DNA of 64,000 nt from Candidatus Latescibacterota bacterium (GTDB lineage Bacteria > Latescibacterota > UBA2968). The stretch is from the NCBI GenBank assembly GCA_965222605.1, contig OZ244960.1:1728001-1792000 (forward strand). The letters run 5' to 3'. Position 1 is the first letter of the stretch; the number at the start of each line of letters is the position of its first letter. The notes beneath the pieces are model-generated. The model made no database searches, was not told the origin of the DNA, and saw only the letters and a list, made by a program, of their open reading frames with translations. A program made the translations under genes and the position numbers. Shown here in pieces: positions 1 through 64,000 of the stretch.

Positions 1-368
1 CCGACCTCCTCGGATTCGCCTTCCCCCTCGGCTTCTTCCTGCAAATCTGCGGTATCCACCACCTCATTGACATCTGCCTGAACATCGAGGTCCGGATCTC
101 CTCCGGCCTCCGTATCGGTCAGCGTCATATCGTCGGGCAAAATCGGCCGCGCCCAGAAAGACCTGAAAACTTCGTCAAAAGTCTCCAGGTCGTCATAGCG
201 CGACACCAGCGTTGCACGCGCAGCAGCATAAAAATCGCGCTGATTATGCATGCTAATATATCGAAAACTGTCGCACAAATCGATGAGATTGCCCGCATTG
301 ACTTCAACGCCTGCAGTGTGCAAAGCCCTCGAAAAACCGACAACTCGTCCCAGCATAGTTCTTGGCAT
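1..368 (-). CDS. VWA-domain CoxE-like protein, N-terminal part (runs off window start)
   Basis: ATG at 368 with AGGAG RBS. Reads MPRTMLGRVVGFSRALHTAGVEVNAGNL...AARATLVSRYDDLETFDEVFRSFW, a CoxE-like N-terminus. Lies directly downstream of a MoxR/CoxD ATPase. Confidence 0.75.
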   Translation of the reverse strand, partial: MPRTMLGRVVGFSRALHTAGVEVNAGNLIDLCDSFRYISMHNQRDFYAAARATLVSRYDDLETFDEVFRSFWARPILPDDMTLTDTEAGGDPDLDVQADVNEVVDTADLQEEAEGEGESEEV

Positions 369-376
369 GTGATCTC

Positions 377-1288
377 CTAAACACCAATTTGTGTGCGTTC
401 TTTTAGCAATCGAGCCTTCTCAATCAGTTGTGGCAAACCGTCTTCCTGAATTTTTTCAATATCTTCTTTATACTTCAAAACACATCCCAATGTCGCATCA
501 ACTATATGCGGGTCCAATTCTTCAACTTTCATAGCCATCAGAGCCAGTGCCCAATCAATCGTTTCGGCAACGCCGGGTTTTTTGTAAAAATCGCGATTGC
601 GCAACAATTGCATAAACCCGCAAACCTGTTGTGCCAATTCGTCCTGCACACCCGCCACACGCGACCGCACAATATCCATTTCTTTGCTAAACGTGGGATA
701 GTCGATCCACAAATACAAACACCGACGCTTCAGCGCGTCGTGCAATTCGCGCGTTCGATTGGACGTAAGTACGACAAACGGCACTTGCATCGCTTTTATC
801 GCACCAATCTCGGGAATCGTAATCTGGAAATCGGACAACACTTCCAGCAAAAACGCCTCAAACTCTTCATCCGATCGATCCACTTCATCGATCAACAAAA
901 CCTGTTGCTTTTCTGCGCTGCCCTCAAGAGCCGCCAAAAGGGGGCGCTTGAGCAAAAAATCTTCGCGGAAAATATTCTGACCAATTTCGGCCTTGTCGAT
1001 TCCTCGCGCTTCTTCAAGCCTTAACTCCAGCATCTGGCGCGGATAGTTCCACTCGTACAATGCAGTATTGGCATCAATGCCTTCATAGCACTGCAATCGA
1101 ATCAACTCAGTATCAAAAATACTGGCCATGACTTTGGCCACTTCTGTTTTTCCAACGCCTGGTTCCCCTTCCAGAAAAATCGGTTTGCCAAGTGCCTGTG
1201 CCAAAAAAATCGTCGTTGCCAATGTGCGGTCAGTGATATACCCCTGCCCGGCAAACCGCTCCTCAACATCTTCAATAGAATTCAGCAT
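377..1288 (-). CDS. MoxR-family AAA+ ATPase (CoxD-like)
   Basis: Walker A GEPGVGKT, Walker B LLIDEVD, RLQCYEG and HDALKRRC motifs. Start set at MLNSIED (1288) after AAGG. Confidence 0.9.
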   Translation of the reverse strand: MLNSIEDVEERFAGQGYITDRTLATTIFLAQALGKPIFLEGEPGVGKTEVAKVMASIFDTELIRLQCYEGIDANTALYEWNYPRQMLELRLEEARGIDKAEIGQNIFREDFLLKRPLLAALEGSAEKQQVLLIDEVDRSDEEFEAFLLEVLSDFQITIPEIGAIKAMQVPFVVLTSNRTRELHDALKRRCLYLWIDYPTFSKEMDIVRSRVAGVQDELAQQVCGFMQLLRNRDFYKKPGVAETIDWALALMAMKVEELDPHIVDATLGCVLKYKEDIEKIQEDGLPQLIEKARLLKERTQIGV

Positions 1289-1311
1289 AATAACCTTTCT
1301 TTTTTGTACAT

Positions 1312-1821
1312 TTAGCCATACTGCGCGACCCAAATTTTTAATGCCTCTCTGGTCGTGTCAAAGGCCAGATCATTCCAGGGAATATCCCGGGGTACAAATG
1401 TAGCCACAGCCTGCGATTCAAAATTGCCCTCCAGCTTTCCGCCCACAACCCGTCCGGTATAAACAATCAGCACCACCCGCTCCCCTTCATAAGACAACAC
1501 GCCGAGCAATTTGCCAATCTCAACCTCTAACCCCACTTCCTCGCGGGTTTCGCGCACAGCCGCGACATCGGTTGGCTCACCCGCATCCACATATCCGCCG
1601 GGAAACACCCACTTGCCAAACCCGGGGTCAATATTGCGCTTGAGCAAGACAACGCCACCATCGAGAGTGACAATAACCCCGGCCGCTACCTTGGGGTCGA
1701 GATAAGCCACAAATCCACACGCCGGACAACACGGTCTCTCCCGATCTTCAACTGCTTTTACAACCAACAAAGTCCCACAGCGCTCGCAAAATTGGGCTTC
1801 GGATTTTATGCAATTGGGCAA
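1312..1821 (-). CDS. NUDIX hydrolase with N-terminal zinc ribbon
   Basis: CERCG/CPACG pairs; Nudix box GGYVDAGEPTDVAAVRETREEVG. TTG start inferred from AAGGTGG RBS. Confidence 0.85.
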   Translation of the reverse strand: MPNCIKSEAQFCERCGTLLVVKAVEDRERPCCPACGFVAYLDPKVAAGVIVTLDGGVVLLKRNIDPGFGKWVFPGGYVDAGEPTDVAAVRETREEVGLEVEIGKLLGVLSYEGERVVLIVYTGRVVGGKLEGNFESQAVATFVPRDIPWNDLAFDTTREALKIWVAQYG

Positions 1822-1905
1822 AGAGATCAACCACCTTACTTTTATTAATACTAAACAGTAGTATTTCAAAGGGTAAAATACATAGGGATGTGTTTCGGGT
1901 CAACG

Positions 1906-1968
1906 AAAAAGCCCCGCATTCAAATTCGGGGCAAAAAAAATGGGAACCGGGTCGCGGACCGGTTCCCA
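1906..1968 (-). terminator. Tandem Rho-independent terminators downstream of phoU
   Basis: TGGGAACCGG-N8-CCGGTTCCCA (1941-1968) followed by U8 on the minus strand. Second hairpin GCCCCG-N10-CGGGGC (1911-1932) followed by U5. Confidence 0.85.
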
Positions 1969-1989
1969 AGAGGGAGAATACGTCGTGCT
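1933..1989 (-). ncRNA. Putative Pho-regulated small RNA (~57 nt)
   Basis: Own Pho-box-like array and extended -10 upstream, strong terminator at the 3' end, and 5' segment complementary to the pstS leader. Confidence 0.5.
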
Positions 1990-1995
1990 TTGGAT

Positions 1996-2039
1996 ATAAT
2001 ATCATTGCCGTGTTACAATCGCGTGTCGCTCGCGTGACA
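1996..2039 (-). promoter_or_regulatory. Pho-box-like repeats and extended -10 downstream of phoU
   Basis: Minus-strand heptamers TGTCACG, CGACACG, TGTAACA at an 11-bp period (+ positions 2033, 2022, 2011), then TGaTATTAT. Confidence 0.6.
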
Positions 2040-2067
2040 GTGTTCGCGACGAAGATACGGTGGGGAT

Positions 2068-2745
2068 TTAGCGCAATTCCTCCTTTTGATGTCTCACAAT
2101 GCGTCCCTGAACGAGATAGACGGCATTTTCGGCAATATTGGATGAATGATCGCCTATGCGCTCCAAATGCCGGGACACGAGAATAAGCAAAATTGCCTGA
2201 TCTACAGTCGAGGGAATCCCTGTGTTTAAGTACGTCAACAACTCGCGAAAAATTTGATCGCGCAAGGCATCCATTATGTCGTCAATTTGGCGCACCTTAT
2301 TGGCCAATTCCACATCGCGATTGACAAAAGCATCTAAAGCATCCTTAACCATGCGACGCGCCAACTCGGCCATTCGAGGAATATCAATCAGCGGTTTCAA
2401 TTGCGGCATCTGATTGAGCAAACGGGCGCGCTGGGCGATATTCACCGCTTGATCATTGATGCGCTCGAGATCGTAATTGATCTTCATAATGCCCGCCACC
2501 AGTCGCAAATCGCTGGCCACGGGTTGCTGTATAGCCAACAACTTCAAACACTCTTCTTCTATCGCCACTTCCCAATCGTCAATGTGATGCCCACCTTCTT
2601 CAACCACATCGGCGAGGTGATTGTCGCGATCCACAAGTGATTGCACCGCCTGTTCAATCGACTCTTCCACCGCACTGCTCATCTTCAACAGCTCACTTTT
2701 GAGGTGGTCGAGTTGTTGGTCGAGGGTACGCTCCATAATCATCAC
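2068..2745 (-). CDS. phoU: Phosphate signalling complex protein PhoU
   Basis: QQPVASDLR, DLERINDQAVNIA and LERIGDHSSNIAE repeats; last gene of the pst operon. Confidence 0.97.
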   Translation of the reverse strand: MMIMERTLDQQLDHLKSELLKMSSAVEESIEQAVQSLVDRDNHLADVVEEGGHHIDDWEVAIEEECLKLLAIQQPVASDLRLVAGIMKINYDLERINDQAVNIAQRARLLNQMPQLKPLIDIPRMAELARRMVKDALDAFVNRDVELANKVRQIDDIMDALRDQIFRELLTYLNTGIPSTVDQAILLILVSRHLERIGDHSSNIAENAVYLVQGRIVRHQKEELR

Positions 2746-2753
2746 TCCCGTTC

Positions 2754-3566
2754 TTAGCCAAACCGCCCCGTCACATAATCTTCGGTTTGTTTGAGCTGCG
2801 GATTGGTAAACATCGCGCCCGTCTCGGCCATCTCAACCAAACGTCCCAAATAGAAAAACGCCGTATAGTCCGAAACACGCGACGCCTGCTGCATATTGTG
2901 TGTTACAATCACAATCGTATATTGCTTTTTCAGCTCTTCAATCGTTTCTTCAATATGCCCTGTCGCAATCGGATCCAACGCCGAACAGGGTTCATCCATC
3001 AAGATCACCGAAGGCTCAACAGCAATCGCACGCGCAATGCACAATCTCTGCTGCTGGCCTCCAGAAAGCCCCAGAGCACTGTCACCGAGTCGATCTTTTA
3101 CCTCATCCCAAAGCGCGGCAGCTTGCAAACTGCGTTCCACTACCTCATCGAGTACTGCCCGCCGATTTTCACCTGCAATTCGCAAACCATAAACGAGATT
3201 CTCATAGATCGACTTGGGAAAGGGATTGGACTTTTGAAACACCATACCGACCCGGCGTCGCAGCGAAATCACATCGTATCCAGAGCTGTAAATATCGTCG
3301 TTGTCAATTTTGATCACACCCTCAATACGCACCGAATCAATCAAATCGTTCAACCGATTCAGGCACCGCAAAAGCGTTGACTTCCCGCATCCAGAAGGAC
3401 CGATAAAAGCCGTCACCTGATGCTCGGAAACCTGCATGTCAATGTCAAAAAGGGCCTGCGTTTCGCCGTAATACAGGCTCAGATTCGACACGGTGACAAT
3501 GGGATTCTGAACATCTGGAACAATTGCTTCAGGCAGTGTATTTTCAGGTTCTGCTTCAGCCATCAT
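2754..3566 (-). CDS. pstB: Phosphate ABC transporter ATP-binding protein
   Basis: [32 protein letters not shown] and C-terminal YVTGRFG. Confidence 0.97.
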
Positions 3567-3596
3567 TATTCCTTTCCCCTCTCACATCTCACCTAT

Positions 3597-5237
3597 TTAG
3601 AACGTCGCACCACCAACGCGCTTGCGAAGCCGATTGCGAACCAGAATCGCCACCAGATTCAGAGCCAGCACAATCCCTATCAGCAATAAGGTCGTCGTAT
3701 ATACCATGGGGCGAGCCGCCTCGACATTGGGCGACTGGAACCCCACATCGTAAATGTGAAAACCCAGATGCATAAACTTGCGTTCCAGATGAAAAAAGGG
3801 CCAGATACCATCCACGGGCAACGCAGGGGCCAATTTCACAACGCCAGTAATCATCAGCGGAGCCACTTCACCAGCACCCCGTGCAATCACGAGAATAATG
3901 CCCGTGAGAATGCCCGGCAGCGCGCCGGGCAAAACCACGCGTAAAATAGTCTGCAATTTGGTCGCCCCCAATGCCAGCGACCCGGCACGCACATCACTCG
4001 GCACAGTAGAAAGTGCTTCTTCGGCTGAAACAATCATCACCGGCACCGTCAGCAATGCCAGAGTTAACGACGCCCACAGAATGCCGCCAGTACCAAATGT
4101 GGGACTGGGCAATGCTTCAGAGAAAAAGAGCTGATCGATACTTCCACCAATGCCGTAAACAAAAAACCCCAGCCCAAACATACCAAAAACAATAGAAGGG
4201 ACACCCGCCAAATTATTAACCGCAATGCGAATAAATCGAACCAGAGTGCCTTGCCCGGCGTATTCGCGCAAATAGAGCGCGGCTAAGATGCCAAATGGCA
4301 CAGCCGCCAAACTCATTAGAAAAACCATCATAACAGTGCCAAAGATCGCGGGAAATACACCGCCTTCTGTATTGGACTCACGGGGTTCATGAAATAAAAA
4401 TTCCTCAACGCGCGAAAAATAAACGCTCGTTTTCCCCAAAATCCCCAGTAGGTTGGGACGATAAGCACGCACGATATCGGCTGTGGCAATCTGTCGCACT
4501 TCGCCGCCAATAAGACGCACATCTATGCGATAAGTCTCGTTGGCTGCACGCAATTGCACCAGCTGGTCGGCCAGTTGCTCATAAGCTTCCCAATAGGTTC
4601 TGCTCTCTCGGTCAATCGCGCCAATGGCATCGGCATTTCCACCACCCAATTCTATCTCGCGTTTTTTTAGGCGCAGGCTCTCAATTTGCCGATTTAAGTC
4701 GCCAATGGCATCTTCTTCAATTTGCCGAATCTGTTCGTGTCGTTCTCGTGTTTTATCCAATTGTTCTTGCAGAACATCCCAGGTGTTCGACACGCGGATT
4801 TCACCTTCGTACAGAGCTTCGATAAACCCGTAAAAATTACCCCACTCGCGCCGCTCAAAAACCACCACATCTTTGGGATAGTCCGTCGATTGAATATCCG
4901 ATTCATCGATCCATTGAAAATCGCTGCCATACACATCGCGATTGCCCACTTTGAGCTGAATGCGAAATTGCCCAGATCCCGTTCGATTCGATTCGGGAAT
5001 CTCCTGCTTGTTCCACCGTTGCCCCATCGCTTTCCGACCATCTTTGAGTATCACAGCTTCGATATCCGAGGGCCAGAAAAATCCGATGCCATTGTACAAA
5101 ACCAGCGCGATCAACCCTGTAATCATAAGCAAACAAAGCGCCAGCGCGCTGCCAGTCAACCAGATAAATGGCACACCTGTTTCCCAAATATGTGCTGAAG
5201 GGCCTCTATTCAGTAAATTTTTCACACCCATCTCCAA
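3597..5237 (-). CDS. pstA: Phosphate ABC transporter permease PstA (long form with coiled-coil insert)
   Basis: PRESNTEGGVFPAIFGT, NNLAGVPSIVFG, GSLALGATK. Confidence 0.95.
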   Translation of the reverse strand: MEMGVKNLLNRGPSAHIWETGVPFIWLTGSALALCLLMITGLIALVLYNGIGFFWPSDIEAVILKDGRKAMGQRWNKQEIPESNRTGSGQFRIQLKVGNRDVYGSDFQWIDESDIQSTDYPKDVVVFERREWGNFYGFIEALYEGEIRVSNTWDVLQEQLDKTRERHEQIRQIEEDAIGDLNRQIESLRLKKREIELGGGNADAIGAIDRESRTYWEAYEQLADQLVQLRAANETYRIDVRLIGGEVRQIATADIVRAYRPNLLGILGKTSVYFSRVEEFLFHEPRESNTEGGVFPAIFGTVMMVFLMSLAAVPFGILAALYLREYAGQGTLVRFIRIAVNNLAGVPSIVFGMFGLGFFVYGIGGSIDQLFFSEALPSPTFGTGGILWASLTLALLTVPVMIVSAEEALSTVPSDVRAGSLALGATKLQTILRVVLPGALPGILTGIILVIARGAGEVAPLMITGVVKLAPALPVDGIWPFFHLERKFMHLGFHIYDVGFQSPNVEAARPMVYTTTLLLIGIVLALNLVAILVRNRLRKRVGGATF

Positions 5238-5241
5238 AACA

Positions 5242-7479
5242 TCAAATTCTGCTATACTTTTCGCGCAAATGCTGCCGCACCACTTCTGCCAGCGTATTCA
5301 CCAAAAAAGTAATCGCCGCCAGTAAAACCCCGGTCAAAAACAGCACGCGATAAAGCGTACCTTCATGAGGGGCTTCGGGAATCTCCACGGCGATATTGGC
5401 AGACATAGTGCGCATGCCATTAAAAATGGTCCAATCCAAAATCGGGGTATTGCCCGTGGCCATCAGTACAATCATCGTTTCACCCACAGCGCGGCCAAAT
5501 CCAATCATAGTCGCGGAAAAAATGCCCGGGCTCGCCGTGGGCAACACCACGCGGATAGCCGTCTGCCAGAGCGTTGCGCCAAGCGCGAGTGACCCGGCGC
5601 GCAGATGCTGCGGCACACTGGACATGGCATCTTCACAGATCGTGTAAATAATGGGCACCACAGCAAACCCCATGGCAAAGCCCACCACGAGACAGTTGCG
5701 CTGGTCGTAGCGCGTACCCGTTGTGCCGAGCAGCCAGCTTTGAAAATTGCCGCCAAACAAAAGCGATTCAGCTACCGGGCCGAGTGCAAACGACAGATAA
5801 AGCGCGAGCAACGCGATGCCCGACAGCAAAGTTAGAATCCAGAGATCGGATACTTTGTGTGCAAGATCTTCGGACACCTGCCCCCACGCCCACGCACATA
5901 TCACCACGATAATGGGCACACAAGGCAGCAACAACAGCGCACCAACAATTCTCGTTTCCAGCAGCGGTGCCAACCACAAACCAGCCAAAAAGCCCAAAAT
6001 CACGCTGGGAAGCGAAGCCATCAACTCCACTACGGGTTTGACCAGATTGCGTACGCTGGGAGAGGCAAATTCCGATGTGTAAATCGCTGCCAGAATGGCC
6101 AAAGGCAGCGCGAATAACATAGCGTAAAGTGTGCCCTTAAATGTGCCAAATATCAAAGGTACAATACTAAACTTAGGTTCAAAATCATCTGACCCACCCG
6201 TAGATTGCCACACGTAGTGAGGCTCCGTATATCCCTCGTACCACACTTTGCCAAAAAGCGTTTGCAACGTCACTTCGGGATGTGGATTTTGAAGGTCAAA
6301 ATCCGTCACCTGACCCGACTTACTCACAGTCAAAAAGCCATCCGCTTTGGGTGCGAAAGACAGGGTTTGAATGGGATCACCGCGCAATTGAAAAAATGTT
6401 TGTTCCGACGTCATGTGATGCAACGCAACCACCCCCGATACATCGCCCGATAAAAACTGTTTGTCTCGAGCAGACGACGCCAGTGCAGTCACCGCCGCCG
6501 GATGAGACCGCAAGGTGTGAATCTTCTTAAACGTCCTTTTATTGTCGCCTTCGCGCGTCCTGACGGGCATCCAGGCAGACACCTGGCCGCCTACATCGCC
6601 CACGAGGAGCGACACATCGCCCAGCACAAAGTCCAGCGCAGTCACCGCTTGATCGGAAACCGGAAAATGATCCAATAGCCTGGGCTTGGAACTCGCCCGC
6701 CCGACTTCCCATCGAAACACATCACCGCGATCTGTGCCCACCAGAACATAGCGTCCCGATTTCGCCACAGCCCCCACCCTGGCGCGCCCTTTGATGTCAG
6801 CGGTCAAATCGTATGTGCGAACAATTATTTTGCCATCACCCAAAAGACCGCGCTGTTTTTCGGAAATTCCCAAAACGAGTTGCCCGGAATCCGCAATGCC
6901 AAGTGCTGTGCTTCGGGATCCTCCATCGTGCCGAAATACGATATGCACAAGTGCCTTATCGGTTAAATCCATCGACGATTCAACAGAAAAAGACGGTGTC
7001 ACAATCCGCTTTCCCTCCGCATCGTAATCCACGGTAAATTTCACGCGGCAACTCAGCATTGTACCGTCGTTCAGCCCCAGGCCAACGTGCGTGTTATCCA
7101 GGGCGCGATAAGCCGCCCGAATGCGCCGTCCCTGTAGTTCGGGGACAGACACCGACTTTGTCACCGATTTTGTGGTCATATCCAAGAAATCAATCCCCGC
7201 TTCATGCACGACAAACATCACGGCCTGATAGGGATCAACCCCCGTACAAAGAACGGGCTGACGGTGCGAAAAATCAAAGGTATGCGCCCTGGATACGCTC
7301 GGCTTAAAAAATAGGGGATAGGACTCCATCAAAACAAAAAGGAAAATGCCCAGCACAGACAGAATCACCCCGATGCCGCCAGCAGTGATCACCCACCGCC
7401 CAGTGCGATCCATCAGACGTGCGCCTCGCGTAATACCGGGCAATTGTCGCTTTGATATTGGTTTTAACGGAAGTAACAT
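5242..7479 (-). CDS. pstC: Phosphate ABC transporter permease PstC (long form with beta-propeller-like domain)
   Basis: WQSTGGSDDFEPKFS, GRAVGETMIVLMATGN; WD40-like repeats in the N-terminal half. Confidence 0.93.
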   Translation of the reverse strand: MLLPLKPISKRQLPGITRGARLMDRTGRWVITAGGIGVILSVLGIFLFVLMESYPLFFKPSVSRAHTFDFSHRQPVLCTGVDPYQAVMFVVHEAGIDFLDMTTKSVTKSVSVPELQGRRIRAAYRALDNTHVGLGLNDGTMLSCRVKFTVDYDAEGKRIVTPSFSVESSMDLTDKALVHIVFRHDGGSRSTALGIADSGQLVLGISEKQRGLLGDGKIIVRTYDLTADIKGRARVGAVAKSGRYVLVGTDRGDVFRWEVGRASSKPRLLDHFPVSDQAVTALDFVLGDVSLLVGDVGGQVSAWMPVRTREGDNKRTFKKIHTLRSHPAAVTALASSARDKQFLSGDVSGVVALHHMTSEQTFFQLRGDPIQTLSFAPKADGFLTVSKSGQVTDFDLQNPHPEVTLQTLFGKVWYEGYTEPHYVWQSTGGSDDFEPKFSIVPLIFGTFKGTLYAMLFALPLAILAAIYTSEFASPSVRNLVKPVVELMASLPSVILGFLAGLWLAPLLETRIVGALLLLPCVPIIVVICAWAWGQVSEDLAHKVSDLWILTLLSGIALLALYLSFALGPVAESLLFGGNFQSWLLGTTGTRYDQRNCLVVGFAMGFAVVPIIYTICEDAMSSVPQHLRAGSLALGATLWQTAIRVVLPTASPGIFSATMIGFGRAVGETMIVLMATGNTPILDWTIFNGMRTMSANIAVEIPEAPHEGTLYRVLFLTGVLLAAITFLVNTLAEVVRQHLREKYSRI

Positions 7480-7511
7480 AATAAGAATAGATAACCTGCA
7501 TCAAAGGCTAA

Positions 7512-8480
7512 CTACTGTAACTTCTCGAGCTCCTCTTTAACCACCTGATAGGGCACGGGCATATAGCCATCTTTCACGACAATCTCTTGCCCTTCTTTGG
7601 AAAAAATGAACTTACAAAATTCCCGCACCAGCGGATCGAGAGGTTTATTGGGCATCTTGTTGATGTACAAATACAAAAAACGCCCCAGGGGATAAGACCC
7701 ATCTATCACATTTTCTATCGTGCCCTCTCTGAAGGATTCGCCAGTTTCCAACGCCAGAGGTAGGATGCGCACGCCGGAAGTCCTGTAACCTATGCCACTA
7801 TAACCAATGCTGTACCTGTCTTCGGCCACGCCCTGTACCACCGAAGCAGACCCCGGTTGCTCTTTTACTTCATCTTTGAAATCGCCCTTAAACAGCGCGT
7901 GATCTTTGAAGAATCCATAAGTGCCCGATGCTGAATTGCGACCGTAAAGGCTGAATGCGGCATTTTTCCAATCGCCTCCCAAATCCAACTGCCCCCATCT
8001 CACAATATTTTCCTTATAATCACCGCGTCGCGTCTTGGAAAAAATCGCATCTACCTGCTGCAAAGTCAACCCCTTAATCGGGTTATCTTTATTGACAAAA
8101 ATAGCCAGTGCATCCAGCGAGGCACTCAACACTGTTGGTGGATATCCAAAATGCTCCTCAAATTTATCTATTTCCGAAGCCTTCATCGGGCGTGACATCG
8201 GCCCGAATTGCGCGGTACCTTCAATGAGCGCGGGAGGCGCAGTACTCGAACCCTTGCCCTCAACCTGAATTGTTACATTGGGATAGTACTTGCGGAAGCC
8301 TTCCAACCAAAGGGTCATCAAATTATTCATCGTATCTGACCCAATGCTATTGGCACTTCCGGAAACCCCACTCACTTTTTGATACTCGGAAACAGACGAA
8401 TCTTGCTGCGCCTGAACTGCCTGAACCGCAGCCTGGGTCAAAACAGCCACACATGCAATCATACAAATAAATCTGGTCAT
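7512..8480 (-). CDS. pstS: Phosphate ABC transporter substrate-binding protein
   Basis: Signal peptide; GSDTM, GKGSSTAPPAL, GRNSASGTY and YPLGRFLYLY motifs. Confidence 0.95.
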   Translation of the reverse strand: MTRFICMIACVAVLTQAAVQAVQAQQDSSVSEYQKVSGVSGSANSIGSDTMNNLMTLWLEGFRKYYPNVTIQVEGKGSSTAPPALIEGTAQFGPMSRPMKASEIDKFEEHFGYPPTVLSASLDALAIFVNKDNPIKGLTLQQVDAIFSKTRRGDYKENIVRWGQLDLGGDWKNAAFSLYGRNSASGTYGFFKDHALFKGDFKDEVKEQPGSASVVQGVAEDRYSIGYSGIGYRTSGVRILPLALETGESFREGTIENVIDGSYPLGRFLYLYINKMPNKPLDPLVREFCKFIFSKEGQEIVVKDGYMPVPYQVVKEELEKLQ

Positions 8481-8557
8481 TCAATCTCCCTTCTATCATG
8501 CGACTTGCACGACGTAGTGTTGTAGGGGTATAGGGTGCGAAAAATAAACCTGTATCG

Positions 8558-8597
8558 TGTTACAATAGTGTGACGAAAGCACGACATTCATGTGATA
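8558..8597 (-). promoter_or_regulatory. Pho-box array upstream of pstS
   Basis: Four heptamers at an exact 11-bp period (+ positions 8558, 8569, 8580, 8591). On the minus strand they read TATCACA, TGTCGTG, CGTCACA, TGTAACA, resembling PhoB TGTCA half-sites. Confidence 0.75.
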
Positions 8598-8713
8598 ACT
8601 CAGGTTCAAAACTTAACATATAGCGTTAGCCGGGGAACCACCTCAATAAGACATCGCTATAATGTTACAAATCACCTCCAAAACGGTTACGTTTTGAAGA
8701 CTAATATTTTTAT

Positions 8714-8743
8714 TTGACAATCTGCTCCATATCGTATTATAAT
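8714..8743 (+). promoter_or_regulatory. Sigma70-type promoter of ppk1
   Basis: TTGACA-N18-TATAAT. Confidence 0.7.
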
Positions 8744-8789
8744 ACCTGACATTTAACTCAATTCCGCCGCCTCTTCCCCGGAGTGTGTT

Positions 8790-10910
8790 ATGGACCTCGG
8801 CGATACCAGTCTCTATTTTAATAGAGAGCTCTCATGGCTGCGTTTTAATCAGCGCGTATTACAAGAAGCCCGTACCCCCGAAAATCCCCTGTTGGAACGT
8901 GTCAAATTTCTGGGCATTGTGGCCAACAACCTCGACGAGTTTTTTGAAGTGCGCATAGCGGGCCTGCTCCAACAAGTAGAAGCGGGCATTTCTGACTACG
9001 GCCCCGATGGCCTCCTGCCCGAAGAACAAATTTCAGCCATTGCAAAAGAAGCTCATCGCATGGTTGAGGAGCAATACGCCTGCTGGAATGACGAACTCCT
9101 TCCCGCATTGCGCGATGCAGATGTTCGCATACGCACCGTCAGTACGCTTTCTGCCCGCGAAAAATCCTTTCTCGACGACTATTGCCACGCAGAATTCTAC
9201 CCGGTTTTAACCCCGCTCACCATCAGCCCTGCACACCCATTGCCACGCCTGATCAACAAAGCCCTTTGCATCGCCCTTTTGCTCAAAAACCGCGAAGGTG
9301 AAACACTGCTCGGCGTCGTGCAGGTTCCTCGTCTATTGCCGCGTCTGATTCGCTTGCCCCGAGAAGAAGACAGCCAGCGCATCGACTTTGTCTTCCTTGC
9401 CGATATTGTTCAGGCACATATTCCCGAACTTTTCCGGGGATATCAAATTCTCGACACCGCTGCTTTCCGCATCACCCGAAATAGCGATCTTTATCTGGAC
9501 GAAGAAGAAGCCGACGACTTATTGCTCGCCATTGAAGACGAATTGCAAAATCGGCGCAAAGGCGATACGGTCCGTCTCGAAATCGAAGCCGATGCCAGCC
9601 GGGCACTTGTCAAGCGCTTACAATCGACATACAGTCTGAAAAACAATCAGATTTATCAGGTCAACGGACCGGTGAATCTCAACCGTTTGATGGGACTTTA
9701 TAGCGCGACCCCCAGACCCGATTTGAAATATGCACCCTATCACCCGCCCGACCAGACTTATGAAGAAATCGAAACCCTCTTTGATCAGATCAAGCAAAAA
9801 GATATGTTGCTCCACCACCCCTACGATGCCTTTACACCCGTTGTTCAATTTGTCAATTCAGCGGCAACCGATCCCGGTGTGCTCGCCATCAAACAGACGC
9901 TCTATCGCACCAGCGAAGATTCGCCCGTTATCGATGCTTTGATTCGCGCTGCGGAGGCGGGGAAAGAAGTAACAGTGGTTGTTGAACTCAAAGCGCGATT
10001 TGACGAGGAATCCAATATTCGATGGGCGCGCCGCCTTCAGGATGCGGGTGTATGCGTCGTATATGGCGTCGTAGGCCTTAAAACGCATTGCAAACTCTCG
10101 CTGCTGGTCAGGCGCGAAACCAACAATGGCCTGCGGCGCTATGCCCACATCGGCACGGGCAATTACAATCCCTCAACAGCCCGACTTTATACGGACCTGG
10201 GGTTGTTCACAGCACGCGAAGACATCACAAACGATGTAGCCGAAGTTTTTAACCTGCTCACCACGCAATCTGCACATCCCCAGGTCAGCAAGATGCTCAT
10301 TGCGCCCTATACCATGCTCGATTCCATCCTTCAAAAAATCGACCGCGAAATCGACCATGCACGCAAAGGACGCACCGCCCACATTGTTGCGAAAATGAAT
10401 TCACTTCAAGACCCCAAAGTCATTCGCGCGCTGTATCGCGCATCGCAAAACGGCGTGCAAATTGACCTGATTGTGCGCGGTATATGCTGTCTGCGTGCGG
10501 GTGTTCCCGGTATAAGCGACAACATCAGAGTACGCAGCATCATCGGGCGATTTTTGGAACACAGCCGCATCTACTACTTTGAAAATGATGGAAATCCCGA
10601 TGTGTACATTGGCAGTGCCGATTGGATGCCTCGAAATTTGCGCCGCCGCGTAGAAACGCTTTGCCCCATCGAAGATCCGGACTTAATTACACGGATAAAA
10701 TCAGAACTCCTCAGCACATGCTTTGCCGACAATGTCAAATCGCGCAAACTACTGCCCGATGGCACAGACCGTCACATTGCACCCGCCCCAAACGAACCTT
10801 CATTCTGCATGCACGACATGCTCATGAACCTGTCTCTGGGCGAACCCGTCGATATCCCGGACTTTTTTCCCCAAACACCATCCTCAGTCGGATCGGCTGC
10901 TGCCACTTAA
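8790..10910 (+). CDS. ppk1: Polyphosphate kinase 1
   Basis: NRELSWLRFN, NLDEFFEVR, LKTHCK, GTGNYN, GRFLEHSR, SADWMPRNL. Confidence 0.97.
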   Translation: MDLGDTSLYFNRELSWLRFNQRVLQEARTPENPLLERVKFLGIVANNLDEFFEVRIAGLLQQVEAGISDYGPDGLLPEEQISAIAKEAHRMVEEQYACWNDELLPALRDADVRIRTVSTLSAREKSFLDDYCHAEFYPVLTPLTISPAHPLPRLINKALCIALLLKNREGETLLGVVQVPRLLPRLIRLPREEDSQRIDFVFLADIVQAHIPELFRGYQILDTAAFRITRNSDLYLDEEEADDLLLAIEDELQNRRKGDTVRLEIEADASRALVKRLQSTYSLKNNQIYQVNGPVNLNRLMGLYSATPRPDLKYAPYHPPDQTYEEIETLFDQIKQKDMLLHHPYDAFTPVVQFVNSAATDPGVLAIKQTLYRTSEDSPVIDALIRAAEAGKEVTVVVELKARFDEESNIRWARRLQDAGVCVVYGVVGLKTHCKLSLLVRRETNNGLRRYAHIGTGNYNPSTARLYTDLGLFTAREDITNDVAEVFNLLTTQSAHPQVSKMLIAPYTMLDSILQKIDREIDHARKGRTAHIVAKMNSLQDPKVIRALYRASQNGVQIDLIVRGICCLRAGVPGISDNIRVRSIIGRFLEHSRIYYFENDGNPDVYIGSADWMPRNLRRRVETLCPIEDPDLITRIKSELLSTCFADNVKSRKLLPDGTDRHIAPAPNEPSFCMHDMLMNLSLGEPVDIPDFFPQTPSSVGSAAAT

Positions 10911-11110
10911 ATGCAATCCCACCAGACGAGCTACCAGCACCGCCAGATAGGTTTGTCCCCAAACAGCTTCCAAAAGAGCCAGGTTTTTCGCCATCCGGCT
11001 CACAGGCATTATATCTCCATAGCCCAGAGTGGTCATTGTTACAAAAGAAAAATAAATCATATCTGAAAACCCACCCTGGACATGATCCGAAAACAAAATC
11101 GCATTCTGGA
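10884..11110 (-). pseudogene. Potassium channel fragment (pore helix, selectivity filter and last TM only)
   Basis: IYFSFVTMTTLGYGDIMP...LEAVWGQTYLAVLVARLVG. No upstream hydrophobic TM segment before the sulfatase stop. Confidence 0.7.
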
Positions 11111-11201
11111 CCTTTACTCTTTGATCTCTCCACGCTGTCCTCCATTTGCTCTTCTCACCATTTCTGGACTGTTCTCCATTCCCAGCACTGCCCTCAATCA
11201 C

Positions 11202-12497
11202 CTATTTTAACGTCACGCGCCTGTACCAGTTCTGCAGCACATCGTACAAATGCGCTTGTTTCTCGTTATAATTGGGATCGCGTAGCAGATTATTCATCTC
11301 GTAGGGATCATTTTCCAAATCGAACAGATGTGTTGCCTCAAAGCCTTCTTTTTGCACCACCAGCTTAAACGCGCCTTCGCGCACCATACACCAGGGCTGC
11401 ATTTCTGAAAACACCGGTCGTTCTAAGCTTTGCGAAGGATCGCTCATCAGAGGCGCGAAACTATCGCCCTCTACCGAAGGCTCGGGGGGCTGTCCAGCGC
11501 AATCTACACAAGTCGCAAAAAAATCCACACCAGATACCAGATCATCCACCACTGCACCTGCTGCACCACCCGGTGCGCGAACAATCAGGGGAATGCGACT
11601 CGACTCCTCCCAGGCCTTGCCCTTATTCGTCTCTCCGTGACTACCCTGCAAATCTCCGTGATCCGACGTAAACATCACCACCGTATTATCCCGCAACCCC
11701 ATGCGATCCAGCGCATCCATCATCCGCCCCACATTTGCATCCAACTGCGTCACCATCGCGTAATACGCGCGCAGATATTCATTCAGATTATTGCCATAGC
11801 GTTGATAAATCGGATCATTCTCCTGGGGTTTGGGACTCGGCGGGCTGTGCGTTCTCGTATAGGGATCAACCTCCTCGCAATTTGGACGTCGCGCAATGGT
11901 CACGCCCCGATACATCTCGTCGTATTCATATCCCGGTTGCTCGGGATAATGCGGATTCTGATAGGACACAAACAGTGCGAAAGGCGCGTTCTCCGCCATC
12001 TTCTCCATTCGCTCAATCGCAATATCACTTGTCACATCCGTTCTGTGATGACCGTACCAATATTCATCACCTGCTTCATCGTAAAACTTCACACTGTGCA
12101 AAAAATCATTATAACACTGATACCCGATAAACTCCGTGAAATCCGCCCGCAACTCGGGTGGTATCCACACATTACCCGTTGCGCCCAAATGCCACTTGCC
12201 CACCCAACCGGTTCGATATCCCGCATCATTTAGCGTGCCTGCCAGTGTGCGCGTCCCCTCGGGAATATACCGCCCATTGCGCAACGTATCTGTCTGCGAT
12301 CCATATTGCCCCGAAATGAGCGTCGCGCGAAACGGCGTACAAACCGGCGCATTGGAATAACAATTTCGAAACAAGACCCCTTCTCGCGCCAGCTTGTCCA
12401 GATTTGGCGTGTGAATATCCTCCGTTCCCATACACCCCATCGCAAAAGCGTGCATCTGATCGGCAAAAAGAAAAAGAATATTCGGTCTATCGCTCAT
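11202..12497 (-). CDS. Sulfatase (formylglycine-dependent)
   Basis: PNILF, CTPFR (CxPxR), GKWHLG, TSDHG. Confidence 0.92.
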   Translation of the reverse strand: MSDRPNILFLFADQMHAFAMGCMGTEDIHTPNLDKLAREGVLFRNCYSNAPVCTPFRATLISGQYGSQTDTLRNGRYIPEGTRTLAGTLNDAGYRTGWVGKWHLGATGNVWIPPELRADFTEFIGYQCYNDFLHSVKFYDEAGDEYWYGHHRTDVTSDIAIERMEKMAENAPFALFVSYQNPHYPEQPGYEYDEMYRGVTIARRPNCEEVDPYTRTHSPPSPKPQENDPIYQRYGNNLNEYLRAYYAMVTQLDANVGRMMDALDRMGLRDNTVVMFTSDHGDLQGSHGETNKGKAWEESSRIPLIVRAPGGAAGAVVDDLVSGVDFFATCVDCAGQPPEPSVEGDSFAPLMSDPSQSLERPVFSEMQPWCMVREGAFKLVVQKEGFEATHLFDLENDPYEMNNLLRDPNYNEKQAHLYDVLQNWYRRVTLK

Positions 12498-12544
12498 GCG
12501 TTGCTCCTTTTTGATTAGCGTCATCCGTATTTGAATTTTACAAC

Positions 12545-13555
12545 CTAAAATCGCGATCCTTCAAATTGCCCAAACTGCGATGAAACGCCGACACTATCGC
12601 CTACCTGTTGCAGCAAATCGAGGTGCTCATCTGCCATAGGAATACCGATCTCGCGGTGCTCTTTTTCCCATTGCCATTCCATCCCGCCAGCCAACTCTGC
12701 GCGATCGTGTCCCGGCAGGGGTTTCGTGGCACGCGCTTCGCCGATATAGCGATCCATCTCTTGCTTAAACGTCTCGACATCTGCAAATCGCTTCACGTCA
12801 AACACCGCAATAAACGCACCTTGATGTGGCGCTGCACCTTTGCCTTCACCGGTAAATTCATACCCTTCATTCCAGATACCAGCCAAAATCCCTCCCATCG
12901 CCTGTAGCACAGCCGCCAGCCCCAACCCCTTGAAAATCGCGGCGGGAAATTTTGCGAATGATGCGTTATCATAAGGTATAAAGTTCGCCGCCATATCCAT
13001 AACCAGCGGGGGTTGTTCACCCGCGGGCACGGCAATACTAATCGGCGACCCTCCCGACGCGCTCATAACCGTCGCCTCTGGACGCGGGTGATAGCGATGA
13101 GAAGACAGCGCCATCCCAATACAATCGCTGGCAAGAGCCATGCGAGAATAATTGCCCGCTGCGCCAAAGTGGAAGTGATTGCGCGTTATCACCGTACTCA
13201 CACCCACTTTTAACGCCTTTTCAATCGCCATCTCTGTTCCCCAATGCGACGGGAAATACCCCAACCCGCCATCCCCATCCAGTATAGCCGTCGCCGCTGA
13301 CTCGGACACCACCGTCACATTGGGCTGCGGATTGGTATGCCCATTTTTCATTTCGGATATATAGCTACGCACCTGCCGCGTACCGTGACTGAACACACAG
13401 CGCAAATCATTTGCCGTCAACGTGACCGCCATATGCTGCGCGTGTTCTTCAGACGTACCCACGGCGAGAAAAAGCGCGCGAACATAAGCTTCCATCACCT
13501 CACATGGCACGCGAATCCCGTGGTCTGGATGTGAATTAAATAACCGCGAAGGCAT
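12545..13555 (-). CDS. Ldh_2-family (malate/L-lactate/sulfolactate-type) oxidoreductase
   Basis: SHG motif, LDGDGGLG, RNHFHFGAAGNY, PLVMDMA. Confidence 0.85.
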   Translation of the reverse strand: MPSRLFNSHPDHGIRVPCEVMEAYVRALFLAVGTSEEHAQHMAVTLTANDLRCVFSHGTRQVRSYISEMKNGHTNPQPNVTVVSESAATAILDGDGGLGYFPSHWGTEMAIEKALKVGVSTVITRNHFHFGAAGNYSRMALASDCIGMALSSHRYHPRPEATVMSASGGSPISIAVPAGEQPPLVMDMAANFIPYDNASFAKFPAAIFKGLGLAAVLQAMGGILAGIWNEGYEFTGEGKGAAPHQGAFIAVFDVKRFADVETFKQEMDRYIGEARATKPLPGHDRAELAGGMEWQWEKEHREIGIPMADEHLDLLQQVGDSVGVSSQFGQFEGSRF

Positions 13556-13606
13556 AATTCCTCCATAGGAGAAATAGCTTAATAGTGGTATAGTATTTGC
13601 TACTTA

Positions 13607-13635
13607 TTGCATGCAACGAAAAACAGTGGTATAAT
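13607..13635 (+). promoter_or_regulatory. Distal sigma70-type promoter upstream of the methyltransferase
   Basis: TTGCAT-N17-TATAAT with TGn extended -10. Confidence 0.45.
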
Positions 13636-13736
13636 AGAACATATTGTTTCAGAATCATTTATGGATGGTTGAACAAAATATTCTGAAATAGCCATTTAAG
13701 GAATTATTAAAACACTAAATATTTCAAAAATAGGCA

Positions 13737-13765
13737 TTGACAAATATCCCAAAATAGGATATAAT
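13737..13765 (+). promoter_or_regulatory. Consensus sigma70 promoter of the MTase with an embedded C-box-like operator
   Basis: TTGACA-N17-TATAAT. TATCC-N7-GGATA at 13745-13761 fills the spacer. First ATG is 6 nt after the -10. Confidence 0.8.
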
Positions 13766-13771
13766 ATTGCT

Positions 13772-14518
13772 ATGAATTTTGCTCAGATTGATCTTTTTGA
13801 GGCCACCATGAAGAAAAAAAATAAGCGAGTGCAAGGCGGGAACTCTACTTCAAATGTAATTATGTCTGCCCATGTTCATGGCAATGCTGAGGTCTTTCCT
13901 CAGATTCTATCTCTGCATGTTCCCAAAGGTTCTGTTGTTGCTGATGTTACCTGGGGTAAGGGTGTTTTTTGGCGAAATGTGCCAGATGGGCTATATGACG
14001 TAAAAGCTACAGATATATCAATGGGGGTTGATTGCAGGGATTTGCCTTATACGGATGGTTATATTGACTGCGTTGTGCTTGATCCTCCATATATGGAAGG
14101 CTTTTATAGAAAATCTCCAGCGCATAAAGCAGGTTCGGGTTCACATTCATCATTTAGGGAAGCATACTCAAATGGCAATGAAGTAAATACCAGATTCAAA
14201 GGTACGAGAAATTGGCACGGTGCAGTGACAGATATGTATTTTTTCGCAGGCAAAGAAGCGTTTCGAGTTTTAAAAGATAAAGGAGTCTTGATCGTCAAAT
14301 GCCAAGATGAAGTCAGTGCAAATAAACAATGGTTAACACATGTAGAAATCATTAATGAATATGAGAAGATGGGTTTCTATACAAAAGATCTCTTTGTAGT
14401 AGTTCGGCAAAACAGACCATCAATTAGCAGACTTAAACGACAAGTTCACGCGCGAAAGAATCATTCGTATTTTTTGGTTTTTATCAAAAATGCTTTTCCA
14501 AAAAGGTCAAAAGGTTAA
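13772..14518 (+). CDS. DNA amino-methyltransferase (m6A/m4C) of a type II R-M system
   Basis: Motif I-like DVTWGKG precedes catalytic VVLDPPY; [12 protein letters not shown]. Confidence 0.85.
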
Positions 14519-15129
14519 ATGACGATAGGATCGGAGCCTTCTCCTTCTTCTGCCATTTTATCAAGCAAAGAGCGTATGTCTGAGTAAAATGGAGGTTCTG
14601 GAGGCCAAATGATGGTTATTAGACTGGCGATCAAATTCTCTCTTTGGTACTGAGTATATCCTCTATATGTCGAGCAAGGAAGGTCCTGATTTCGCGCAAA
14701 AACAAAATTCCATTTCTTGTTGAATGCATAGCAGTTTACTGCCAGAATGTCAAACTCACCCCTCCGTAGGAGTGTGGTATTCAGTTTCGAGCCATCAGGC
14801 AACGTAATAATACGCCTATCACTTGCATCTACTTGAGCTTTACCTGACCAGCGAGAATTTTCTTTTTCATATTTGATTGAGGATGTTTGAAGTGATTTTG
14901 ATTCTAAATTGAAAGCGCGATTTTTGTATAAAATATAAAGATCTCCTTTCTTTTTTCTATCGTGATCATCGAATTTAGTAATGGAAGAAACTTCGGGAAA
15001 TGTGACTATCCTTTCTTTTAATTTTAATTCAGCAACATATCCAAGTAGCATACCGCGTAAGCTAGGATTCTCGTCAAGCAGATCGGTAAGCTGTTCAGGC
15101 GTGATACCCCATTCTCTCAAAATTGTCAC
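14515..15129 (-). CDS. Putative type II restriction endonuclease (PD-(D/E)xK)
   Basis: GYVAE...GDL...LESK catalytic pattern. Convergent with the MTase and overlapping the controller gene's stop. Confidence 0.75.
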
Positions 15130-15371
15130 GATTTTGTCTCCTCTTTCAGCTTTTTTATTATTTCGCAGGGATCGATATTCAAAGCCTCTGTTATTTCGAG
15201 AAATTCGATTACATCGAGACGTCTTTCTCCATTCTCATATTTTGATACGAAAGATTGAGGGCGTCCAAGAAGCCGGGCGAGTTGCGTTTGTGTAATTGAT
15301 TGAGACCGCCGATGTTGCGTTAATAAACTGCGGAATACCTCATATTTGGGCGTAAAGACGGATTGTGTCAT
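15126..15371 (-). CDS. R-M controller (C) protein, XRE-family HTH
   Basis: ITQTQLARLLGRPQSFVSKYENGERRLDV; directly upstream of the REase. Confidence 0.85.
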   Translation of the reverse strand: MTQSVFTPKYEVFRSLLTQHRRSQSITQTQLARLLGRPQSFVSKYENGERRLDVIEFLEITEALNIDPCEIIKKLKEETKS

Positions 15372-15404
15372 TTTTTCCTTTCTTTAATTTTTCAGAAAAT
15401 ATAA

Positions 15405-15436
15405 TAACCCAACATAGAATATCCCGAAAAAGGATA
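15405..15436. promoter_or_regulatory. Tandem C-box operators upstream of the C-R operon
   Basis: TATCC-N7-GGATA (15420-15436) and degenerate TAACC-N7-GAATA (15405-15421), offset by 15 bp. Confidence 0.75.
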
Positions 15437-15599
15437 AAAGGCGACTAACTTTAGCCATCTGGTTTGTTTGCGGCGAATTTTATCTAACAACTGTAAGACC
15501 CAAGCGTTTTTAACCTTGGGGTAAAAGGGCCTTACCTTTATGGAGCGGAGCTTCAGCATGGGCACCCCGCACAAAGCGATGTGGGTGGTGCGTCATTAA

Positions 15600-15787
15600 G
15601 AATCATCCGCATCTATCACTGCTTTAATCAGGCGTATCAAAGGTTACACAGCACATTGTCTGCGTCAAGAGTTTCCCAAACTTAAAAGCTGGCTTCCGTC
15701 CTTGTGCGTCGCAAATTTGTTTCAACAGTAGGCGAGGTAACTTTGCCTGTTTTGATGCGCTATGTGGAAAACCAAAAAGGTGTATAA
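15600..15787 (+). pseudogene. tnpA: IS200-type Y1 transposase remnant
   Basis: Fragments IRRIKGYTAHCLRQEFPKLKSWLPSL and STVGEVTLPVLMRYVENQKGV*. HUH motif region missing. The stop overlaps the tnpB ATG. Confidence 0.75.
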
Positions 15788-16914
15788 TGGACTATCTCAC
15801 CTACAAATACAAGCTGTATAGTCAGTGTGATCGTAACAGGTATATCCATCAAGATATAGACGCTTTTGCAGGCGTGTATAATCATTTCATAGCGTTGCAT
15901 AAGCGATACTATCGGCGGTTTGACAAGTATCCAAGCAAGTTCACGCTGATTAAGCACCTTGCAAAGCTGAAAAAGACAGCGCGGTTTGCTCACTATTGTT
16001 TGTTGCCGTCCCAGGCATTGCAGAATGTGATAGAACGCATTGACTTTGGGTATCAGAAGTTCTTTGCAAAGGACAACAAGCGACCGCCTAAGTTCCGATC
16101 ACGGTTCAAATACAAGTCCTATACTCTGAAACAATCAGGCTACGAATTTTTGGATGGCAACAAAATTCAAATTGGTTTCGGTGTTCGTGGTAAAATCAAA
16201 CGCATATTTCGGTATCACAAGAGCAGAGACTTCGATGTAGAAAGCGTTAAAACGGTCACAATTAAACGTGACCGCGTAGGTGATTTATGGCTGTGTATTT
16301 GTGCGAAGGCGTCAAGTTTCAAGTTGAGCATTGCTAAGACGGGTAAAACCGCAGGCTTTGACTTCGGCTTGAAAACATACTTGACCGCCTCAGACGGTAC
16401 ACAGATACAATCACCTCGGTTTTTCAAACGCAATTCAAGGAGGGTCAAAAAGGCCAACCGTATGCTATCACGCAAGCAGAAAGGGAGCAACAACCGTCGC
16501 AGAGTAAGAGTTAATCTTGCCAGAGTGCATCGGCGTGTTGCCAATCAGCGTGAGGCATTCCACTGGTGGCTTGCCCATCACCTTTGCAAGCAATATGACG
16601 TGTTGTGCTTTGAAAAGTTGAATATCAAAGCGATGCAAAGACTATGGGGTAGGAAAATCAGCGATCTTGGCTTTGCTGACTTCTTGATTATCCTGAAGTA
16701 TGTGGCAGAAAAGACAGGCAAGGCAGTTGTGCAAATCGGCAAGTGGTTGCCCTCGTCTAAAACATGCTCTGTTTGTGGCACGATCAAAGATAGCCTTGAG
16801 TTGCGAGAAAGAACCTTTCGTTGTTGTGAATGCGGTTTTGTATCAGATAGAGACCTCAACGCAGCGATAAACATTCACAGGTGGGGGCGTCCACCTCTGG
16901 AGGAGGTAGCGTAA
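15787..16914 (+). CDS. tnpB: RNA-guided endonuclease TnpB
   Basis: RuvC-I GFDFGLK, RuvC-II CFEKL, zinc finger CSVC..CCEC, RuvC-III DRDLNAAINI. Confidence 0.95.
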   Translation: MDYLTYKYKLYSQCDRNRYIHQDIDAFAGVYNHFIALHKRYYRRFDKYPSKFTLIKHLAKLKKTARFAHYCLLPSQALQNVIERIDFGYQKFFAKDNKRPPKFRSRFKYKSYTLKQSGYEFLDGNKIQIGFGVRGKIKRIFRYHKSRDFDVESVKTVTIKRDRVGDLWLCICAKASSFKLSIAKTGKTAGFDFGLKTYLTASDGTQIQSPRFFKRNSRRVKKANRMLSRKQKGSNNRRRVRVNLARVHRRVANQREAFHWWLAHHLCKQYDVLCFEKLNIKAMQRLWGRKISDLGFADFLIILKYVAEKTGKAVVQIGKWLPSSKTCSVCGTIKDSLELRERTFRCCECGFVSDRDLNAAINIHRWGRPPLEEVA

Positions 16915-17073
16915 GACGTGATGATCAGGATACCTAAACCTATCTTGTGAAGCACGCTACTGCCATTGATACCACAATCTCTTGCTGAAGCATCGAGCAC
17001 GCGCAAGCATGCCGTAGGCACATCACAATGCTTTAGCTTTGGGAGTATGTCAACTACTCACGCATGCCATTGA
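16880..17073 (+). ncRNA. Predicted TnpB omega/reRNA (scaffold to TCAA at 17053 plus flanking guide)
   Basis: Known IS605 architecture. A stem GTAGCGT...ACGCTAC spans the tnpB stop. Boundaries approximate. Confidence 0.55.
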
Positions 17074-18533
17074 ATCTGGGGCATATCGGATTTTGGGGGT
17101 GGCGGCCAGTGTTGCCCGCGCTGGCTGGTAAGCCCCCGATTGGGACCGGGGTGATACGGCTGGTCTGGCAGGCCCACCAATTGTCCATTCTCGACCCATG
17201 CTTTATCCTCGCCGTAAAGTTCGCCAATCAAAAGCTCTGTCAACCGCGCCAGAATCTCGGCGTGTTGCGGGTCGCACGATAAATCCACGAGTTCCTGAGG
17301 ATCAGCTTTCAGATCAAAAAGCTGCCGACAATTTCCCACAGAATAGTAAATCAACTTGTAGCGTCCATCGCAAATCATCCGCGTCGCGTGGGCATCTTCG
17401 CCGACCTCGCCGTAAAACCAATCCCGCTCTTGTTCGCCAACCATCGACATTCCCTCCACAGTATCGGAAATATCTATACCCGCCAGATCCAACAACGTAG
17501 GCATCACATCTTGCCACCCCACCAGGCGATCATCCACGCGATTGAACCCGACTCGTTCATCGCCAGCCGTACCCAACAAAATCATCGGAATATTAGCCGA
17601 ACCCTCGTAGAAAAGACGCTTCGCCAACATATTGTGATTGCCCAACATATCACCGTGATCCGACGTAAAACAAATAATCGTATTGTCGAGCAATCCTTCC
17701 TCCCTCAGCGTGCCAATCAATACGCGCAGGCTGTGGTCAATATGGGTACACAGGGCATAAAACGCACGCCGCGCCATCTCGATTTGAACTGCACTGTGCT
17801 TGTCTCCTCGAGCAGTCATCGATTGAAGACTATAGGGAAGATTTCCAGACTGAACCCAATCGCCCATAAACGGCGTATCAATCTCCATATCCCGATAAAA
17901 ATCCAGGTACTTTTGCAACGGCACAATCGGCGGATGTGGATGCCGATAAGAAACAAACCAGAACGAAGGGCGCGAGGGATCTCGCCTTTTAATAAATCGC
18001 ACCATGTTCTGAGTCGCCCAATTTGTCGCATGGGTTTCATCGGGCAAATGCCAGGGCATCGCGCTATACTCGTTATTGCTCATGCCGTGATTAAAGTGCT
18101 CGCCCGCATAGCCCTGATCGCCTAAAAAAAGCTCGTAATCGTCGAGAACCCCGTACTGCGTGCGCCCCTCTTCGTCTAAAATCACATCGTCAAACCCAAT
18201 GCGATCCCGCTGCGGATACACATGCAACTTGCCCACAGCATACGCCTGATATCCCGCATTGCGAAACGTCTGCGCCATCGTTGGCATATCGGGCATTTCG
18301 AGCGTCTCCACAAACACCCGATCCCCGTGCGTTCGCGGCGTGGTGCCCGTCATCAACGTGCGCCGCGCCGGAATACACACCGGACATTCGGCATAACAAT
18401 TGGAAAACCGCACACCACTTCGCGCCAATTCATCCAGCGTCGGCGTCTGAATTACAGGATGGCCAGCACATCCCAAAAGATGGGCTGGCCAGTGGTCTGT
18501 TGAAATCAACAGGACGTTCGGTTGTGTAGCCAT
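17058..18533 (-). CDS. Sulfatase (choline-sulfatase-like family)
   Basis: PNVLL, CIPAR, GKLH, TSDHGDMLG. Confidence 0.92.
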   Translation of the reverse strand: MATQPNVLLISTDHWPAHLLGCAGHPVIQTPTLDELARSGVRFSNCYAECPVCIPARRTLMTGTTPRTHGDRVFVETLEMPDMPTMAQTFRNAGYQAYAVGKLHVYPQRDRIGFDDVILDEEGRTQYGVLDDYELFLGDQGYAGEHFNHGMSNNEYSAMPWHLPDETHATNWATQNMVRFIKRRDPSRPSFWFVSYRHPHPPIVPLQKYLDFYRDMEIDTPFMGDWVQSGNLPYSLQSMTARGDKHSAVQIEMARRAFYALCTHIDHSLRVLIGTLREEGLLDNTIICFTSDHGDMLGNHNMLAKRLFYEGSANIPMILLGTAGDERVGFNRVDDRLVGWQDVMPTLLDLAGIDISDTVEGMSMVGEQERDWFYGEVGEDAHATRMICDGRYKLIYYSVGNCRQLFDLKADPQELVDLSCDPQHAEILARLTELLIGELYGEDKAWVENGQLVGLPDQPYHPGPNRGLTSQRGQHWPPPPKSDMPQIQWHA

Positions 18534-18592
18534 AAAATACCTCGCGTTTCGGTTAGCCTTCTCATCTCTTTAGCGGGCTGTGATACAGGGAC

Positions 18593-18621
18593 TTGACACC
18601 GTGCAAAAGGTTCGCTAAGTT
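18593..18621 (+). promoter_or_regulatory. Sigma70-type promoter
   Basis: TTGACA-N17-TAAGTT upstream of the kinase gene. Confidence 0.5.
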
Positions 18622-18674
18622 CGAGTATTAGCTGTTAGTTCTCTTTGAAAAAGCCGTGTTTTGTGGAGATTGCC

Positions 18675-19814
18675 ATGGCGACAATTGTTGATGGCAAAAA
18701 AAGAATTCCATTTTTGCGAGGCATGCTGGCACATTATTTAATCGAGCATGGATTCGCATTTCAAGAGGCATACAAATTCGCAGACGGCATCCGTCGGTCG
18801 CTTCAAAAAGCGAAAGACATCAAAGCCGAAGATATGGCCGATCTGGTGCGAAAACAGGTACAGCGCGAATTTGGTGACCGAATGATTGGCGATGCCATCT
18901 TTTGGGAACCCTCATCGCGGCAAATTTTTATCGAAGAAGGCGAAGATAGGGCATTATTTTCTATGGAGCGGCTCGCCGATTCGCTCGAAGCCATTGGGCT
19001 GGATCACGATCTCTCACACCAGATTGCCTCTGTGGTTGCACAAAAACTTTTGAGTTTACAAAGCAGAGTAATTAAACGACCACAACTTTTTAAGACAACG
19101 CTGAAAATCTTAAAAGACAGCTATGGATCTCAGTATGCCGAGCGCTATCAGGCATGGTATCGGTTTCGCAAGGATCGACAACACAAGCCGCTCGTCATTC
19201 TCATCAGTGGTGCAAGTGGAGTGGGTAAAACCTCTGTGGGATTGGCACTGGCCAATCAGCTAAAAATTTCGCGCGTCGCATCCACCGACGCCATTCGACA
19301 AATTATGCGATTGATGATCTCACCCGAACTGATGCCCGCTTTGCACGCCTCCTCGTTTTCTGCCTGGAAACATACCGGCGCAGAATTGGGCGGTGAGCAC
19401 CCACCGGTTGTGCAGGCATTTCGCGAACAGGCTGTTCGCGTTGGTGTTGGCGTGCGAGCAATGATTGAGCGCGCCATTGAAGAGCATGTCAGCCTGGTGA
19501 TTGACGGGGTGCATCTCTTGCCCGATTTGATCGATTTGAATGCGTACAAAGATCGAACAACATTTATCTGGATGATTTTGTACTTAGATGACAAAAAGCA
19601 ATATGCCGAGCGTTTTGAATTTCGCAGTGAAGAGGCAATGCAAAGGACATCGCACCACTATGTAAAAAATCTCGATGCCATTTTGGAGATTCAGCAACAT
19701 ATCTTAGAAGTGGGCGAAGCATATCGCATCGTGACTGTTGAGAATATAAATTTTGAAGAAACCGTGCAATCGCTCTCTGCACATATTATGGATGTGTTGC
19801 GAAAACGCTACTGA
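18675..19814 (+). CDS. 2-phosphoglycerate kinase-like P-loop kinase with duplicated N-terminal domain
   Basis: PFLRGML N-terminal motif, ISGASGVGKT, STDAIRQIMR, IDGVHLLP; GGAG RBS before ATG 18675. Confidence 0.75.
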   Translation: MATIVDGKKRIPFLRGMLAHYLIEHGFAFQEAYKFADGIRRSLQKAKDIKAEDMADLVRKQVQREFGDRMIGDAIFWEPSSRQIFIEEGEDRALFSMERLADSLEAIGLDHDLSHQIASVVAQKLLSLQSRVIKRPQLFKTTLKILKDSYGSQYAERYQAWYRFRKDRQHKPLVILISGASGVGKTSVGLALANQLKISRVASTDAIRQIMRLMISPELMPALHASSFSAWKHTGAELGGEHPPVVQAFREQAVRVGVGVRAMIERAIEEHVSLVIDGVHLLPDLIDLNAYKDRTTFIWMILYLDDKKQYAERFEFRSEEAMQRTSHHYVKNLDAILEIQQHILEVGEAYRIVTVENINFEETVQSLSAHIMDVLRKRY

Positions 19815-19822
19815 TTCCCCAC

Positions 19823-20128
19823 TCATTTTCTAATAATCACGGCGTATTGAAGCGGGTCATCGCCGATATTTTTTATCCCGTGCAAAATACTGCATTCAAG
19901 ATGCATGGCTTCACCCGTATTGACCGGATGTGTTTGATCGCCGTACAGAACTTCGCCATTTCCTTTGATAACGTAGAAAATTTCCCACCCATCGTGCCGG
20001 TGTGGCGGATGGGCACTCTGGCCTGGACCAACTTCTGAGACATGCAGGTGGAGACGATCGGCATCTGTACCTTCGGTAAATAGAAAACGAGAAATGCCCT
20101 TGATATCAGTGCGAGTTGTGACAGACAT
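19823..20128 (-). CDS. Cupin-domain protein
   Basis: HPPHRHDGWEIFYVIKG...HGIKN; start MSVTT after AGGAG. Confidence 0.85.
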   Translation of the reverse strand: MSVTTRTDIKGISRFLFTEGTDADRLHLHVSEVGPGQSAHPPHRHDGWEIFYVIKGNGEVLYGDQTHPVNTGEAMHLECSILHGIKNIGDDPLQYAVIIRK

Positions 20129-20144
20129 ACATAACTCCTGAAGA

Positions 20145-20396
20145 TTAATGAGGGTGGTCGTCGCAGTCCGGACGGTTGGGATCGTCGATAAACGTACCCG
20201 TATCGAGATATTCGAGAGCTTTGGTATAACTACGGCGCTCGAGAAAATGTCTGAGCTGTGCTGGCGTATTGCGGTCAAGGCCGCGCTGAATATCGTCGAG
20301 TTTGAGCAAATGCTCGGCGATATTTTCTTTATTATCAATAGCCTCAAACATCGCAATAAGTGTGGATCGAATATCTGTAGCTTGATCTGTGGTCAT
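20145..20396 (-). CDS. Small hypothetical protein
   Basis: GGAGG RBS; helical protein with LRHFLERRSYTKAL. Confidence 0.75.
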   Translation of the reverse strand: MTTDQATDIRSTLIAMFEAIDNKENIAEHLLKLDDIQRGLDRNTPAQLRHFLERRSYTKALEYLDTGTFIDDPNRPDCDDHPH

Positions 20397-20443
20397 ACGC
20401 CCTCCATTGTGTTTAGAATTGTCAAAAATAGGCGTGTATAAAG

Positions 20444-20496
20444 AACGCCCGTCAAAATGAACTGCGACCGCAGTTGTAAACCTATCGACGGGCGTT
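20444..20496. other. Nested inverted repeat (possible terminator or structured RNA element)
   Basis: AACGCCCGTC...GACGGGCGTT enclosing AACTGC-GACC-GCAGTT. Confidence 0.5.
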
Positions 20497-20510
20497 TTGC
20501 TGTTTTGATC

Positions 20511-20924
20511 TCACGCTTCAAACTCTTGCGAGGCTGGGTCGGTCTTTGCAGCCGATGAGTCACTTTGCCCACGCCTGAATTGTCGGACTTCGATCCGTGT
20601 ACATTGGAGTGCGCGTTTTAAGTGGGTCAAAGCGCGCTGCGGTTTGGTCTGCGTGCCACAGGTGAACAGGTCAACAGCAGCAAAACCCTGCTCTGGCCAT
20701 GTGTGGATGGTCAGGTGGCTTTCCTGAATGACCACAACACCCGATACACCGAAAGGCGAAAAGTGATGAAACATGCTATTGATCACCGTAGCACCTGCGC
20801 GGTGAGCAGCTTCAATCATAACCGCTTCAAGCGCGGTGACATCATTGAGCAAATTAGCGGAGCAATCGTACAGATCGACGAGCAGATGTTTGCTCAGTGA
20901 ATGGGACATAGACTTTGGAGGCAT
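20511..20924 (-). CDS. speD: S-adenosylmethionine decarboxylase proenzyme
   Basis: GVSGVVVIQE|SHLTIHTWPE pyruvoyl cleavage site; DLFTCG. Confidence 0.9.
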   Translation of the reverse strand: MPPKSMSHSLSKHLLVDLYDCSANLLNDVTALEAVMIEAAHRAGATVINSMFHHFSPFGVSGVVVIQESHLTIHTWPEQGFAAVDLFTCGTQTKPQRALTHLKRALQCTRIEVRQFRRGQSDSSAAKTDPASQEFEA

Positions 20925-21695
20925 TTATGATAGGATTTTTTCGACGTATTCACGCGCAGCAGCACAAGCCTGGGCTGGTTCACCCCAGGTGACTTTTTCA
21001 AGTTCGATGACGAGTTCACCCTCATAACCTGCGCCCTTGAGAATACCGATAACACCTTCAAAAGGCAAATCGCCCTCGCCAAAAGGCACGGGTATTTCCC
21101 CCCTCTGATCTCTCAGGTGAACAAGGCCAATGCGGTCGGCAAAAGCTTCTGCAAAAGCGCGAACATCCACGCCTGCTGAAAGGAGATGACCCGTATCCAT
21201 CAGCACCTTGACGCGATCGGGAAGCTCGGGCAAAATGCTCTGATAATCTTCGATATTCTCGAGCAAATTCCCCTTGTGATTGCCTATGTTGAAGGTAAAG
21301 TCGGAAACGCGCCCGAGCACGTGATTAATACCTGTAATAAAATCTTCGCGCGCTTCGTCTGTGCGATCACCGCCTTTGAGATTGGCACACTGTAGCCGCA
21401 GGGCGCGAGAAAGATGGATATCCCATTCGACCTGGCGCATATTGTATCCCAGATCGCGTTCGTCCTTGGCGGTATTGCGCCCTGTGATGTTGCGAATATT
21501 GAGACCCGTGAGTGTCACGCCTGCATCGTCCAGACGCTCGCGCACCATACGCACCGATGTATCTGCATGAACAGGTGAACTCTCGCTCCATGTACGAAAT
21601 AGTTCAATCCGATCAAAGCCCGCTTCTGTGGCAACATTCAGAGCATCGGGCAAAAGTAAATTGGGACAAACGGTGGTGCTAAAGGTAAGTTGCAT
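20925..21695 (-). CDS. Sugar phosphate isomerase/epimerase (TIM barrel)
   Basis: DTGH, VHLRD, PFGEGD and IELE motifs. Confidence 0.85.
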   Translation of the reverse strand: MQLTFSTTVCPNLLLPDALNVATEAGFDRIELFRTWSESSPVHADTSVRMVRERLDDAGVTLTGLNIRNITGRNTAKDERDLGYNMRQVEWDIHLSRALRLQCANLKGGDRTDEAREDFITGINHVLGRVSDFTFNIGNHKGNLLENIEDYQSILPELPDRVKVLMDTGHLLSAGVDVRAFAEAFADRIGLVHLRDQRGEIPVPFGEGDLPFEGVIGILKGAGYEGELVIELEKVTWGEPAQACAAAREYVEKILS

Positions 21696-21761
21696 AAGGT
21701 TTCTCTTTAAAAAGTTGTCAGTAGCCAGTGGTCAGTCCACTAATCCTCATCTCCTCACATC

Positions 21762-22151
21762 TCACCTCAGATAAAGCACAATATCATCATCCTCGGCCTC
21801 CACGCGATAGGTACGCACGCGCAAATCGTCATCCGTAATGGATTTGCCGGTCTTCAGATCAAACTCCCAGTTGTGCCAGGGACATTTGATAATTTCGTTT
21901 TCGCGTTCATGGCCGATATTTGTTGAACCGAGCTTGAGAGACTGCCCATTGTACACCTCTTCGCCCTCCCATACGACGAGCGGTCGCACGCGGCCCTTGC
22001 AGAGCGGACCCAGGCGGTGAGGGCAGATATTGCGCAGGGCATAGAGGTTGCCATCCACATTGAGAATACCGATTTCCCTATTGTTGATAGTCACAATTTT
22101 GCGCTCGCCGGGTGGCAGATCCGCTATTTTTGCTACCCTGTGTTTCGACAT
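21762..22151 (-). CDS. Rieske 2Fe-2S protein
   Basis: CPHRLGPL and CPWHNWEFD. Confidence 0.92.
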   Translation of the reverse strand: MSKHRVAKIADLPPGERKIVTINNREIGILNVDGNLYALRNICPHRLGPLCKGRVRPLVVWEGEEVYNGQSLKLGSTNIGHERENEIIKCPWHNWEFDLKTGKSITDDDLRVRTYRVEAEDDDIVLYLR

Positions 22152-23263
22152 CAGAAAAGCCCAAGTATCTCGGCGGCATTTTCGCCCATAATACGCTTTT
22201 TCAGATCGTGGTCAATATTGCGAAGGACGTGACCGGGTTCATCCCAATCCCAGTGTGGATAATCACTGGCGAAAACGAGAGTGTCTTCGGCGTGCATCCA
22301 GCGAAGGTATGTTTCCAGGCCATCTTTCCCACCGGGTATATCGGGCATGGGTTGCGTACCCAGGCGGATATGTTTGCGGATATATTCGCTGGGCAGGCGT
22401 TTGACCCACGGTGTGTAGTCGCGCAACGCACGCCAGTCGAGATCGAGGTGCCACATAAGACCCGGCAGCCAGAAAGTGTCCATCTCGACAAATATAAAGT
22501 GGGAATTCTGGAATTTCTCAAACACGCCCTCCACAACGAGACTGGTGACATGGGCCTGTGCAATTTGGGGCCGCGCCATGCGCATTTCGAGATAATAGGT
22601 GGGATATCCCGCAGCAGTAGGCGGTGATGCAAGACCAGCACCTTCACCCCCGAAGTGAACCGAGACTGGCAACCCGTGTCTTTCACAGGCTTCGTAAATG
22701 GGATGGTAGTGGCGGTTGCCAAAAGGCATGCGGGCGCCCGCGGGCATCATAACCTGCACAAAAGCAGGATCGGGACCCAGGCGATCGATTTCCTTTACCG
22801 CGAGTTGCGGATCTACGGGGCAAATATGAATCGAAGCCCGAAACCGCGAATCGGCACTGATCCAGTGGTCTTTTGTCCAATCGTTAAAAGCACTACAATA
22901 GGCCGATGCGTAGTCCGGGTTATTATGAACGGCTGCTGCATAAGGCCCACCCGTGAGAACCGCATAATCTATATCATACACATTGAGGTGCTTCTCAATA
23001 CAAGCCTGTGGCTGATGGGCGGGATTTTCCTTTGGATCTTCCCACAGATCTTTTCGCGCACCGCCTCCCGGCATATTGGTGTACCCGAGTCTGGGCATCA
23101 TCGTACCAAAATCTTTGATATACTCGACAAAGTGCCGCGGCATATACGGATAGAGCGCATCGTCAGTGCCCGGAGAATGGTGTACATCGCAATCTACAAT
23201 TTTGATTTTTGTAAGAGAATTAGCCTTGCCATTTGTGCGCGGGACAGTTGCTGTAGCAGACAT
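22151..23263 (-). CDS. Amidohydrolase family 2 protein
   Basis: DCDVHH and FASDYPHWDWD. Confidence 0.9.
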   Translation of the reverse strand: MSATATVPRTNGKANSLTKIKIVDCDVHHSPGTDDALYPYMPRHFVEYIKDFGTMMPRLGYTNMPGGGARKDLWEDPKENPAHQPQACIEKHLNVYDIDYAVLTGGPYAAAVHNNPDYASAYCSAFNDWTKDHWISADSRFRASIHICPVDPQLAVKEIDRLGPDPAFVQVMMPAGARMPFGNRHYHPIYEACERHGLPVSVHFGGEGAGLASPPTAAGYPTYYLEMRMARPQIAQAHVTSLVVEGVFEKFQNSHFIFVEMDTFWLPGLMWHLDLDWRALRDYTPWVKRLPSEYIRKHIRLGTQPMPDIPGGKDGLETYLRWMHAEDTLVFASDYPHWDWDEPGHVLRNIDHDLKKRIMGENAAEILGLF

Positions 23264-23288
23264 CGTAGCCTCCTATGTGATGGTCAGG

Positions 23289-23317
23289 AGAATAGATTAC
23301 TTCCTTTTCAATGTCAA
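23289..23317 (-). promoter_or_regulatory. Sigma70-type promoter of the amidohydrolase-Rieske operon
   Basis: Minus strand TTGACA-N17-TATTCT. Confidence 0.55.
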
Positions 23318-23318
23318 G

Positions 23319-24065
23319 TCAAACGATATCAAACGTGCGAGCCACCACCCAGTCGGGTCGGGGATTTTCTACCGCACGGGGCTTATTGGACATGGCATTA
23401 TACGCGATGATAAATGTTTTGCGAGGCAATGGCGACATGTTGTGACCCGAGCCATGCACGATATTGCAATCAAAAAACAGCACATCGCCCGGTTTTCCCG
23501 TAATGTGCTCAATATCTTCTTCGCAGATTTTTTCTTTCAAAGTGTCTGTATCAATACACCACTGCTTATAGCTTGTCGTAGTCGTGTCCGCATAGTGCTC
23601 CTGACGTCCCCATTTATGAGACCCCGATACCACCATCAAACAGCCATTGTTGAGCGTTGCCCGATCGAGAAAAACCATAGCTGATACGAGACGCGGATCA
23701 ACGCCATCCCACATCCAGTACCCATAGTCCTGATGCCATAGCCAGACCGTACCTTCAAACGCATCCTTGACATTGAGTTTCGAATGCCAGATATACACGT
23801 CGTCTTTGAGAATCTGCCGAACGGGATGCAGGATTTTGGGATAACTGATGAGATTCTGAAAGGCATCAACGCTCCGATGGGCGAGATAAACCTGACGCAC
23901 TGCACCGCCGCGTTCGCGTTCCCGATGCAACTCGTCGTTCTCTCCATTGAGCAAAAGCGGAACATCGCCGTTGAGTGCATCAACCTCGTCGGCTGAGAGC
24001 AAACCGGGCATAAAAAGATAGCCCTGTTCATTGTATTGTGCGAGTTGTTCATCTGTCCATTTCAT
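23319..24065 (-). CDS. Phytanoyl-CoA dioxygenase-family 2OG-Fe(II) hydroxylase
   Basis: WHQD...HGS facial triad, NGCL..VSGSH; start MKWTDEQ after GGAG. Confidence 0.88.
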   Translation of the reverse strand: MKWTDEQLAQYNEQGYLFMPGLLSADEVDALNGDVPLLLNGENDELHRERERGGAVRQVYLAHRSVDAFQNLISYPKILHPVRQILKDDVYIWHSKLNVKDAFEGTVWLWHQDYGYWMWDGVDPRLVSAMVFLDRATLNNGCLMVVSGSHKWGRQEHYADTTTTSYKQWCIDTDTLKEKICEEDIEHITGKPGDVLFFDCNIVHGSGHNMSPLPRKTFIIAYNAMSNKPRAVENPRPDWVVARTFDIV

Positions 24066-24084
24066 GGGTAACTCCCGGGTATTG

Positions 24085-25860
24085 TTAATTCCCAACCACG
24101 CGTATCCGAAGCATTTGAGAACCTTCCAAAAATAAATCGACATCTTTCTCCATAGAAACAGGTGCAGTCGCGGACTGAATACCGAGAAAATCAAGCGGCA
24201 AATTGCTTGGGAAATTGTCTGGCAAACTGTCGCGCAACGCGCTTTCCCCAACTGGGATATCAGATGTCAAACGCGCTTTTAAGATGACATTTTCATCTAT
24301 TCCATTCACGCGGGCAAAAAAATCTTCGAGCGTTTCATCGCCCCCAAAAAAATCAAACAGCCCAAACAGCCCACCATCTTCCCCAGCAGAACTTTCCCCT
24401 AATGTTGCAGCAGAACCCACTTCGAGCTGGTAAACACCCACAGGAAGCGTATCGGGTATGCTAAATGCCAGCTCGATTTCCCGATCCTCACGCCGCCCCA
24501 CGCGTAGCGAAGTCCTGATAGACAACGTACTCCCAGCACTGATAACCGTATCCGCAGCAACCGCTACTATTTTTCCAAAACGAGATTCGGGCAGCATATC
24601 AATATGAATCTCCGCCTCGCGCATCTGCAAGACGTAATCATTTCTTGTCATGAGTTGCGAGAGTATCCCTCCCAGGTCAGCAGAGGCATTAAAAATTAAA
24701 GACAAAAGCTGCCCTTCTGGCTCTGCATAGAGGCGGGAGCGAGCCAATTTTGAATCTGTTCCAACAAAAGAAATATCCGTCCTGACGCGCACACTGTGAT
24801 TTGGCTCGTTTTCAACTCGGTTAAGCAAAGGCGAGGCCAAAGCCAGCGCAACAAGACCTGCTGTAGTAGAAGGGTCAACAGTTGCCAACCTGTGCGTAAG
24901 CTCAAGCACATTCCCTGAAGAAAACGTATATACACTTCGGATAGGTATCAATTCTGGACCCTCGCCAAGCATACCGCGAACCGCGGGCAAACGGTCTTCG
25001 GTCAGCGTTCCTCGCACCGTTGGATTCAGCGTCGCAAACTTAAATGGCGCAGAGAGATTGGAGATTGGACCGAGCACCACTGCTTCTATAATAGGCAGTT
25101 CTACCGCACCCGAACCGGACATCGGATGCCCAAAACCATATATCCGATTGCCATCGACGTATGATATGGTTCCCAACGAAGCGATCGTAACCTCACCCAG
25201 CATCAAACCAATCGCCAGTGGCCTGCCCGCCTCAAAACTATCCTGATGTTGCGCGGCTCTCCCGGCTGGCGTCAACTCACCCTGGAAGGGCGAATCATCT
25301 GACGGGTAGGCAGGATTGAATCCCGTGCCCAGCAAGGGAATAGTCAGGGGTGTAATACCACTCTCCTCCCAGGTGGCTGCGCTCTTAGCCAATGGCATCG
25401 CTCCCCGGTTGCCAATCACCCATTCTATCGGTGTTGCAAAAAAATAATATGGCGGACTGTCTTGTTGATTAAAACCATAAGCAATAGCACCCCATGTGCC
25501 TTGCTCGGTAAAAATGGGAGAACCACTCATACCCTGGGCAATACCCCCGAGCTGTATCAAAACGGGGTCGGAGGCTTCAACCATATAAACAGGCATTGGC
25601 GGCAAAAAATCGTCAACCACCTGTATGAACGTCATTTCGAGATCTGCGAGTTGACCATTGGCAAATTCGGTCCGCATGAATACGGGCGTACCCGTGGGCA
25701 TAGAACGAACCGAATCAACCGAAACAATAGATGAAAGATGCCAGGGTAGTAAATCCCCCGTTGGGCGCACAACATCTTCTCCTGGAGCAGTTGGCGAAGA
25801 ATCATTGCCACATCCCCATAGACATATAGCAAGCACAAACAGCAATAAACGGATCAACAT
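24085..25860 (-). CDS. Lipoprotein with SpoIVB/peptidase S55 domain
   Basis: Lipobox LWGC; GGIAQGMSGSP and FGHP motifs. Confidence 0.75.
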   Translation of the reverse strand: MLIRLLLFVLAICLWGCGNDSSPTAPGEDVVRPTGDLLPWHLSSIVSVDSVRSMPTGTPVFMRTEFANGQLADLEMTFIQVVDDFLPPMPVYMVEASDPVLIQLGGIAQGMSGSPIFTEQGTWGAIAYGFNQQDSPPYYFFATPIEWVIGNRGAMPLAKSAATWEESGITPLTIPLLGTGFNPAYPSDDSPFQGELTPAGRAAQHQDSFEAGRPLAIGLMLGEVTIASLGTISYVDGNRIYGFGHPMSGSGAVELPIIEAVVLGPISNLSAPFKFATLNPTVRGTLTEDRLPAVRGMLGEGPELIPIRSVYTFSSGNVLELTHRLATVDPSTTAGLVALALASPLLNRVENEPNHSVRVRTDISFVGTDSKLARSRLYAEPEGQLLSLIFNASADLGGILSQLMTRNDYVLQMREAEIHIDMLPESRFGKIVAVAADTVISAGSTLSIRTSLRVGRREDREIELAFSIPDTLPVGVYQLEVGSAATLGESSAGEDGGLFGLFDFFGGDETLEDFFARVNGIDENVILKARLTSDIPVGESALRDSLPDNFPSNLPLDFLGIQSATAPVSMEKDVDLFLEGSQMLRIRVVGN

Positions 25861-25889
25861 GATATCATCCTCAGTTATCCCCCCACCTT

Positions 25890-26735
25890 TTACTGCGCGA
25901 GTTTGATCTCGAATAATTTTGGCCACCACTTGCCCGTAACAAAAATTCGGTCAGTCACGGCATCGTAGGCAATGCCATTGAGCACGCCAACGCGATGGTG
26001 CAAGCGATCAGTTTGAGATAAAATGCCCGTGAGATTAATCCATCCTTTAATCTTACCACTTTTGGGATCGATGCGGGCAATGCGATCGGTTTGCCATACA
26101 TTGGCGAAAATCTGTCCATTGATATATTCAAGCTCATTGAGATAACGAACAGGGCCCGTACTATCTGTCACTTCAATACGCCCAATTTCTCTAAATGTAT
26201 TGGGATCCCGAAAATAAATAATATTCGTGCCATCGCTCATAATCAGCTTTTCGCCATCGTGTGTAAGCCCCCAACCCTCCGTGGAATATGTAAATTGGAC
26301 TTGCAACTCAAACGTGTTTTTGTCGTACACAAAGCATATACCCGATTTCCACGTAAGTTGATACAGGCGATCACCAAAAATCGCGATACCCTCGCCAAAA
26401 AAATCGGATGCAATGCTTTCCTGCATCAAAACTGCACCTGTAGCGGGCGCGACCTTGCGAATAGTTGAAGCACCGTAGTGTCCAGTACTTTCATAAAAAA
26501 AACCATCTTCAAAAACCAACCCCTGGGTAAAAGCATTGGAATCGTGTAAGTAGGTATTGACAATAGTGTAGGTATAGATGGACGGGAGCGCAGACTCAGA
26601 AGTAGAGGAATCAGAACCCGGAAGGGGCGGCGTATGGTTGCATGTGAAAAAAAAGAATATGCAAAAAAAAATAAAAAAATCGCGAACACATCTTTTGGTA
26701 TTGGCAATCAATGGTTTAATCCCAAAAATTTTCAT
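25890..26735 (-). CDS. Glutaminyl-peptide cyclotransferase
   Basis: FTQGL, ESTG.YG, FGEG, EGWGL, LNELE, VLNGIA, TGKWW. Confidence 0.92.
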   Translation of the reverse strand: MKIFGIKPLIANTKRCVRDFFIFFCIFFFFTCNHTPPLPGSDSSTSESALPSIYTYTIVNTYLHDSNAFTQGLVFEDGFFYESTGHYGASTIRKVAPATGAVLMQESIASDFFGEGIAIFGDRLYQLTWKSGICFVYDKNTFELQVQFTYSTEGWGLTHDGEKLIMSDGTNIIYFRDPNTFREIGRIEVTDSTGPVRYLNELEYINGQIFANVWQTDRIARIDPKSGKIKGWINLTGILSQTDRLHHRVGVLNGIAYDAVTDRIFVTGKWWPKLFEIKLAQ

Positions 26736-26851
26736 ATGTTTGGGCAGTTGGTGCGACAGGCCTCACACCATACCGTTCTTGTTAAATATACGATTATGGC
26801 GCATAATACTCAAGTGGATGAATTTCCAAAAAATGCGATTGGAGGTTGGTT

Positions 26852-28102
26852 ATGAATGGTAAATTTGACCTGCTGTTAAAAGGCGGGCGGGTAATTGATC
26901 CCGCCAATGGGGTGAACGGATTCTGCGATGTGGGAATTTCGGATGGCAAAATTGCAAAGGTGGAAACGGATATCGCCGCAGAAGAAGCAGACCATGTGGT
27001 GGATGTGTCAGATCTGCTAATAACGCCCGGGTTAATCGATATTCACATCCACGCCTATTTCACCCGCGCACCAGGAGAGGGCCTCTTCAGTTCGAGCCTG
27101 AATCCAGACGCACATTTTCCACTCTCTGGCGTAACAACATGCGTGGATACGGGATCCGCGGGATGCGAGGAAATAGCGCATTTTCGCCGAACCGTCATGG
27201 AGCATGCAAAAACGCGAGTGCTGGCTTATGTAAATATTTCTGCACCCGGTATGGGCGCGCCAGAGCAAGATATCCGGACCTTTGACGTAGATAGCGCTGC
27301 AAAAGCCGCCCGCGAACACAGCGAAGTGGTCGTCGGTATCAAAACAGCACATTATTGGACAAGCGCGCCATTTGACGAAATGCACCCGCCCTGGGAATCG
27401 GTGGAAAAAGCAGTCGAAGCCGGCGATGGATGTAGCATGCCCGTCATGGTCGATTTTTGGCCGCGTCCGCCCGAACGGTCCTACCCCGCGTTGATACTCG
27501 ACAAACTCCGCCCAGGTGATATTCACACCCATGTTTATGCGCGGCAATTCCCCGTAGTAGATAACAGCGGAAACGTCGAGCCATATATGTTTGAAGCCAG
27601 ACAACGCGGAATCTGGTTTGACCTGGGGCATGGCGCTGCGAGTTTCTGGTATCGCAACGGCGCGCGAGCCATTGCCAATGGATTTGCCCCCGACTCCATC
27701 AGCACAGACCTGCACATGGGCAATATTTCTGGTACCGTATTCAGCATGCAAGACACCATGTCAAAATGTCTGGCAATGGGCATGACCCTCGAAGATGTGG
27801 TTTACAGATCAACCGCGACGCCAGCCCGTGCAATCGGGCGGCCGGAATTGGGCACGCTATCAGTGGGTGCAGAAGCGGATGTTGCAGTATTAGCCCTCGA
27901 AACGGGCAAGTTCTCATTTCAGGACTGTGGCTATACGCGAATAGATACGGATCAACGCCTGATCTGTCGGCTTACAATTCGCAATGGACAGATCATTTTT
28001 GACCGAGACGCGCGCACCGTGCCCCATTGGGAAGACGCGCCCCCTGAATACTGGCCGGTAACGGAAACACCCGTCAGGGTTCCCAGATTGTGGCGAGCCT
28101 GA
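26852..28102 (+). CDS. Amidohydrolase/deacetylase-family metallohydrolase (dihydroorotase-like)
   Basis: PGLIDIHIH, DLGHG, SISTDLH. Confidence 0.88.
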   Translation: MNGKFDLLLKGGRVIDPANGVNGFCDVGISDGKIAKVETDIAAEEADHVVDVSDLLITPGLIDIHIHAYFTRAPGEGLFSSSLNPDAHFPLSGVTTCVDTGSAGCEEIAHFRRTVMEHAKTRVLAYVNISAPGMGAPEQDIRTFDVDSAAKAAREHSEVVVGIKTAHYWTSAPFDEMHPPWESVEKAVEAGDGCSMPVMVDFWPRPPERSYPALILDKLRPGDIHTHVYARQFPVVDNSGNVEPYMFEARQRGIWFDLGHGAASFWYRNGARAIANGFAPDSISTDLHMGNISGTVFSMQDTMSKCLAMGMTLEDVVYRSTATPARAIGRPELGTLSVGAEADVAVLALETGKFSFQDCGYTRIDTDQRLICRLTIRNGQIIFDRDARTVPHWEDAPPEYWPVTETPVRVPRLWRA

Positions 28103-28118
28103 GTGATTGGCACAAACA

Positions 28119-28157
28119 AAAAGGCGATTCATCGCGCGCTGGATCGCCTTTTCTTTT
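28119..28157. terminator. Bidirectional intrinsic terminator
   Basis: AAAAGGCGAT...ATCGCCTTTT between convergent genes. Confidence 0.7.
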
Positions 28158-29110
28158 TAGATTATACAAACGTCCCTTATTTGTTGCGTCAATAGCATTT
28201 CGTGCGTCTCCAACCCGTGCATAGCTCCTGACTCGATAAAATACAGCCCATATGCGAGGGCAATCCCCACGAGGAACGACACAGTGAGCTTGGCGCGATC
28301 ATGACTGTGGAAATGGATCTCCGGCAGCAGATCGCTCAGGGAAATACACAGAAACGCGCCGGCTGCCAGGACCAGCACATAACCGACCACCTGCTCCTCC
28401 CACTGCCCCAGGAACCCAATCCCCAAAAAAGTCAACAAGGCCACCACCGGGCAGAGCATGGCGAATCCGATATTAACTGCCATACGAGTACGGACGCTAT
28501 GGCCAGCGGCCTGCAACAAACCGATAATGGAAAACGCGTCGAGTGGCTTGTGCAAAAGAATCGCAAGAAACACCCCCAGTCCTGCTAAACCGGCTTCGCC
28601 CCCATGTATTTCACCAACCCGAATGCTGGTACCCAGGGCGATGCCCTCGGTCACCGTATGCAGTCCCAGACCCAGGCCGATGCCCATCAACCTACTCTCG
28701 GAACTGCCGTGGGCATGATCGTGCGCATGCTCGTGGAGGAAATCACCGACCTCGTCGCTGAAGTCGTGCTGATGAAAGTGAAAGATACGCAGCAACAACA
28801 CCATCAGTATGATGCCGAGCATCATCAATCCCACGGCTTTTTCGACAGCACCTGGCTCGGGAATCAAAACCAGGCCGTGTGGCAGGAGATGATACAGAGC
28901 GACGCCAAGTATAAAACCCGCGACAAAACTCATCACTATCTGGATGCGCGTATGCGTCATGGTAACAATTGCCGGCAGATGTCCACCGAGCAAAGACGCG
29001 GCAATAATAGCGACGGAGTATCCTATGAAAAGTGGTAGAAAATTCGAATCCAAGTGGTTTAAACCTGAATTAAGCTCAAATGATCTGAGCTGGGTTGGGA
29101 TATATGTCAA
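28157..29110 (-). CDS. ZIP-family divalent metal transporter
   Basis: His-rich loop, LHTVTEG, HKPLD, DLLPE. Start uncertain. Confidence 0.88.
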   Translation of the reverse strand: MTYIPTQLRSFELNSGLNHLDSNFLPLFIGYSVAIIAASLLGGHLPAIVTMTHTRIQIVMSFVAGFILGVALYHLLPHGLVLIPEPGAVEKAVGLMMLGIILMVLLLRIFHFHQHDFSDEVGDFLHEHAHDHAHGSSESRLMGIGLGLGLHTVTEGIALGTSIRVGEIHGGEAGLAGLGVFLAILLHKPLDAFSIIGLLQAAGHSVRTRMAVNIGFAMLCPVVALLTFLGIGFLGQWEEQVVGYVLVLAAGAFLCISLSDLLPEIHFHSHDRAKLTVSFLVGIALAYGLYFIESGAMHGLETHEMLLTQQIRDVCII

Positions 29111-30408
29111 AGCTTGAACAGGGGGCGGAGATTAAACAGCAGATCCTCATAGCCGCTCTTAAAAGCACCTGCGCGGAATCGCCAGACGATCAGGGCGATC
29201 AGGGCAAAGGCACTACCCCATTGTATGAGCTGAATGGTCGTTGACTCCGAGGGACCGAGATACAGGGGAACCGTCACGTCGATGGCGAAAAGCAGAATAT
29301 CAATTGTGATACCCAGAACGACAGTCACTGCAATCACTGCTGAGACATAGATGGATGCAAAGCGTGACCCGAACTGGCTGACGATGATCGCAATAGTACC
29401 CGTGTTAGTCGCCGGTCCAGTCATGAGAAAAATCATCGCCGCTCCAGGGCTGAATCCCTTGGCGACCAGCGCGGCGGCTATTGGAGTACTCGCGGACGCG
29501 CAGATATAAAGAGGTACACCAACCAGCACCATGACGGGGTAGGACAACCAGCGCGCATACTCATTTGACATCAGATCGCTCGGAATTACCAGGTAGAGTA
29601 CGCCGCCCAGTGCGACGCCCACGAGCAGCGCAAACAGAATATCGTCCGCTATTTCGACAAAGCCATAGCGGAAAATATGCCTGACGACTTTTTTAAAAGT
29701 CAGATCGTCCGCAGAAATTTGTTTGTCGTCGGCTCGAACCATATCGCGTTTGTTATAACCGATCGCGCCGGTGATCATCCTCATCCAGCTAAAAAATAAC
29801 GCCTTCAGTTGTGAGGGACTAACGTAGCAATCGTCGCTTCCAGGCACCAGAGCTTCGTGCCCATGGTCGTGGTCACAGTCATGGTCGTGATCATGGTCGT
29901 GATCGTGCTCTTTTGCCCTGGCCTCGTCGCTGTCATCTCTTATGAGGCCGATACAAAAGATACCAGCTACCACCGCGGTAATAAAGCTGATGAAGGGCCT
30001 GACAATAGCAGCGATGATTCCAAAGAACGCGTTCGTGACCAGAATCGAATCCGCACCTGTTTCCGGCGCCGTTATCAAGAAAGACATACAGGACGAACGG
30101 GACGCGCCCTTATTGCGCATCTCGGCAACTACTGGCACAACCGAGCAACTACAAAGAGGCACGGGCACGCCAACAGCCGCACTTGTGCTCACGGATTTCA
30201 AGCTATCTTCGCGCAACCATCGCAGAATAGCCTCACGCGAAATAAAAACATGAATCAGACCAGAAAGAAATAGCCCCAGAATTAGCATAGGTGCTAATAA
30301 CAGAAACGACATCAAAAGAAAATCAAAGAAACTGGTCAATATTTGTATTAAGCCAATACTTGTACTAATTGGAGAATCAATAGCCCTCACCCCTCTGATG
30401 GGAAGCAT
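29107..30408 (-). CDS. DUF318/SO_0444-type metal permease
   Basis: PLCSCSVVP, PETGADS, (HD)n loop, PLYICASASTP, GPATN. Start uncertain. Confidence 0.85.
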   Translation of the reverse strand: MLPIRGVRAIDSPISTSIGLIQILTSFFDFLLMSFLLLAPMLILGLFLSGLIHVFISREAILRWLREDSLKSVSTSAAVGVPVPLCSCSVVPVVAEMRNKGASRSSCMSFLITAPETGADSILVTNAFFGIIAAIVRPFISFITAVVAGIFCIGLIRDDSDEARAKEHDHDHDHDHDCDHDHGHEALVPGSDDCYVSPSQLKALFFSWMRMITGAIGYNKRDMVRADDKQISADDLTFKKVVRHIFRYGFVEIADDILFALLVGVALGGVLYLVIPSDLMSNEYARWLSYPVMVLVGVPLYICASASTPIAAALVAKGFSPGAAMIFLMTGPATNTGTIAIIVSQFGSRFASIYVSAVIAVTVVLGITIDILLFAIDVTVPLYLGPSESTTIQLIQWGSAFALIALIVWRFRAGAFKSGYEDLLFNLRPLFKL

Positions 30409-30486
30409 AATGTTTTGATCACATATAATAATAATTCGGATTATAAGGTAATATCCCCACACTGCAAGAGCAAAATATAACAGCGT

Positions 30487-33400
30487 TTACTGCCGTCGCG
30501 TTTCGATCCACTCGTAGATCACCGGCAGCAGCACGAGTGTCAGCAAAGTCGAAGTGATCAAACCACCGACCACCACCGAAGCGAGCGGACGCTGCGTTTC
30601 AGCACCAACACCCGTCGCCAACAACAAGGGCACCAATCCGAGAATGGACGTACTCGCGGTCATCAAAACTGGACGCAAACGCAACTCCGCCCCCCGTCGC
30701 ACAGCCTCTGCGACACCGAGTCCTTTTTCCCGCAACCCATTGATAAAACTCACCAGCACAATGCCATTCAACATCGCCACGCCAAACACCGCGATAAATC
30801 CAATCGCCGAAGGCACGGACACGTATTGTCCACTGATAAAAAGAACTACCATCCCTCCAATTGTCGCAAACGGCACATTGGCGATAATCAGCGCGGCGTA
30901 CTTAACCGAATTAAATGCAGTGTAGAGCAACACAAAAATAAAAAAGATCGTCAATGGCACGATCACCGACAAACGCGCCAACGCCCGCTGTTGATTCTCG
31001 AACGCACCACCCCACTCGATCCAATAGCCCGGAGGCAAGTCAATCTGTGCATCAATAGCCGCATTGGCATCGCGCACAAAACCATCGACATCGCGCCCCC
31101 GAACATCCATCTGGATCACTGCGTAACGCTGCAATTGCTCGCGACGCACAAAAGAGTAGCCTTCCGCAACGCTGACATCTGCAACAGTCGCGAGTGGCAC
31201 AATCGCACCATCGCTTGTTTTCAATGGAATGCGCTGAATCGACTGCACTGACGCTTTTGATCGGTCATCGAATCGCGCCGTAATATCGAAGCGGCGTACG
31301 CCGTCAATCAAAGTCGAGACCGGCTCATTGCCGATGCCGGTTCGGACAACGGACAACACATCGTCTGCATTCACCCCAAACCGAGCGAGTTGATCGCGTT
31401 TGACCTGAATGCGGATCTGTGGCTTGCCGACATTGGCCTCAAGCGATAGATCTGCCACACCCTCAACTTCGGCAATGACGTCTTTGACTTCCTCGCTCAA
31501 CCGATCGAGCACTGTTAGGTCCTCACCGTAAATCTTGGCGGCAAGCGTGGCGCGAACTCCTGAGATCAGTTCCTCTACGCGCATCTGAATCGGCTGAGTA
31601 AAAGCGATAACAGCCGTCGGTACCACCACTTCTAACTCCTCGCGCATAGCCTCAGCAAGGACCTGGATATCGCGGTCTCCAAGCCATTCGCTCTCGGGCT
31701 TGAGTGCCGTATAAATCTCCATGTAATTGGCGTCGGCGGTTTCGCCTTTCTCGGCACGACCGATCATTGCCACGGTGGTTTCAACCTCCGGGAATTTTGA
31801 CAGTGTGTTCTCGATATCCTTGGAAATCTCGATTGAATGTTGGAGCGAAGCCGAAGGTATCGAAGTCACGCGCCACATGATTGACCCTTCCTGCAGTTGC
31901 GGCATGAACTCTTTTCCGAGGAGGGGGAACAGCGCCATGCTCGCAACGAGCAAACCCACTGCACAGCCAACAACCACTTTTCTATTCGCCAATGACCAGG
32001 AGAGCAAGGATAGATAGCGCGGTTTAATAACTCGTATGAGCCATGTTTCGCGTTCTCTTTGCGGTTTTAATAACAAGGCCGCGAGCACGGGAATCAGCGT
32101 AAGCGCGAGCAATAAACTTCCACCCATGGCAAACGTGATATTAAACGCCATCGGCTTGAACAGCTTGCCCTCCAGTCCCTCGAGCGCGAACAAAGGCAAA
32201 AATACCACCATAATAATTAAGATGGCAAAGGTCACCGGATTCACGACTTCGCGGGCGGCAGCCAACACCGCAGCAGTGCGATTGACCTCTTCGTTCTCTG
32301 CCCTGCGTTCTGCCATGACGCGAAATGAATTCTCCACGACGACCACTGCTCCATCAACAATCATGCCAATACCAATAGCGAGGCCGGCAAGTGACATGAG
32401 GTTGGCTGAAAGGCCCGCTTCATCCATGAACACAAATGTAATGAGCATCGTGAGCGGAATAGAGACAATCACAACCACCGCTGGTCGCCATTCGCCGAGA
32501 AACAAAAACAGAATCACCCCCACCAGAATCGCGCCTTGAAATAATGCATTCGTAGCCGTACCCACTGCCTTTTCAACGAGATCGGTGCGCTCATAAACGG
32601 GTCGCAGGACGACGCCATCTGGCAGCGACTGATCGATAATGGCGACCTTTTCCTTCGTCGCTTCAACCACCCGGGCGGCATTCTCACCGATGCGCGAGAG
32701 CACCATACCGAGGACAACTTCCTTGCCATCGCGTGTCACGGCACCAAAACGGAGTGCCCCCCCCTGGCGGATTTCGGCGATATCGCGCAAATATACTGGC
32801 GCGCCGCCTTCAACCTTGACGACCATATCGCCGATGTCGCGCTCGTTTCTGACCAGGCCAAGGCCGCGCACGAGGTATTGCTCTGAGCCGAGATTGATGT
32901 ACTGACCGCCAACCTGGCGGTTGTTGGCCTCGATCACTTCCATGACATCGGTAAAGGTCAGATCGTATTTGAGAAGACTCAGGGGATCCATCACAACCTG
33001 AAATTGTCGCTCCTGGCCCCCCCATGAAATGACATCATCAACGCCAGGGGCAGTTCGCAAGATCAAACGCACGTTCCAGTCGTGCAGCGTCCGCAAGTCC
33101 ATGTCGGTAATCGCAGCGTTGAGCTTTTCGTCGGCACGCTCCAGTGTGTACCAGAAAACCTGACCGAGTCCTGACGAGTTGGGACCCATCTCTGGCGTGC
33201 CATAACCGTCTGGGATACGCTCCCCTACCTCCTGCAACCGCTCCATCACGAGACGTCGCGCGAAATAGATATCCATATCGTCTTCGAAATAGACGGCGAC
33301 GTAGGACAAGCCGAAGAGGCTCACAGAGCGGATCTTCTTCACCTTCGGCAACCCGGCCATGCCGGACTCAATGGGAAAAGTGAGAAGTTGCTCCACATCC

Positions 33401-33576
33401 TCAGCAGCAAGCCCAGGCGACTCGGTGTAGATATTGACCTGGGTGGGCGTAACATCTGGAAACGCATCAATCGGCACGGTTACAACCGCGCGCCAACCCA
33501 AAAAAGCCACGATTCCAAAGGCGATCAACACCAGGAATTTATAGCGCAGCGAAGCTTCTACCAGTGCTTCTAACAT
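30487..33576 (-). CDS. czcA: CzcA/CusA heavy-metal RND efflux pump
   Basis: IDAFPDVT, GMIVDGAVVVVEN, RLRPVLMTA. Confidence 0.92.
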   Translation of the reverse strand: MLEALVEASLRYKFLVLIAFGIVAFLGWRAVVTVPIDAFPDVTPTQVNIYTESPGLAAEDVEQLLTFPIESGMAGLPKVKKIRSVSLFGLSYVAVYFEDDMDIYFARRLVMERLQEVGERIPDGYGTPEMGPNSSGLGQVFWYTLERADEKLNAAITDMDLRTLHDWNVRLILRTAPGVDDVISWGGQERQFQVVMDPLSLLKYDLTFTDVMEVIEANNRQVGGQYINLGSEQYLVRGLGLVRNERDIGDMVVKVEGGAPVYLRDIAEIRQGGALRFGAVTRDGKEVVLGMVLSRIGENAARVVEATKEKVAIIDQSLPDGVVLRPVYERTDLVEKAVGTATNALFQGAILVGVILFLFLGEWRPAVVVIVSIPLTMLITFVFMDEAGLSANLMSLAGLAIGIGMIVDGAVVVVENSFRVMAERRAENEEVNRTAAVLAAAREVVNPVTFAILIIMVVFLPLFALEGLEGKLFKPMAFNITFAMGGSLLLALTLIPVLAALLLKPQRERETWLIRVIKPRYLSLLSWSLANRKVVVGCAVGLLVASMALFPLLGKEFMPQLQEGSIMWRVTSIPSASLQHSIEISKDIENTLSKFPEVETTVAMIGRAEKGETADANYMEIYTALKPESEWLGDRDIQVLAEAMREELEVVVPTAVIAFTQPIQMRVEELISGVRATLAAKIYGEDLTVLDRLSEEVKDVIAEVEGVADLSLEANVGKPQIRIQVKRDQLARFGVNADDVLSVVRTGIGNEPVSTLIDGVRRFDITARFDDRSKASVQSIQRIPLKTSDGAIVPLATVADVSVAEGYSFVRREQLQRYAVIQMDVRGRDVDGFVRDANAAIDAQIDLPPGYWIEWGGAFENQQRALARLSVIVPLTIFFIFVLLYTAFNSVKYAALIIANVPFATIGGMVVLFISGQYVSVPSAIGFIAVFGVAMLNGIVLVSFINGLREKGLGVAEAVRRGAELRLRPVLMTASTSILGLVPLLLATGVGAETQRPLASVVVGGLITSTLLTLVLLPVIYEWIETRRQ

Positions 33577-33585
33577 GCAGTTCTC

Positions 33586-34689
33586 CTAATGTACATGACC
33601 TGCGCCAAGCGAAGACTTGAGCATCAATGACTTGAGGTGGAAAACACCACTCACAGCAATCTCTTCACCTGCAATAAGCCCACCGCGAACGACCGTCCAC
33701 TCGCCCACCGTGGGACCGATCTCAATAGCCTCGGCATGGAACTCGTGTCCGTCCTCGATCTTGAATACAGTCGGTGAGCCTTTGATCATTATCAATGCCG
33801 CACTCGGCACAGCGAGTGCTGGTGCGCGCGTCCCGGTGACAACCTCTACTTCGACAAACTGACCCGAATGCAAGCGATGAGCTGTGTTGGGCACCTCAAT
33901 GCGCAAGCCCTGAGTTCGAACCTTTTCGTCGTGGTAGTGATGGCGTTGAATGACCGTGCCTTGAAACCAGTTGATACCATCGGGGCTGACCCGCACATTG
34001 GTGCCAGTATCTATGTCGGGTGACGTGGTCAGCACCATATGTGCTTCCACCCACATCACCGACTCGTCGCTGATATTGACGAGTATCCGGCCAGGCTCGA
34101 TCAATTCGCCGACAATGAAATCGTCCCGTAGCACCGTGCCCACCTGTGGAGCCAGTAAGTCGAAGGTACCGGTCGCCTTGCTGGCGTCTCCCGATTGCAT
34201 AAGCACCTCTGCCTGAGCCATGGTCATGCCGTAAGCCAGCACTTTGGCGAGGGCCTGTTGTTGTGCAACCTGCGCTTCGGTATAGCGCTGCTCAGACACG
34301 GCCTGCCGACCGAGAGTCTTGACGCGTTGCCAGTCGCGATTCGCGACAATTAATACCCCTTGCGCTTCAGCCATCTCAACACTCGAGAGCGCCACAAGGG
34401 GTTGACCGACTTCGACTTCATCGCCGAGTTTCGCATGACGCGCTACGACTTGTGCTGTGATGCGCGGGGTAACGAACACAGACCGGTAGGCGTTGATCAC
34501 GACCTCGCCCGGAATCCGCAAGGTCTCGTTGAGTGCGCGAGGTGCAACCGTACCGATAGCAATGCCCGCCGCACGTTGTTCTTTTGCGCTCATCTCGATT
34601 GCCGCACCTTCATGACTGGCCTCCTCGGCATATACCGGCTGGATCAGTGCCAACCCCAGACACACCGCCCAAAACTTTAACATTATCAT
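33586..34689 (-). CDS. czcB: RND periplasmic adaptor (CzcB-like)
   Basis: Signal peptide, lipoyl/hairpin domains, C-terminal GAGHVH; GGAGG RBS. Confidence 0.85.
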   Translation of the reverse strand: MIMLKFWAVCLGLALIQPVYAEEASHEGAAIEMSAKEQRAAGIAIGTVAPRALNETLRIPGEVVINAYRSVFVTPRITAQVVARHAKLGDEVEVGQPLVALSSVEMAEAQGVLIVANRDWQRVKTLGRQAVSEQRYTEAQVAQQQALAKVLAYGMTMAQAEVLMQSGDASKATGTFDLLAPQVGTVLRDDFIVGELIEPGRILVNISDESVMWVEAHMVLTTSPDIDTGTNVRVSPDGINWFQGTVIQRHHYHDEKVRTQGLRIEVPNTAHRLHSGQFVEVEVVTGTRAPALAVPSAALIMIKGSPTVFKIEDGHEFHAEAIEIGPTVGEWTVVRGGLIAGEEIAVSGVFHLKSLMLKSSLGAGHVH

Positions 34690-34726
34690 CAGGGGGCCTC
34701 CAATACGGTTCTTTGTGTGTTGTAAT

Positions 34727-35989
34727 TCATTCGCTTGCTCGACCAAGCCAGGCATCCACCTGACCCGATGCGCGGAGCCACTCGAACCAGGCCTGCCAGA
34801 CCTGCTCATGCAGATCGAGGGCACTTTCTCGTACGTCTATCGTCTGCCCCAATTGTCCAAAATAGTCGGCCATATCCATATCTCCGGCCTGCCAGAGTCG
34901 GCGCAATTGCTCTCTTTGTCGGTCCAGGCTTTTCCGCCCTGTCTGTTCCCACTCATCCCAGGCAGAGCGCGATAACTCGTAGCACTCTGCCGCACTGGTC
35001 AGAAAGGCCCGCGCCATCTGCACCGCATCATCGGCGAGTTGCTGTGCCCGATCGCGCTCTGCCCTGGCTGCGGTAACCTCATGCTTAAAGCGGTTCAGGA
35101 TCGGAAGCGAAAAGGACAGGCTCAAACCGATCAACTTTTCACCGTCTTCGTAGCCACCGGTGAGACTCAGTGTCGGGTCTGGGCGCCGTTCGCGTCGCTG
35201 CACTTCCACCAGGGCGTCAGCCGTATTGACCTGGTGTCGCGCGGCTACAACCTCGGGTAACGCCTGCACCAGGGATTGTGGATCAGTGCCTTGCTCAAGC
35301 ACCTCTGGTAGTTTTTCAGGAAGAAAAGGCCACTGCGCCTCGGGTGTGCGCGGGCCAAGGCTGTACACCGCTTGTCGCGCTTCGGCCAAATCCGCAGCTG
35401 CCATAGCTTTTTGAATGCGCGCCTCTGTCAAGGCAAGGAGAGCCTGATCGAGTTCCACCAAATCTAACTCACCGACCTCAAACCGACGCTGCGCCAACGT
35501 CGCAAACTCCTCCATCAACTGCTGACGCAACTCGGCCAGGCGATCGCGTTCAACGCCAGTCTGGTATTGCGCGAGACCATTGAGCAAATCTACCGCGACC
35601 GCCCATCGGGCAGTCAGATATTCCATCTCAGCAACGAGACGGTCTAATTCCGCCACCGCGGTACGCGCCTTGCGTTTGCCACCCCAGTCCAGCGTCTGAC
35701 TGATCGCGAGTGTGCGCGTCTTGGCTGCTGCATTCTCAGCGTCGAGTGAAAACTCGGGATTGTAGAGCGGGCGCGACGCGGCATCTCTAAGCGCACTGCT
35801 CGCTTCTAAACCCGCGCGTGCCGCCTGCACGCGGTGATTGGAATCGACAACAGCTTGCACAAAACGCGTTAACGCGACACTGGCCCGGGCATTTCCCAGT
35901 ACCGTTGTCTCGGCGACCAGTGTCGTCCATGACATCAATATCAGGCCACACAATACGAAGGCGTGTCGATAACATAGTTTTGGCATCAA
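34727..35989 (-). CDS. czcC: TolC-family outer membrane factor (CzcC-like)
   Basis: Signal peptide, ISQTLDWGGKR, LSFSLP; first gene of the CBA operon. Confidence 0.85.
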   Translation of the reverse strand: MMPKLCYRHAFVLCGLILMSWTTLVAETTVLGNARASVALTRFVQAVVDSNHRVQAARAGLEASSALRDAASRPLYNPEFSLDAENAAAKTRTLAISQTLDWGGKRKARTAVAELDRLVAEMEYLTARWAVAVDLLNGLAQYQTGVERDRLAELRQQLMEEFATLAQRRFEVGELDLVELDQALLALTEARIQKAMAAADLAEARQAVYSLGPRTPEAQWPFLPEKLPEVLEQGTDPQSLVQALPEVVAARHQVNTADALVEVQRRERRPDPTLSLTGGYEDGEKLIGLSLSFSLPILNRFKHEVTAARAERDRAQQLADDAVQMARAFLTSAAECYELSRSAWDEWEQTGRKSLDRQREQLRRLWQAGDMDMADYFGQLGQTIDVRESALDLHEQVWQAWFEWLRASGQVDAWLGRASE

Positions 35990-36091
35990 TCATCCTCCTA
36001 ATGGTGACAATCAAAATTCCCTGCGAATCAGCGCAACATATAATTATATACCCAAACCACACCCAAGTGTCTATTAACAATTTGTTAAAAA

Positions 36092-37474
36092 TTAAATCTG
36101 GTGCTTTTTCCAATCGCCCTGGGCGAATTTGCGAACGGTAAGTGCGCCCTGTACAATACTGTAAACAATGAGCGCGGCCCATATACCATAGATATCAAAC
36201 CCAAGTATAAATCCCAGAACATAAGCGACGGGCAGGCGAACGAGCCATTGGGCAATCAGAGTATAATACATCGGAGGCATCGTATCGCCGGCACCTCTGA
36301 GACTACCGCTACTCGTATTGGCCGCACACAAAAATGGTTCGGCAATAACCATCGCGTAAAGGTAAATAACACCGGTGCTGATCACCTCTGGTGCATCGGT
36401 GAATATCGACATAAAAGATCCCGCAAACAGCACGGCGGGCAGCGACAGGGCGATATTGGTCACAACTGAAATAAAGAGAATAGTCCAACCGTGGCGCTCT
36501 GCACCTGCGGGATCTTTCGCCCCCAAATGCTGCCCCACCATGGCCGTTGCAACCGTGCCATAAGACAGCCCGGTTCGCCGCAAAATGTGTTCCACTTGAT
36601 TCCCAATGGTATAAGCTGCAACCGCAGTTGTAGATAATGCGGACATTGCAATGAGTTTAAAATAAACCAGCCCTGAGCCGTTGCGCAAAATGCCTTGCAG
36701 GCCAGAAGGCACGCCAATTTTGAGGATGCGGCGCGCAACACCCCAGTTAAATCGGTAAGATGTATCGGGCAAAAGTGTGAGTGCAAAACGCCCGCTATAA
36801 AGACACCCAAGTCCTATCAACGTTGCCGCACTGCGCCCCAAAAGACCACCCACAGCAGCCCCCACAACGCCCAATTCTGGCAAACCCCAATGACCAAAGA
36901 TGAGGAGATAACACATTACAATTTGAATGCTACTACTGATCAAGCTCAAATAAAAGGGCGTGCGCGTATCCCCAGCACCCTGAAAGCAACTCGCAATAGC
37001 GCGATTCAGCGTCATAAAAGGAACGCCGACAAAGAAAACCTGTAAATACGGCGTACCCAAAGCTGCCACCTCGGGATCAGAGGTCATCATCGGAATCAAA
37101 AAAGGCGACAGAATCAAACTGCCCAGACCAAAAACGATACTAAACAAAAAAAGCAGGGAAAACGCCTGCTTCGTCGCTGCACTGGCTTCGCGCATAGAAT
37201 CTGCGCCAATCGCCTGTGCGACCATCGTGAGTGCGCCTCTCGAAATAGACATCATCGCGGTAAAGAGAACGCGCGTAAACGCCTGGGCAATACCCACCGC
37301 AGAAAGAGCGACAGGACCGAGCATCCCAATCAAAATGAGTTGAATCATGAGTACAACACTCTCGATCTGGCCTCCCAGAGCAACCGGGATGGTCATTCCA
37401 AGGACCTTTCCTGTTAGCGAAAGATCGACTTTGCGCTCGGTGGATTCTATTGTCGTTTCGAGTGGTTTGGACAT
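36092..37474 (-). CDS. MATE-family efflux transporter
   Basis: About 12 TM segments, GAGDTRTP, LPELGVVGAA, GAGDTMPP. Confidence 0.9.
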   Translation of the reverse strand: MSKPLETTIESTERKVDLSLTGKVLGMTIPVALGGQIESVVLMIQLILIGMLGPVALSAVGIAQAFTRVLFTAMMSISRGALTMVAQAIGADSMREASAATKQAFSLLFLFSIVFGLGSLILSPFLIPMMTSDPEVAALGTPYLQVFFVGVPFMTLNRAIASCFQGAGDTRTPFYLSLISSSIQIVMCYLLIFGHWGLPELGVVGAAVGGLLGRSAATLIGLGCLYSGRFALTLLPDTSYRFNWGVARRILKIGVPSGLQGILRNGSGLVYFKLIAMSALSTTAVAAYTIGNQVEHILRRTGLSYGTVATAMVGQHLGAKDPAGAERHGWTILFISVVTNIALSLPAVLFAGSFMSIFTDAPEVISTGVIYLYAMVIAEPFLCAANTSSGSLRGAGDTMPPMYYTLIAQWLVRLPVAYVLGFILGFDIYGIWAALIVYSIVQGALTVRKFAQGDWKKHQI

Positions 37475-37499
37475 GAAATTAAAAGATCTTCGGGAATAC

Positions 37500-37966
37500 C
37501 CTGTCCCAAGCGAGGATGCCGGGAACGGCCTGACTGTTGAGAATAGACGAGATCGCGCTGTGGGAGAGAAATGTGTCTGGCGTAGCGAGTGCAAAGATCA
37601 AAAAAATAACGGAAAAACCCGCTGCGGCGCCAGCTTCTGGAGAGCGCGCAAGGCGGGTGCGCGCACCACGCTCTCTCGGATAGCTTCGGGATCCGGGCAC
37701 GTAATGCCAATGCCATTGACCTTATTTGCAATAGCGTCATCGAGAAAATTGGGCATATCCGCAATTGAAAATGTGGGATTACTCAGCCATTGCACATCGA
37801 CATCATAGCGCTTGGCCGCATCTTCCATACCCTTGATCACGACATTCCAGAATGGATTTCCCGGTCCACCATGCGTGACAAAAGCAAATTTGTAGCGTTC
37901 CTGAGCGATTGCGGGATGCAGGCAAGAGAAGACAAAAAAAAGCGCGAGAACATAGCGAATAATCAT
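37500..37966 (-). pseudogene. Collapsed sugar ABC operon: truncated substrate-binding protein joined to a permease fragment
   Basis: SBP N-terminus (FVTHGGPGNPFWNVV...DPEAIRESVVRA) ends near 37658. Another frame then reads RLARSPEAGAAAGFSVIFLIFALATPDTFLS...AVPGILA, a RbsC-like permease start. Confidence 0.7.
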
Positions 37967-38018
37967 TGAGAACTCCTATCTCGAAATGATGGCTTCGCAA
38001 GATACACGCCCAAAAAGA

Positions 38019-38699
38019 TCAAGTCAAGCCAGACAAGCAGGCATGCGTGTATGGTAGGGGATCTATGCCCGTAGCGAGTTTTGTAGCGCGTGCATGGGCG
38101 AGAAGAAAATCGAGTTCCTCTGGCGTATCCACATCAAACCAGGGGGGAACGAGACCGAGCGTACGTCCAGCACGCTGAACCCTGTCAATGGTTTGCGACA
38201 GAACGCTGGGAGTGCTCCATTCCACATCCTCGAAAATTTCCGGCGTAGATCTCGAGACACCGACGAGATAGTATCCGCCATCCGTACTCGGACCTAAAAC
38301 AACATCCTTTGTACGCAACAGATCGAATGCCTGTGTAATATGGTGGGCTGGAAGAGAAGGGATATCCGTCCCAATGAGAACGACCGCTGATGCACCTGCG
38401 TCGAGTTGTTGAACAAGAGCTTCTCGCATGCGCGCACCGAGATCATCCTGCACCTGGGGAACGTACTGCCATTGCGCCTTCACCCCCCCACCAAAAAGTG
38501 CGCGAACCTCGAACTCTGCATCGGGCGGATCAAAAGCGATCACCCGTCTATCGACATCAATACTCTCTGTCCGCGCCAACACATCGCGCACAAACGCGGC
38601 GTACAGGGCTGCAACCTGTTCTGGTGCATAGCGCGTCTGCAAGCGGGTTTTGACTGATCCGGGAATTGGATTTTTGACAAAGACGATGAGGGCTGTCAT
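38019..38699 (-). CDS. DUF2064/TIGR04282-family glycosyltransferase-like protein
   Basis: KNPIPGSVKTRL, IGTDIP, VLGPSTDGGYYL, WFDVDTPEEL. Confidence 0.88.
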   Translation of the reverse strand: MTALIVFVKNPIPGSVKTRLQTRYAPEQVAALYAAFVRDVLARTESIDVDRRVIAFDPPDAEFEVRALFGGGVKAQWQYVPQVQDDLGARMREALVQQLDAGASAVVLIGTDIPSLPAHHITQAFDLLRTKDVVLGPSTDGGYYLVGVSRSTPEIFEDVEWSTPSVLSQTIDRVQRAGRTLGLVPPWFDVDTPEELDFLLAHARATKLATGIDPLPYTHACLSGLT

Positions 38700-38852
38700 A
38701 TAAGAGTTGATAGACTGTTTACGCAAACATCAAATTTGTGTATCATAAAAAAGCTAATAAATGACATAGTACCGGAAAATGATCTAAAAATCAAAGGGAA
38801 TTATATACAAGGTAATCCTACACGTATTAATCCTTCAAAGAATGGAGAATCT

Positions 38853-40211
38853 ATGTCTCAGAATCGACCGAATATTCTTTACATCATGGACGACCAGCAC
38901 CGATGGGATTATCTGGGATCAATGGGTGCTGATTTTGTCAATACACCCAATCTGGACCGGCTGGCCGAGCGTGGTGTTCAGTTTACACAATGTACAACAA
39001 ATTGCCCGGTATGTGCGCCATCTCGCATCGCGGTCGCATCAGGTCTGCAACCCGTTCGCCTGGGAGCGCTGGGGAACAACAATTTTCTGCCACGCACAGC
39101 CACAACGTATTATCAACGGTTACGCGACCACAATTATTACGTAGGCTGCGTGGGCAAACTGGATCTGGCAAAACCCGATGGGTACAATGGACGCGATGGC
39201 GATAGGCCAGCTACGTATATGTGGGGATTTACGCATCCCGTTGAAGTTGAAGGCAAAAGCCATGCTGGCAAGAGCAAAATTCCCCAGGGACCTTATAATC
39301 ATTTCTTAAAAGAAAAAGGATTACTCGATGCATTTGTCGATGATTATTCAGCGCGAAGTGGCCCCAGAACATGTCATGATTCGGTACTGCCGACCGAAGC
39401 GTTTGCAGATACGTACATCGGACAGCGATCTGTACAGTGGATCGAAGACATTCCAGACGATTTCCCCTGGCATTTGTTTGTGAGTTTTGTGGGGCCACAC
39501 AGTCCATTTGATCCGCCGACTAAATATGCCGATCGCTATCGCAATGCCGAAATGCCAGCTCCGATTCCAGCAACAAGCAAAGCTAAACCCAGAAATGTTG
39601 AAAGTAGCAGAAAAGGTCTGACCGGGGCTGAGATTCTAAAGACGCGACGGCAATATTGTGCGTATATCGAACTGATTGACGCTCAGATCGGCGAAATATT
39701 AGACGCGGTTGAAAAGCGGGGAATGATGGACAATACGTACATTATTTTTGCCAGCGATCACGGTGAAATGCTGGGCGACCACGGGCTTTATGGCAAGAGC
39801 GTGCCCTATGAGGCTTCATTGCGCGTGCCGCTTATTGTGGCTGGACCTGGTATTGAAGGGGGCAGGGTATCGGCTGAACCGGTAGAATTGATCGATACCA
39901 ACGCGACAATCTGTGAATGGGCCGGGTTACCACCACAGGAAAATATCGACGCACAGTCACTGGGACCCGTTTTGAGAGGCGAGACGGATGACCACCGTAC
40001 AGAATCGGTCAGCCAGATTCGTCATTTCAGGTTAATTCGCACAAAAACGCACAAACTGGTCGAAAACCAAAACGATATTAATGAGCTTTACGATCTGGAG
40101 AATGATCCGAATGAACTGAACAATATTGCGAGTGAAAATCCAGATATTGTGAAGGAACTTGGCAGGCGGTTAAACGAGCGGTTTAAAGAAGGCGCATGGT
40201 TGCGCGGTTAA
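38853..40211 (+). CDS. Sulfatase
   Basis: PNILY, CAPSR, ASDHGEMLG; GGAG RBS. Confidence 0.92.
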   Translation: MSQNRPNILYIMDDQHRWDYLGSMGADFVNTPNLDRLAERGVQFTQCTTNCPVCAPSRIAVASGLQPVRLGALGNNNFLPRTATTYYQRLRDHNYYVGCVGKLDLAKPDGYNGRDGDRPATYMWGFTHPVEVEGKSHAGKSKIPQGPYNHFLKEKGLLDAFVDDYSARSGPRTCHDSVLPTEAFADTYIGQRSVQWIEDIPDDFPWHLFVSFVGPHSPFDPPTKYADRYRNAEMPAPIPATSKAKPRNVESSRKGLTGAEILKTRRQYCAYIELIDAQIGEILDAVEKRGMMDNTYIIFASDHGEMLGDHGLYGKSVPYEASLRVPLIVAGPGIEGGRVSAEPVELIDTNATICEWAGLPPQENIDAQSLGPVLRGETDDHRTESVSQIRHFRLIRTKTHKLVENQNDINELYDLENDPNELNNIASENPDIVKELGRRLNERFKEGAWLRG

Positions 40212-40290
40212 GGGTTATCATACTTCGTAAAAAGGTATATCATTCTAAAAACGCACAAAAAATCCGGATCAAGATCATAGAGGAGGCATC

Positions 40291-41862
40291 ATGTCTGTCA
40301 TAGATCGTAAGCCTTCAACGCCAGTGTGGTGCATAAACAAGAGCAATCGTATCAAGCGACTCATTGGCATTGGGCGATATGTTTGCCAGCCGATACTTCT
40401 ACACATCTGTTTGCTTTTTGTGTGTGTTGGTATTCTCGCACTGATTCCGAATGTATATGCAGAGGATATTCCATCTATTCCAGCATTTCCGGGTGCCGAA
40501 GGTTATGGCGCAATGACGCGCGGAGGTAGGGGTGGAAAAGTCATCATTGTAACGAATCTGAACGACTCCGGACCAGGCAGCTTGCGCGATGCCTGCGAAA
40601 CTGAAGGACCACGCATCGTTGTGTTCGAGGTTTCTGGAACGATTACCCTTGAAAAGCGCTTGAGAATCTCCAATCCTTATATCACCATCGCTGGACAAAC
40701 TGCCCCAGGTGATGGGATTTGCATCAGGAGATATCCGCTCTCAATTAATACCAGCGAAGTTATTATCAGGTATATAAGAGTAAGATTGGGAGATGAAACC
40801 GGAGATGATTCAGATGCCATATCCAGCAGGTATCACAAGAACATTATCCTTGATCATGTGTCAGCGAGTTGGAGCATTGATGAAACGGTGTCTATTTACC
40901 ATTGCGAAAATGTAACCGTTCAATGGTGTCTGATATCGGAAAGTTTGTACTATGCTGGTCACGCTAAAGGTGCGCATGGATTTGGAGGAATATGGGGATC
41001 AAACCGTAGCACGTACCATCACAACCTGCTGGCGCACCACACCAGCCGGAATCCGCGTTTTGCTTCTGGTTGCGGATATAACGATTTCAGAAACAACGTA
41101 GTGTACAACTGGGGTTATAACAGTGCCTATGGTGGTGAGAAACAACAGGAAGACGATGAGAAGTTTAACTTTTCCATTGTCAACATGGTAGCCAATTACT
41201 ACAAGCCGGGACCTGCAACCCGTTCGGGTGAGGTGACGTACCGCATTGTTAATCCTTCATCAAATGATTCAGCAGATGGTTTCGGCAAATGGTATGTTGC
41301 CGATAATGTGGTTCATGGCAATTCCGCAGTTACTGCGAATAACTGGGATGGTGGCGTGCAGCCTGAGGACGGTAGTTCACATATTCCAAAATTAAAACTT
41401 GAGCAACCTTTTGACTCTATACCTATCAACCAGCAAACGGCTGAAGATGCCTATCATGCTGTTCTTGAGAGTGCAGGTGCCTCACTGCCCAAACGCGATG
41501 CAGTGGATGCACGCATTGTTGACGAAACCCGTAATGGCTATGCCACTTATGAAGGCGGAACATACGAGAAGAATAACCGCGTGCCTGATGAATTAAAAAA
41601 ATGCGGTATTATTGATTCACAGGCAGATGTTGGTGGGTGGCCCGAACTCAAAAGTCTGCCTACCCCGCTTGACAGTGATGCGGACGGTGTGCCAGACGAA
41701 TGGGAAAAGAGATACGGGTTTGATCCGCATGACGCTGCCAACACCTCAAAGGACAAGGACAACGACGGATACACCAACATTGAGGAATACCTCAATGGAA
41801 CAAATCCGACCGAGTTTATCGACTATACCAGGCTCGAGAATAACGTGAACACGCTGAAGTAA
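40291..41862 (+). CDS. Pectate lyase (PL1-like) with C-terminal Ca-binding DxDxDG repeats
   Basis: AFPGAEGYG, IAGQTAPGDG, DHVSASWSIDE, SRNPR, DSDADGVPDEWE. Confidence 0.88.
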   Translation: MSVIDRKPSTPVWCINKSNRIKRLIGIGRYVCQPILLHICLLFVCVGILALIPNVYAEDIPSIPAFPGAEGYGAMTRGGRGGKVIIVTNLNDSGPGSLRDACETEGPRIVVFEVSGTITLEKRLRISNPYITIAGQTAPGDGICIRRYPLSINTSEVIIRYIRVRLGDETGDDSDAISSRYHKNIILDHVSASWSIDETVSIYHCENVTVQWCLISESLYYAGHAKGAHGFGGIWGSNRSTYHHNLLAHHTSRNPRFASGCGYNDFRNNVVYNWGYNSAYGGEKQQEDDEKFNFSIVNMVANYYKPGPATRSGEVTYRIVNPSSNDSADGFGKWYVADNVVHGNSAVTANNWDGGVQPEDGSSHIPKLKLEQPFDSIPINQQTAEDAYHAVLESAGASLPKRDAVDARIVDETRNGYATYEGGTYEKNNRVPDELKKCGIIDSQADVGGWPELKSLPTPLDSDADGVPDEWEKRYGFDPHDAANTSKDKDNDGYTNIEEYLNGTNPTEFIDYTRLENNVNTLK

Positions 41863-41901
41863 ATCAAGCGAGACAAAACTTCATGCTGGAATCGGTTTAC
41901 C

Positions 41902-41960
41902 TCAACTCAATTTCTCCCGCAACAACTGACTGGCTTTTTGGGGATTGGCCTGGCCTTTTG
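41902..41960 (-). repeat. Displaced duplicate of the gatB 3' end (left island boundary)
   Basis: 41908-41960 matches 52098-52150 at 51/53 nt. Encodes [18 protein letters not shown]. Confidence 0.9.
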
Positions 41961-42033
41961 GCTTAGGAATGGGACGACCTAAATTTTTCGCCGTTTCAAT
42001 CCATTCTTCGATAATGAAATCAACTGTGAGAGG
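41953..42033 (-). pseudogene. HicB-family antitoxin C-terminal fragment
   Basis: IIEEWIETAKNLGRPIPKPKG, recognised from memory of small HicB proteins. Confidence 0.6.
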
Positions 42034-42630
42034 TTATCGGGCTATAAAGGAGGAAATTTACAATCATGGCAAAATATATTAAATATTTTCTTTATCTGAT
42101 AGGCATCCTCCTGATTGGTGTCTTTTTTATTCTTTTTATTTGGCCGCTAGCACCTGATGTCCTGCTTTGGAGGTTCTCAGATTCGATCCTTGCTAATTCT
42201 GATGATGCTCTTACAAAAAAAGGGCAATTTGGGGACTCGTTTGGAGGGATCAATGCGCTGCTTTCTGGGGTCGTTTTTATTGGAGTTATCATTGCAATAA
42301 TATTGCAATGGCTGGCACTTAAAAACCAACAGCAGGAGATGAAAGAACAAAAACTTGCGATGCAACAAGAGACATTCGAACGGACCTTTTTTCATCTTTT
42401 GGAAGCAATCAAGGAATGTTATCATTCAACAGAGCACACTAAATTTGTGGAAGTACCTCTCGGGGCCGATGTAGCACAACACCAGGAAGACATTCTTCAA
42501 AGCTACAGGAAGATCAATAGTCCGAATCCTATTATAGTTTCTGAGCCTTTTACTGATCTTGATGGTGTGCGTGGAGTAAATGTCACAACAGTGGGAGATA
42601 CGGCTTTTGTATCAGTGATTAAAAATAATA

Positions 42631-44341
42631 GAGTGTGTATCAAAAGCAAGGCGTATGAAGGGTATAAGAAATAGGGAATTAGAATCGTGTGCAAAACATG
42701 ATAGGACTCCTATATTGGCAAACATTCCGTTAGCAAAACCATGTTTGCTTTCAAAAGGAGCCCTACCATGATGACAATATACGAAAAAGAAGCCTTGTTT
42801 GACCAGTTGGATGAAGAGTTTTCTCAAATCAAAAGGTTCGTTTGCCAAGCCGCAGGTCAAGTCGAAGTGCATGAAGTAGAGGGGAAGGTTTTTCGCCAAC
42901 TTCAAGATTTGGGTCGCCAACTATTATCCCGTTTTGTCCAATTATGTGGCACAGGGTATGAGGCAAACGGTTTCAAAGAGCAAGGTAAGGGTCAAAAGAT
43001 GCGCTACAAAGGTTGCCAATCGGTCTCGTATCTGTCCATCTTTGGGTCTATCCCCATCTGTCGTGCGGCCTATGCCCGTGCCGATGGGAGCTATTTCTAC
43101 CCCTTAGATGAGCACTTGAATCTGCCAGCTCACAAATACTCTTATCTGCTGTTAAAATGGTTGGCACAAGATGCGGCACAGCACGACTTTCGCCAGGCGG
43201 TGGCACGCTTCAATCAGATTTTCGATCTGTCTTTATCCGCCTCATTACCGCAGCGTTTGGGGGATGAGATCGCCGCATATGTCACGCCATTTTATGACGC
43301 ACAGCCCGCGCCTGACCAGGATTTGGAAGGGAGCCATTTGGCTATGAGTGCCGATTGTAAAGGTGTACGCATCCTAAAATCTGAACGGGCAGAGGGCGCG
43401 CTGGACACACCTGCTTGTGCCAGACGAAGGCGCGGTGAAAAACCGAGCCTGAAGAAAGATGCGGTTGTCGTAACCGACTTTTCATTTTATCCGCAAGCAC
43501 GCACCGCACAAGAGATAGTCAAAGGCCTCCTCAATCAGTTTACCCAAAAAGAGAAAGACCAAGCCCGGAAGAATCGCCAAAAACGCACCGCATTGGGACT
43601 TTGCCACCCCCGCGAACCCATCCACAAGCATGTCTTTGCCACCATGAACGGGAAAAAAGAGGCTTTCGAGCATCTTATACGACACGTCCATAAACGAGAC
43701 CCAACCCTTGAAAAACCGATCATCGCCCTAATAGATGGCGAACCGGCTTTAGAACGCAGACTCAAAGAATGTCTCGAAGCCTACAACATGACGGATCAAC
43801 TTGATGCCATTATCTTGGATATTATCCACGCGACGGAATACCTGTGGGATGTCGCCACCTGTTTGTATGGCGAAAAAAACAAAAAACGCACCGATTGGAT
43901 GCAAGACAAATTATACGCCTTGACAAGCAGACCCGTCGGGTATCTCATCGGCGCACTCCGACAGATGATGACCAAGAATAAAATCCGATTTTCTACCTCA
44001 CAGAAACAGGTGCTAAAAAAGACCATCACCTATTTTGATAACCACCGTCATATGATGGACTATGCCACCTATCTGAAAAAAGGATATCCTATCGCTACTG
44101 GCGTCGTCGAAGGAACCTGTGGCTCCTTAGTCAAAGACCGAATGGAACAATCCGGCATGCGATGGTCTCTCTCTGGTGCACAAGCCATTCTTGCTCAACG
44201 CGCTGTTGTCAAAAATGACGATTGGAACGCATTTTGGAACTTTTATATCGACTCTGAACACCAACGGTTATACCCCAAGGTAGGATACAAAACGCTATAC
44301 CAACGAGCTGCTTAAGCTTGCCTGTCATTTTGTACACACTC
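42631..44341 (+). mobile_element. ISKra4-family insertion sequence
   Basis: Imperfect TIRs GAGTGTGTA(T)CAAAA; 9-bp TSD AAAATAATA at 42622-42630 and 44342-44350. Confidence 0.88.
42768..44315 (+). CDS. ISKra4-family DDE transposase
   Basis: SADCKGV, LIDGE, LDIIHATEYLW, PIATGVVEGTC, RMEQSGMRW; AGGAG RBS. Confidence 0.9.
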   Translation: MMTIYEKEALFDQLDEEFSQIKRFVCQAAGQVEVHEVEGKVFRQLQDLGRQLLSRFVQLCGTGYEANGFKEQGKGQKMRYKGCQSVSYLSIFGSIPICRAAYARADGSYFYPLDEHLNLPAHKYSYLLLKWLAQDAAQHDFRQAVARFNQIFDLSLSASLPQRLGDEIAAYVTPFYDAQPAPDQDLEGSHLAMSADCKGVRILKSERAEGALDTPACARRRRGEKPSLKKDAVVVTDFSFYPQARTAQEIVKGLLNQFTQKEKDQARKNRQKRTALGLCHPREPIHKHVFATMNGKKEAFEHLIRHVHKRDPTLEKPIIALIDGEPALERRLKECLEAYNMTDQLDAIILDIIHATEYLWDVATCLYGEKNKKRTDWMQDKLYALTSRPVGYLIGALRQMMTKNKIRFSTSQKQVLKKTITYFDNHRHMMDYATYLKKGYPIATGVVEGTCGSLVKDRMEQSGMRWSLSGAQAILAQRAVVKNDDWNAFWNFYIDSEHQRLYPKVGYKTLYQRAA

Positions 44342-44775
44342 AAAATAATATAAATACAGGCACTGTTAATATGAATGCTGTGGACAGTATGTACTTGGAG
44401 CCTTACTTTTTTTTAGTATTTTCTGCTCTTAATTTGGCTTACCAAATTAAATTTTGTGAAACCTTTGAAGAGAAGAAGTTTTATACTGATATATTGCGTA
44501 GCCAAATGCCAGACTGCGGTGTGCAGGCACTTTGTATGTATCTGGCGACTGATCCGCCAAGATTGGATGAAGATGAGTGCCATGGTAAAGTCTTAAAGGA
44601 AATAATTGAAGAGCATGCTCTGTTTGCGAATATTAGGGGGCCCAATCTGATAAAAGAGCATATTCTACAGTATAAAAGAAGTGCATTTGGGAACAACCGT
44701 CCCGATATTGATAAAATTTTTGATGCTGCTCAACAATCTGGCACAGAAACAGAAGAAGAGGATTAAATGAAACTG

Positions 44776-45087
44776 TGGAGTTGCCCCGCTTTAGATGCTG
44801 TTGCCGAATTGGTAGAGAGTGAGTCTGCGGTTGGAAAAACGGCTGTTTGTGGCCCGAATTCAAGCTCTGTAAGACCTATGTTTATTTTCACAGGGAGAAT
44901 TCGGAATTCGGCAACAGCATCGCTTTAGTGGATAGTGTAGAAGTTTCAACCCAAGCATCCTGCGCTGCGCCAGATGCTTGATCAACTCACATGAACTGCT
45001 GTCGCAGTCAGGCTCAAATTACTCGCCTTCATACACCGCTTCGAGGGTGGCGAAGAAGCTTTCGAAAATCGCATTGTCATAGCAGCC
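44776..45087 (-). mobile_element. IS3-family relic (terminal IR plus integrase-core fragment)
   Basis: 45087-45019 reads GCYDNAIFESFFATLE (IS3 DNA..ESFF motif). After excising the MITE the end reads TGGAGTTGCCCCGCTTTAGTGGATAG, which is IS3-IR-like. Confidence 0.65.
44794..44921. mobile_element. 128-bp MITE
   Basis: Perfect 17-bp TIR GATGCTGTTGCCGAATT; 6-bp TSD GCTTTA (44788-44793, 44922-44927). Confidence 0.88.
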
Positions 45088-45156
45088 TGGGTTTCTTCAG
45101 CAAGCTCCATAAGTCCTAATGCCACAAAAAACAGGAGCTGTGTGCCTACGTCCAAC

Positions 45157-45576
45157 TTATAGTCCAACTGCGGACTTAGATAACTCTGCAGTCAACATTT
45201 TTACAATCTCAAAAGAAAGTGAGCCACCAGCACTGGCTATTTTATCTTTTACTTTTTCCCACACCTTATCCTGTCTAGCGTTATCCAGAAACTCATGGCC
45301 TTCCCAACACAGCCTGATTCTCGAACTGGAAAAAAAGAACCATTTGTCCTGACGGGATGCATCGGTTTCAGAATCGTCATAACACTTCTCTGCCAGGCCG
45401 CCATCAACCAAAATACCACAGTGCGCTGAAACTTTATCCCTATCCTTGTCAGAAGAAGTTATGTATTTGTTGTCTTTCAGCCAATCAAGGACCTCACCAA
45501 AGTCACAACCTCCAATAGTCTCCTTCTCCTCTATTGCCAAAAGAATTCCCCTAACCAGGTCCATATCTCTTTTCAT
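45157..45576 (-). CDS. DUF2513-family protein
   Basis: MKRDMDLVRGILLAIE...LCWEGHEFLDNARQDKVWEKVK. Confidence 0.88.
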   Translation of the reverse strand: MKRDMDLVRGILLAIEEKETIGGCDFGEVLDWLKDNKYITSSDKDRDKVSAHCGILVDGGLAEKCYDDSETDASRQDKWFFFSSSRIRLCWEGHEFLDNARQDKVWEKVKDKIASAGGSLSFEIVKMLTAELSKSAVGL

Positions 45577-48165
45577 TTATTGCTCGTGGTCATTTATTTT
45601 TAATGCCTGATACAGGCTATCCTTAAACTTATTTTCATCTTCGTTGTTGTAAAACGGCACGCCTATCAAACGGTATTTCTCGTTCTCAAACGTCAAGGTT
45701 TTGCAGTCAAACTCGGAAGAGATCTCCTGTAAGAAGTTTTCTTTCCAACGGTCATTCTCTTTCAGATGCTTGCCCTTAGGTTCAATAAACATCTGATAGG
45801 TAAGCAGGTTTCCATCTTGCTCGCGCAGGAACAGTACAAAATCTGGCTCAAATGCCTGTCCATCGTCAAAATTGTAAATTTTGAAATGCCTTTCGTTTCG
45901 CAGCAGATATATCTCGTCGTAATCTTCTGTTAGCGTGACCATCTGGCGGTCGAGCATTCGCACAAATGCCTTTTCTTCGCTCGTGCCGTAAACTGTATTG
46001 AAGGCAAACCAGTCTTTGGAAGATACGAAATGCGCGAATTGTGCGTCTTCTTCAGCCTGCGGGTTTTGAACGTCAAATTTTAACACTTTATCCTTGAAGA
46101 CGTTATGCACCCTATCGTTCCTGAAATCTCGCGAGCCTTCGTATTCGGTAATTTGCTGACGAATATCGGATTCGATTTGATGCAACAGTCCACACATAGC
46201 TTCCCGTTGTTCAGCGCGGTTGTCTTGCAGCGCAGACACCTGGCCTTCAAAGGTGATCTCCAGCCCTCCAAGATAATTTTCAGAACTAATGAAGTCTCTG
46301 ATAGATGCTATATTGGGGAAATAGCGTTTCAGAGATGCGAACGTAAAGAAAGGATTGCGTGCAATAGCAGATTGAACAATGTTGCGCCCGAGGTCTTTAA
46401 CCTTGACGTCTCGACGGTTTTCATCTTTCACAATTGTGCCCTGATGCTCGTTTTTCAAAACTGTTTGTGTGCCGCCGTGACCAGTGGCAATGGTATGAAC
46501 ATAGTTTTGCGCCTTCACGCCTAAATCATCAAAAGATTGCACGCTCTGGTAATTTTTGGGGAGACGACCATTGAGCCAGACCACACCGTATTTGTAGAAG
46601 TTGGTTTGCTTGAACGAGTCTTTGAGGTTGAGTTCACGTTTTACTCTGTGTTCTTCCATCATGCCTTCTTCGATCAACGCTTTGCGAATTTCGGCAATAT
46701 AACTCAAATTATTGATGCTATGGTAATGCAATTCTTCCAGTACACGCAGTTCGTTTTCGAAATCATCATCGAATTTACGGCGAAAACGGTCAGTAATTTC
46801 GCTTAAGACGAAAGGAAAATAACGCGCTCCGCGCCCAATGAGTTGCGCTTCGGATACGGTTGTTCGCCCAATTCTATTCCCTCCCGAATCGCGTGTCTCG
46901 TAACAACGGACGATGTCGAACAAATTGAGCACGTCCCATCCCTCGTTGAGCTTTTGAACTGCAAATATTGCGCGGATGCGGTTGTTGCGGTCTTCGAGGG
47001 TGTTGACCAAAATCTGATGGTTTTCTTTTTCTTTTTCTTCGTTAACCGAGAGACAAAAGTCTTCCTGAAATTCCTGCTTCAGGCGCTCCACCAACTGCGC
47101 GTCGCTGATATTGTAACCATCAAAGAATTGAAATGCCCGCTGAACAAGGCGAATATTTGATCTGCGAATGCGAGCAATATGTTCTGCTGTGAGGCCATCA
47201 ATGAGTGTGTGAAAGTTGTCCTTGTTCTCTTCCGATTGTTTAATCGTACGCTGTGCTTTGAACAAAATCACAGGTTTGAGATTGATCTGATATTGCGCCG
47301 CCACTTCCTGTTTGTACTGGCTGAGAATCAGTGCTTTCAGAATGCGTTCGTTCAGATTGAAGTCGGATTGCACAATAACCACATCTTTTGAAAAACGATC
47401 GTTGCGGAACTGAAGCAAGTCATAGCGATATAACACCTTATTGTGGTATTTTTCCACCATCGCGGGTGTCTCGTAATCGTGTGTGGCGGTGAACTCCAGC
47501 AGAAGGTTGTCTGAGTTCTGATGAAAGATGCGCTCAATGGTGTTTTCCCAACTCTCGAACATCTCCCGCTGAGATTTGGTCGTGACGTTTATGTGATGGG
47601 CTTCATCGGCAATCAACACAATCCTGTGCTTACGAAAGTCTTCAAAGGTGATGGCATTTTCTTTTTCAGTGGTCAGATCGGAGTGTAGTTTTTGGATGGT
47701 GGTGAAACAGATATTGACGTCGTTGGGATTAACCGACTCAAAGTTCTCTACTGGCGTGATCCGCACTGAGTGGTTGGCGATGTGCATGTCCCTGTTGAAC
47801 AGATATTTGATACTGGCAGAGTTGAGAAAATTATCCCGCGTCTTTTCGATGATATTAGTGGAATTGACAAAAAAGAGAAAGTTTCGATAGCCCTTTTCAT
47901 ACAAGTAGAGAATCAGCCCCGCCATGATAAGAGTTTTGCCGCTGCCTGTCGCCATGTTGAACAGAAAATGTAGTGGTCGTTCCTGGTTTGTAAAAAGCTC
48001 GCTATTAAGACAAAAAAAGAAACGGGCAAATGCCTCTTCTTGATAGGGGCGAAGTTCAAATTTAGGGTTTAGATTGTCTTTGAGGTAGGCGGGAATTTCT
48101 TTGTCTAATCCCCCGTATTTGGAAAAGGAGTCCAATTCTTCATACAAAAAATTATTAGCCATCAT
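45577..48165 (-). CDS. res: Type III restriction endonuclease Res subunit
   Basis: MATGSGKT, DEAHH, EGWDVLN, QLIGRGAR, C-terminal FEPDF...IEPKG nuclease. Confidence 0.92.
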   Translation of the reverse strand: MMANNFLYEELDSFSKYGGLDKEIPAYLKDNLNPKFELRPYQEEAFARFFFCLNSELFTNQERPLHFLFNMATGSGKTLIMAGLILYLYEKGYRNFLFFVNSTNIIEKTRDNFLNSASIKYLFNRDMHIANHSVRITPVENFESVNPNDVNICFTTIQKLHSDLTTEKENAITFEDFRKHRIVLIADEAHHINVTTKSQREMFESWENTIERIFHQNSDNLLLEFTATHDYETPAMVEKYHNKVLYRYDLLQFRNDRFSKDVVIVQSDFNLNERILKALILSQYKQEVAAQYQINLKPVILFKAQRTIKQSEENKDNFHTLIDGLTAEHIARIRRSNIRLVQRAFQFFDGYNISDAQLVERLKQEFQEDFCLSVNEEKEKENHQILVNTLEDRNNRIRAIFAVQKLNEGWDVLNLFDIVRCYETRDSGGNRIGRTTVSEAQLIGRGARYFPFVLSEITDRFRRKFDDDFENELRVLEELHYHSINNLSYIAEIRKALIEEGMMEEHRVKRELNLKDSFKQTNFYKYGVVWLNGRLPKNYQSVQSFDDLGVKAQNYVHTIATGHGGTQTVLKNEHQGTIVKDENRRDVKVKDLGRNIVQSAIARNPFFTFASLKRYFPNIASIRDFISSENYLGGLEITFEGQVSALQDNRAEQREAMCGLLHQIESDIRQQITEYEGSRDFRNDRVHNVFKDKVLKFDVQNPQAEEDAQFAHFVSSKDWFAFNTVYGTSEEKAFVRMLDRQMVTLTEDYDEIYLLRNERHFKIYNFDDGQAFEPDFVLFLREQDGNLLTYQMFIEPKGKHLKENDRWKENFLQEISSEFDCKTLTFENEKYRLIGVPFYNNEDENKFKDSLYQALKINDHEQ

Positions 48166-48291
48166 ATCTAATCCCTGTCACTTCTCGACGATGCTTGTCA
48201 AAGTGAACAACAATCTCCCGCACATCAAACAAATAATTCCGCAATTTCTGGTCTGTGTCATTCAGGCCGATTTTCCGTATGCCACAATCAC

Positions 48292-48735
48292 CTAAACCGT
48301 CGCTGGATCAACAGCCACAATTCCCTCGGGTGCATAGCGGGCAAAGTCTGCCGTGTTGAGGGTCAGGATATGCGTTGCACCATGAGAAATCATCGCGGCA
48401 ACCAATCGAGCATCGTGAACTTGAACCCCTGATACACCATAAGTCATAACAAGCCGTCTCCATTCGGAATACATGGAAGGCAAATCTGGAAGCAAAGGAA
48501 AAAGTCTCTCTGCACGCCGCAAAAGTCTATCTGTTTCCAATGGCGTAAGTCCAAAACCATTACGGTTAATAGGACGAGTTGATGCGTTCCAAAATTCTGT
48601 GAAATTCTGCGATGTGGCATATAGTTGATGATCATTTGCCCGCAATTTACGCACAGCGGTTCGAACGATGGGATAACCTGGATCAGCGCGATATAAAAAC
48701 CGCAATAAAATATTGGTATCGGTCAGATAAATCAC
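48292..48735 (-). CDS. vapC: PIN-domain VapC toxin
   Basis: YLTDTNILLR, QNFTEFW, VHDARLVAAM, ILTLNTADF. Confidence 0.9.
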   Translation of the reverse strand: MIYLTDTNILLRFLYRADPGYPIVRTAVRKLRANDHQLYATSQNFTEFWNASTRPINRNGFGLTPLETDRLLRRAERLFPLLPDLPSMYSEWRRLVMTYGVSGVQVHDARLVAAMISHGATHILTLNTADFARYAPEGIVAVDPATV

Positions 48736-48737
48736 GG

Positions 48738-49136
48738 CTATAAATGATCCTCGTAAAGCCCTTCGCGGCTAACCGCGTAATCGGATAACGGTGGGCAATC
48801 AGGACCAACGTATTCCATAAATTCGTCAGCCAACGCATCGGCCAGGCCCTCGAATTTATCATCAGATAGCTGTGTTGAGTTATTCATTGATGACTGCAAA
48901 ATCCCCAGCTTTTCAGCGACTTTCTGCATAAGGGCAGTTTTGCCACCAGCCTCCAAATCGGCAAGGGATTGCTTAAGTTCTTCAACGAAGTCATCGCGCA
49001 ATTCCAGCCCTTCATCGGGATCGCTCATCATTTCTGAGAGTGTTTGTATGACAACTTTCTGCACAAGTTCTCTAAACTCATTAATTGTTAAATCAGCTAC
49101 TTTTGTTGCGCCTGTCGAAACATTCGAAGAAGTCAT
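48738..49136 (-). CDS. Antitoxin, apparently chimeric
   Basis: Acidic protein directly upstream of vapC with DPDEGLEL in the N-terminal part and LSDYAVSREGLYEDH at the C-terminus. Confidence 0.7.
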   Translation of the reverse strand: MTSSNVSTGATKVADLTINEFRELVQKVVIQTLSEMMSDPDEGLELRDDFVEELKQSLADLEAGGKTALMQKVAEKLGILQSSMNNSTQLSDDKFEGLADALADEFMEYVGPDCPPLSDYAVSREGLYEDHL

Positions 49137-49173
49137 TTTTTAGTACCTTTCTGCGATTTATGTTGGAATGACC

Positions 49174-51171
49174 TTACGAGTCCCCATAAAAAGCCCTGTT
49201 CAGTGCTTTATCTTCCTCACTGACGCCAAATTCCTCGTCGTCAATTTCCGTAAGGTTGACATAGAGTTGGTTCTTATCCAGCAGTTCCGCGAGCCGTTTC
49301 TTCTGTTTGTCCAACCCGTTTTTGCCTTCGCCGATGGCGATAAAATCATCAACCGCATCTTCCGGGATTTCAGAATTCACATACCAGTTCAAAAACGAGT
49401 TTTCGGCAATATCTCTCCAGAGTTCTACAAGCTCTTTAGAAGATTGCGCGGCTTGAATTTTATCCATATAGGCTTCGTTGTACTGCATCAGTTCACAATA
49501 GATAAAATCACCGCCGCCCTGCCAATTGACGGATTCGGAGATACCGCCAGTGTCATATTCAATTTCTTCAGGTAGCTTGTTCTCCGCCTTTATTCTTTTC
49601 CCGATAACTTTCTTCAATCGCTTAAGCGTGATGGTTTCCACATAATTCATCTGTTCAATGCCGATATACTGACGCCCTGTTTTATGAGCGACAGCGCAAG
49701 TTGTCCCAGACCCAAGATGGAAATCTAAAACAATATCCCCTTCCTTAGTTGTGTATTCAATAATGCGTTGAATGAGTAATTCAGGTTTTGGATAAGCAAA
49801 CACTTTGCCCCCGAATAATTCTACAATTTCATCCGTGCCTTTCTTGTTGATCACACTCTTCAGCAATTCATCCATCACTTGATTGAGAAAGTTTGATGAT
49901 ACGTATGTTTTATCAAAGTCATCTCCTTTTTTTTCAATGTCTTCCGACTTAAAAACTCGCATAGCAGGACGTTTTATATCGAGAAAATCATAATCTCCGG
50001 GAAAAACTATTTTCTTTTTTTTCAAATATTCATCAACAGTATCAATAGTAATTGCCCAACTACGATTGGGATTCACAGGGAATTCGTCTCCATTTCTCGG
50101 ATTTACCAGTGTAAAATTTGAATTGGAACGTTCTTGAATTGTAGTCTGCTTTGTAAGGTCGCTCGTTCTCCATTCATCGTCAGGAAAATCAGGTGTTTTG
50201 TGATACTTTCTTGCAATGGTGCGTCCGAAAAGCGCATCTTGTTTTGATGTTCCTTTTGTGTACATCAGCATCCAGTCAAAATCTTGCGATAGTTTGTAAG
50301 GCACATCACTTTTTCCACTTCGTGTCTTTCTGGGAACGGTTGCGATAAAGTTGTCTCTTCCAAATATATCGTCAGCAACGAGTTTCAAATAGTGCATTTC
50401 CCGGTCATCAATGTGAATGAAGATAATCCCGTCATTCTTCAACAACTCTCTCGCCACTTCCAGGCGATTCTTCATAAACGTCAGCCAGCTTGAATGTTTA
50501 AAATTATCGTTATATCCAAAGCCATCACCATTGATGTTATAGGGCGGATCAATGTAAATCAGCCTCACTTAGTTCTGGAATTGCTTCTTCAGCGTATGCA
50601 ATGCCAGCAGATTATTGCCCTTTATAATCAGATTCTCGCGGATCGTGCCGCTCTCATCTCGCTCAAGTTCCGTCACCTTCTGCTCACCGTCAACCGTATA
50701 GCGTTTCCAGTTGGTCAGTACCTTTGAGTCAAATAGACGGTCAATTTCATCCTGTGCCAGAATTTCATTAAAGAAAATCTCTTTGCGCTTTTCCTCTTCC
50801 CTGGTCTGCCCGCCTTCCAGAACGCAATCTTTGTACGGCCACGCCAGGGACACTTCGCCCCGCTCCCGCAGAAATTTATCGTCGATATTCAAGCCGATCC
50901 TATTGCGGAATCGGGTGTATGAGTCGGCGAGAAATTTCTTATCGGAAACGTATTCAATGAAGGTGTTGAGATTGAAAATCCAGTGGCCTTCGATCTCGTC
51001 AAAGAATTTTGTCTTGATATCCGCATCACCAAGCAGTAGCCCCACCAGATCATGGTCAATCTTCCACGCGCGATCAATCACCGCCGCCTTGACCAACTCG
51101 CCTTCTTCATCAATGAAACGGACGTCGGTTTTGAGCAATTCGATCATTTTTTCATTAAAGTTTTTTGGCAT
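49174..51171 (-). pseudogene. mod: Type III R-M methyltransferase Mod with an in-frame stop
   Basis: NLIIKGNNLLAL...KQFQN*VRLIYIDPPYN (TAA at 50569-50571); later LDFHLGSGTT. Confidence 0.88.
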
Positions 51172-52042
51172 GTTGTGGTCCTTTAATCTTTATTTTTTTG
51201 GTGTCATCGGTCGTTTGTAGCTTTGAAACTAAATCATTTACAGCCGCTTGCACTACTGATCAGGATATTTGATAAGTATCAGCATCTGGATATATTTTTG
51301 TATTCATCTGCTCATATGGATGAATAAGATTTCTAAAATCTCTCAATGCATGTGAAAACTTTTGAACATCCGTATTGATCCAACCAATTTGATGCGCCAC
51401 ATCTATCATTTCAGCAAGTTTCCAATCGGAAAATTTTTTTATTTTTTGCGTTTTTAGGCCTTTGGGAGCATTCGCACATTTATTGGCTTCTGCAGGGTAC
51501 TGTTGAAAAATCCCTAACAACAACCCTTCCAATATGCTACCCATGATAATTATTGCCGATAAATATGCCCCAACTGTACCACAACGTTGGGCTTCATCCC
51601 ATCTATTTTTCAGGATCTTATCAATCTCAGGCTTTAATCCAATTGACAAAAAATCTGGAGATTGAAACAGCTTCATCTCTTTTGCAACCTCACCATCATC
51701 TGAAAAATCTACGGTGATTTTCTCAAATTTTGGTTCATTTCCATCAAGTATTATTTTGAATTCTTCAAAATAAAATATTTTATTTAATTGCTTAAGCGCA
51801 GTTCTAATCTGCCCCTGATTACCACCGTACTCAAATGGTGAGGCCAGCCTTTTAAATACAAGTGCAAGTTGTTCCCTGTCACACGCTTTTAGTGTTTCTA
51901 AAACCCACAGCCGACGGGTTGAGCCATCATGAACAAATTGAGGCAATCCCGCTCTTTGAAAGAATTTAGTTAGTTCGTGACCAGATCGATAAGGATAACC
52001 ACAAATAAACTCGGCAATTTCATTGAAAGTACTCTCATCCAT
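51155..52042 (-). pseudogene. Predicted HEPN-like/Abi-type protein with a premature TGA near the C-terminus
   Basis: N-terminus PYRSGHELTKFF...GSTRRLWV; C-terminus RDFRNLIHP. The frame continues past TGA (51260-51262) as SVVQAAVNDL to TAA 51155, overlapping the mod start. Confidence 0.65.
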
Positions 52043-52091
52043 TCAAAACTTCCTCAGGCACTACAAAAATTTACATCTATATTTATTTTCT

Positions 52092-53543
52092 CTATCCCAA
52101 TTTCTCCCGCAACAATTGACTGGCTTTTTGGGGATTGGCCTGACCTTTTGTGGCTCTCATAAGCTGGCCCATAAAAAACCCCATAAGTCTCTGGTCACCG
52201 CCTTTGAACCGTTCAACCTCGTCGGGATTATCCGCAATAATCTGGTCGATCACGCCATCGAGTTCATCGGTATCGCTAATCTGTACAAGACCCTTTTTCT
52301 CCACAATAGACGATGCACTCTCCCCTGTTTCAACCATATCATCGAAAACCGTTCTGGCAATATTGGTACTGATATCGCCCTTGCCGATCAAACCAATCAA
52401 TTCCGCGAGGCGTTTGGCTGAAACACGCAAATCGCCAATCGCGATCTTCCGATCGTTGAGAACGCGCATCACATCGCCCTGTATCCAATTAGCCGCAAGC
52501 CTGCTCAGCACACCCGCCGCAACAGTGGCTTCAAAATAATCGGCAATGTCTCGATCTGCGGTAAGCACATCGATCTGATCGGCGGAAATATCGTAATTCT
52601 CTGCAAAACGCGCGCGTTTAGCCTCTGGCAATTCTGGAATCTGACTCTGAACGCGCTCGACCCAGGTGTTATCTACAACAAGTGGAACCAGATCGGGATC
52701 GGGGAAATAGCGATAATCGTCCGATTCTTCTTTTGTACGCATAGCGCGCAAAATATTGCGGTCGGGATCATAAAGCATAGTCGCCTGTTCAATCTCACCG
52801 CCGGTTTCAAGCAAGTCAATCTGGCGCTGAATTTCGGATTCAATAGCGCGCTGACAATTGCGAAAAGAATTGACATTTTTGATCTCAACCTTCGTGCCGA
52901 GTCGGGTCTCTCCAACAGGCCGAATAGACACATTCGCATCAATCCGCATATGTCCTTTTTCCATATCGCCTTCAGAAACACCCGTGTACACGAGCAGTTG
53001 ATGCAAGCTCGTGAGATAGTAAAAAACTTCCTCAGAAGTCGAAAGATCTGGCTCACTCACAATTTCGATAAGTGGCACGCCACAGCGATTGACATCCACG
53101 AGGGACTCCCCCGATGCGACAAAGTCTTCCTGGTGGATGCTTTTGCCGGCATCTTCTTCCATGTGGATGCGCGTGAGGCGAATTGTCTTTGTGTCGCCGT
53201 CAGCCGTGGGCACGTCAACACCTCCACCAGTGGCCAGAGGCATTTCTTCATTAGATTGAAACTGCGAGATCTGATACCCCTTGGGCAGATCGGGATAAAA
53301 ATAATTTTTTCGCAAAAAACGACTGCGGGGTTGAATCGTGCAACCTGCGGCCAGCGCAATGCGCATCGCCAGTTCAACAACATTTTGATTGAGCACGGGG
53401 AGCGCGCCAGGCAAGCCCAAACACACCGGACAGACATGGGTATTGGGATCGGCGCCAAATTCGGCACTGCATCCGCAAAAAATTTTGGTAGTGGTTGCAA
53501 GTTGGGCGTGTACTTCCAGACCGATGACAGATTCGTAAGTCAT
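52092..53543 (-). CDS. gatB: Asp/Glu-tRNA amidotransferase subunit B
   Basis: [33 protein letters not shown]. Confidence 0.98.
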
Positions 53544-54997
53544 AACGCCAATTCTCTTTCAACAACCGCAGCCGCGCTCAAAATGGTTTCTTCGGCAAAG
53601 GCATCGCCGAGCAATTGCAAGCCCACGGGCAAGCCCTCGGTCGATGTCCCACAAGGCACTGAAATGCCGGGAATACCAGCGAGATTAACGGAAACAGTAT
53701 AAATATCGGAGAGATACATCTGAAGCGGATCGTCGAGTTTTTCACCCAGCTTAAATGCCGGGGTAGGCGATACGGGCGAAGCGAGGATATCGCAGGATTC
53801 AAACGCGCGGTCAAAATCCCGACGAATAAGCGTACGCACCTGTTGCGCTTTGCGGTAATACGCATCGTAATAACCCGCACTCAGCGCATAGGTCCCCAGC
53901 ATAATTCGACGCTTGACTTCCGCGCCAAATCCCTTGCTGCGCGTTTGAACATACATGTCGATCAGGCTTTTCGCCTCATCGCGGAAGCCGTATTTCACCC
54001 CATCATAACGCGACAGATTCGACGATGCTTCAGCCGTAGCAATAATATAATATGCGGCAATTGCAAAGGCGGGATGTCCGGCAGTTGGCAGCGAAACTTC
54101 GCGAATAGACGCGCCATTTTTTTCCAGAACTTCAATCCCTTGCATAACGGCATTGCGAACGTCGGATTGGAGACCCGCGCCAAAAAATTCTGTCGGCAAG
54201 CCAATGGTGAGGCCATCAACGCCTCTTTGACAAGCCAAAAGACAATCGGGTACCGGCACATGGGCAGAGGTAGAATCGCGGGGATCGTGCCCGGCAATAA
54301 CACCGAGCAGAATGGCCGTATCTTCGACAGTACGCGCAAATGGGCCAATTTGGTCGAGCGAAGAGGCATAGGCGATCAAGCCATAACGAGAAACGCGACC
54401 ATAAGTGGGTTTAAGGCCCACCACACCGCAGAAAGATGCGGGCAAACGAACAGAACCCCCTGTGTCAGATCCCAGGGTCATAAGGGCCTGACCGGCAGCG
54501 ATAGCCGCAGCAGAACCACCGCTGGATCCGCCTGTCACGCGGGTTTGATCGCGTGGATTTTTGACCGCACCAAAATGGGAATTTTCGCTGGAAGAGCCCA
54601 TGGCAAACTCATCCATATTGAGTTTGCCCAGGATAATTGCATCGGCTTGACGCAGGCGGGTAACAACGGTTGCATCATAAGGCGGGATGAAATTGTCGAG
54701 AATCTTTGAAGCGCAGGTCGTGCGTAGCCCTTTGGTACACAACACATCTTTCAGCGCAATCGGGACGCCGACAAGGGGGCCAAGGGCTTGGCCCGTCGCT
54801 ACCTTTTGATCGACGGCATCCGCTGCTTCGAGTGCACCTGCTTCATCAATGGTGATGAAGGCATTGATATCGGGATTTGTATTTTGGATATGCGCGAGAG
54901 TCTTTTCCGTTATTTCGCGGGCCGTGTGCTTTCCCCTGCGAATGTCGTGTACAAGCCCCCGCGCTGTTTGGGCGAAAAAAACAGAATCGTCAGCCAC
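53540..54997 (-). CDS. gatA: Asp/Glu-tRNA amidotransferase subunit A
   Basis: [29 protein letters not shown]. Confidence 0.98.
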
Positions 54998-55009
54998 CCT
55001 ACCTCCAGA

Positions 55010-55255
55010 TCACGATTTTGTTTCTGTACCCGATGTGGTCTGTGTCGTCTGTGTCGTCTGTGTGGGTTGTGGTTCGGGGGGCGGAGCAGTATTGACGTTA
55101 TTTTCTATTTCAGTCTGAACGTCCTTTACCCCGCGCTTAAATTCGGTAATGCCCTTGCCGAGGGACTGGGCAATTTCGGGAATGCGTTTTGCACCAAACA
55201 CCAGCAGGACAACGACCAAAATCAATATGATTTCCCACGGTCCCATGCCAAACAT
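55010..55255 (-). CDS. tatA: Twin-arginine translocase TatA/TatE
   Basis: LLVFGAKRIPEIAQSLGKGITEFK; C-terminal TQT repeats. Confidence 0.93.
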   Translation of the reverse strand: MFGMGPWEIILILVVVLLVFGAKRIPEIAQSLGKGITEFKRGVKDVQTEIENNVNTAPPPEPQPTQTTQTTQTTSGTETKS

Positions 55256-55276
55256 GTCACACCTCCTGAAATAAAC

Positions 55277-55555
55277 TCAATAGGAATACTTGACGTAGTA
55301 CCAGGCTAGCCCAATACCGAGAAAGCTCAACACATTGAAGTCGAGCGAAAAACCCAATGTAAGGGTCATAATGATCAAGTTGATCTCAATGGGATTGAGC
55401 TTGTAAACATAAGAATCAATAAGCACTTTTTCGACCACATTATTTTCCAGGCTAAGGCCGTTAAAAATAATAGCCAGAACCTGACCAACTACGTTGCCGG
55501 CAAGAATGCCGATCAAGATCGCAACAATGAGAATCCCCAGACTTTTTCGACCCAT
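55277..55555 (-). CDS. Small membrane protein (DUF4321-like)
   Basis: Two hydrophobic segments; INLIIMTLTLGFSLDFNVLSFLG. Confidence 0.7.
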   Translation of the reverse strand: MGRKSLGILIVAILIGILAGNVVGQVLAIIFNGLSLENNVVEKVLIDSYVYKLNPIEINLIIMTLTLGFSLDFNVLSFLGIGLAWYYVKYSY

Positions 55556-55589
55556 AAACCGCGCTTTCAAAATAAAACAGGATGAACTC

Positions 55590-56321
55590 TTAGTCCCTCA
55601 CATCTGCCACTTCGCGGTCTGTGATGGTGTAATACAACCATCTGAACAGGCCAGATAGGGAAACGGCGAGTGCCATGGGAAAGAATACTTCATAAGTATA
55701 AAAAAACATGAGCACAATAACACATAGCAGAAAAATCAAGCGGACGCGACCGCGCCTGGTTTCAATAGATAACCTCGAAAACGCACTGTATTCGACTGTG
55801 CTGATCATGAGAAATGAGAGTATAACACACAGGCCGATAGCAAGATGAGGTGCGTGTGTGCTACTCTGCCACACACGTTCTGTAAAAAGAATATATGCGG
55901 CCAGGGTACCCGCTGCCGTTGGAATCGGGAGGCCAGAAAAATTTTCTTTGTCAAATCCCTTTAATTGTGTATTGAAACGCGCCAGCCTAAGCGCACCACA
56001 CAACAAAAATAAAAAACAAACGACAAAAGGCAACCAGCGAATAACCAGCAAGGTATCGAGATAGTACAACATGAGCAGCGCCGGAGCCACGCCAAAAGAG
56101 CAGACATCGACAATGGAGTCAAATTGGACGCCAAAGTTGCTGGACGTATGAAAGTATCGCGCAATTTTTCCGTCACACGCATCGAGAAATCCCGCAATAA
56201 CGATGAGAAGGGCTGCACCGATAAAACGCCCATTCACAGCATAGTACATAGATAAAAAGCCACAAAACAAACTGCTAATGGTAAACAGGCTGGGCAGGGC
56301 TGCTTTGGCATTCATTAACAT
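55590..56321 (-). CDS. pssA: CDP-diacylglycerol--serine O-phosphatidyltransferase
   Basis: DGKIAR...FGVQFDSIVDVCSFGVAP, LRLARFN, FSGLPIP. Confidence 0.92.
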   Translation of the reverse strand: MLMNAKAALPSLFTISSLFCGFLSMYYAVNGRFIGAALLIVIAGFLDACDGKIARYFHTSSNFGVQFDSIVDVCSFGVAPALLMLYYLDTLLVIRWLPFVVCFLFLLCGALRLARFNTQLKGFDKENFSGLPIPTAAGTLAAYILFTERVWQSSTHAPHLAIGLCVILSFLMISTVEYSAFSRLSIETRRGRVRLIFLLCVIVLMFFYTYEVFFPMALAVSLSGLFRWLYYTITDREVADVRD

Positions 56322-56336
56322 AGCTCCAATCGAGGA

Positions 56337-57470
56337 TTACTCATTGCGCGGGTCGGCTTCTAAGACGAGTTGGGCATCAAATACGCGGCCTTGACCGCGC
56401 AAAATCTTGCGCAAAATCTTGAGAATAAATGTATCGCCAACAGCCGCGTGCCGAAAAGCATCTACGACATCATCGGCACTACTGGTATTTTTGTTATTGA
56501 CCATCACAATCACATCGCCGGGCAACAATCCAGCACTTTCGCCCGGGCTGAGGGGATCGACGACGGTGATCAAAGCACCTTTAATTGTCAAAACCCCAAG
56601 GGTGCGAGCAATGTGCTTGTTGAGGTTGTGAATATCCAGCCCGGTCCAGAACTCGCGGCTACCCTGGTCAATGAGCTGGCCGGCCACCTGGATTGCGCGA
56701 TCAATGGGCACTGCAAAACCGATACCCAACGATCCGCCCTGTGAAAAAATAAACGAATTAACACCTATAACTCGGCCGAGGCTGTTCACCAGAGGACCGC
56801 CGCTGTTGCCCGGGTTAATTGAAGCATCCGTTTGAATCATACCTTTGTACGCGCGTTCGTTTTGCTCTGGGCGAACAATGCGATCTACTGCACTAATGAC
56901 ACCAACCGTAACGGTGGGGTTGAGATCTTCAAAGTGCAAGCCAAAAGGATTTCCAAGCGCGATTGCCCATTCGCCAATAATGACACTTTCGGATGTCCCA
57001 ATCTCGGGAACATAGAGACTATCGGCATCGATCTGCACAACTGCGAGATCCCATTGACGATCTATAAAAACGTCGAGAACATCAAAACCACGACCGTCGG
57101 GAAAAATTACAAAAATTTCCTTAGCACCATCGACAACATGGCTGCTGGTCAGGATATAACCATCGGTCTGGATCACGAACCCCGAGCCGATTCCGGGAAT
57201 GCGCTGCTTGTCGGAAAAGTGTTCAAGGGGTTCAAAAAAGCGATCGGGATATCGGGGATAATCCCGATCATAAACCGTATTGATACTAACGACTGCTGGC
57301 GCCACATTTTCAATTGCTCGAACAATGGCATTTCGGCGCGAAGTCTCAATACTTGTACTCACTGCGCTCGTGTTGGACGAAGACCGATTGAGCAGGGGAA
57401 ATAATGCCAGACCAATGCACAGGCCCAATAACAAAATCAGCAGGGGGTGCTTCACGGCACTCATCCTCAC
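56337..57470 (-). CDS. HtrA/DegP-family serine protease with PDZ domain
   Basis: GSGF, HVV, DLA, TDASINPGNSGG; one PDZ domain. Confidence 0.92.
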   Translation of the reverse strand: MRMSAVKHPLLILLLGLCIGLALFPLLNRSSSNTSAVSTSIETSRRNAIVRAIENVAPAVVSINTVYDRDYPRYPDRFFEPLEHFSDKQRIPGIGSGFVIQTDGYILTSSHVVDGAKEIFVIFPDGRGFDVLDVFIDRQWDLAVVQIDADSLYVPEIGTSESVIIGEWAIALGNPFGLHFEDLNPTVTVGVISAVDRIVRPEQNERAYKGMIQTDASINPGNSGGPLVNSLGRVIGVNSFIFSQGGSLGIGFAVPIDRAIQVAGQLIDQGSREFWTGLDIHNLNKHIARTLGVLTIKGALITVVDPLSPGESAGLLPGDVIVMVNNKNTSSADDVVDAFRHAAVGDTFILKILRKILRGQGRVFDAQLVLEADPRNE

Positions 57471-58207
57471 GGGAGTTCATCGTCGTAAATCACCCTTTCG
57501 AGAAACAAGCCCTGGGCAGGAGCGGATTCTCCGGCACTTTGGCGGTTACGAGCACCGAGAATATCGTGCATAGATTCGGCTGACCGCGCCCCTCGACCCA
57601 TTTCTACGAGGGTGCCAACGATACTGCGCACCATTGCGCGTAAAAAACGATTACCGGAAATATGAAATATGAGTCCGTCGCCCTGCCGTTGCCAATCGCA
57701 GGTATAGACCTGACAGACTCGATTTTCTTTTTCATAGGCCGCCACACAAAAAGACGTGAAGTCGTGCCGACCAATGAGAATTTTGCTCGCCCGTTCTATC
57801 ACATTCAGATCGAGTTCACTACGCATATACCACGCATAGTGCCGGCCGATGGGCTGTTTGTTATGCCGGATGCAATAAAAATAATAACGGCGCTGGGCAT
57901 CGAAACGCGCGTGAAAGTCAAGGCCGACATAATCGGCACTTTTGACAGCGACATCGGGTGGTAACATGCCATTGAGTGCATGCTGCAAGCGATCGAGCGG
58001 AATATCGCGTGTAGGCGTGAAATTGACGACCTGCCCGAGTGCGTGAACGCCGGCATCCGTGCGGCCAGATGCCGTAACCGAGATCGGTGCACCATAGAGC
58101 TGCTCAAGGCGTGCCTGAAGTTCGCCCTGGACCGTGCGCTGGTCGGGCTGAACTTGCCAGCCCTTAAAGTCGGTTCCATCGTATTCGAGCGTCAGGCGAA
58201 TCTGCAT
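57467..58207 (-). CDS. truA: tRNA pseudouridine(38-40) synthase
   Basis: YDGTDFKGWQ, SGRTDAGVHA, FLRAMVRSIVG. Confidence 0.96.
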   Translation of the reverse strand: MQIRLTLEYDGTDFKGWQVQPDQRTVQGELQARLEQLYGAPISVTASGRTDAGVHALGQVVNFTPTRDIPLDRLQHALNGMLPPDVAVKSADYVGLDFHARFDAQRRYYFYCIRHNKQPIGRHYAWYMRSELDLNVIERASKILIGRHDFTSFCVAAYEKENRVCQVYTCDWQRQGDGLIFHISGNRFLRAMVRSIVGTLVEMGRGARSAESMHDILGARNRQSAGESAPAQGLFLERVIYDDELP

Positions 58208-58427
58208 GATAACGGCCCGCACCAAACGCGAAGAGAGAACGATCCTAACATCCACAAAAAGCATACAGTTTTGCAAATATACCATCTCACATGGGGAAAG
58301 TCAATGACGAAAAGGGAGAACATTTTTTTCAGACATGTGAACAGTTTTTTCCTCAAATGGCGAAATAAGCCTGCCATGAGAGACGGCACGAAAATTGCCA
58401 CAATATGGGTTCGAGAAAGGATAAAAC

Positions 58428-60821
58428 ATGAGAAGACCCGCATTGTGGACTGCGCTGTACCTTGCTTTGGGAATCGGTTTACACAGATATGTTGGAATGT
58501 CTCCAGTACCCACCATGCTCTGCGCCTTTGCGGTTATTTGTCTTTGCGGCGTGGGGCTGTGGTGGCAATGGAATAAAGGGAAGATGAGCATCCTTTTCGC
58601 GGTCCTTATCGTTTTGCTGGGTGCATTGAACGGCGTGCAAAGTCTGGAACGCGCTGTAGATCACTTTGCCCAGTTCTTACCTACAGACCGCACACCTGTC
58701 GAAGTCGAGGGATTGGTCTCATCGGACCCCGAACGCATTGACGGCGATTATCGCATCGTCTTTGACGTACTTCAACTCGTCGTCAAAGACACGTCACGCG
58801 CGGTAAGTGGCAGGGCGCTGATCAGGTTTAAGGCGGGTACCGCATTGCCCGCCTACAGGGACCGAATGCAATTGCAGATGCAACTTTATCAACCGGATCC
58901 CCCGCGAAATCCGGGCGCATTTGATTACCGTGAATTTTTGAAGCGAAGGGGCATTGATGCTTTGGGCACGGTGCAAAAGCGCGCTCAGATTATTGCACAT
59001 CGACAAGAAAAAGACGACTGGTGGGCGCAGATCGTATTACCCGTCAGAAATCTCATTCGTCGGGCAATCGAGCAAAATCTTTCCGGCGGGCCTGCTGGCC
59101 TCTTAAAAGGGGTGCTTTTGGGTGCAAAGCATGCGGTGCCCGAAGAAGTTAAAACCACTTTCGCGCAAACGGGTATCAACCACGTCTTAGCAGTGTCTGG
59201 ACTTCACGTGGGATTGATTGCTGGGGCTGTATTTTTTATGCTGAAGATACTGGGGATCGGACGAGGTATCACTGCCGCATTGACGATCTGTGCGCTGGTA
59301 TTTTACGCGCTGATAACCGGGTTGCCCCCCTCGGTCGTACGCGCTTCGACAATGGGATGCGTAGCACTTTTGGGTATGGTGGGGCAACGCGATATAGACG
59401 GTGGAAATATCCTGGGCATAGCGGGTTTGGGGTTGTTGATCGCTCGACCACAAGACTTGTTCGATGTGGGTTTTCAACTATCATTTGTAGCCACGGGCGG
59501 CATTTTGATTTTTTATCGACCATTGCGTGATCTCTTACCTGAAAAAGAGGGATGGTACAATACCTGTGTCGCAGGGCCGCTGGCGGTTTCTATCGCCGCT
59601 CAGGCAACGACTCTTCCCTTTATTGTGGGATATTTTGGTCTGGTATCGGTTATTGGCTTAATTGCAAATTTGATTGTCGTGCCGCTCATAGGCATAGGCG
59701 TTGGACTGGGACTCCTGACCGTGTTGGCTTTCGCCTGTTGGGAACCCATGGCGACGATATTAAACGCCGCGAATTGGCTAATTTTGAGCGGATCAATCAA
59801 ATGTGCGGAATTTATGGCCGAGCCAGAGTGGGCTGCCTTTGAAGTTGCGCGTCCTTCCTGGGTTATCTTTGCTATTTATCTGGTCCTGATTCCTCTGATT
59901 CACCCTACTGCCAGACGGCGTTGGGGTACTTATTGTGTCATAATCGCCCTTGTTCTGGCAAATATCGGGGTTTGGAAAAATATCTTGCGAACAGAGTCAG
60001 CCCTTAAAGTCTATTTCCTCGATGTCGGTCAGGGCGATGCTGTTTTTTTTAAATATCCGAATGGGCTAACACTTTTGGTCGATGGTGGCATTCGCACGCA
60101 ATACACCGACATGGGAGCGCGCGTGATTCTGCCATTTCTCAAAAGTCAGAGTATTGATCATATCGATGTCGTGGTGGGATCTCACCCGCATGCCGATCAT
60201 ATTGGTGGCCTGATATCCGTTTTGGGACAAATGTCGGTAGGTCATTATCTCGATGCAGGACAGCATGTCGATTCTTTTTCCGGCAAAAGGCTGCAAAAGA
60301 TCGTAAAGGCAAAAGGCATCAGATATCATACTGTGGCTGCAGGAGATAGTCTGGTGGGTATTGGCGGTCTGGTGCTACATCCAACATCGGCTTATGTTTC
60401 CGACTTGGGACCAGCACCTGATGGCTTGAATAATGGTTCGGTCGTCATTCGAATCGTCCATCAAGAGATAGCGATACTGTTGACTGGAGACATAGAACAC
60501 GAGACAGATGGCGATCTGATGCGCTGGGGCCATCGCCTGCGCTCAGACATCCTCAAAGCAGCGCATCACGGCTCGCGCACTTCCTCGACACCCGAGTTTC
60601 TCGCGGGTGTCACGCCCAGCATTGTGGCCATATCGTGCGGAAAAAACAATAAGTTCCGGCATCCTTCGCCAGAAGTTGTACAGCGCTTTCGCGATATGGG
60701 GATACAAATTTGGCGAACCGATCATTCGGGTGCAATCGCAGTGAGAATAGATCGCGGACACATCGATATCGTGCCGTGGATCAAAAATGATAAACCTGAG
60801 GCATTGTTAAACGGAAATTAA
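58428..60821 (+). CDS. comEC: DNA internalization competence protein ComEC/Rec2
   Basis: RNPGAFDY, HVLAVSGLH, DVGQGD, SHPHADHIGG, HHGS. Confidence 0.95.
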   Translation: MRRPALWTALYLALGIGLHRYVGMSPVPTMLCAFAVICLCGVGLWWQWNKGKMSILFAVLIVLLGALNGVQSLERAVDHFAQFLPTDRTPVEVEGLVSSDPERIDGDYRIVFDVLQLVVKDTSRAVSGRALIRFKAGTALPAYRDRMQLQMQLYQPDPPRNPGAFDYREFLKRRGIDALGTVQKRAQIIAHRQEKDDWWAQIVLPVRNLIRRAIEQNLSGGPAGLLKGVLLGAKHAVPEEVKTTFAQTGINHVLAVSGLHVGLIAGAVFFMLKILGIGRGITAALTICALVFYALITGLPPSVVRASTMGCVALLGMVGQRDIDGGNILGIAGLGLLIARPQDLFDVGFQLSFVATGGILIFYRPLRDLLPEKEGWYNTCVAGPLAVSIAAQATTLPFIVGYFGLVSVIGLIANLIVVPLIGIGVGLGLLTVLAFACWEPMATILNAANWLILSGSIKCAEFMAEPEWAAFEVARPSWVIFAIYLVLIPLIHPTARRRWGTYCVIIALVLANIGVWKNILRTESALKVYFLDVGQGDAVFFKYPNGLTLLVDGGIRTQYTDMGARVILPFLKSQSIDHIDVVVGSHPHADHIGGLISVLGQMSVGHYLDAGQHVDSFSGKRLQKIVKAKGIRYHTVAAGDSLVGIGGLVLHPTSAYVSDLGPAPDGLNNGSVVIRIVHQEIAILLTGDIEHETDGDLMRWGHRLRSDILKAAHHGSRTSSTPEFLAGVTPSIVAISCGKNNKFRHPSPEVVQRFRDMGIQIWRTDHSGAIAVRIDRGHIDIVPWIKNDKPEALLNGN

Positions 60822-60977
60822 AGAATAACGCGATGTGTATTTAATCCCCGCGCACAAAAAAAAGCGATCCATATAGGACCGCTTTTTTTTGTAGTGGATG
60901 AAGGCGTCTTTTCCATCAGCCTCCGCATATTGGGATGCATTGAAACAGGGATGCAATTTCCTTATTTTTTCGGCCAT
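60807..60977 (-). pseudogene. Possible degenerate cold-shock protein gene
   Basis: MAEKIRKLHPCFNASQYAEADGKDAFIHY resembles Csp FN and KDxFxHY motifs but lacks KGFGF; GGAG upstream. Confidence 0.4.
60856..60890. terminator. Bidirectional intrinsic terminator after comEC
   Basis: A8-GCGaTCC-atata-GGAcCGC-T8. Confidence 0.8.
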
Positions 60978-61318
60978 TACTATAGTATTATCTCCCCCGG
61001 TAATACCATAGTTTAACCGTTAAAGGCCAACCCTAATTCCTCCTGGACCAATTCAGGGCTTGAAGGTTAGAGCAACCCTCATCCACCAAAATATAAATAC
61101 CCATAACCATATTAAAAATATGGAGATATGAGAAAAATTTCTTTCGAATCACAAATAGAATATATACAGTGAAAGTCCGCGCGTCAACTACTAAATTGAC
61201 CTTTAATGTCGGTTTTTTTTGGGTGATTGAAATAAGGTCTTGAAACTTAAGAACATTGCTATCTAAAAAAAAATTGCGGGTTTTCTGCACGGATATGCAG
61301 GCTGGATGTACGATCCCG

Positions 61319-62287
61319 CTATTTATGAGATTCTTCCCAAATCCCCATTCGATTGAATTTTTCAACCCGTAATTTTGAAAGATTTTCAGCGGGTATTTTA
61401 ACAATCTCTGCAAGAGCGTCTGAAACGGATTTTTTGAGATTTTGCGCGGCCAGATCAAAGTTGCGATGTGCCCCCCCATAAGGCTCTGGCACAATGCAGT
61501 CAATAACACCGAGGTCCAGGAGATCATCGGCCGAAATTTTCATGGCTTCTGCGGCTTCTGTGCGTTTGTCGCGGTTGCGCCAGAGAATGAGCGAACAGGA
61601 TTCGGGATTGATCACGGAGTACCAGGCATTTTCGAGCATGAGTATTTGGTCGCCTACCCCAATGCCAAGTGCCCCTCCGCTCGCGCCTTCACCGATAATT
61701 GCAACGACAATGGGAACGGGTAGCCGTGCCATCTCAAAAAGGTTGCGAGCAATGGCTTCTGATATGCTTCGCTGTTCCGAGGCCAGGCCGGGAAACGCGC
61801 CCGGCGTATCGATCATACAAAGCACGGGCCGACCAAATTTGGCAGCCAATTGCATCAACCTCAGGGCTTTGCGATATCCTTCCGGATGTGGAAGGCCAAA
61901 ATTGCGCTTGAGATTCTCGCTTGTATTGCGCCCTTTTTGTTGCCCGATAACGAAGATGGGTTGGTCTTCAAAATACGCCAACCCCCCGATAATCGCCTGA
62001 TCATTCCCACTACAGCGATCGCCGTGCAGTTCGATAAAATCAGAAGTTATACGGTCGATATAGTCCAGTGAATATGGTCGCTGAGGGTGGCGCGATAGCT
62101 GGTATTTTTGCCACCGCGTGAGATTGCGAAAAATATCGCGTTCGAGTTTCGCGCTGCGTTTCTCGAGAACTTTGATTGCGTCAGTCACATCCAGACCTTC
62201 TGCTTTGGCCCGTTCCCGAAGCGCGGCGATTTTCTTCTCTAACTCGGCCAGTGGCTGTTCAAAGTCGAGATAAGATCGGTCGCTCAT
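61319..62287 (-). CDS. accA: Acetyl-CoA carboxylase carboxyltransferase alpha subunit
   Basis: RHPQRP, PEGYRKALR, GEGASGGALG, YSVINPE. Confidence 0.97.
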   Translation of the reverse strand: MSDRSYLDFEQPLAELEKKIAALRERAKAEGLDVTDAIKVLEKRSAKLERDIFRNLTRWQKYQLSRHPQRPYSLDYIDRITSDFIELHGDRCSGNDQAIIGGLAYFEDQPIFVIGQQKGRNTSENLKRNFGLPHPEGYRKALRLMQLAAKFGRPVLCMIDTPGAFPGLASEQRSISEAIARNLFEMARLPVPIVVAIIGEGASGGALGIGVGDQILMLENAWYSVINPESCSLILWRNRDKRTEAAEAMKISADDLLDLGVIDCIVPEPYGGAHRNFDLAAQNLKKSVSDALAEIVKIPAENLSKLRVEKFNRMGIWEESHK

Positions 62288-62300
62288 AAATGATCGTCCT

Positions 62301-63503
62301 TTATGAAAGTGCGGTCAACGCCGCTTCAATGCGGTCCATGCCCTGGGCGATTTGCTCGGGCGATGCGGCATAGGAAAACCGCAAATACCCCGGCGCCCCA
62401 AAACCCGTGCCGGGAACACAGGCGACGCGCGCTTCTTCGAGCAGAAAATTGCAAAGCGCAACATCGCTGTCAATATGCCCACAAGACGAAGACTTGCCAA
62501 TATATTCAGAGATATCGGGAAAAACATAAAACGCGCCCTGGGGCATATTGCAAGACACACCCGGCATCCGATTGAGGCGAGAAACGATTTGATTGCATCG
62601 TTTAACATAAGCTCGCCGCATCACTTCGACGCAGTCTTGAGGGCCTGTAAGTGCTTCGAGCGCGGCGTATTGGGAAATGGTGCAGGTATTTGTGGTTTCC
62701 TGAGTTTGAACTTTGATCATCAGGTCAATCAAATTCTGAGGACCCGCGCCATACCCGACGCGCCATCCGGTCATCGCATAGGATTTTGATACGCCATTGA
62801 CCGTCAGCGTTCTGTCTGCCAACTCCGGCAGCAAAGCGCCAATAGACACATGCTCGGCATTTTCGTAGAGGAGCTTTTCGTAGATCTCATCGGCAATCAC
62901 ATAGACATTAGAACCCGCAATCACATCGGCCAGTGCATTCAGATTTTCACGGGTATAAACCGTTCCTGTTGGGTTACAGGGGCTGTTTAAGAACACAAAT
63001 TTTGTTCGTGGGGTAATGGCATCTTGAAGTTGCCGCGCCGTCATGCAAAAATCCGAGTCTTGTGTAGTCGGCACAATGATCGGATCACCACCCATTAAGC
63101 GCACCTGATCGGCATAGCTCGTCCAATAAGGGGCGGGAATAATGGCCTCGTCCCCTTCCTCTATTAAAGCGATAATGGCGTCAAAGATGGTTTGTTTTGC
63201 CCCACATGTCACGATAATTTGTGAAGGCGTATAATGCAAATTATTGTCGCGCTCAAATTTATCGCATATCGCGCGTTTGAGTTCGGGAATGCCCGACGCG
63301 GGATTGGTATATCGCGTATGACCCGCTTTAATAGCGCGAATCGCAGCATCGCGTATATGCTCGGGGGTCTCAAAGTCGGGTTCCCCTGCAACGAGGGAAA
63401 TAAGATCAACACCCTGTCGTTTCAGTTCTCCTGCTCTGGCAAAAGCCGAGACAGTCGCAGATGCCTGGATATTGAGAACGCGCTGTGTAAAGGGAGATTT
63501 CAT
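62301..63503 (-). CDS. Class I PLP-dependent aminotransferase (aspartate aminotransferase-like)
   Basis: GEPDF, NSPCNPTG, DEIY, SKSYAMTGWRVG. Confidence 0.92.
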   Translation of the reverse strand: MKSPFTQRVLNIQASATVSAFARAGELKRQGVDLISLVAGEPDFETPEHIRDAAIRAIKAGHTRYTNPASGIPELKRAICDKFERDNNLHYTPSQIIVTCGAKQTIFDAIIALIEEGDEAIIPAPYWTSYADQVRLMGGDPIIVPTTQDSDFCMTARQLQDAITPRTKFVFLNSPCNPTGTVYTRENLNALADVIAGSNVYVIADEIYEKLLYENAEHVSIGALLPELADRTLTVNGVSKSYAMTGWRVGYGAGPQNLIDLMIKVQTQETTNTCTISQYAALEALTGPQDCVEVMRRAYVKRCNQIVSRLNRMPGVSCNMPQGAFYVFPDISEYIGKSSSCGHIDSDVALCNFLLEEARVACVPGTGFGAPGYLRFSYAASPEQIAQGMDRIEAALTALS

Positions 63504-63514
63504 TTTTCTCACTT

Positions 63515-64000
63515 CTATGTCGTGTATTCGGCATTTATACGGACGTAGTCGTATGTCAGATCACAGGTATAAATAGTGGCGGATGCCTCGCCGATGTTCA
63601 AATTGATGTCAATATCTATATCGGAAGCACCTAAAGCTTCGATAGCGCAGTCCTGGTCAAAGAGAAGGCCACTGCCGTCGGCGTAAATGGGGATACCGGC
63701 CATCGAAACGGCTGTGCAGTCGGGATCAATAGCAACGCCAGCATAACCCACCGCACACAAAATGCGACCCCAATTGGGATCGCGCCCAAAAACAGCGGTC
63801 TTGACCAGACTTGAATTGGCGACAGACAACCCCACAGTGCGTGCATCGGTCGCGGTAGCTGCGCCATCAACGCGAACGGTGATAAGTTTGGTCGCACCCT
63901 CGCCATCGCGAGCAATTTGTTTGGCCAGACTAATACAGACTGCATTGAGCGCACTCTGGAAGGTACAGAGGTCTTCGCCCGAAAGTTCGCGCTTGCTCGC
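63515..64000 (-). CDS. argJ: Ornithine acetyltransferase ArgJ, C-terminal part (runs off window end)
   Basis: IARDGEGATK, SSLVKTAVFGRDPNWGRI, TCDLTYDYVRINAEYTT. Confidence 0.95.
   Translation of the reverse strand, partial: ASKRELSGEDLCTFQSALNAVCISLAKQIARDGEGATKLITVRVDGAATATDARTVGLSVANSSLVKTAVFGRDPNWGRILCAVGYAGVAIDPDCTAVSMAGIPIYADGSGLLFDQDCAIEALGASDIDIDINLNIGEASATIYTCDLTYDYVRINAEYTT

Follow-up and report, generated by a model that had tools for sequence, protein, structure and literature searches.

Few RNA regulators of phosphate homeostasis are known, and almost all known bacterial regulators of phosphorus metabolism are proteins, as stated in a study on Bacillus (PMC11522486). The same study describes PhoS (Bas01) of Bacillus velezensis and B. 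subtilis, an RNA of 66 nt that is encoded after phoR, is preceded by four Pho boxes and a conserved extended -10, contains a fully conserved C-rich 5′ seed of 17 nt and a terminator, and acts on the phoP leader; the evidence for PhoS comprises a Northern blot, dRNA-seq, primer extension and reporters (PMC11522486). In Salmonella Typhimurium, the sRNA STnc1860 is located downstream of phoU, and its co-transcription from the start site of pstS has been described. It is the only sRNA reported as differentially expressed in a phoBR mutant, and a role in phosphate assimilation was suggested (PMC5001712). EsrL of E. coli was reported as a phosphate-responsive, PhoB-bound sRNA gene; in a ChIP-seq study, PhoB binding upstream of esrL was not detected and many E. 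coli PhoB sites are reported to be transcriptionally inert (PMC10294691).

Here, we describe a candidate sRNA gene downstream of phoU in a genome of the Latescibacterota, which has the position of STnc1860 and the predicted anatomy of PhoS, in another phylum and without a match in Rfam. Like PhoS, the candidate would be a small RNA located where a Pho-regulon operon ends, with a predicted length of ~56 nt as compared with 66 nt for PhoS. It would likewise have its own Pho-box promoter and extended -10, a conserved 5′ seed, a Rho-independent terminator and a target, here a candidate one, in the leader of the gene that opens its operon. In contrast to PhoS, which follows phoPR and activates phoP by freeing the RBS, it is found after pstSCAB-phoU in most copies, with its site in pstS; it belongs to another phylum, is predicted from sequence, and was compared with PhoS by description. 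It shares with STnc1860 the position downstream of phoU, but has its own conserved Pho-box promoter and persists apart from phoU, again judged by description. EsrL is likewise described as a phosphate-type sRNA gene; unlike EsrL, the candidate is linked to the pst operon. MicL and DapZ are 3′-UTR sRNAs with their own promoters inside coding sequence and a terminator shared with the upstream mRNA, and they need Hfq. The candidate resembles them in its own promoter and shared terminator, and differs in having this promoter downstream of the stop codon, in a genome where our search revealed no Hfq gene. Our literature search found neither a description of the candidate nor a described sRNA for Latescibacterota.

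If this reading is correct, the locus would be an independent example in an uncultivated, sponge-associated phylum, and the arrangement of a Pho operon ending in a Pho-controlled sRNA would have evolved more than once. If a feedback circuit on pstS also exists, it would suggest a general design in which Pho operons carry a 3′-end riboregulator acting on their own leader, and it would be the first riboregulator described in Latescibacterota. Promoter, RNA and candidate site are all short, well-defined elements, which makes the proposal open to direct testing, and natural variants lacking the site or the promoter exist as controls.

Genomic Context of the pst Operon

The window is the whole stretch of 64,000 nucleotides that was analyzed (G000:C1:1728001-1792000). 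It derives from a genome of 6.34 Mb in a single contig, with 51% G + C and an estimated completeness of 98.7%, here labeled G000; its genus is g1. For comparison we refer to the genera g4 (G023), g9 (G047, G048, and G049) and g3 (G050). Most RNA runs listed with small parts of the stretch, which derive from relatives, are labeled as sponge metagenomes. Based on Pfam matches, the window contains the operon pstS-pstC-pstA-pstB-phoU on the minus strand, with ppk1 divergent from pstS:

8480-7512, minus strand: pstS (ATG at 8480)
7479-5242, minus strand: pstC, a long form
5237-3597, minus strand: pstA
3566-2754, minus strand: pstB
2745-2068, minus strand: phoU, the last gene of the pstSCAB-phoU operon

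The phoU gene is followed by a gap of 198 bp, a NUDIX gene (1869-1312, minus strand) and a MoxR-type AAA gene. The module studied here is located between the phoU stop codon and the operon terminator in G000 and in the majority of g1 genomes.

Both permease subunits are far longer than usual for Pst permeases. PstC (window 5242-7479, minus strand) has 745 amino acids, with a WD40/beta-propeller-like segment at approximately residues 231-414, before the permease domain; PstA (window 3597-5237, minus strand) has 546. Between ppk1 and the Pho array of pstS (window 8600-8800, minus strand), relatives have at least one additional same-strand gene, and the flanks of this region are 1.1 to 7.7 kb apart. 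In G000 apparently only the 3′ end of that extra gene is retained, with its TGA just upstream of the pstS array.

A Candidate Pho-Box Promoter Downstream of phoU

On the minus strand, the phoU stop codon is followed by CTGTCAC-gcga-GCGACAC-gcga-TTGTAAC, 10 nt, TATTAT preceded by TG, and a 7-nt spacer. The individual elements, and the array upstream of pstS, are:

2034-2040, minus strand: Pho-box-like heptamer 1, CTGTCAC (TTGTCGC or TTGTCAC in most relatives)
2023-2029, minus strand: Pho-box-like heptamer 2, GCGACAC (GTGACAC or GTGGCAC in g4 and g9)
2012-2018, minus strand: promoter-proximal heptamer 3, TTGTAAC, which also forms the last heptamer upstream of pstS
1996-2004, minus strand: extended -10, TGaTATTAT, with the hexamer at 2001-1996
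8559-8598, minus strand: pstS Pho array, TTATCAC, ATGTCGT, TCGTCAC and TTGTAAC, with an 11-bp period

The original prediction had proposed three heptamers at an 11-bp period, ending in TGTAACA, with the same promoter-proximal half-site as at pstS, and an extended -10 (TGaTATTAT), and we found all strings and coordinates that it gave to be correct. A PhoB-type promoter calls for two or more direct TGTCA-like heptamer repeats with an 11-bp period, and the candidate has three (2040-2012). In E. coli, the Pho box substitutes for the -35 element, and ~10 bp separate its end from the -10. The candidate has the same geometry, with the array in place of a -35 and a distance from TTGTAAC to TATTAT of exactly 10 nt. 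As judged by eye, the gap is equal at pstS in G000, g4 and g9; in G000, the four-heptamer array of pstS is followed by 10 nt and TTTATT at 8548-8543. Among relatives, the -10 hexamer of the candidate varies (TATCAT, TATCGT, TATTCT), with T1, A2, T3, and T6 kept in all.

To place the array in its genomic context, triplets of TGT[CA]A[CT] hexamers spaced by an 11-bp period were scored on both strands, with a threshold of 16 of 18 positions. The whole genome contains eight such arrays, three of them intergenic by crude gene calls: the one at pstS, the candidate after phoU, and one at G000:2596306. The latter (G000:C1:2596306, minus strand; TTGTAAT-ggat-TTGTCGC-gcga-TTGAAAC) is located 59 nt upstream of a 204-aa gene beginning MKKVFIYWDNSNIF and has a poor -10. 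A PhoB-like regulator is encoded at G000:2209158-2209829, scoring 259.7 bits, which is below the TIGR02154 cut-off of 296.2; no Pho box was seen upstream of this gene in G000. A two-heptamer search for a wider Pho regulon gave 210 matches, 38 of them intergenic and 16 upstream of genes, where pstS was the only gene clearly related to phosphate. As a by-product, this search yielded a motif TGTAAYACAYATTTAAYA common to the upstream regions of glnA (G000:C1:1148054, plus strand) and a PII-like gene (1218824, plus strand), which may be a site for a nitrogen regulator.

The Predicted RNA and Its Terminators

Downstream of the 7-nt spacer the minus strand reads GCACGACGUAUUCUCCCUCUU, which leads into a hairpin of 10 bp and a run of eight U residues. 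The predicted features are:

1969-1988, minus strand: single-stranded 5′ tail, GCACGACGUAUUCUCCCUCU, with a probable start at 1988 or 1989
1933-1968, minus strand: terminator 1, a G + C-rich hairpin of 10 bp (1968-1941) followed by U8 (1940-1933)
1906-1932, minus strand: terminator 2, a second hairpin followed by U5, conserved but more variable than terminator 1

Terminator 1 would form the 3′ end of the predicted ~56-nt RNA and, in G000, also that of the pst-phoU mRNA. The 56-nt RNA has a predicted folding energy of -19 kcal/mol (z = -3.4), a stability reached by none of 200 shuffled sequences, and the 5′ tail of 20 nt is unpaired in the predicted fold. No Rfam match was found in the region when window positions 1-12000 were searched with cmscan, allowing E-values up to 1, and no Hfq gene was found in G000, at its completeness of 98.7%. 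Directly after terminator 2, a sigma-70-like promoter for the NUDIX gene is recognizable (TTGACC-17-TATTTT; window 1875-1932, minus strand). Because terminator 2 and the NUDIX promoter are kept in all three genera that carry the module, the module always lies upstream of the NUDIX and MoxR genes.

Conservation Across the Order

In BLAST searches the gap region was found in all 20 other g1 genomes and, outside g1, in one of four further genera of the family. We then derived a covariance model from 22 copies and searched 53 genomes of the order with it; it identified exactly one copy in each of 24 genomes belonging to three genera: g1 (20/20, plus G000), g4 (1/1) and g9 (2/3). There were no matches in six genomes of three other genera of the family, nor in 22 genomes of the sister family. 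The 20-nt start of the RNA is present in 13 of 185,579 species genomes, all titled Candidatus Latescibacterota or Latescibacteria MAGs. A scan of metagenomes for the tail plus the start of the stem gave two contigs, both resembling genomes already in the comparison.

Conservation is unevenly distributed over the module. The three heptamers, the 4-nt gaps between them, the 10-nt gap and positions T1, A2, T3, and T6 of the hexamer are kept in g1, g4, and g9, while the genera differ in the letters of the spacers and in the stretch of 6-7 nt from the hexamer to the G that opens the conserved block. Nucleotides 1-18 of the RNA are identical in 20 of the 24 copies; G008 has one change and three copies have diverged. 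The terminator loop is variable across copies. The terminator stem stays paired, by way of G-U intermediates and, in G023, a replacement of A-U by G-C; in G048 AA/UU is replaced by GG/CC (by eye). For reference, the coding DNA of pstS is 74-77% identical between g1, g4, and g9. Within the g1 core, pairwise identity is 97% for the tail, 95% for the 3′ end of phoU, 78% for the stretch preceding the start and 48% just past the stop codon. As the g1 core is highly conserved throughout, the strong argument from conservation lies in the two outgroup genera only. The conservation pattern of heptamers, -10 and tail fits a promoter plus a functional transcript.

Natural variants of the arrangement bear on the relation of the module to phoU. 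In G001, ~1.9 kb of gene fragments separate phoU from the module. In g9, genes of 305 and 146 amino acids without Pfam matches are located upstream of it, and in G049 the pstS start precedes the module by ~10.9 kb on the same strand. By its sequence context, the predicted module is independent of adjacency to phoU. The fragments in G001 (L018) comprise a piece of 140 amino acids that looks LanC-like and two membrane or ABC-like pieces, and may be remnants of an inserted gene cluster. Three other genomes (G010, G016, and G018) have lost the heptamers and show divergence of tail nucleotides 1-10, while UUUUCYCCC, the hairpin and the U-run are retained. Since loss of the heptamers and decay of the first ten nucleotides occur in the same genomes, conservation of the first half of the tail is confined to genomes that also keep the promoter.

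The small phosphate-starvation RNA that was originally proposed thus gains on the comparative side: three genera share the heptamers, their spacing, the -10 and an invariant predicted start, including in genomes where another gene separates the module from phoU. We consider the reading as a small RNA driven by Pho boxes to be well supported by this comparison of genomes, and the locus is probably a Pho-regulated sRNA gene.

RNA Contigs From Relatives

Four of the 18 listed RNA runs were compared with the window. All contigs derive from relatives and come from three sponge metatranscriptome studies; positions 1857-1958 are without a contig, which is no finding. Contigs span phoU and the proposed promoter and end at 1982 (X1 and X4, from two studies) or at 1965 (X7), but contigs cannot show transcript ends, and the stops could reflect breaks in assembly at sequence common to co-occurring strains. 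One RNA contig over phoU is 7.8 kb in length. The contigs agree with the block being part of the 3′ UTR of the operon and are silent on an internal start.

Complementarity to the pstS Leader

The start of the predicted RNA is complementary to the leader of pstS, for which two contacts had been put forward:

8507-8516, minus strand: pstS leader site UACGUCGUGC, complementary to RNA nucleotides 1-10, at -36 to -27 from the ATG
8485-8491, minus strand: pstS Shine-Dalgarno sequence AGGGAGA, complementary to UCUCCCU of the RNA (1977-1971), a generic contact

We confirmed that GCACGACGTA (1988-1979) is the exact reverse complement of TACGTCGTGC (8516-8507), and that AAAGCACGAC occurs on the plus strand at 8576-8585, inside the pstS Pho array. 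This in-array copy overlaps heptamer 2, upstream of the likely transcription start, and is kept in g1 and not in g4 or g9. The second contact stands as complementarity (TCTCCCT at 1977-1971, AGGGAGA at 8491-8485), but it is the ordinary complementarity to a Shine-Dalgarno sequence; in G023 the Shine-Dalgarno sequence is AAAGGAA instead of AGGGAGA. The complementary 10-mer is not rare in the genome, with 10 copies on both strands and ~12 expected.

To assess the leader site in other genera, we compared the longest complement to RNA nucleotides 1-18 in the last 80 nt of each pstS leader with that in 5000 mononucleotide shuffles of the same stretch:

G000 (g1): 10-nt complement at -36 to -27 from the AUG, 1 of 5000 shuffles
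G023 (g4): 10 nt, AUACGUCGUG, at -28 to -19 from the AUG, 4 of 5000 shuffles
G049 (g9): 9 nt at -27 to -19 from the AUG, 23 of 5000 shuffles
G048 (g9): 8 nt at -27 to -20 from the AUG, 52 of 5000 shuffles
G047 (g9): 8 nt at -26 to -19 from the AUG, 65 of 5000 shuffles

A complementary site is present in all four g4 and g9 genomes examined, within -28 to -19, and the pstS leader of G050 (g3), where the model did not find the sRNA, has a complement of 4 nt at best. Leader lengths differ (by eye, ~60 nt in g9 and G000 and ~190 nt in G023), and the distance from site to promoter ranges from ~25 to ~140 nt in g4 and g9, also by eye. The distance to the start codon is kept there, and therefore a role at the RNA level fits better than an operator. 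The sequence UAACAGAAGGGAGAU, after the site, is common to the leaders of G007 and g9. Because the leaders are homologous, the site appears to be ancestral and retained rather than reinvented; since the similarity between the g9 and G007 leaders extends beyond the site, its conservation may in part reflect inheritance and not selection.

Within g1 the picture is different. Among 20 genomes including G000, the site is exact in one, has one uncompensated mismatch in two, and is deleted or diverged in 17. In the first 16 genomes it is exact in G000, mismatched in G007 and lacking in 14; four more add one mismatch (G019) and three lacking. The mismatched site of G007 and G019 is ACGUCUUG, and the RNA of G007 is unchanged. 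For 14 relatives, the duplex between each tail and its own pstS start region is predicted at -8.0 to -13.4 kcal/mol, an ordinary range, whereas G000 reaches -18.5 kcal/mol. The pstS gene tree is poorly resolved inside g1, so that the number of site losses cannot be counted from it. As the tail of the RNA is invariant, the relatives offer no compensatory changes between tail and leader that would support pairing.

The evidence for the originally predicted pairing at the pstS leader is mixed: the 8-10 nt in g4 and g9 and the exact site in G000 speak for it, and the loss or breakage of the site in 19 of 20 g1 genomes speaks against it. The genome-wide ranking of targets that had been suggested, done with a simple duplex energy, placed pstS 217th of 5200 G000 start regions (-45 to +21) and 447th of 5200 with a wider region (-70 to +30). 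It is plausible that feedback on pstS is an ancestral function, kept in G000 and dispensable in most of its congeners.

Folding of five pstS leaders gave no shared structure hiding the RBS. The G023 leader (L178) has a terminator-like hairpin with the loop UCUCCCC, followed by a U-run, which may be an attenuator; the loop is similar to the C/U motif in the candidate RNA.

Proposed Mechanism and Alternative Explanations

The best explanation, which we favor tentatively and would not yet call probable, is an sRNA gene with a PhoB-type promoter directly after phoU, the product of which pairs through its 5′ tail with targets that include an ancestral site in pstS. From the sequence elements described above we infer PhoB binding, the start site, a discrete RNA, and pairing in vivo and its effect. 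Under phosphate limitation, a PhoB-like regulator would bind the three heptamers, which take the place of a -35 element, and transcription would start at approximately 1988. The product would be ~56 nt, with an unstructured 5′ tail of 20 nt, the 10-bp hairpin and U8, and a longer form may end at terminator 2; in G000 the pst-phoU mRNA would read through the module as its 3′ UTR. The invariant 5′ tail most likely base-pairs, without Hfq. One ancestral partner would be ACGUCGUG, just upstream of the pstS RBS and kept in G000 and two other genera, where pairing would tune the synthesis of PstS or the stability of pstS mRNA. Because no fold hiding the RBS was seen in the leaders, we lean toward repression as the predicted outcome. 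As most congeners keep the tail and have lost the pstS site, other targets must exist. The full circuit, a PhoB-driven RNA feedback loop on pstS and further mRNAs through the first ~10 nt of the RNA, retained for as long as the family has existed and independent of PhoS of Bacillus, is possible but doubtful.

The invariance of the tail in g1, set against a pstS site that is lost or broken in 19 of 20 genomes, would also be expected if the sRNA gene and its Pho-box promoter are real, the pstS match is a non-functional relic and the RNA acts on other mRNAs. We regard this as rather unlikely overall, even though G001 keeps the tail with no site in either of its candidate leaders, pstS ranks low by duplex energy (217th or 447th of 5200), and the exact 8-mer occurs in two clear G000 leaders, about the level of chance. 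A relic is difficult to reconcile with a site whose distance to the start codon is the same in g4 and g9 despite a different surrounding leader in G023, and our searches gave no better conserved target. The similarity between the two loci could alternatively reside in the DNA, with a protein recognizing a near-palindromic ACGWCGT within the shared 8-10 bp. ACGACGT and ACGTCGT differ at the centre only, GTCGTGC is also found in heptamer 2 of the pstS array in g1, and in G000 and g9 the pstS site lies within ~30 bp of the likely start. Yet it is the distance to the start codon that is constant and not that to the promoter (the G023 site being ~140 nt downstream of the array), the in-array copy is not kept in g4 or g9, and no site has both half-sites perfect, which makes such a motif highly improbable.

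A further reading dispenses with the sRNA gene altogether: the block would be the 3′ UTR and terminator of the pst-phoU mRNA, the tail would serve stability or processing of the mRNA 3′ end, and the heptamers would be PhoB sites without promoter activity or would act otherwise, for instance as a roadblock or by looping to the pstS array. Transcription from upstream is compatible with the RNA contigs of relatives, which are continuous from phoU into the block, and with the same-strand gene found upstream in every genome examined (g1, G001, and G048); no intervening terminator is visible in the upstream sequence, a systematic terminator scan covering G000 only. There is precedent in the co-transcription described for STnc1860 (PMC5001712) and in the inert PhoB sites reported as common in E. 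coli (PMC10294691). What such a UTR would leave unexplained is the promoter-like architecture, namely the fixed distance of 10 nt to a hexamer in which T1, A2, T3, and T6 are constant across three genera, the variability of the 6-7 nt between this hexamer and an invariant block downstream, and the joint loss of heptamers and tail nucleotides 1-10 in G010, G016, and G018 with the terminator kept. We therefore consider it distinctly unlikely, and retain the PhoB-type promoter and its sRNA as the preferred reading.

Search for Further Targets

No conserved target besides pstS was found by the ranking in the single genome G000 and by pattern searches across g1, and other genes of the operon and ppk1 showed no notable complementarity. 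The best target among start regions, at -27 kcal/mol, is the leader of an OpuAC-like lipoprotein gene (G000:4774978, plus strand). It was rejected as a conserved target, because only the near-identical G019 has a match to this leader and the gene is one of a multi-copy family; the N-terminal part of the protein (L065) is present in several paralogues per genome across the genus.

Complements of 12 nt to tail nucleotides 1-12 gave 41 matches in 18 of 21 genus genomes, compared with 4 for a reversed control. Eighteen of these are the sRNA loci themselves. Sixteen of the other 23 were examined, and consist of nine instances of one conserved block, five of another and two singletons; both recurrent blocks read as coding on the strand with the sRNA-sense sequence, and none is a target. 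For nucleotides 7-17, complements of 11 nt gave 133 matches and the control 25. No recurrent start-region site emerged from the six non-self matches of G000 and the 30 loci examined, the single recurrent block reading as the 5′ end of a gene on the reverse strand.

The exact 8-mer ACGUCGUG, the complement of RNA nucleotides 2-9, occurs in two clear 5′ leaders of G000, where we estimate that ~2 are expected by chance. Beside pstS, a leader with this sequence belongs to a secreted protein with Temptin_C and dockerin-like parts (G000:1147842; leader site C1:1147887, minus strand; L181/L182), divergent from glnA, where it is located ~40 nt upstream of the AUG within a small hairpin. In 16 core genomes this site is exact in ten, wobble-compatible in five and broken in one, and it has diverged in G001, G010, G016, and G018. 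We treat it as a lead only, since the changes also preserve the local hairpin and the whole leader is 82-88% conserved. The same 8-mer is found at G000:C1:3738615 (plus strand), probably by coincidence, in the segment GGUUUAGAACGUCGUGAGACAGUUCGG, which we take to be a universally conserved segment of 23S rRNA.
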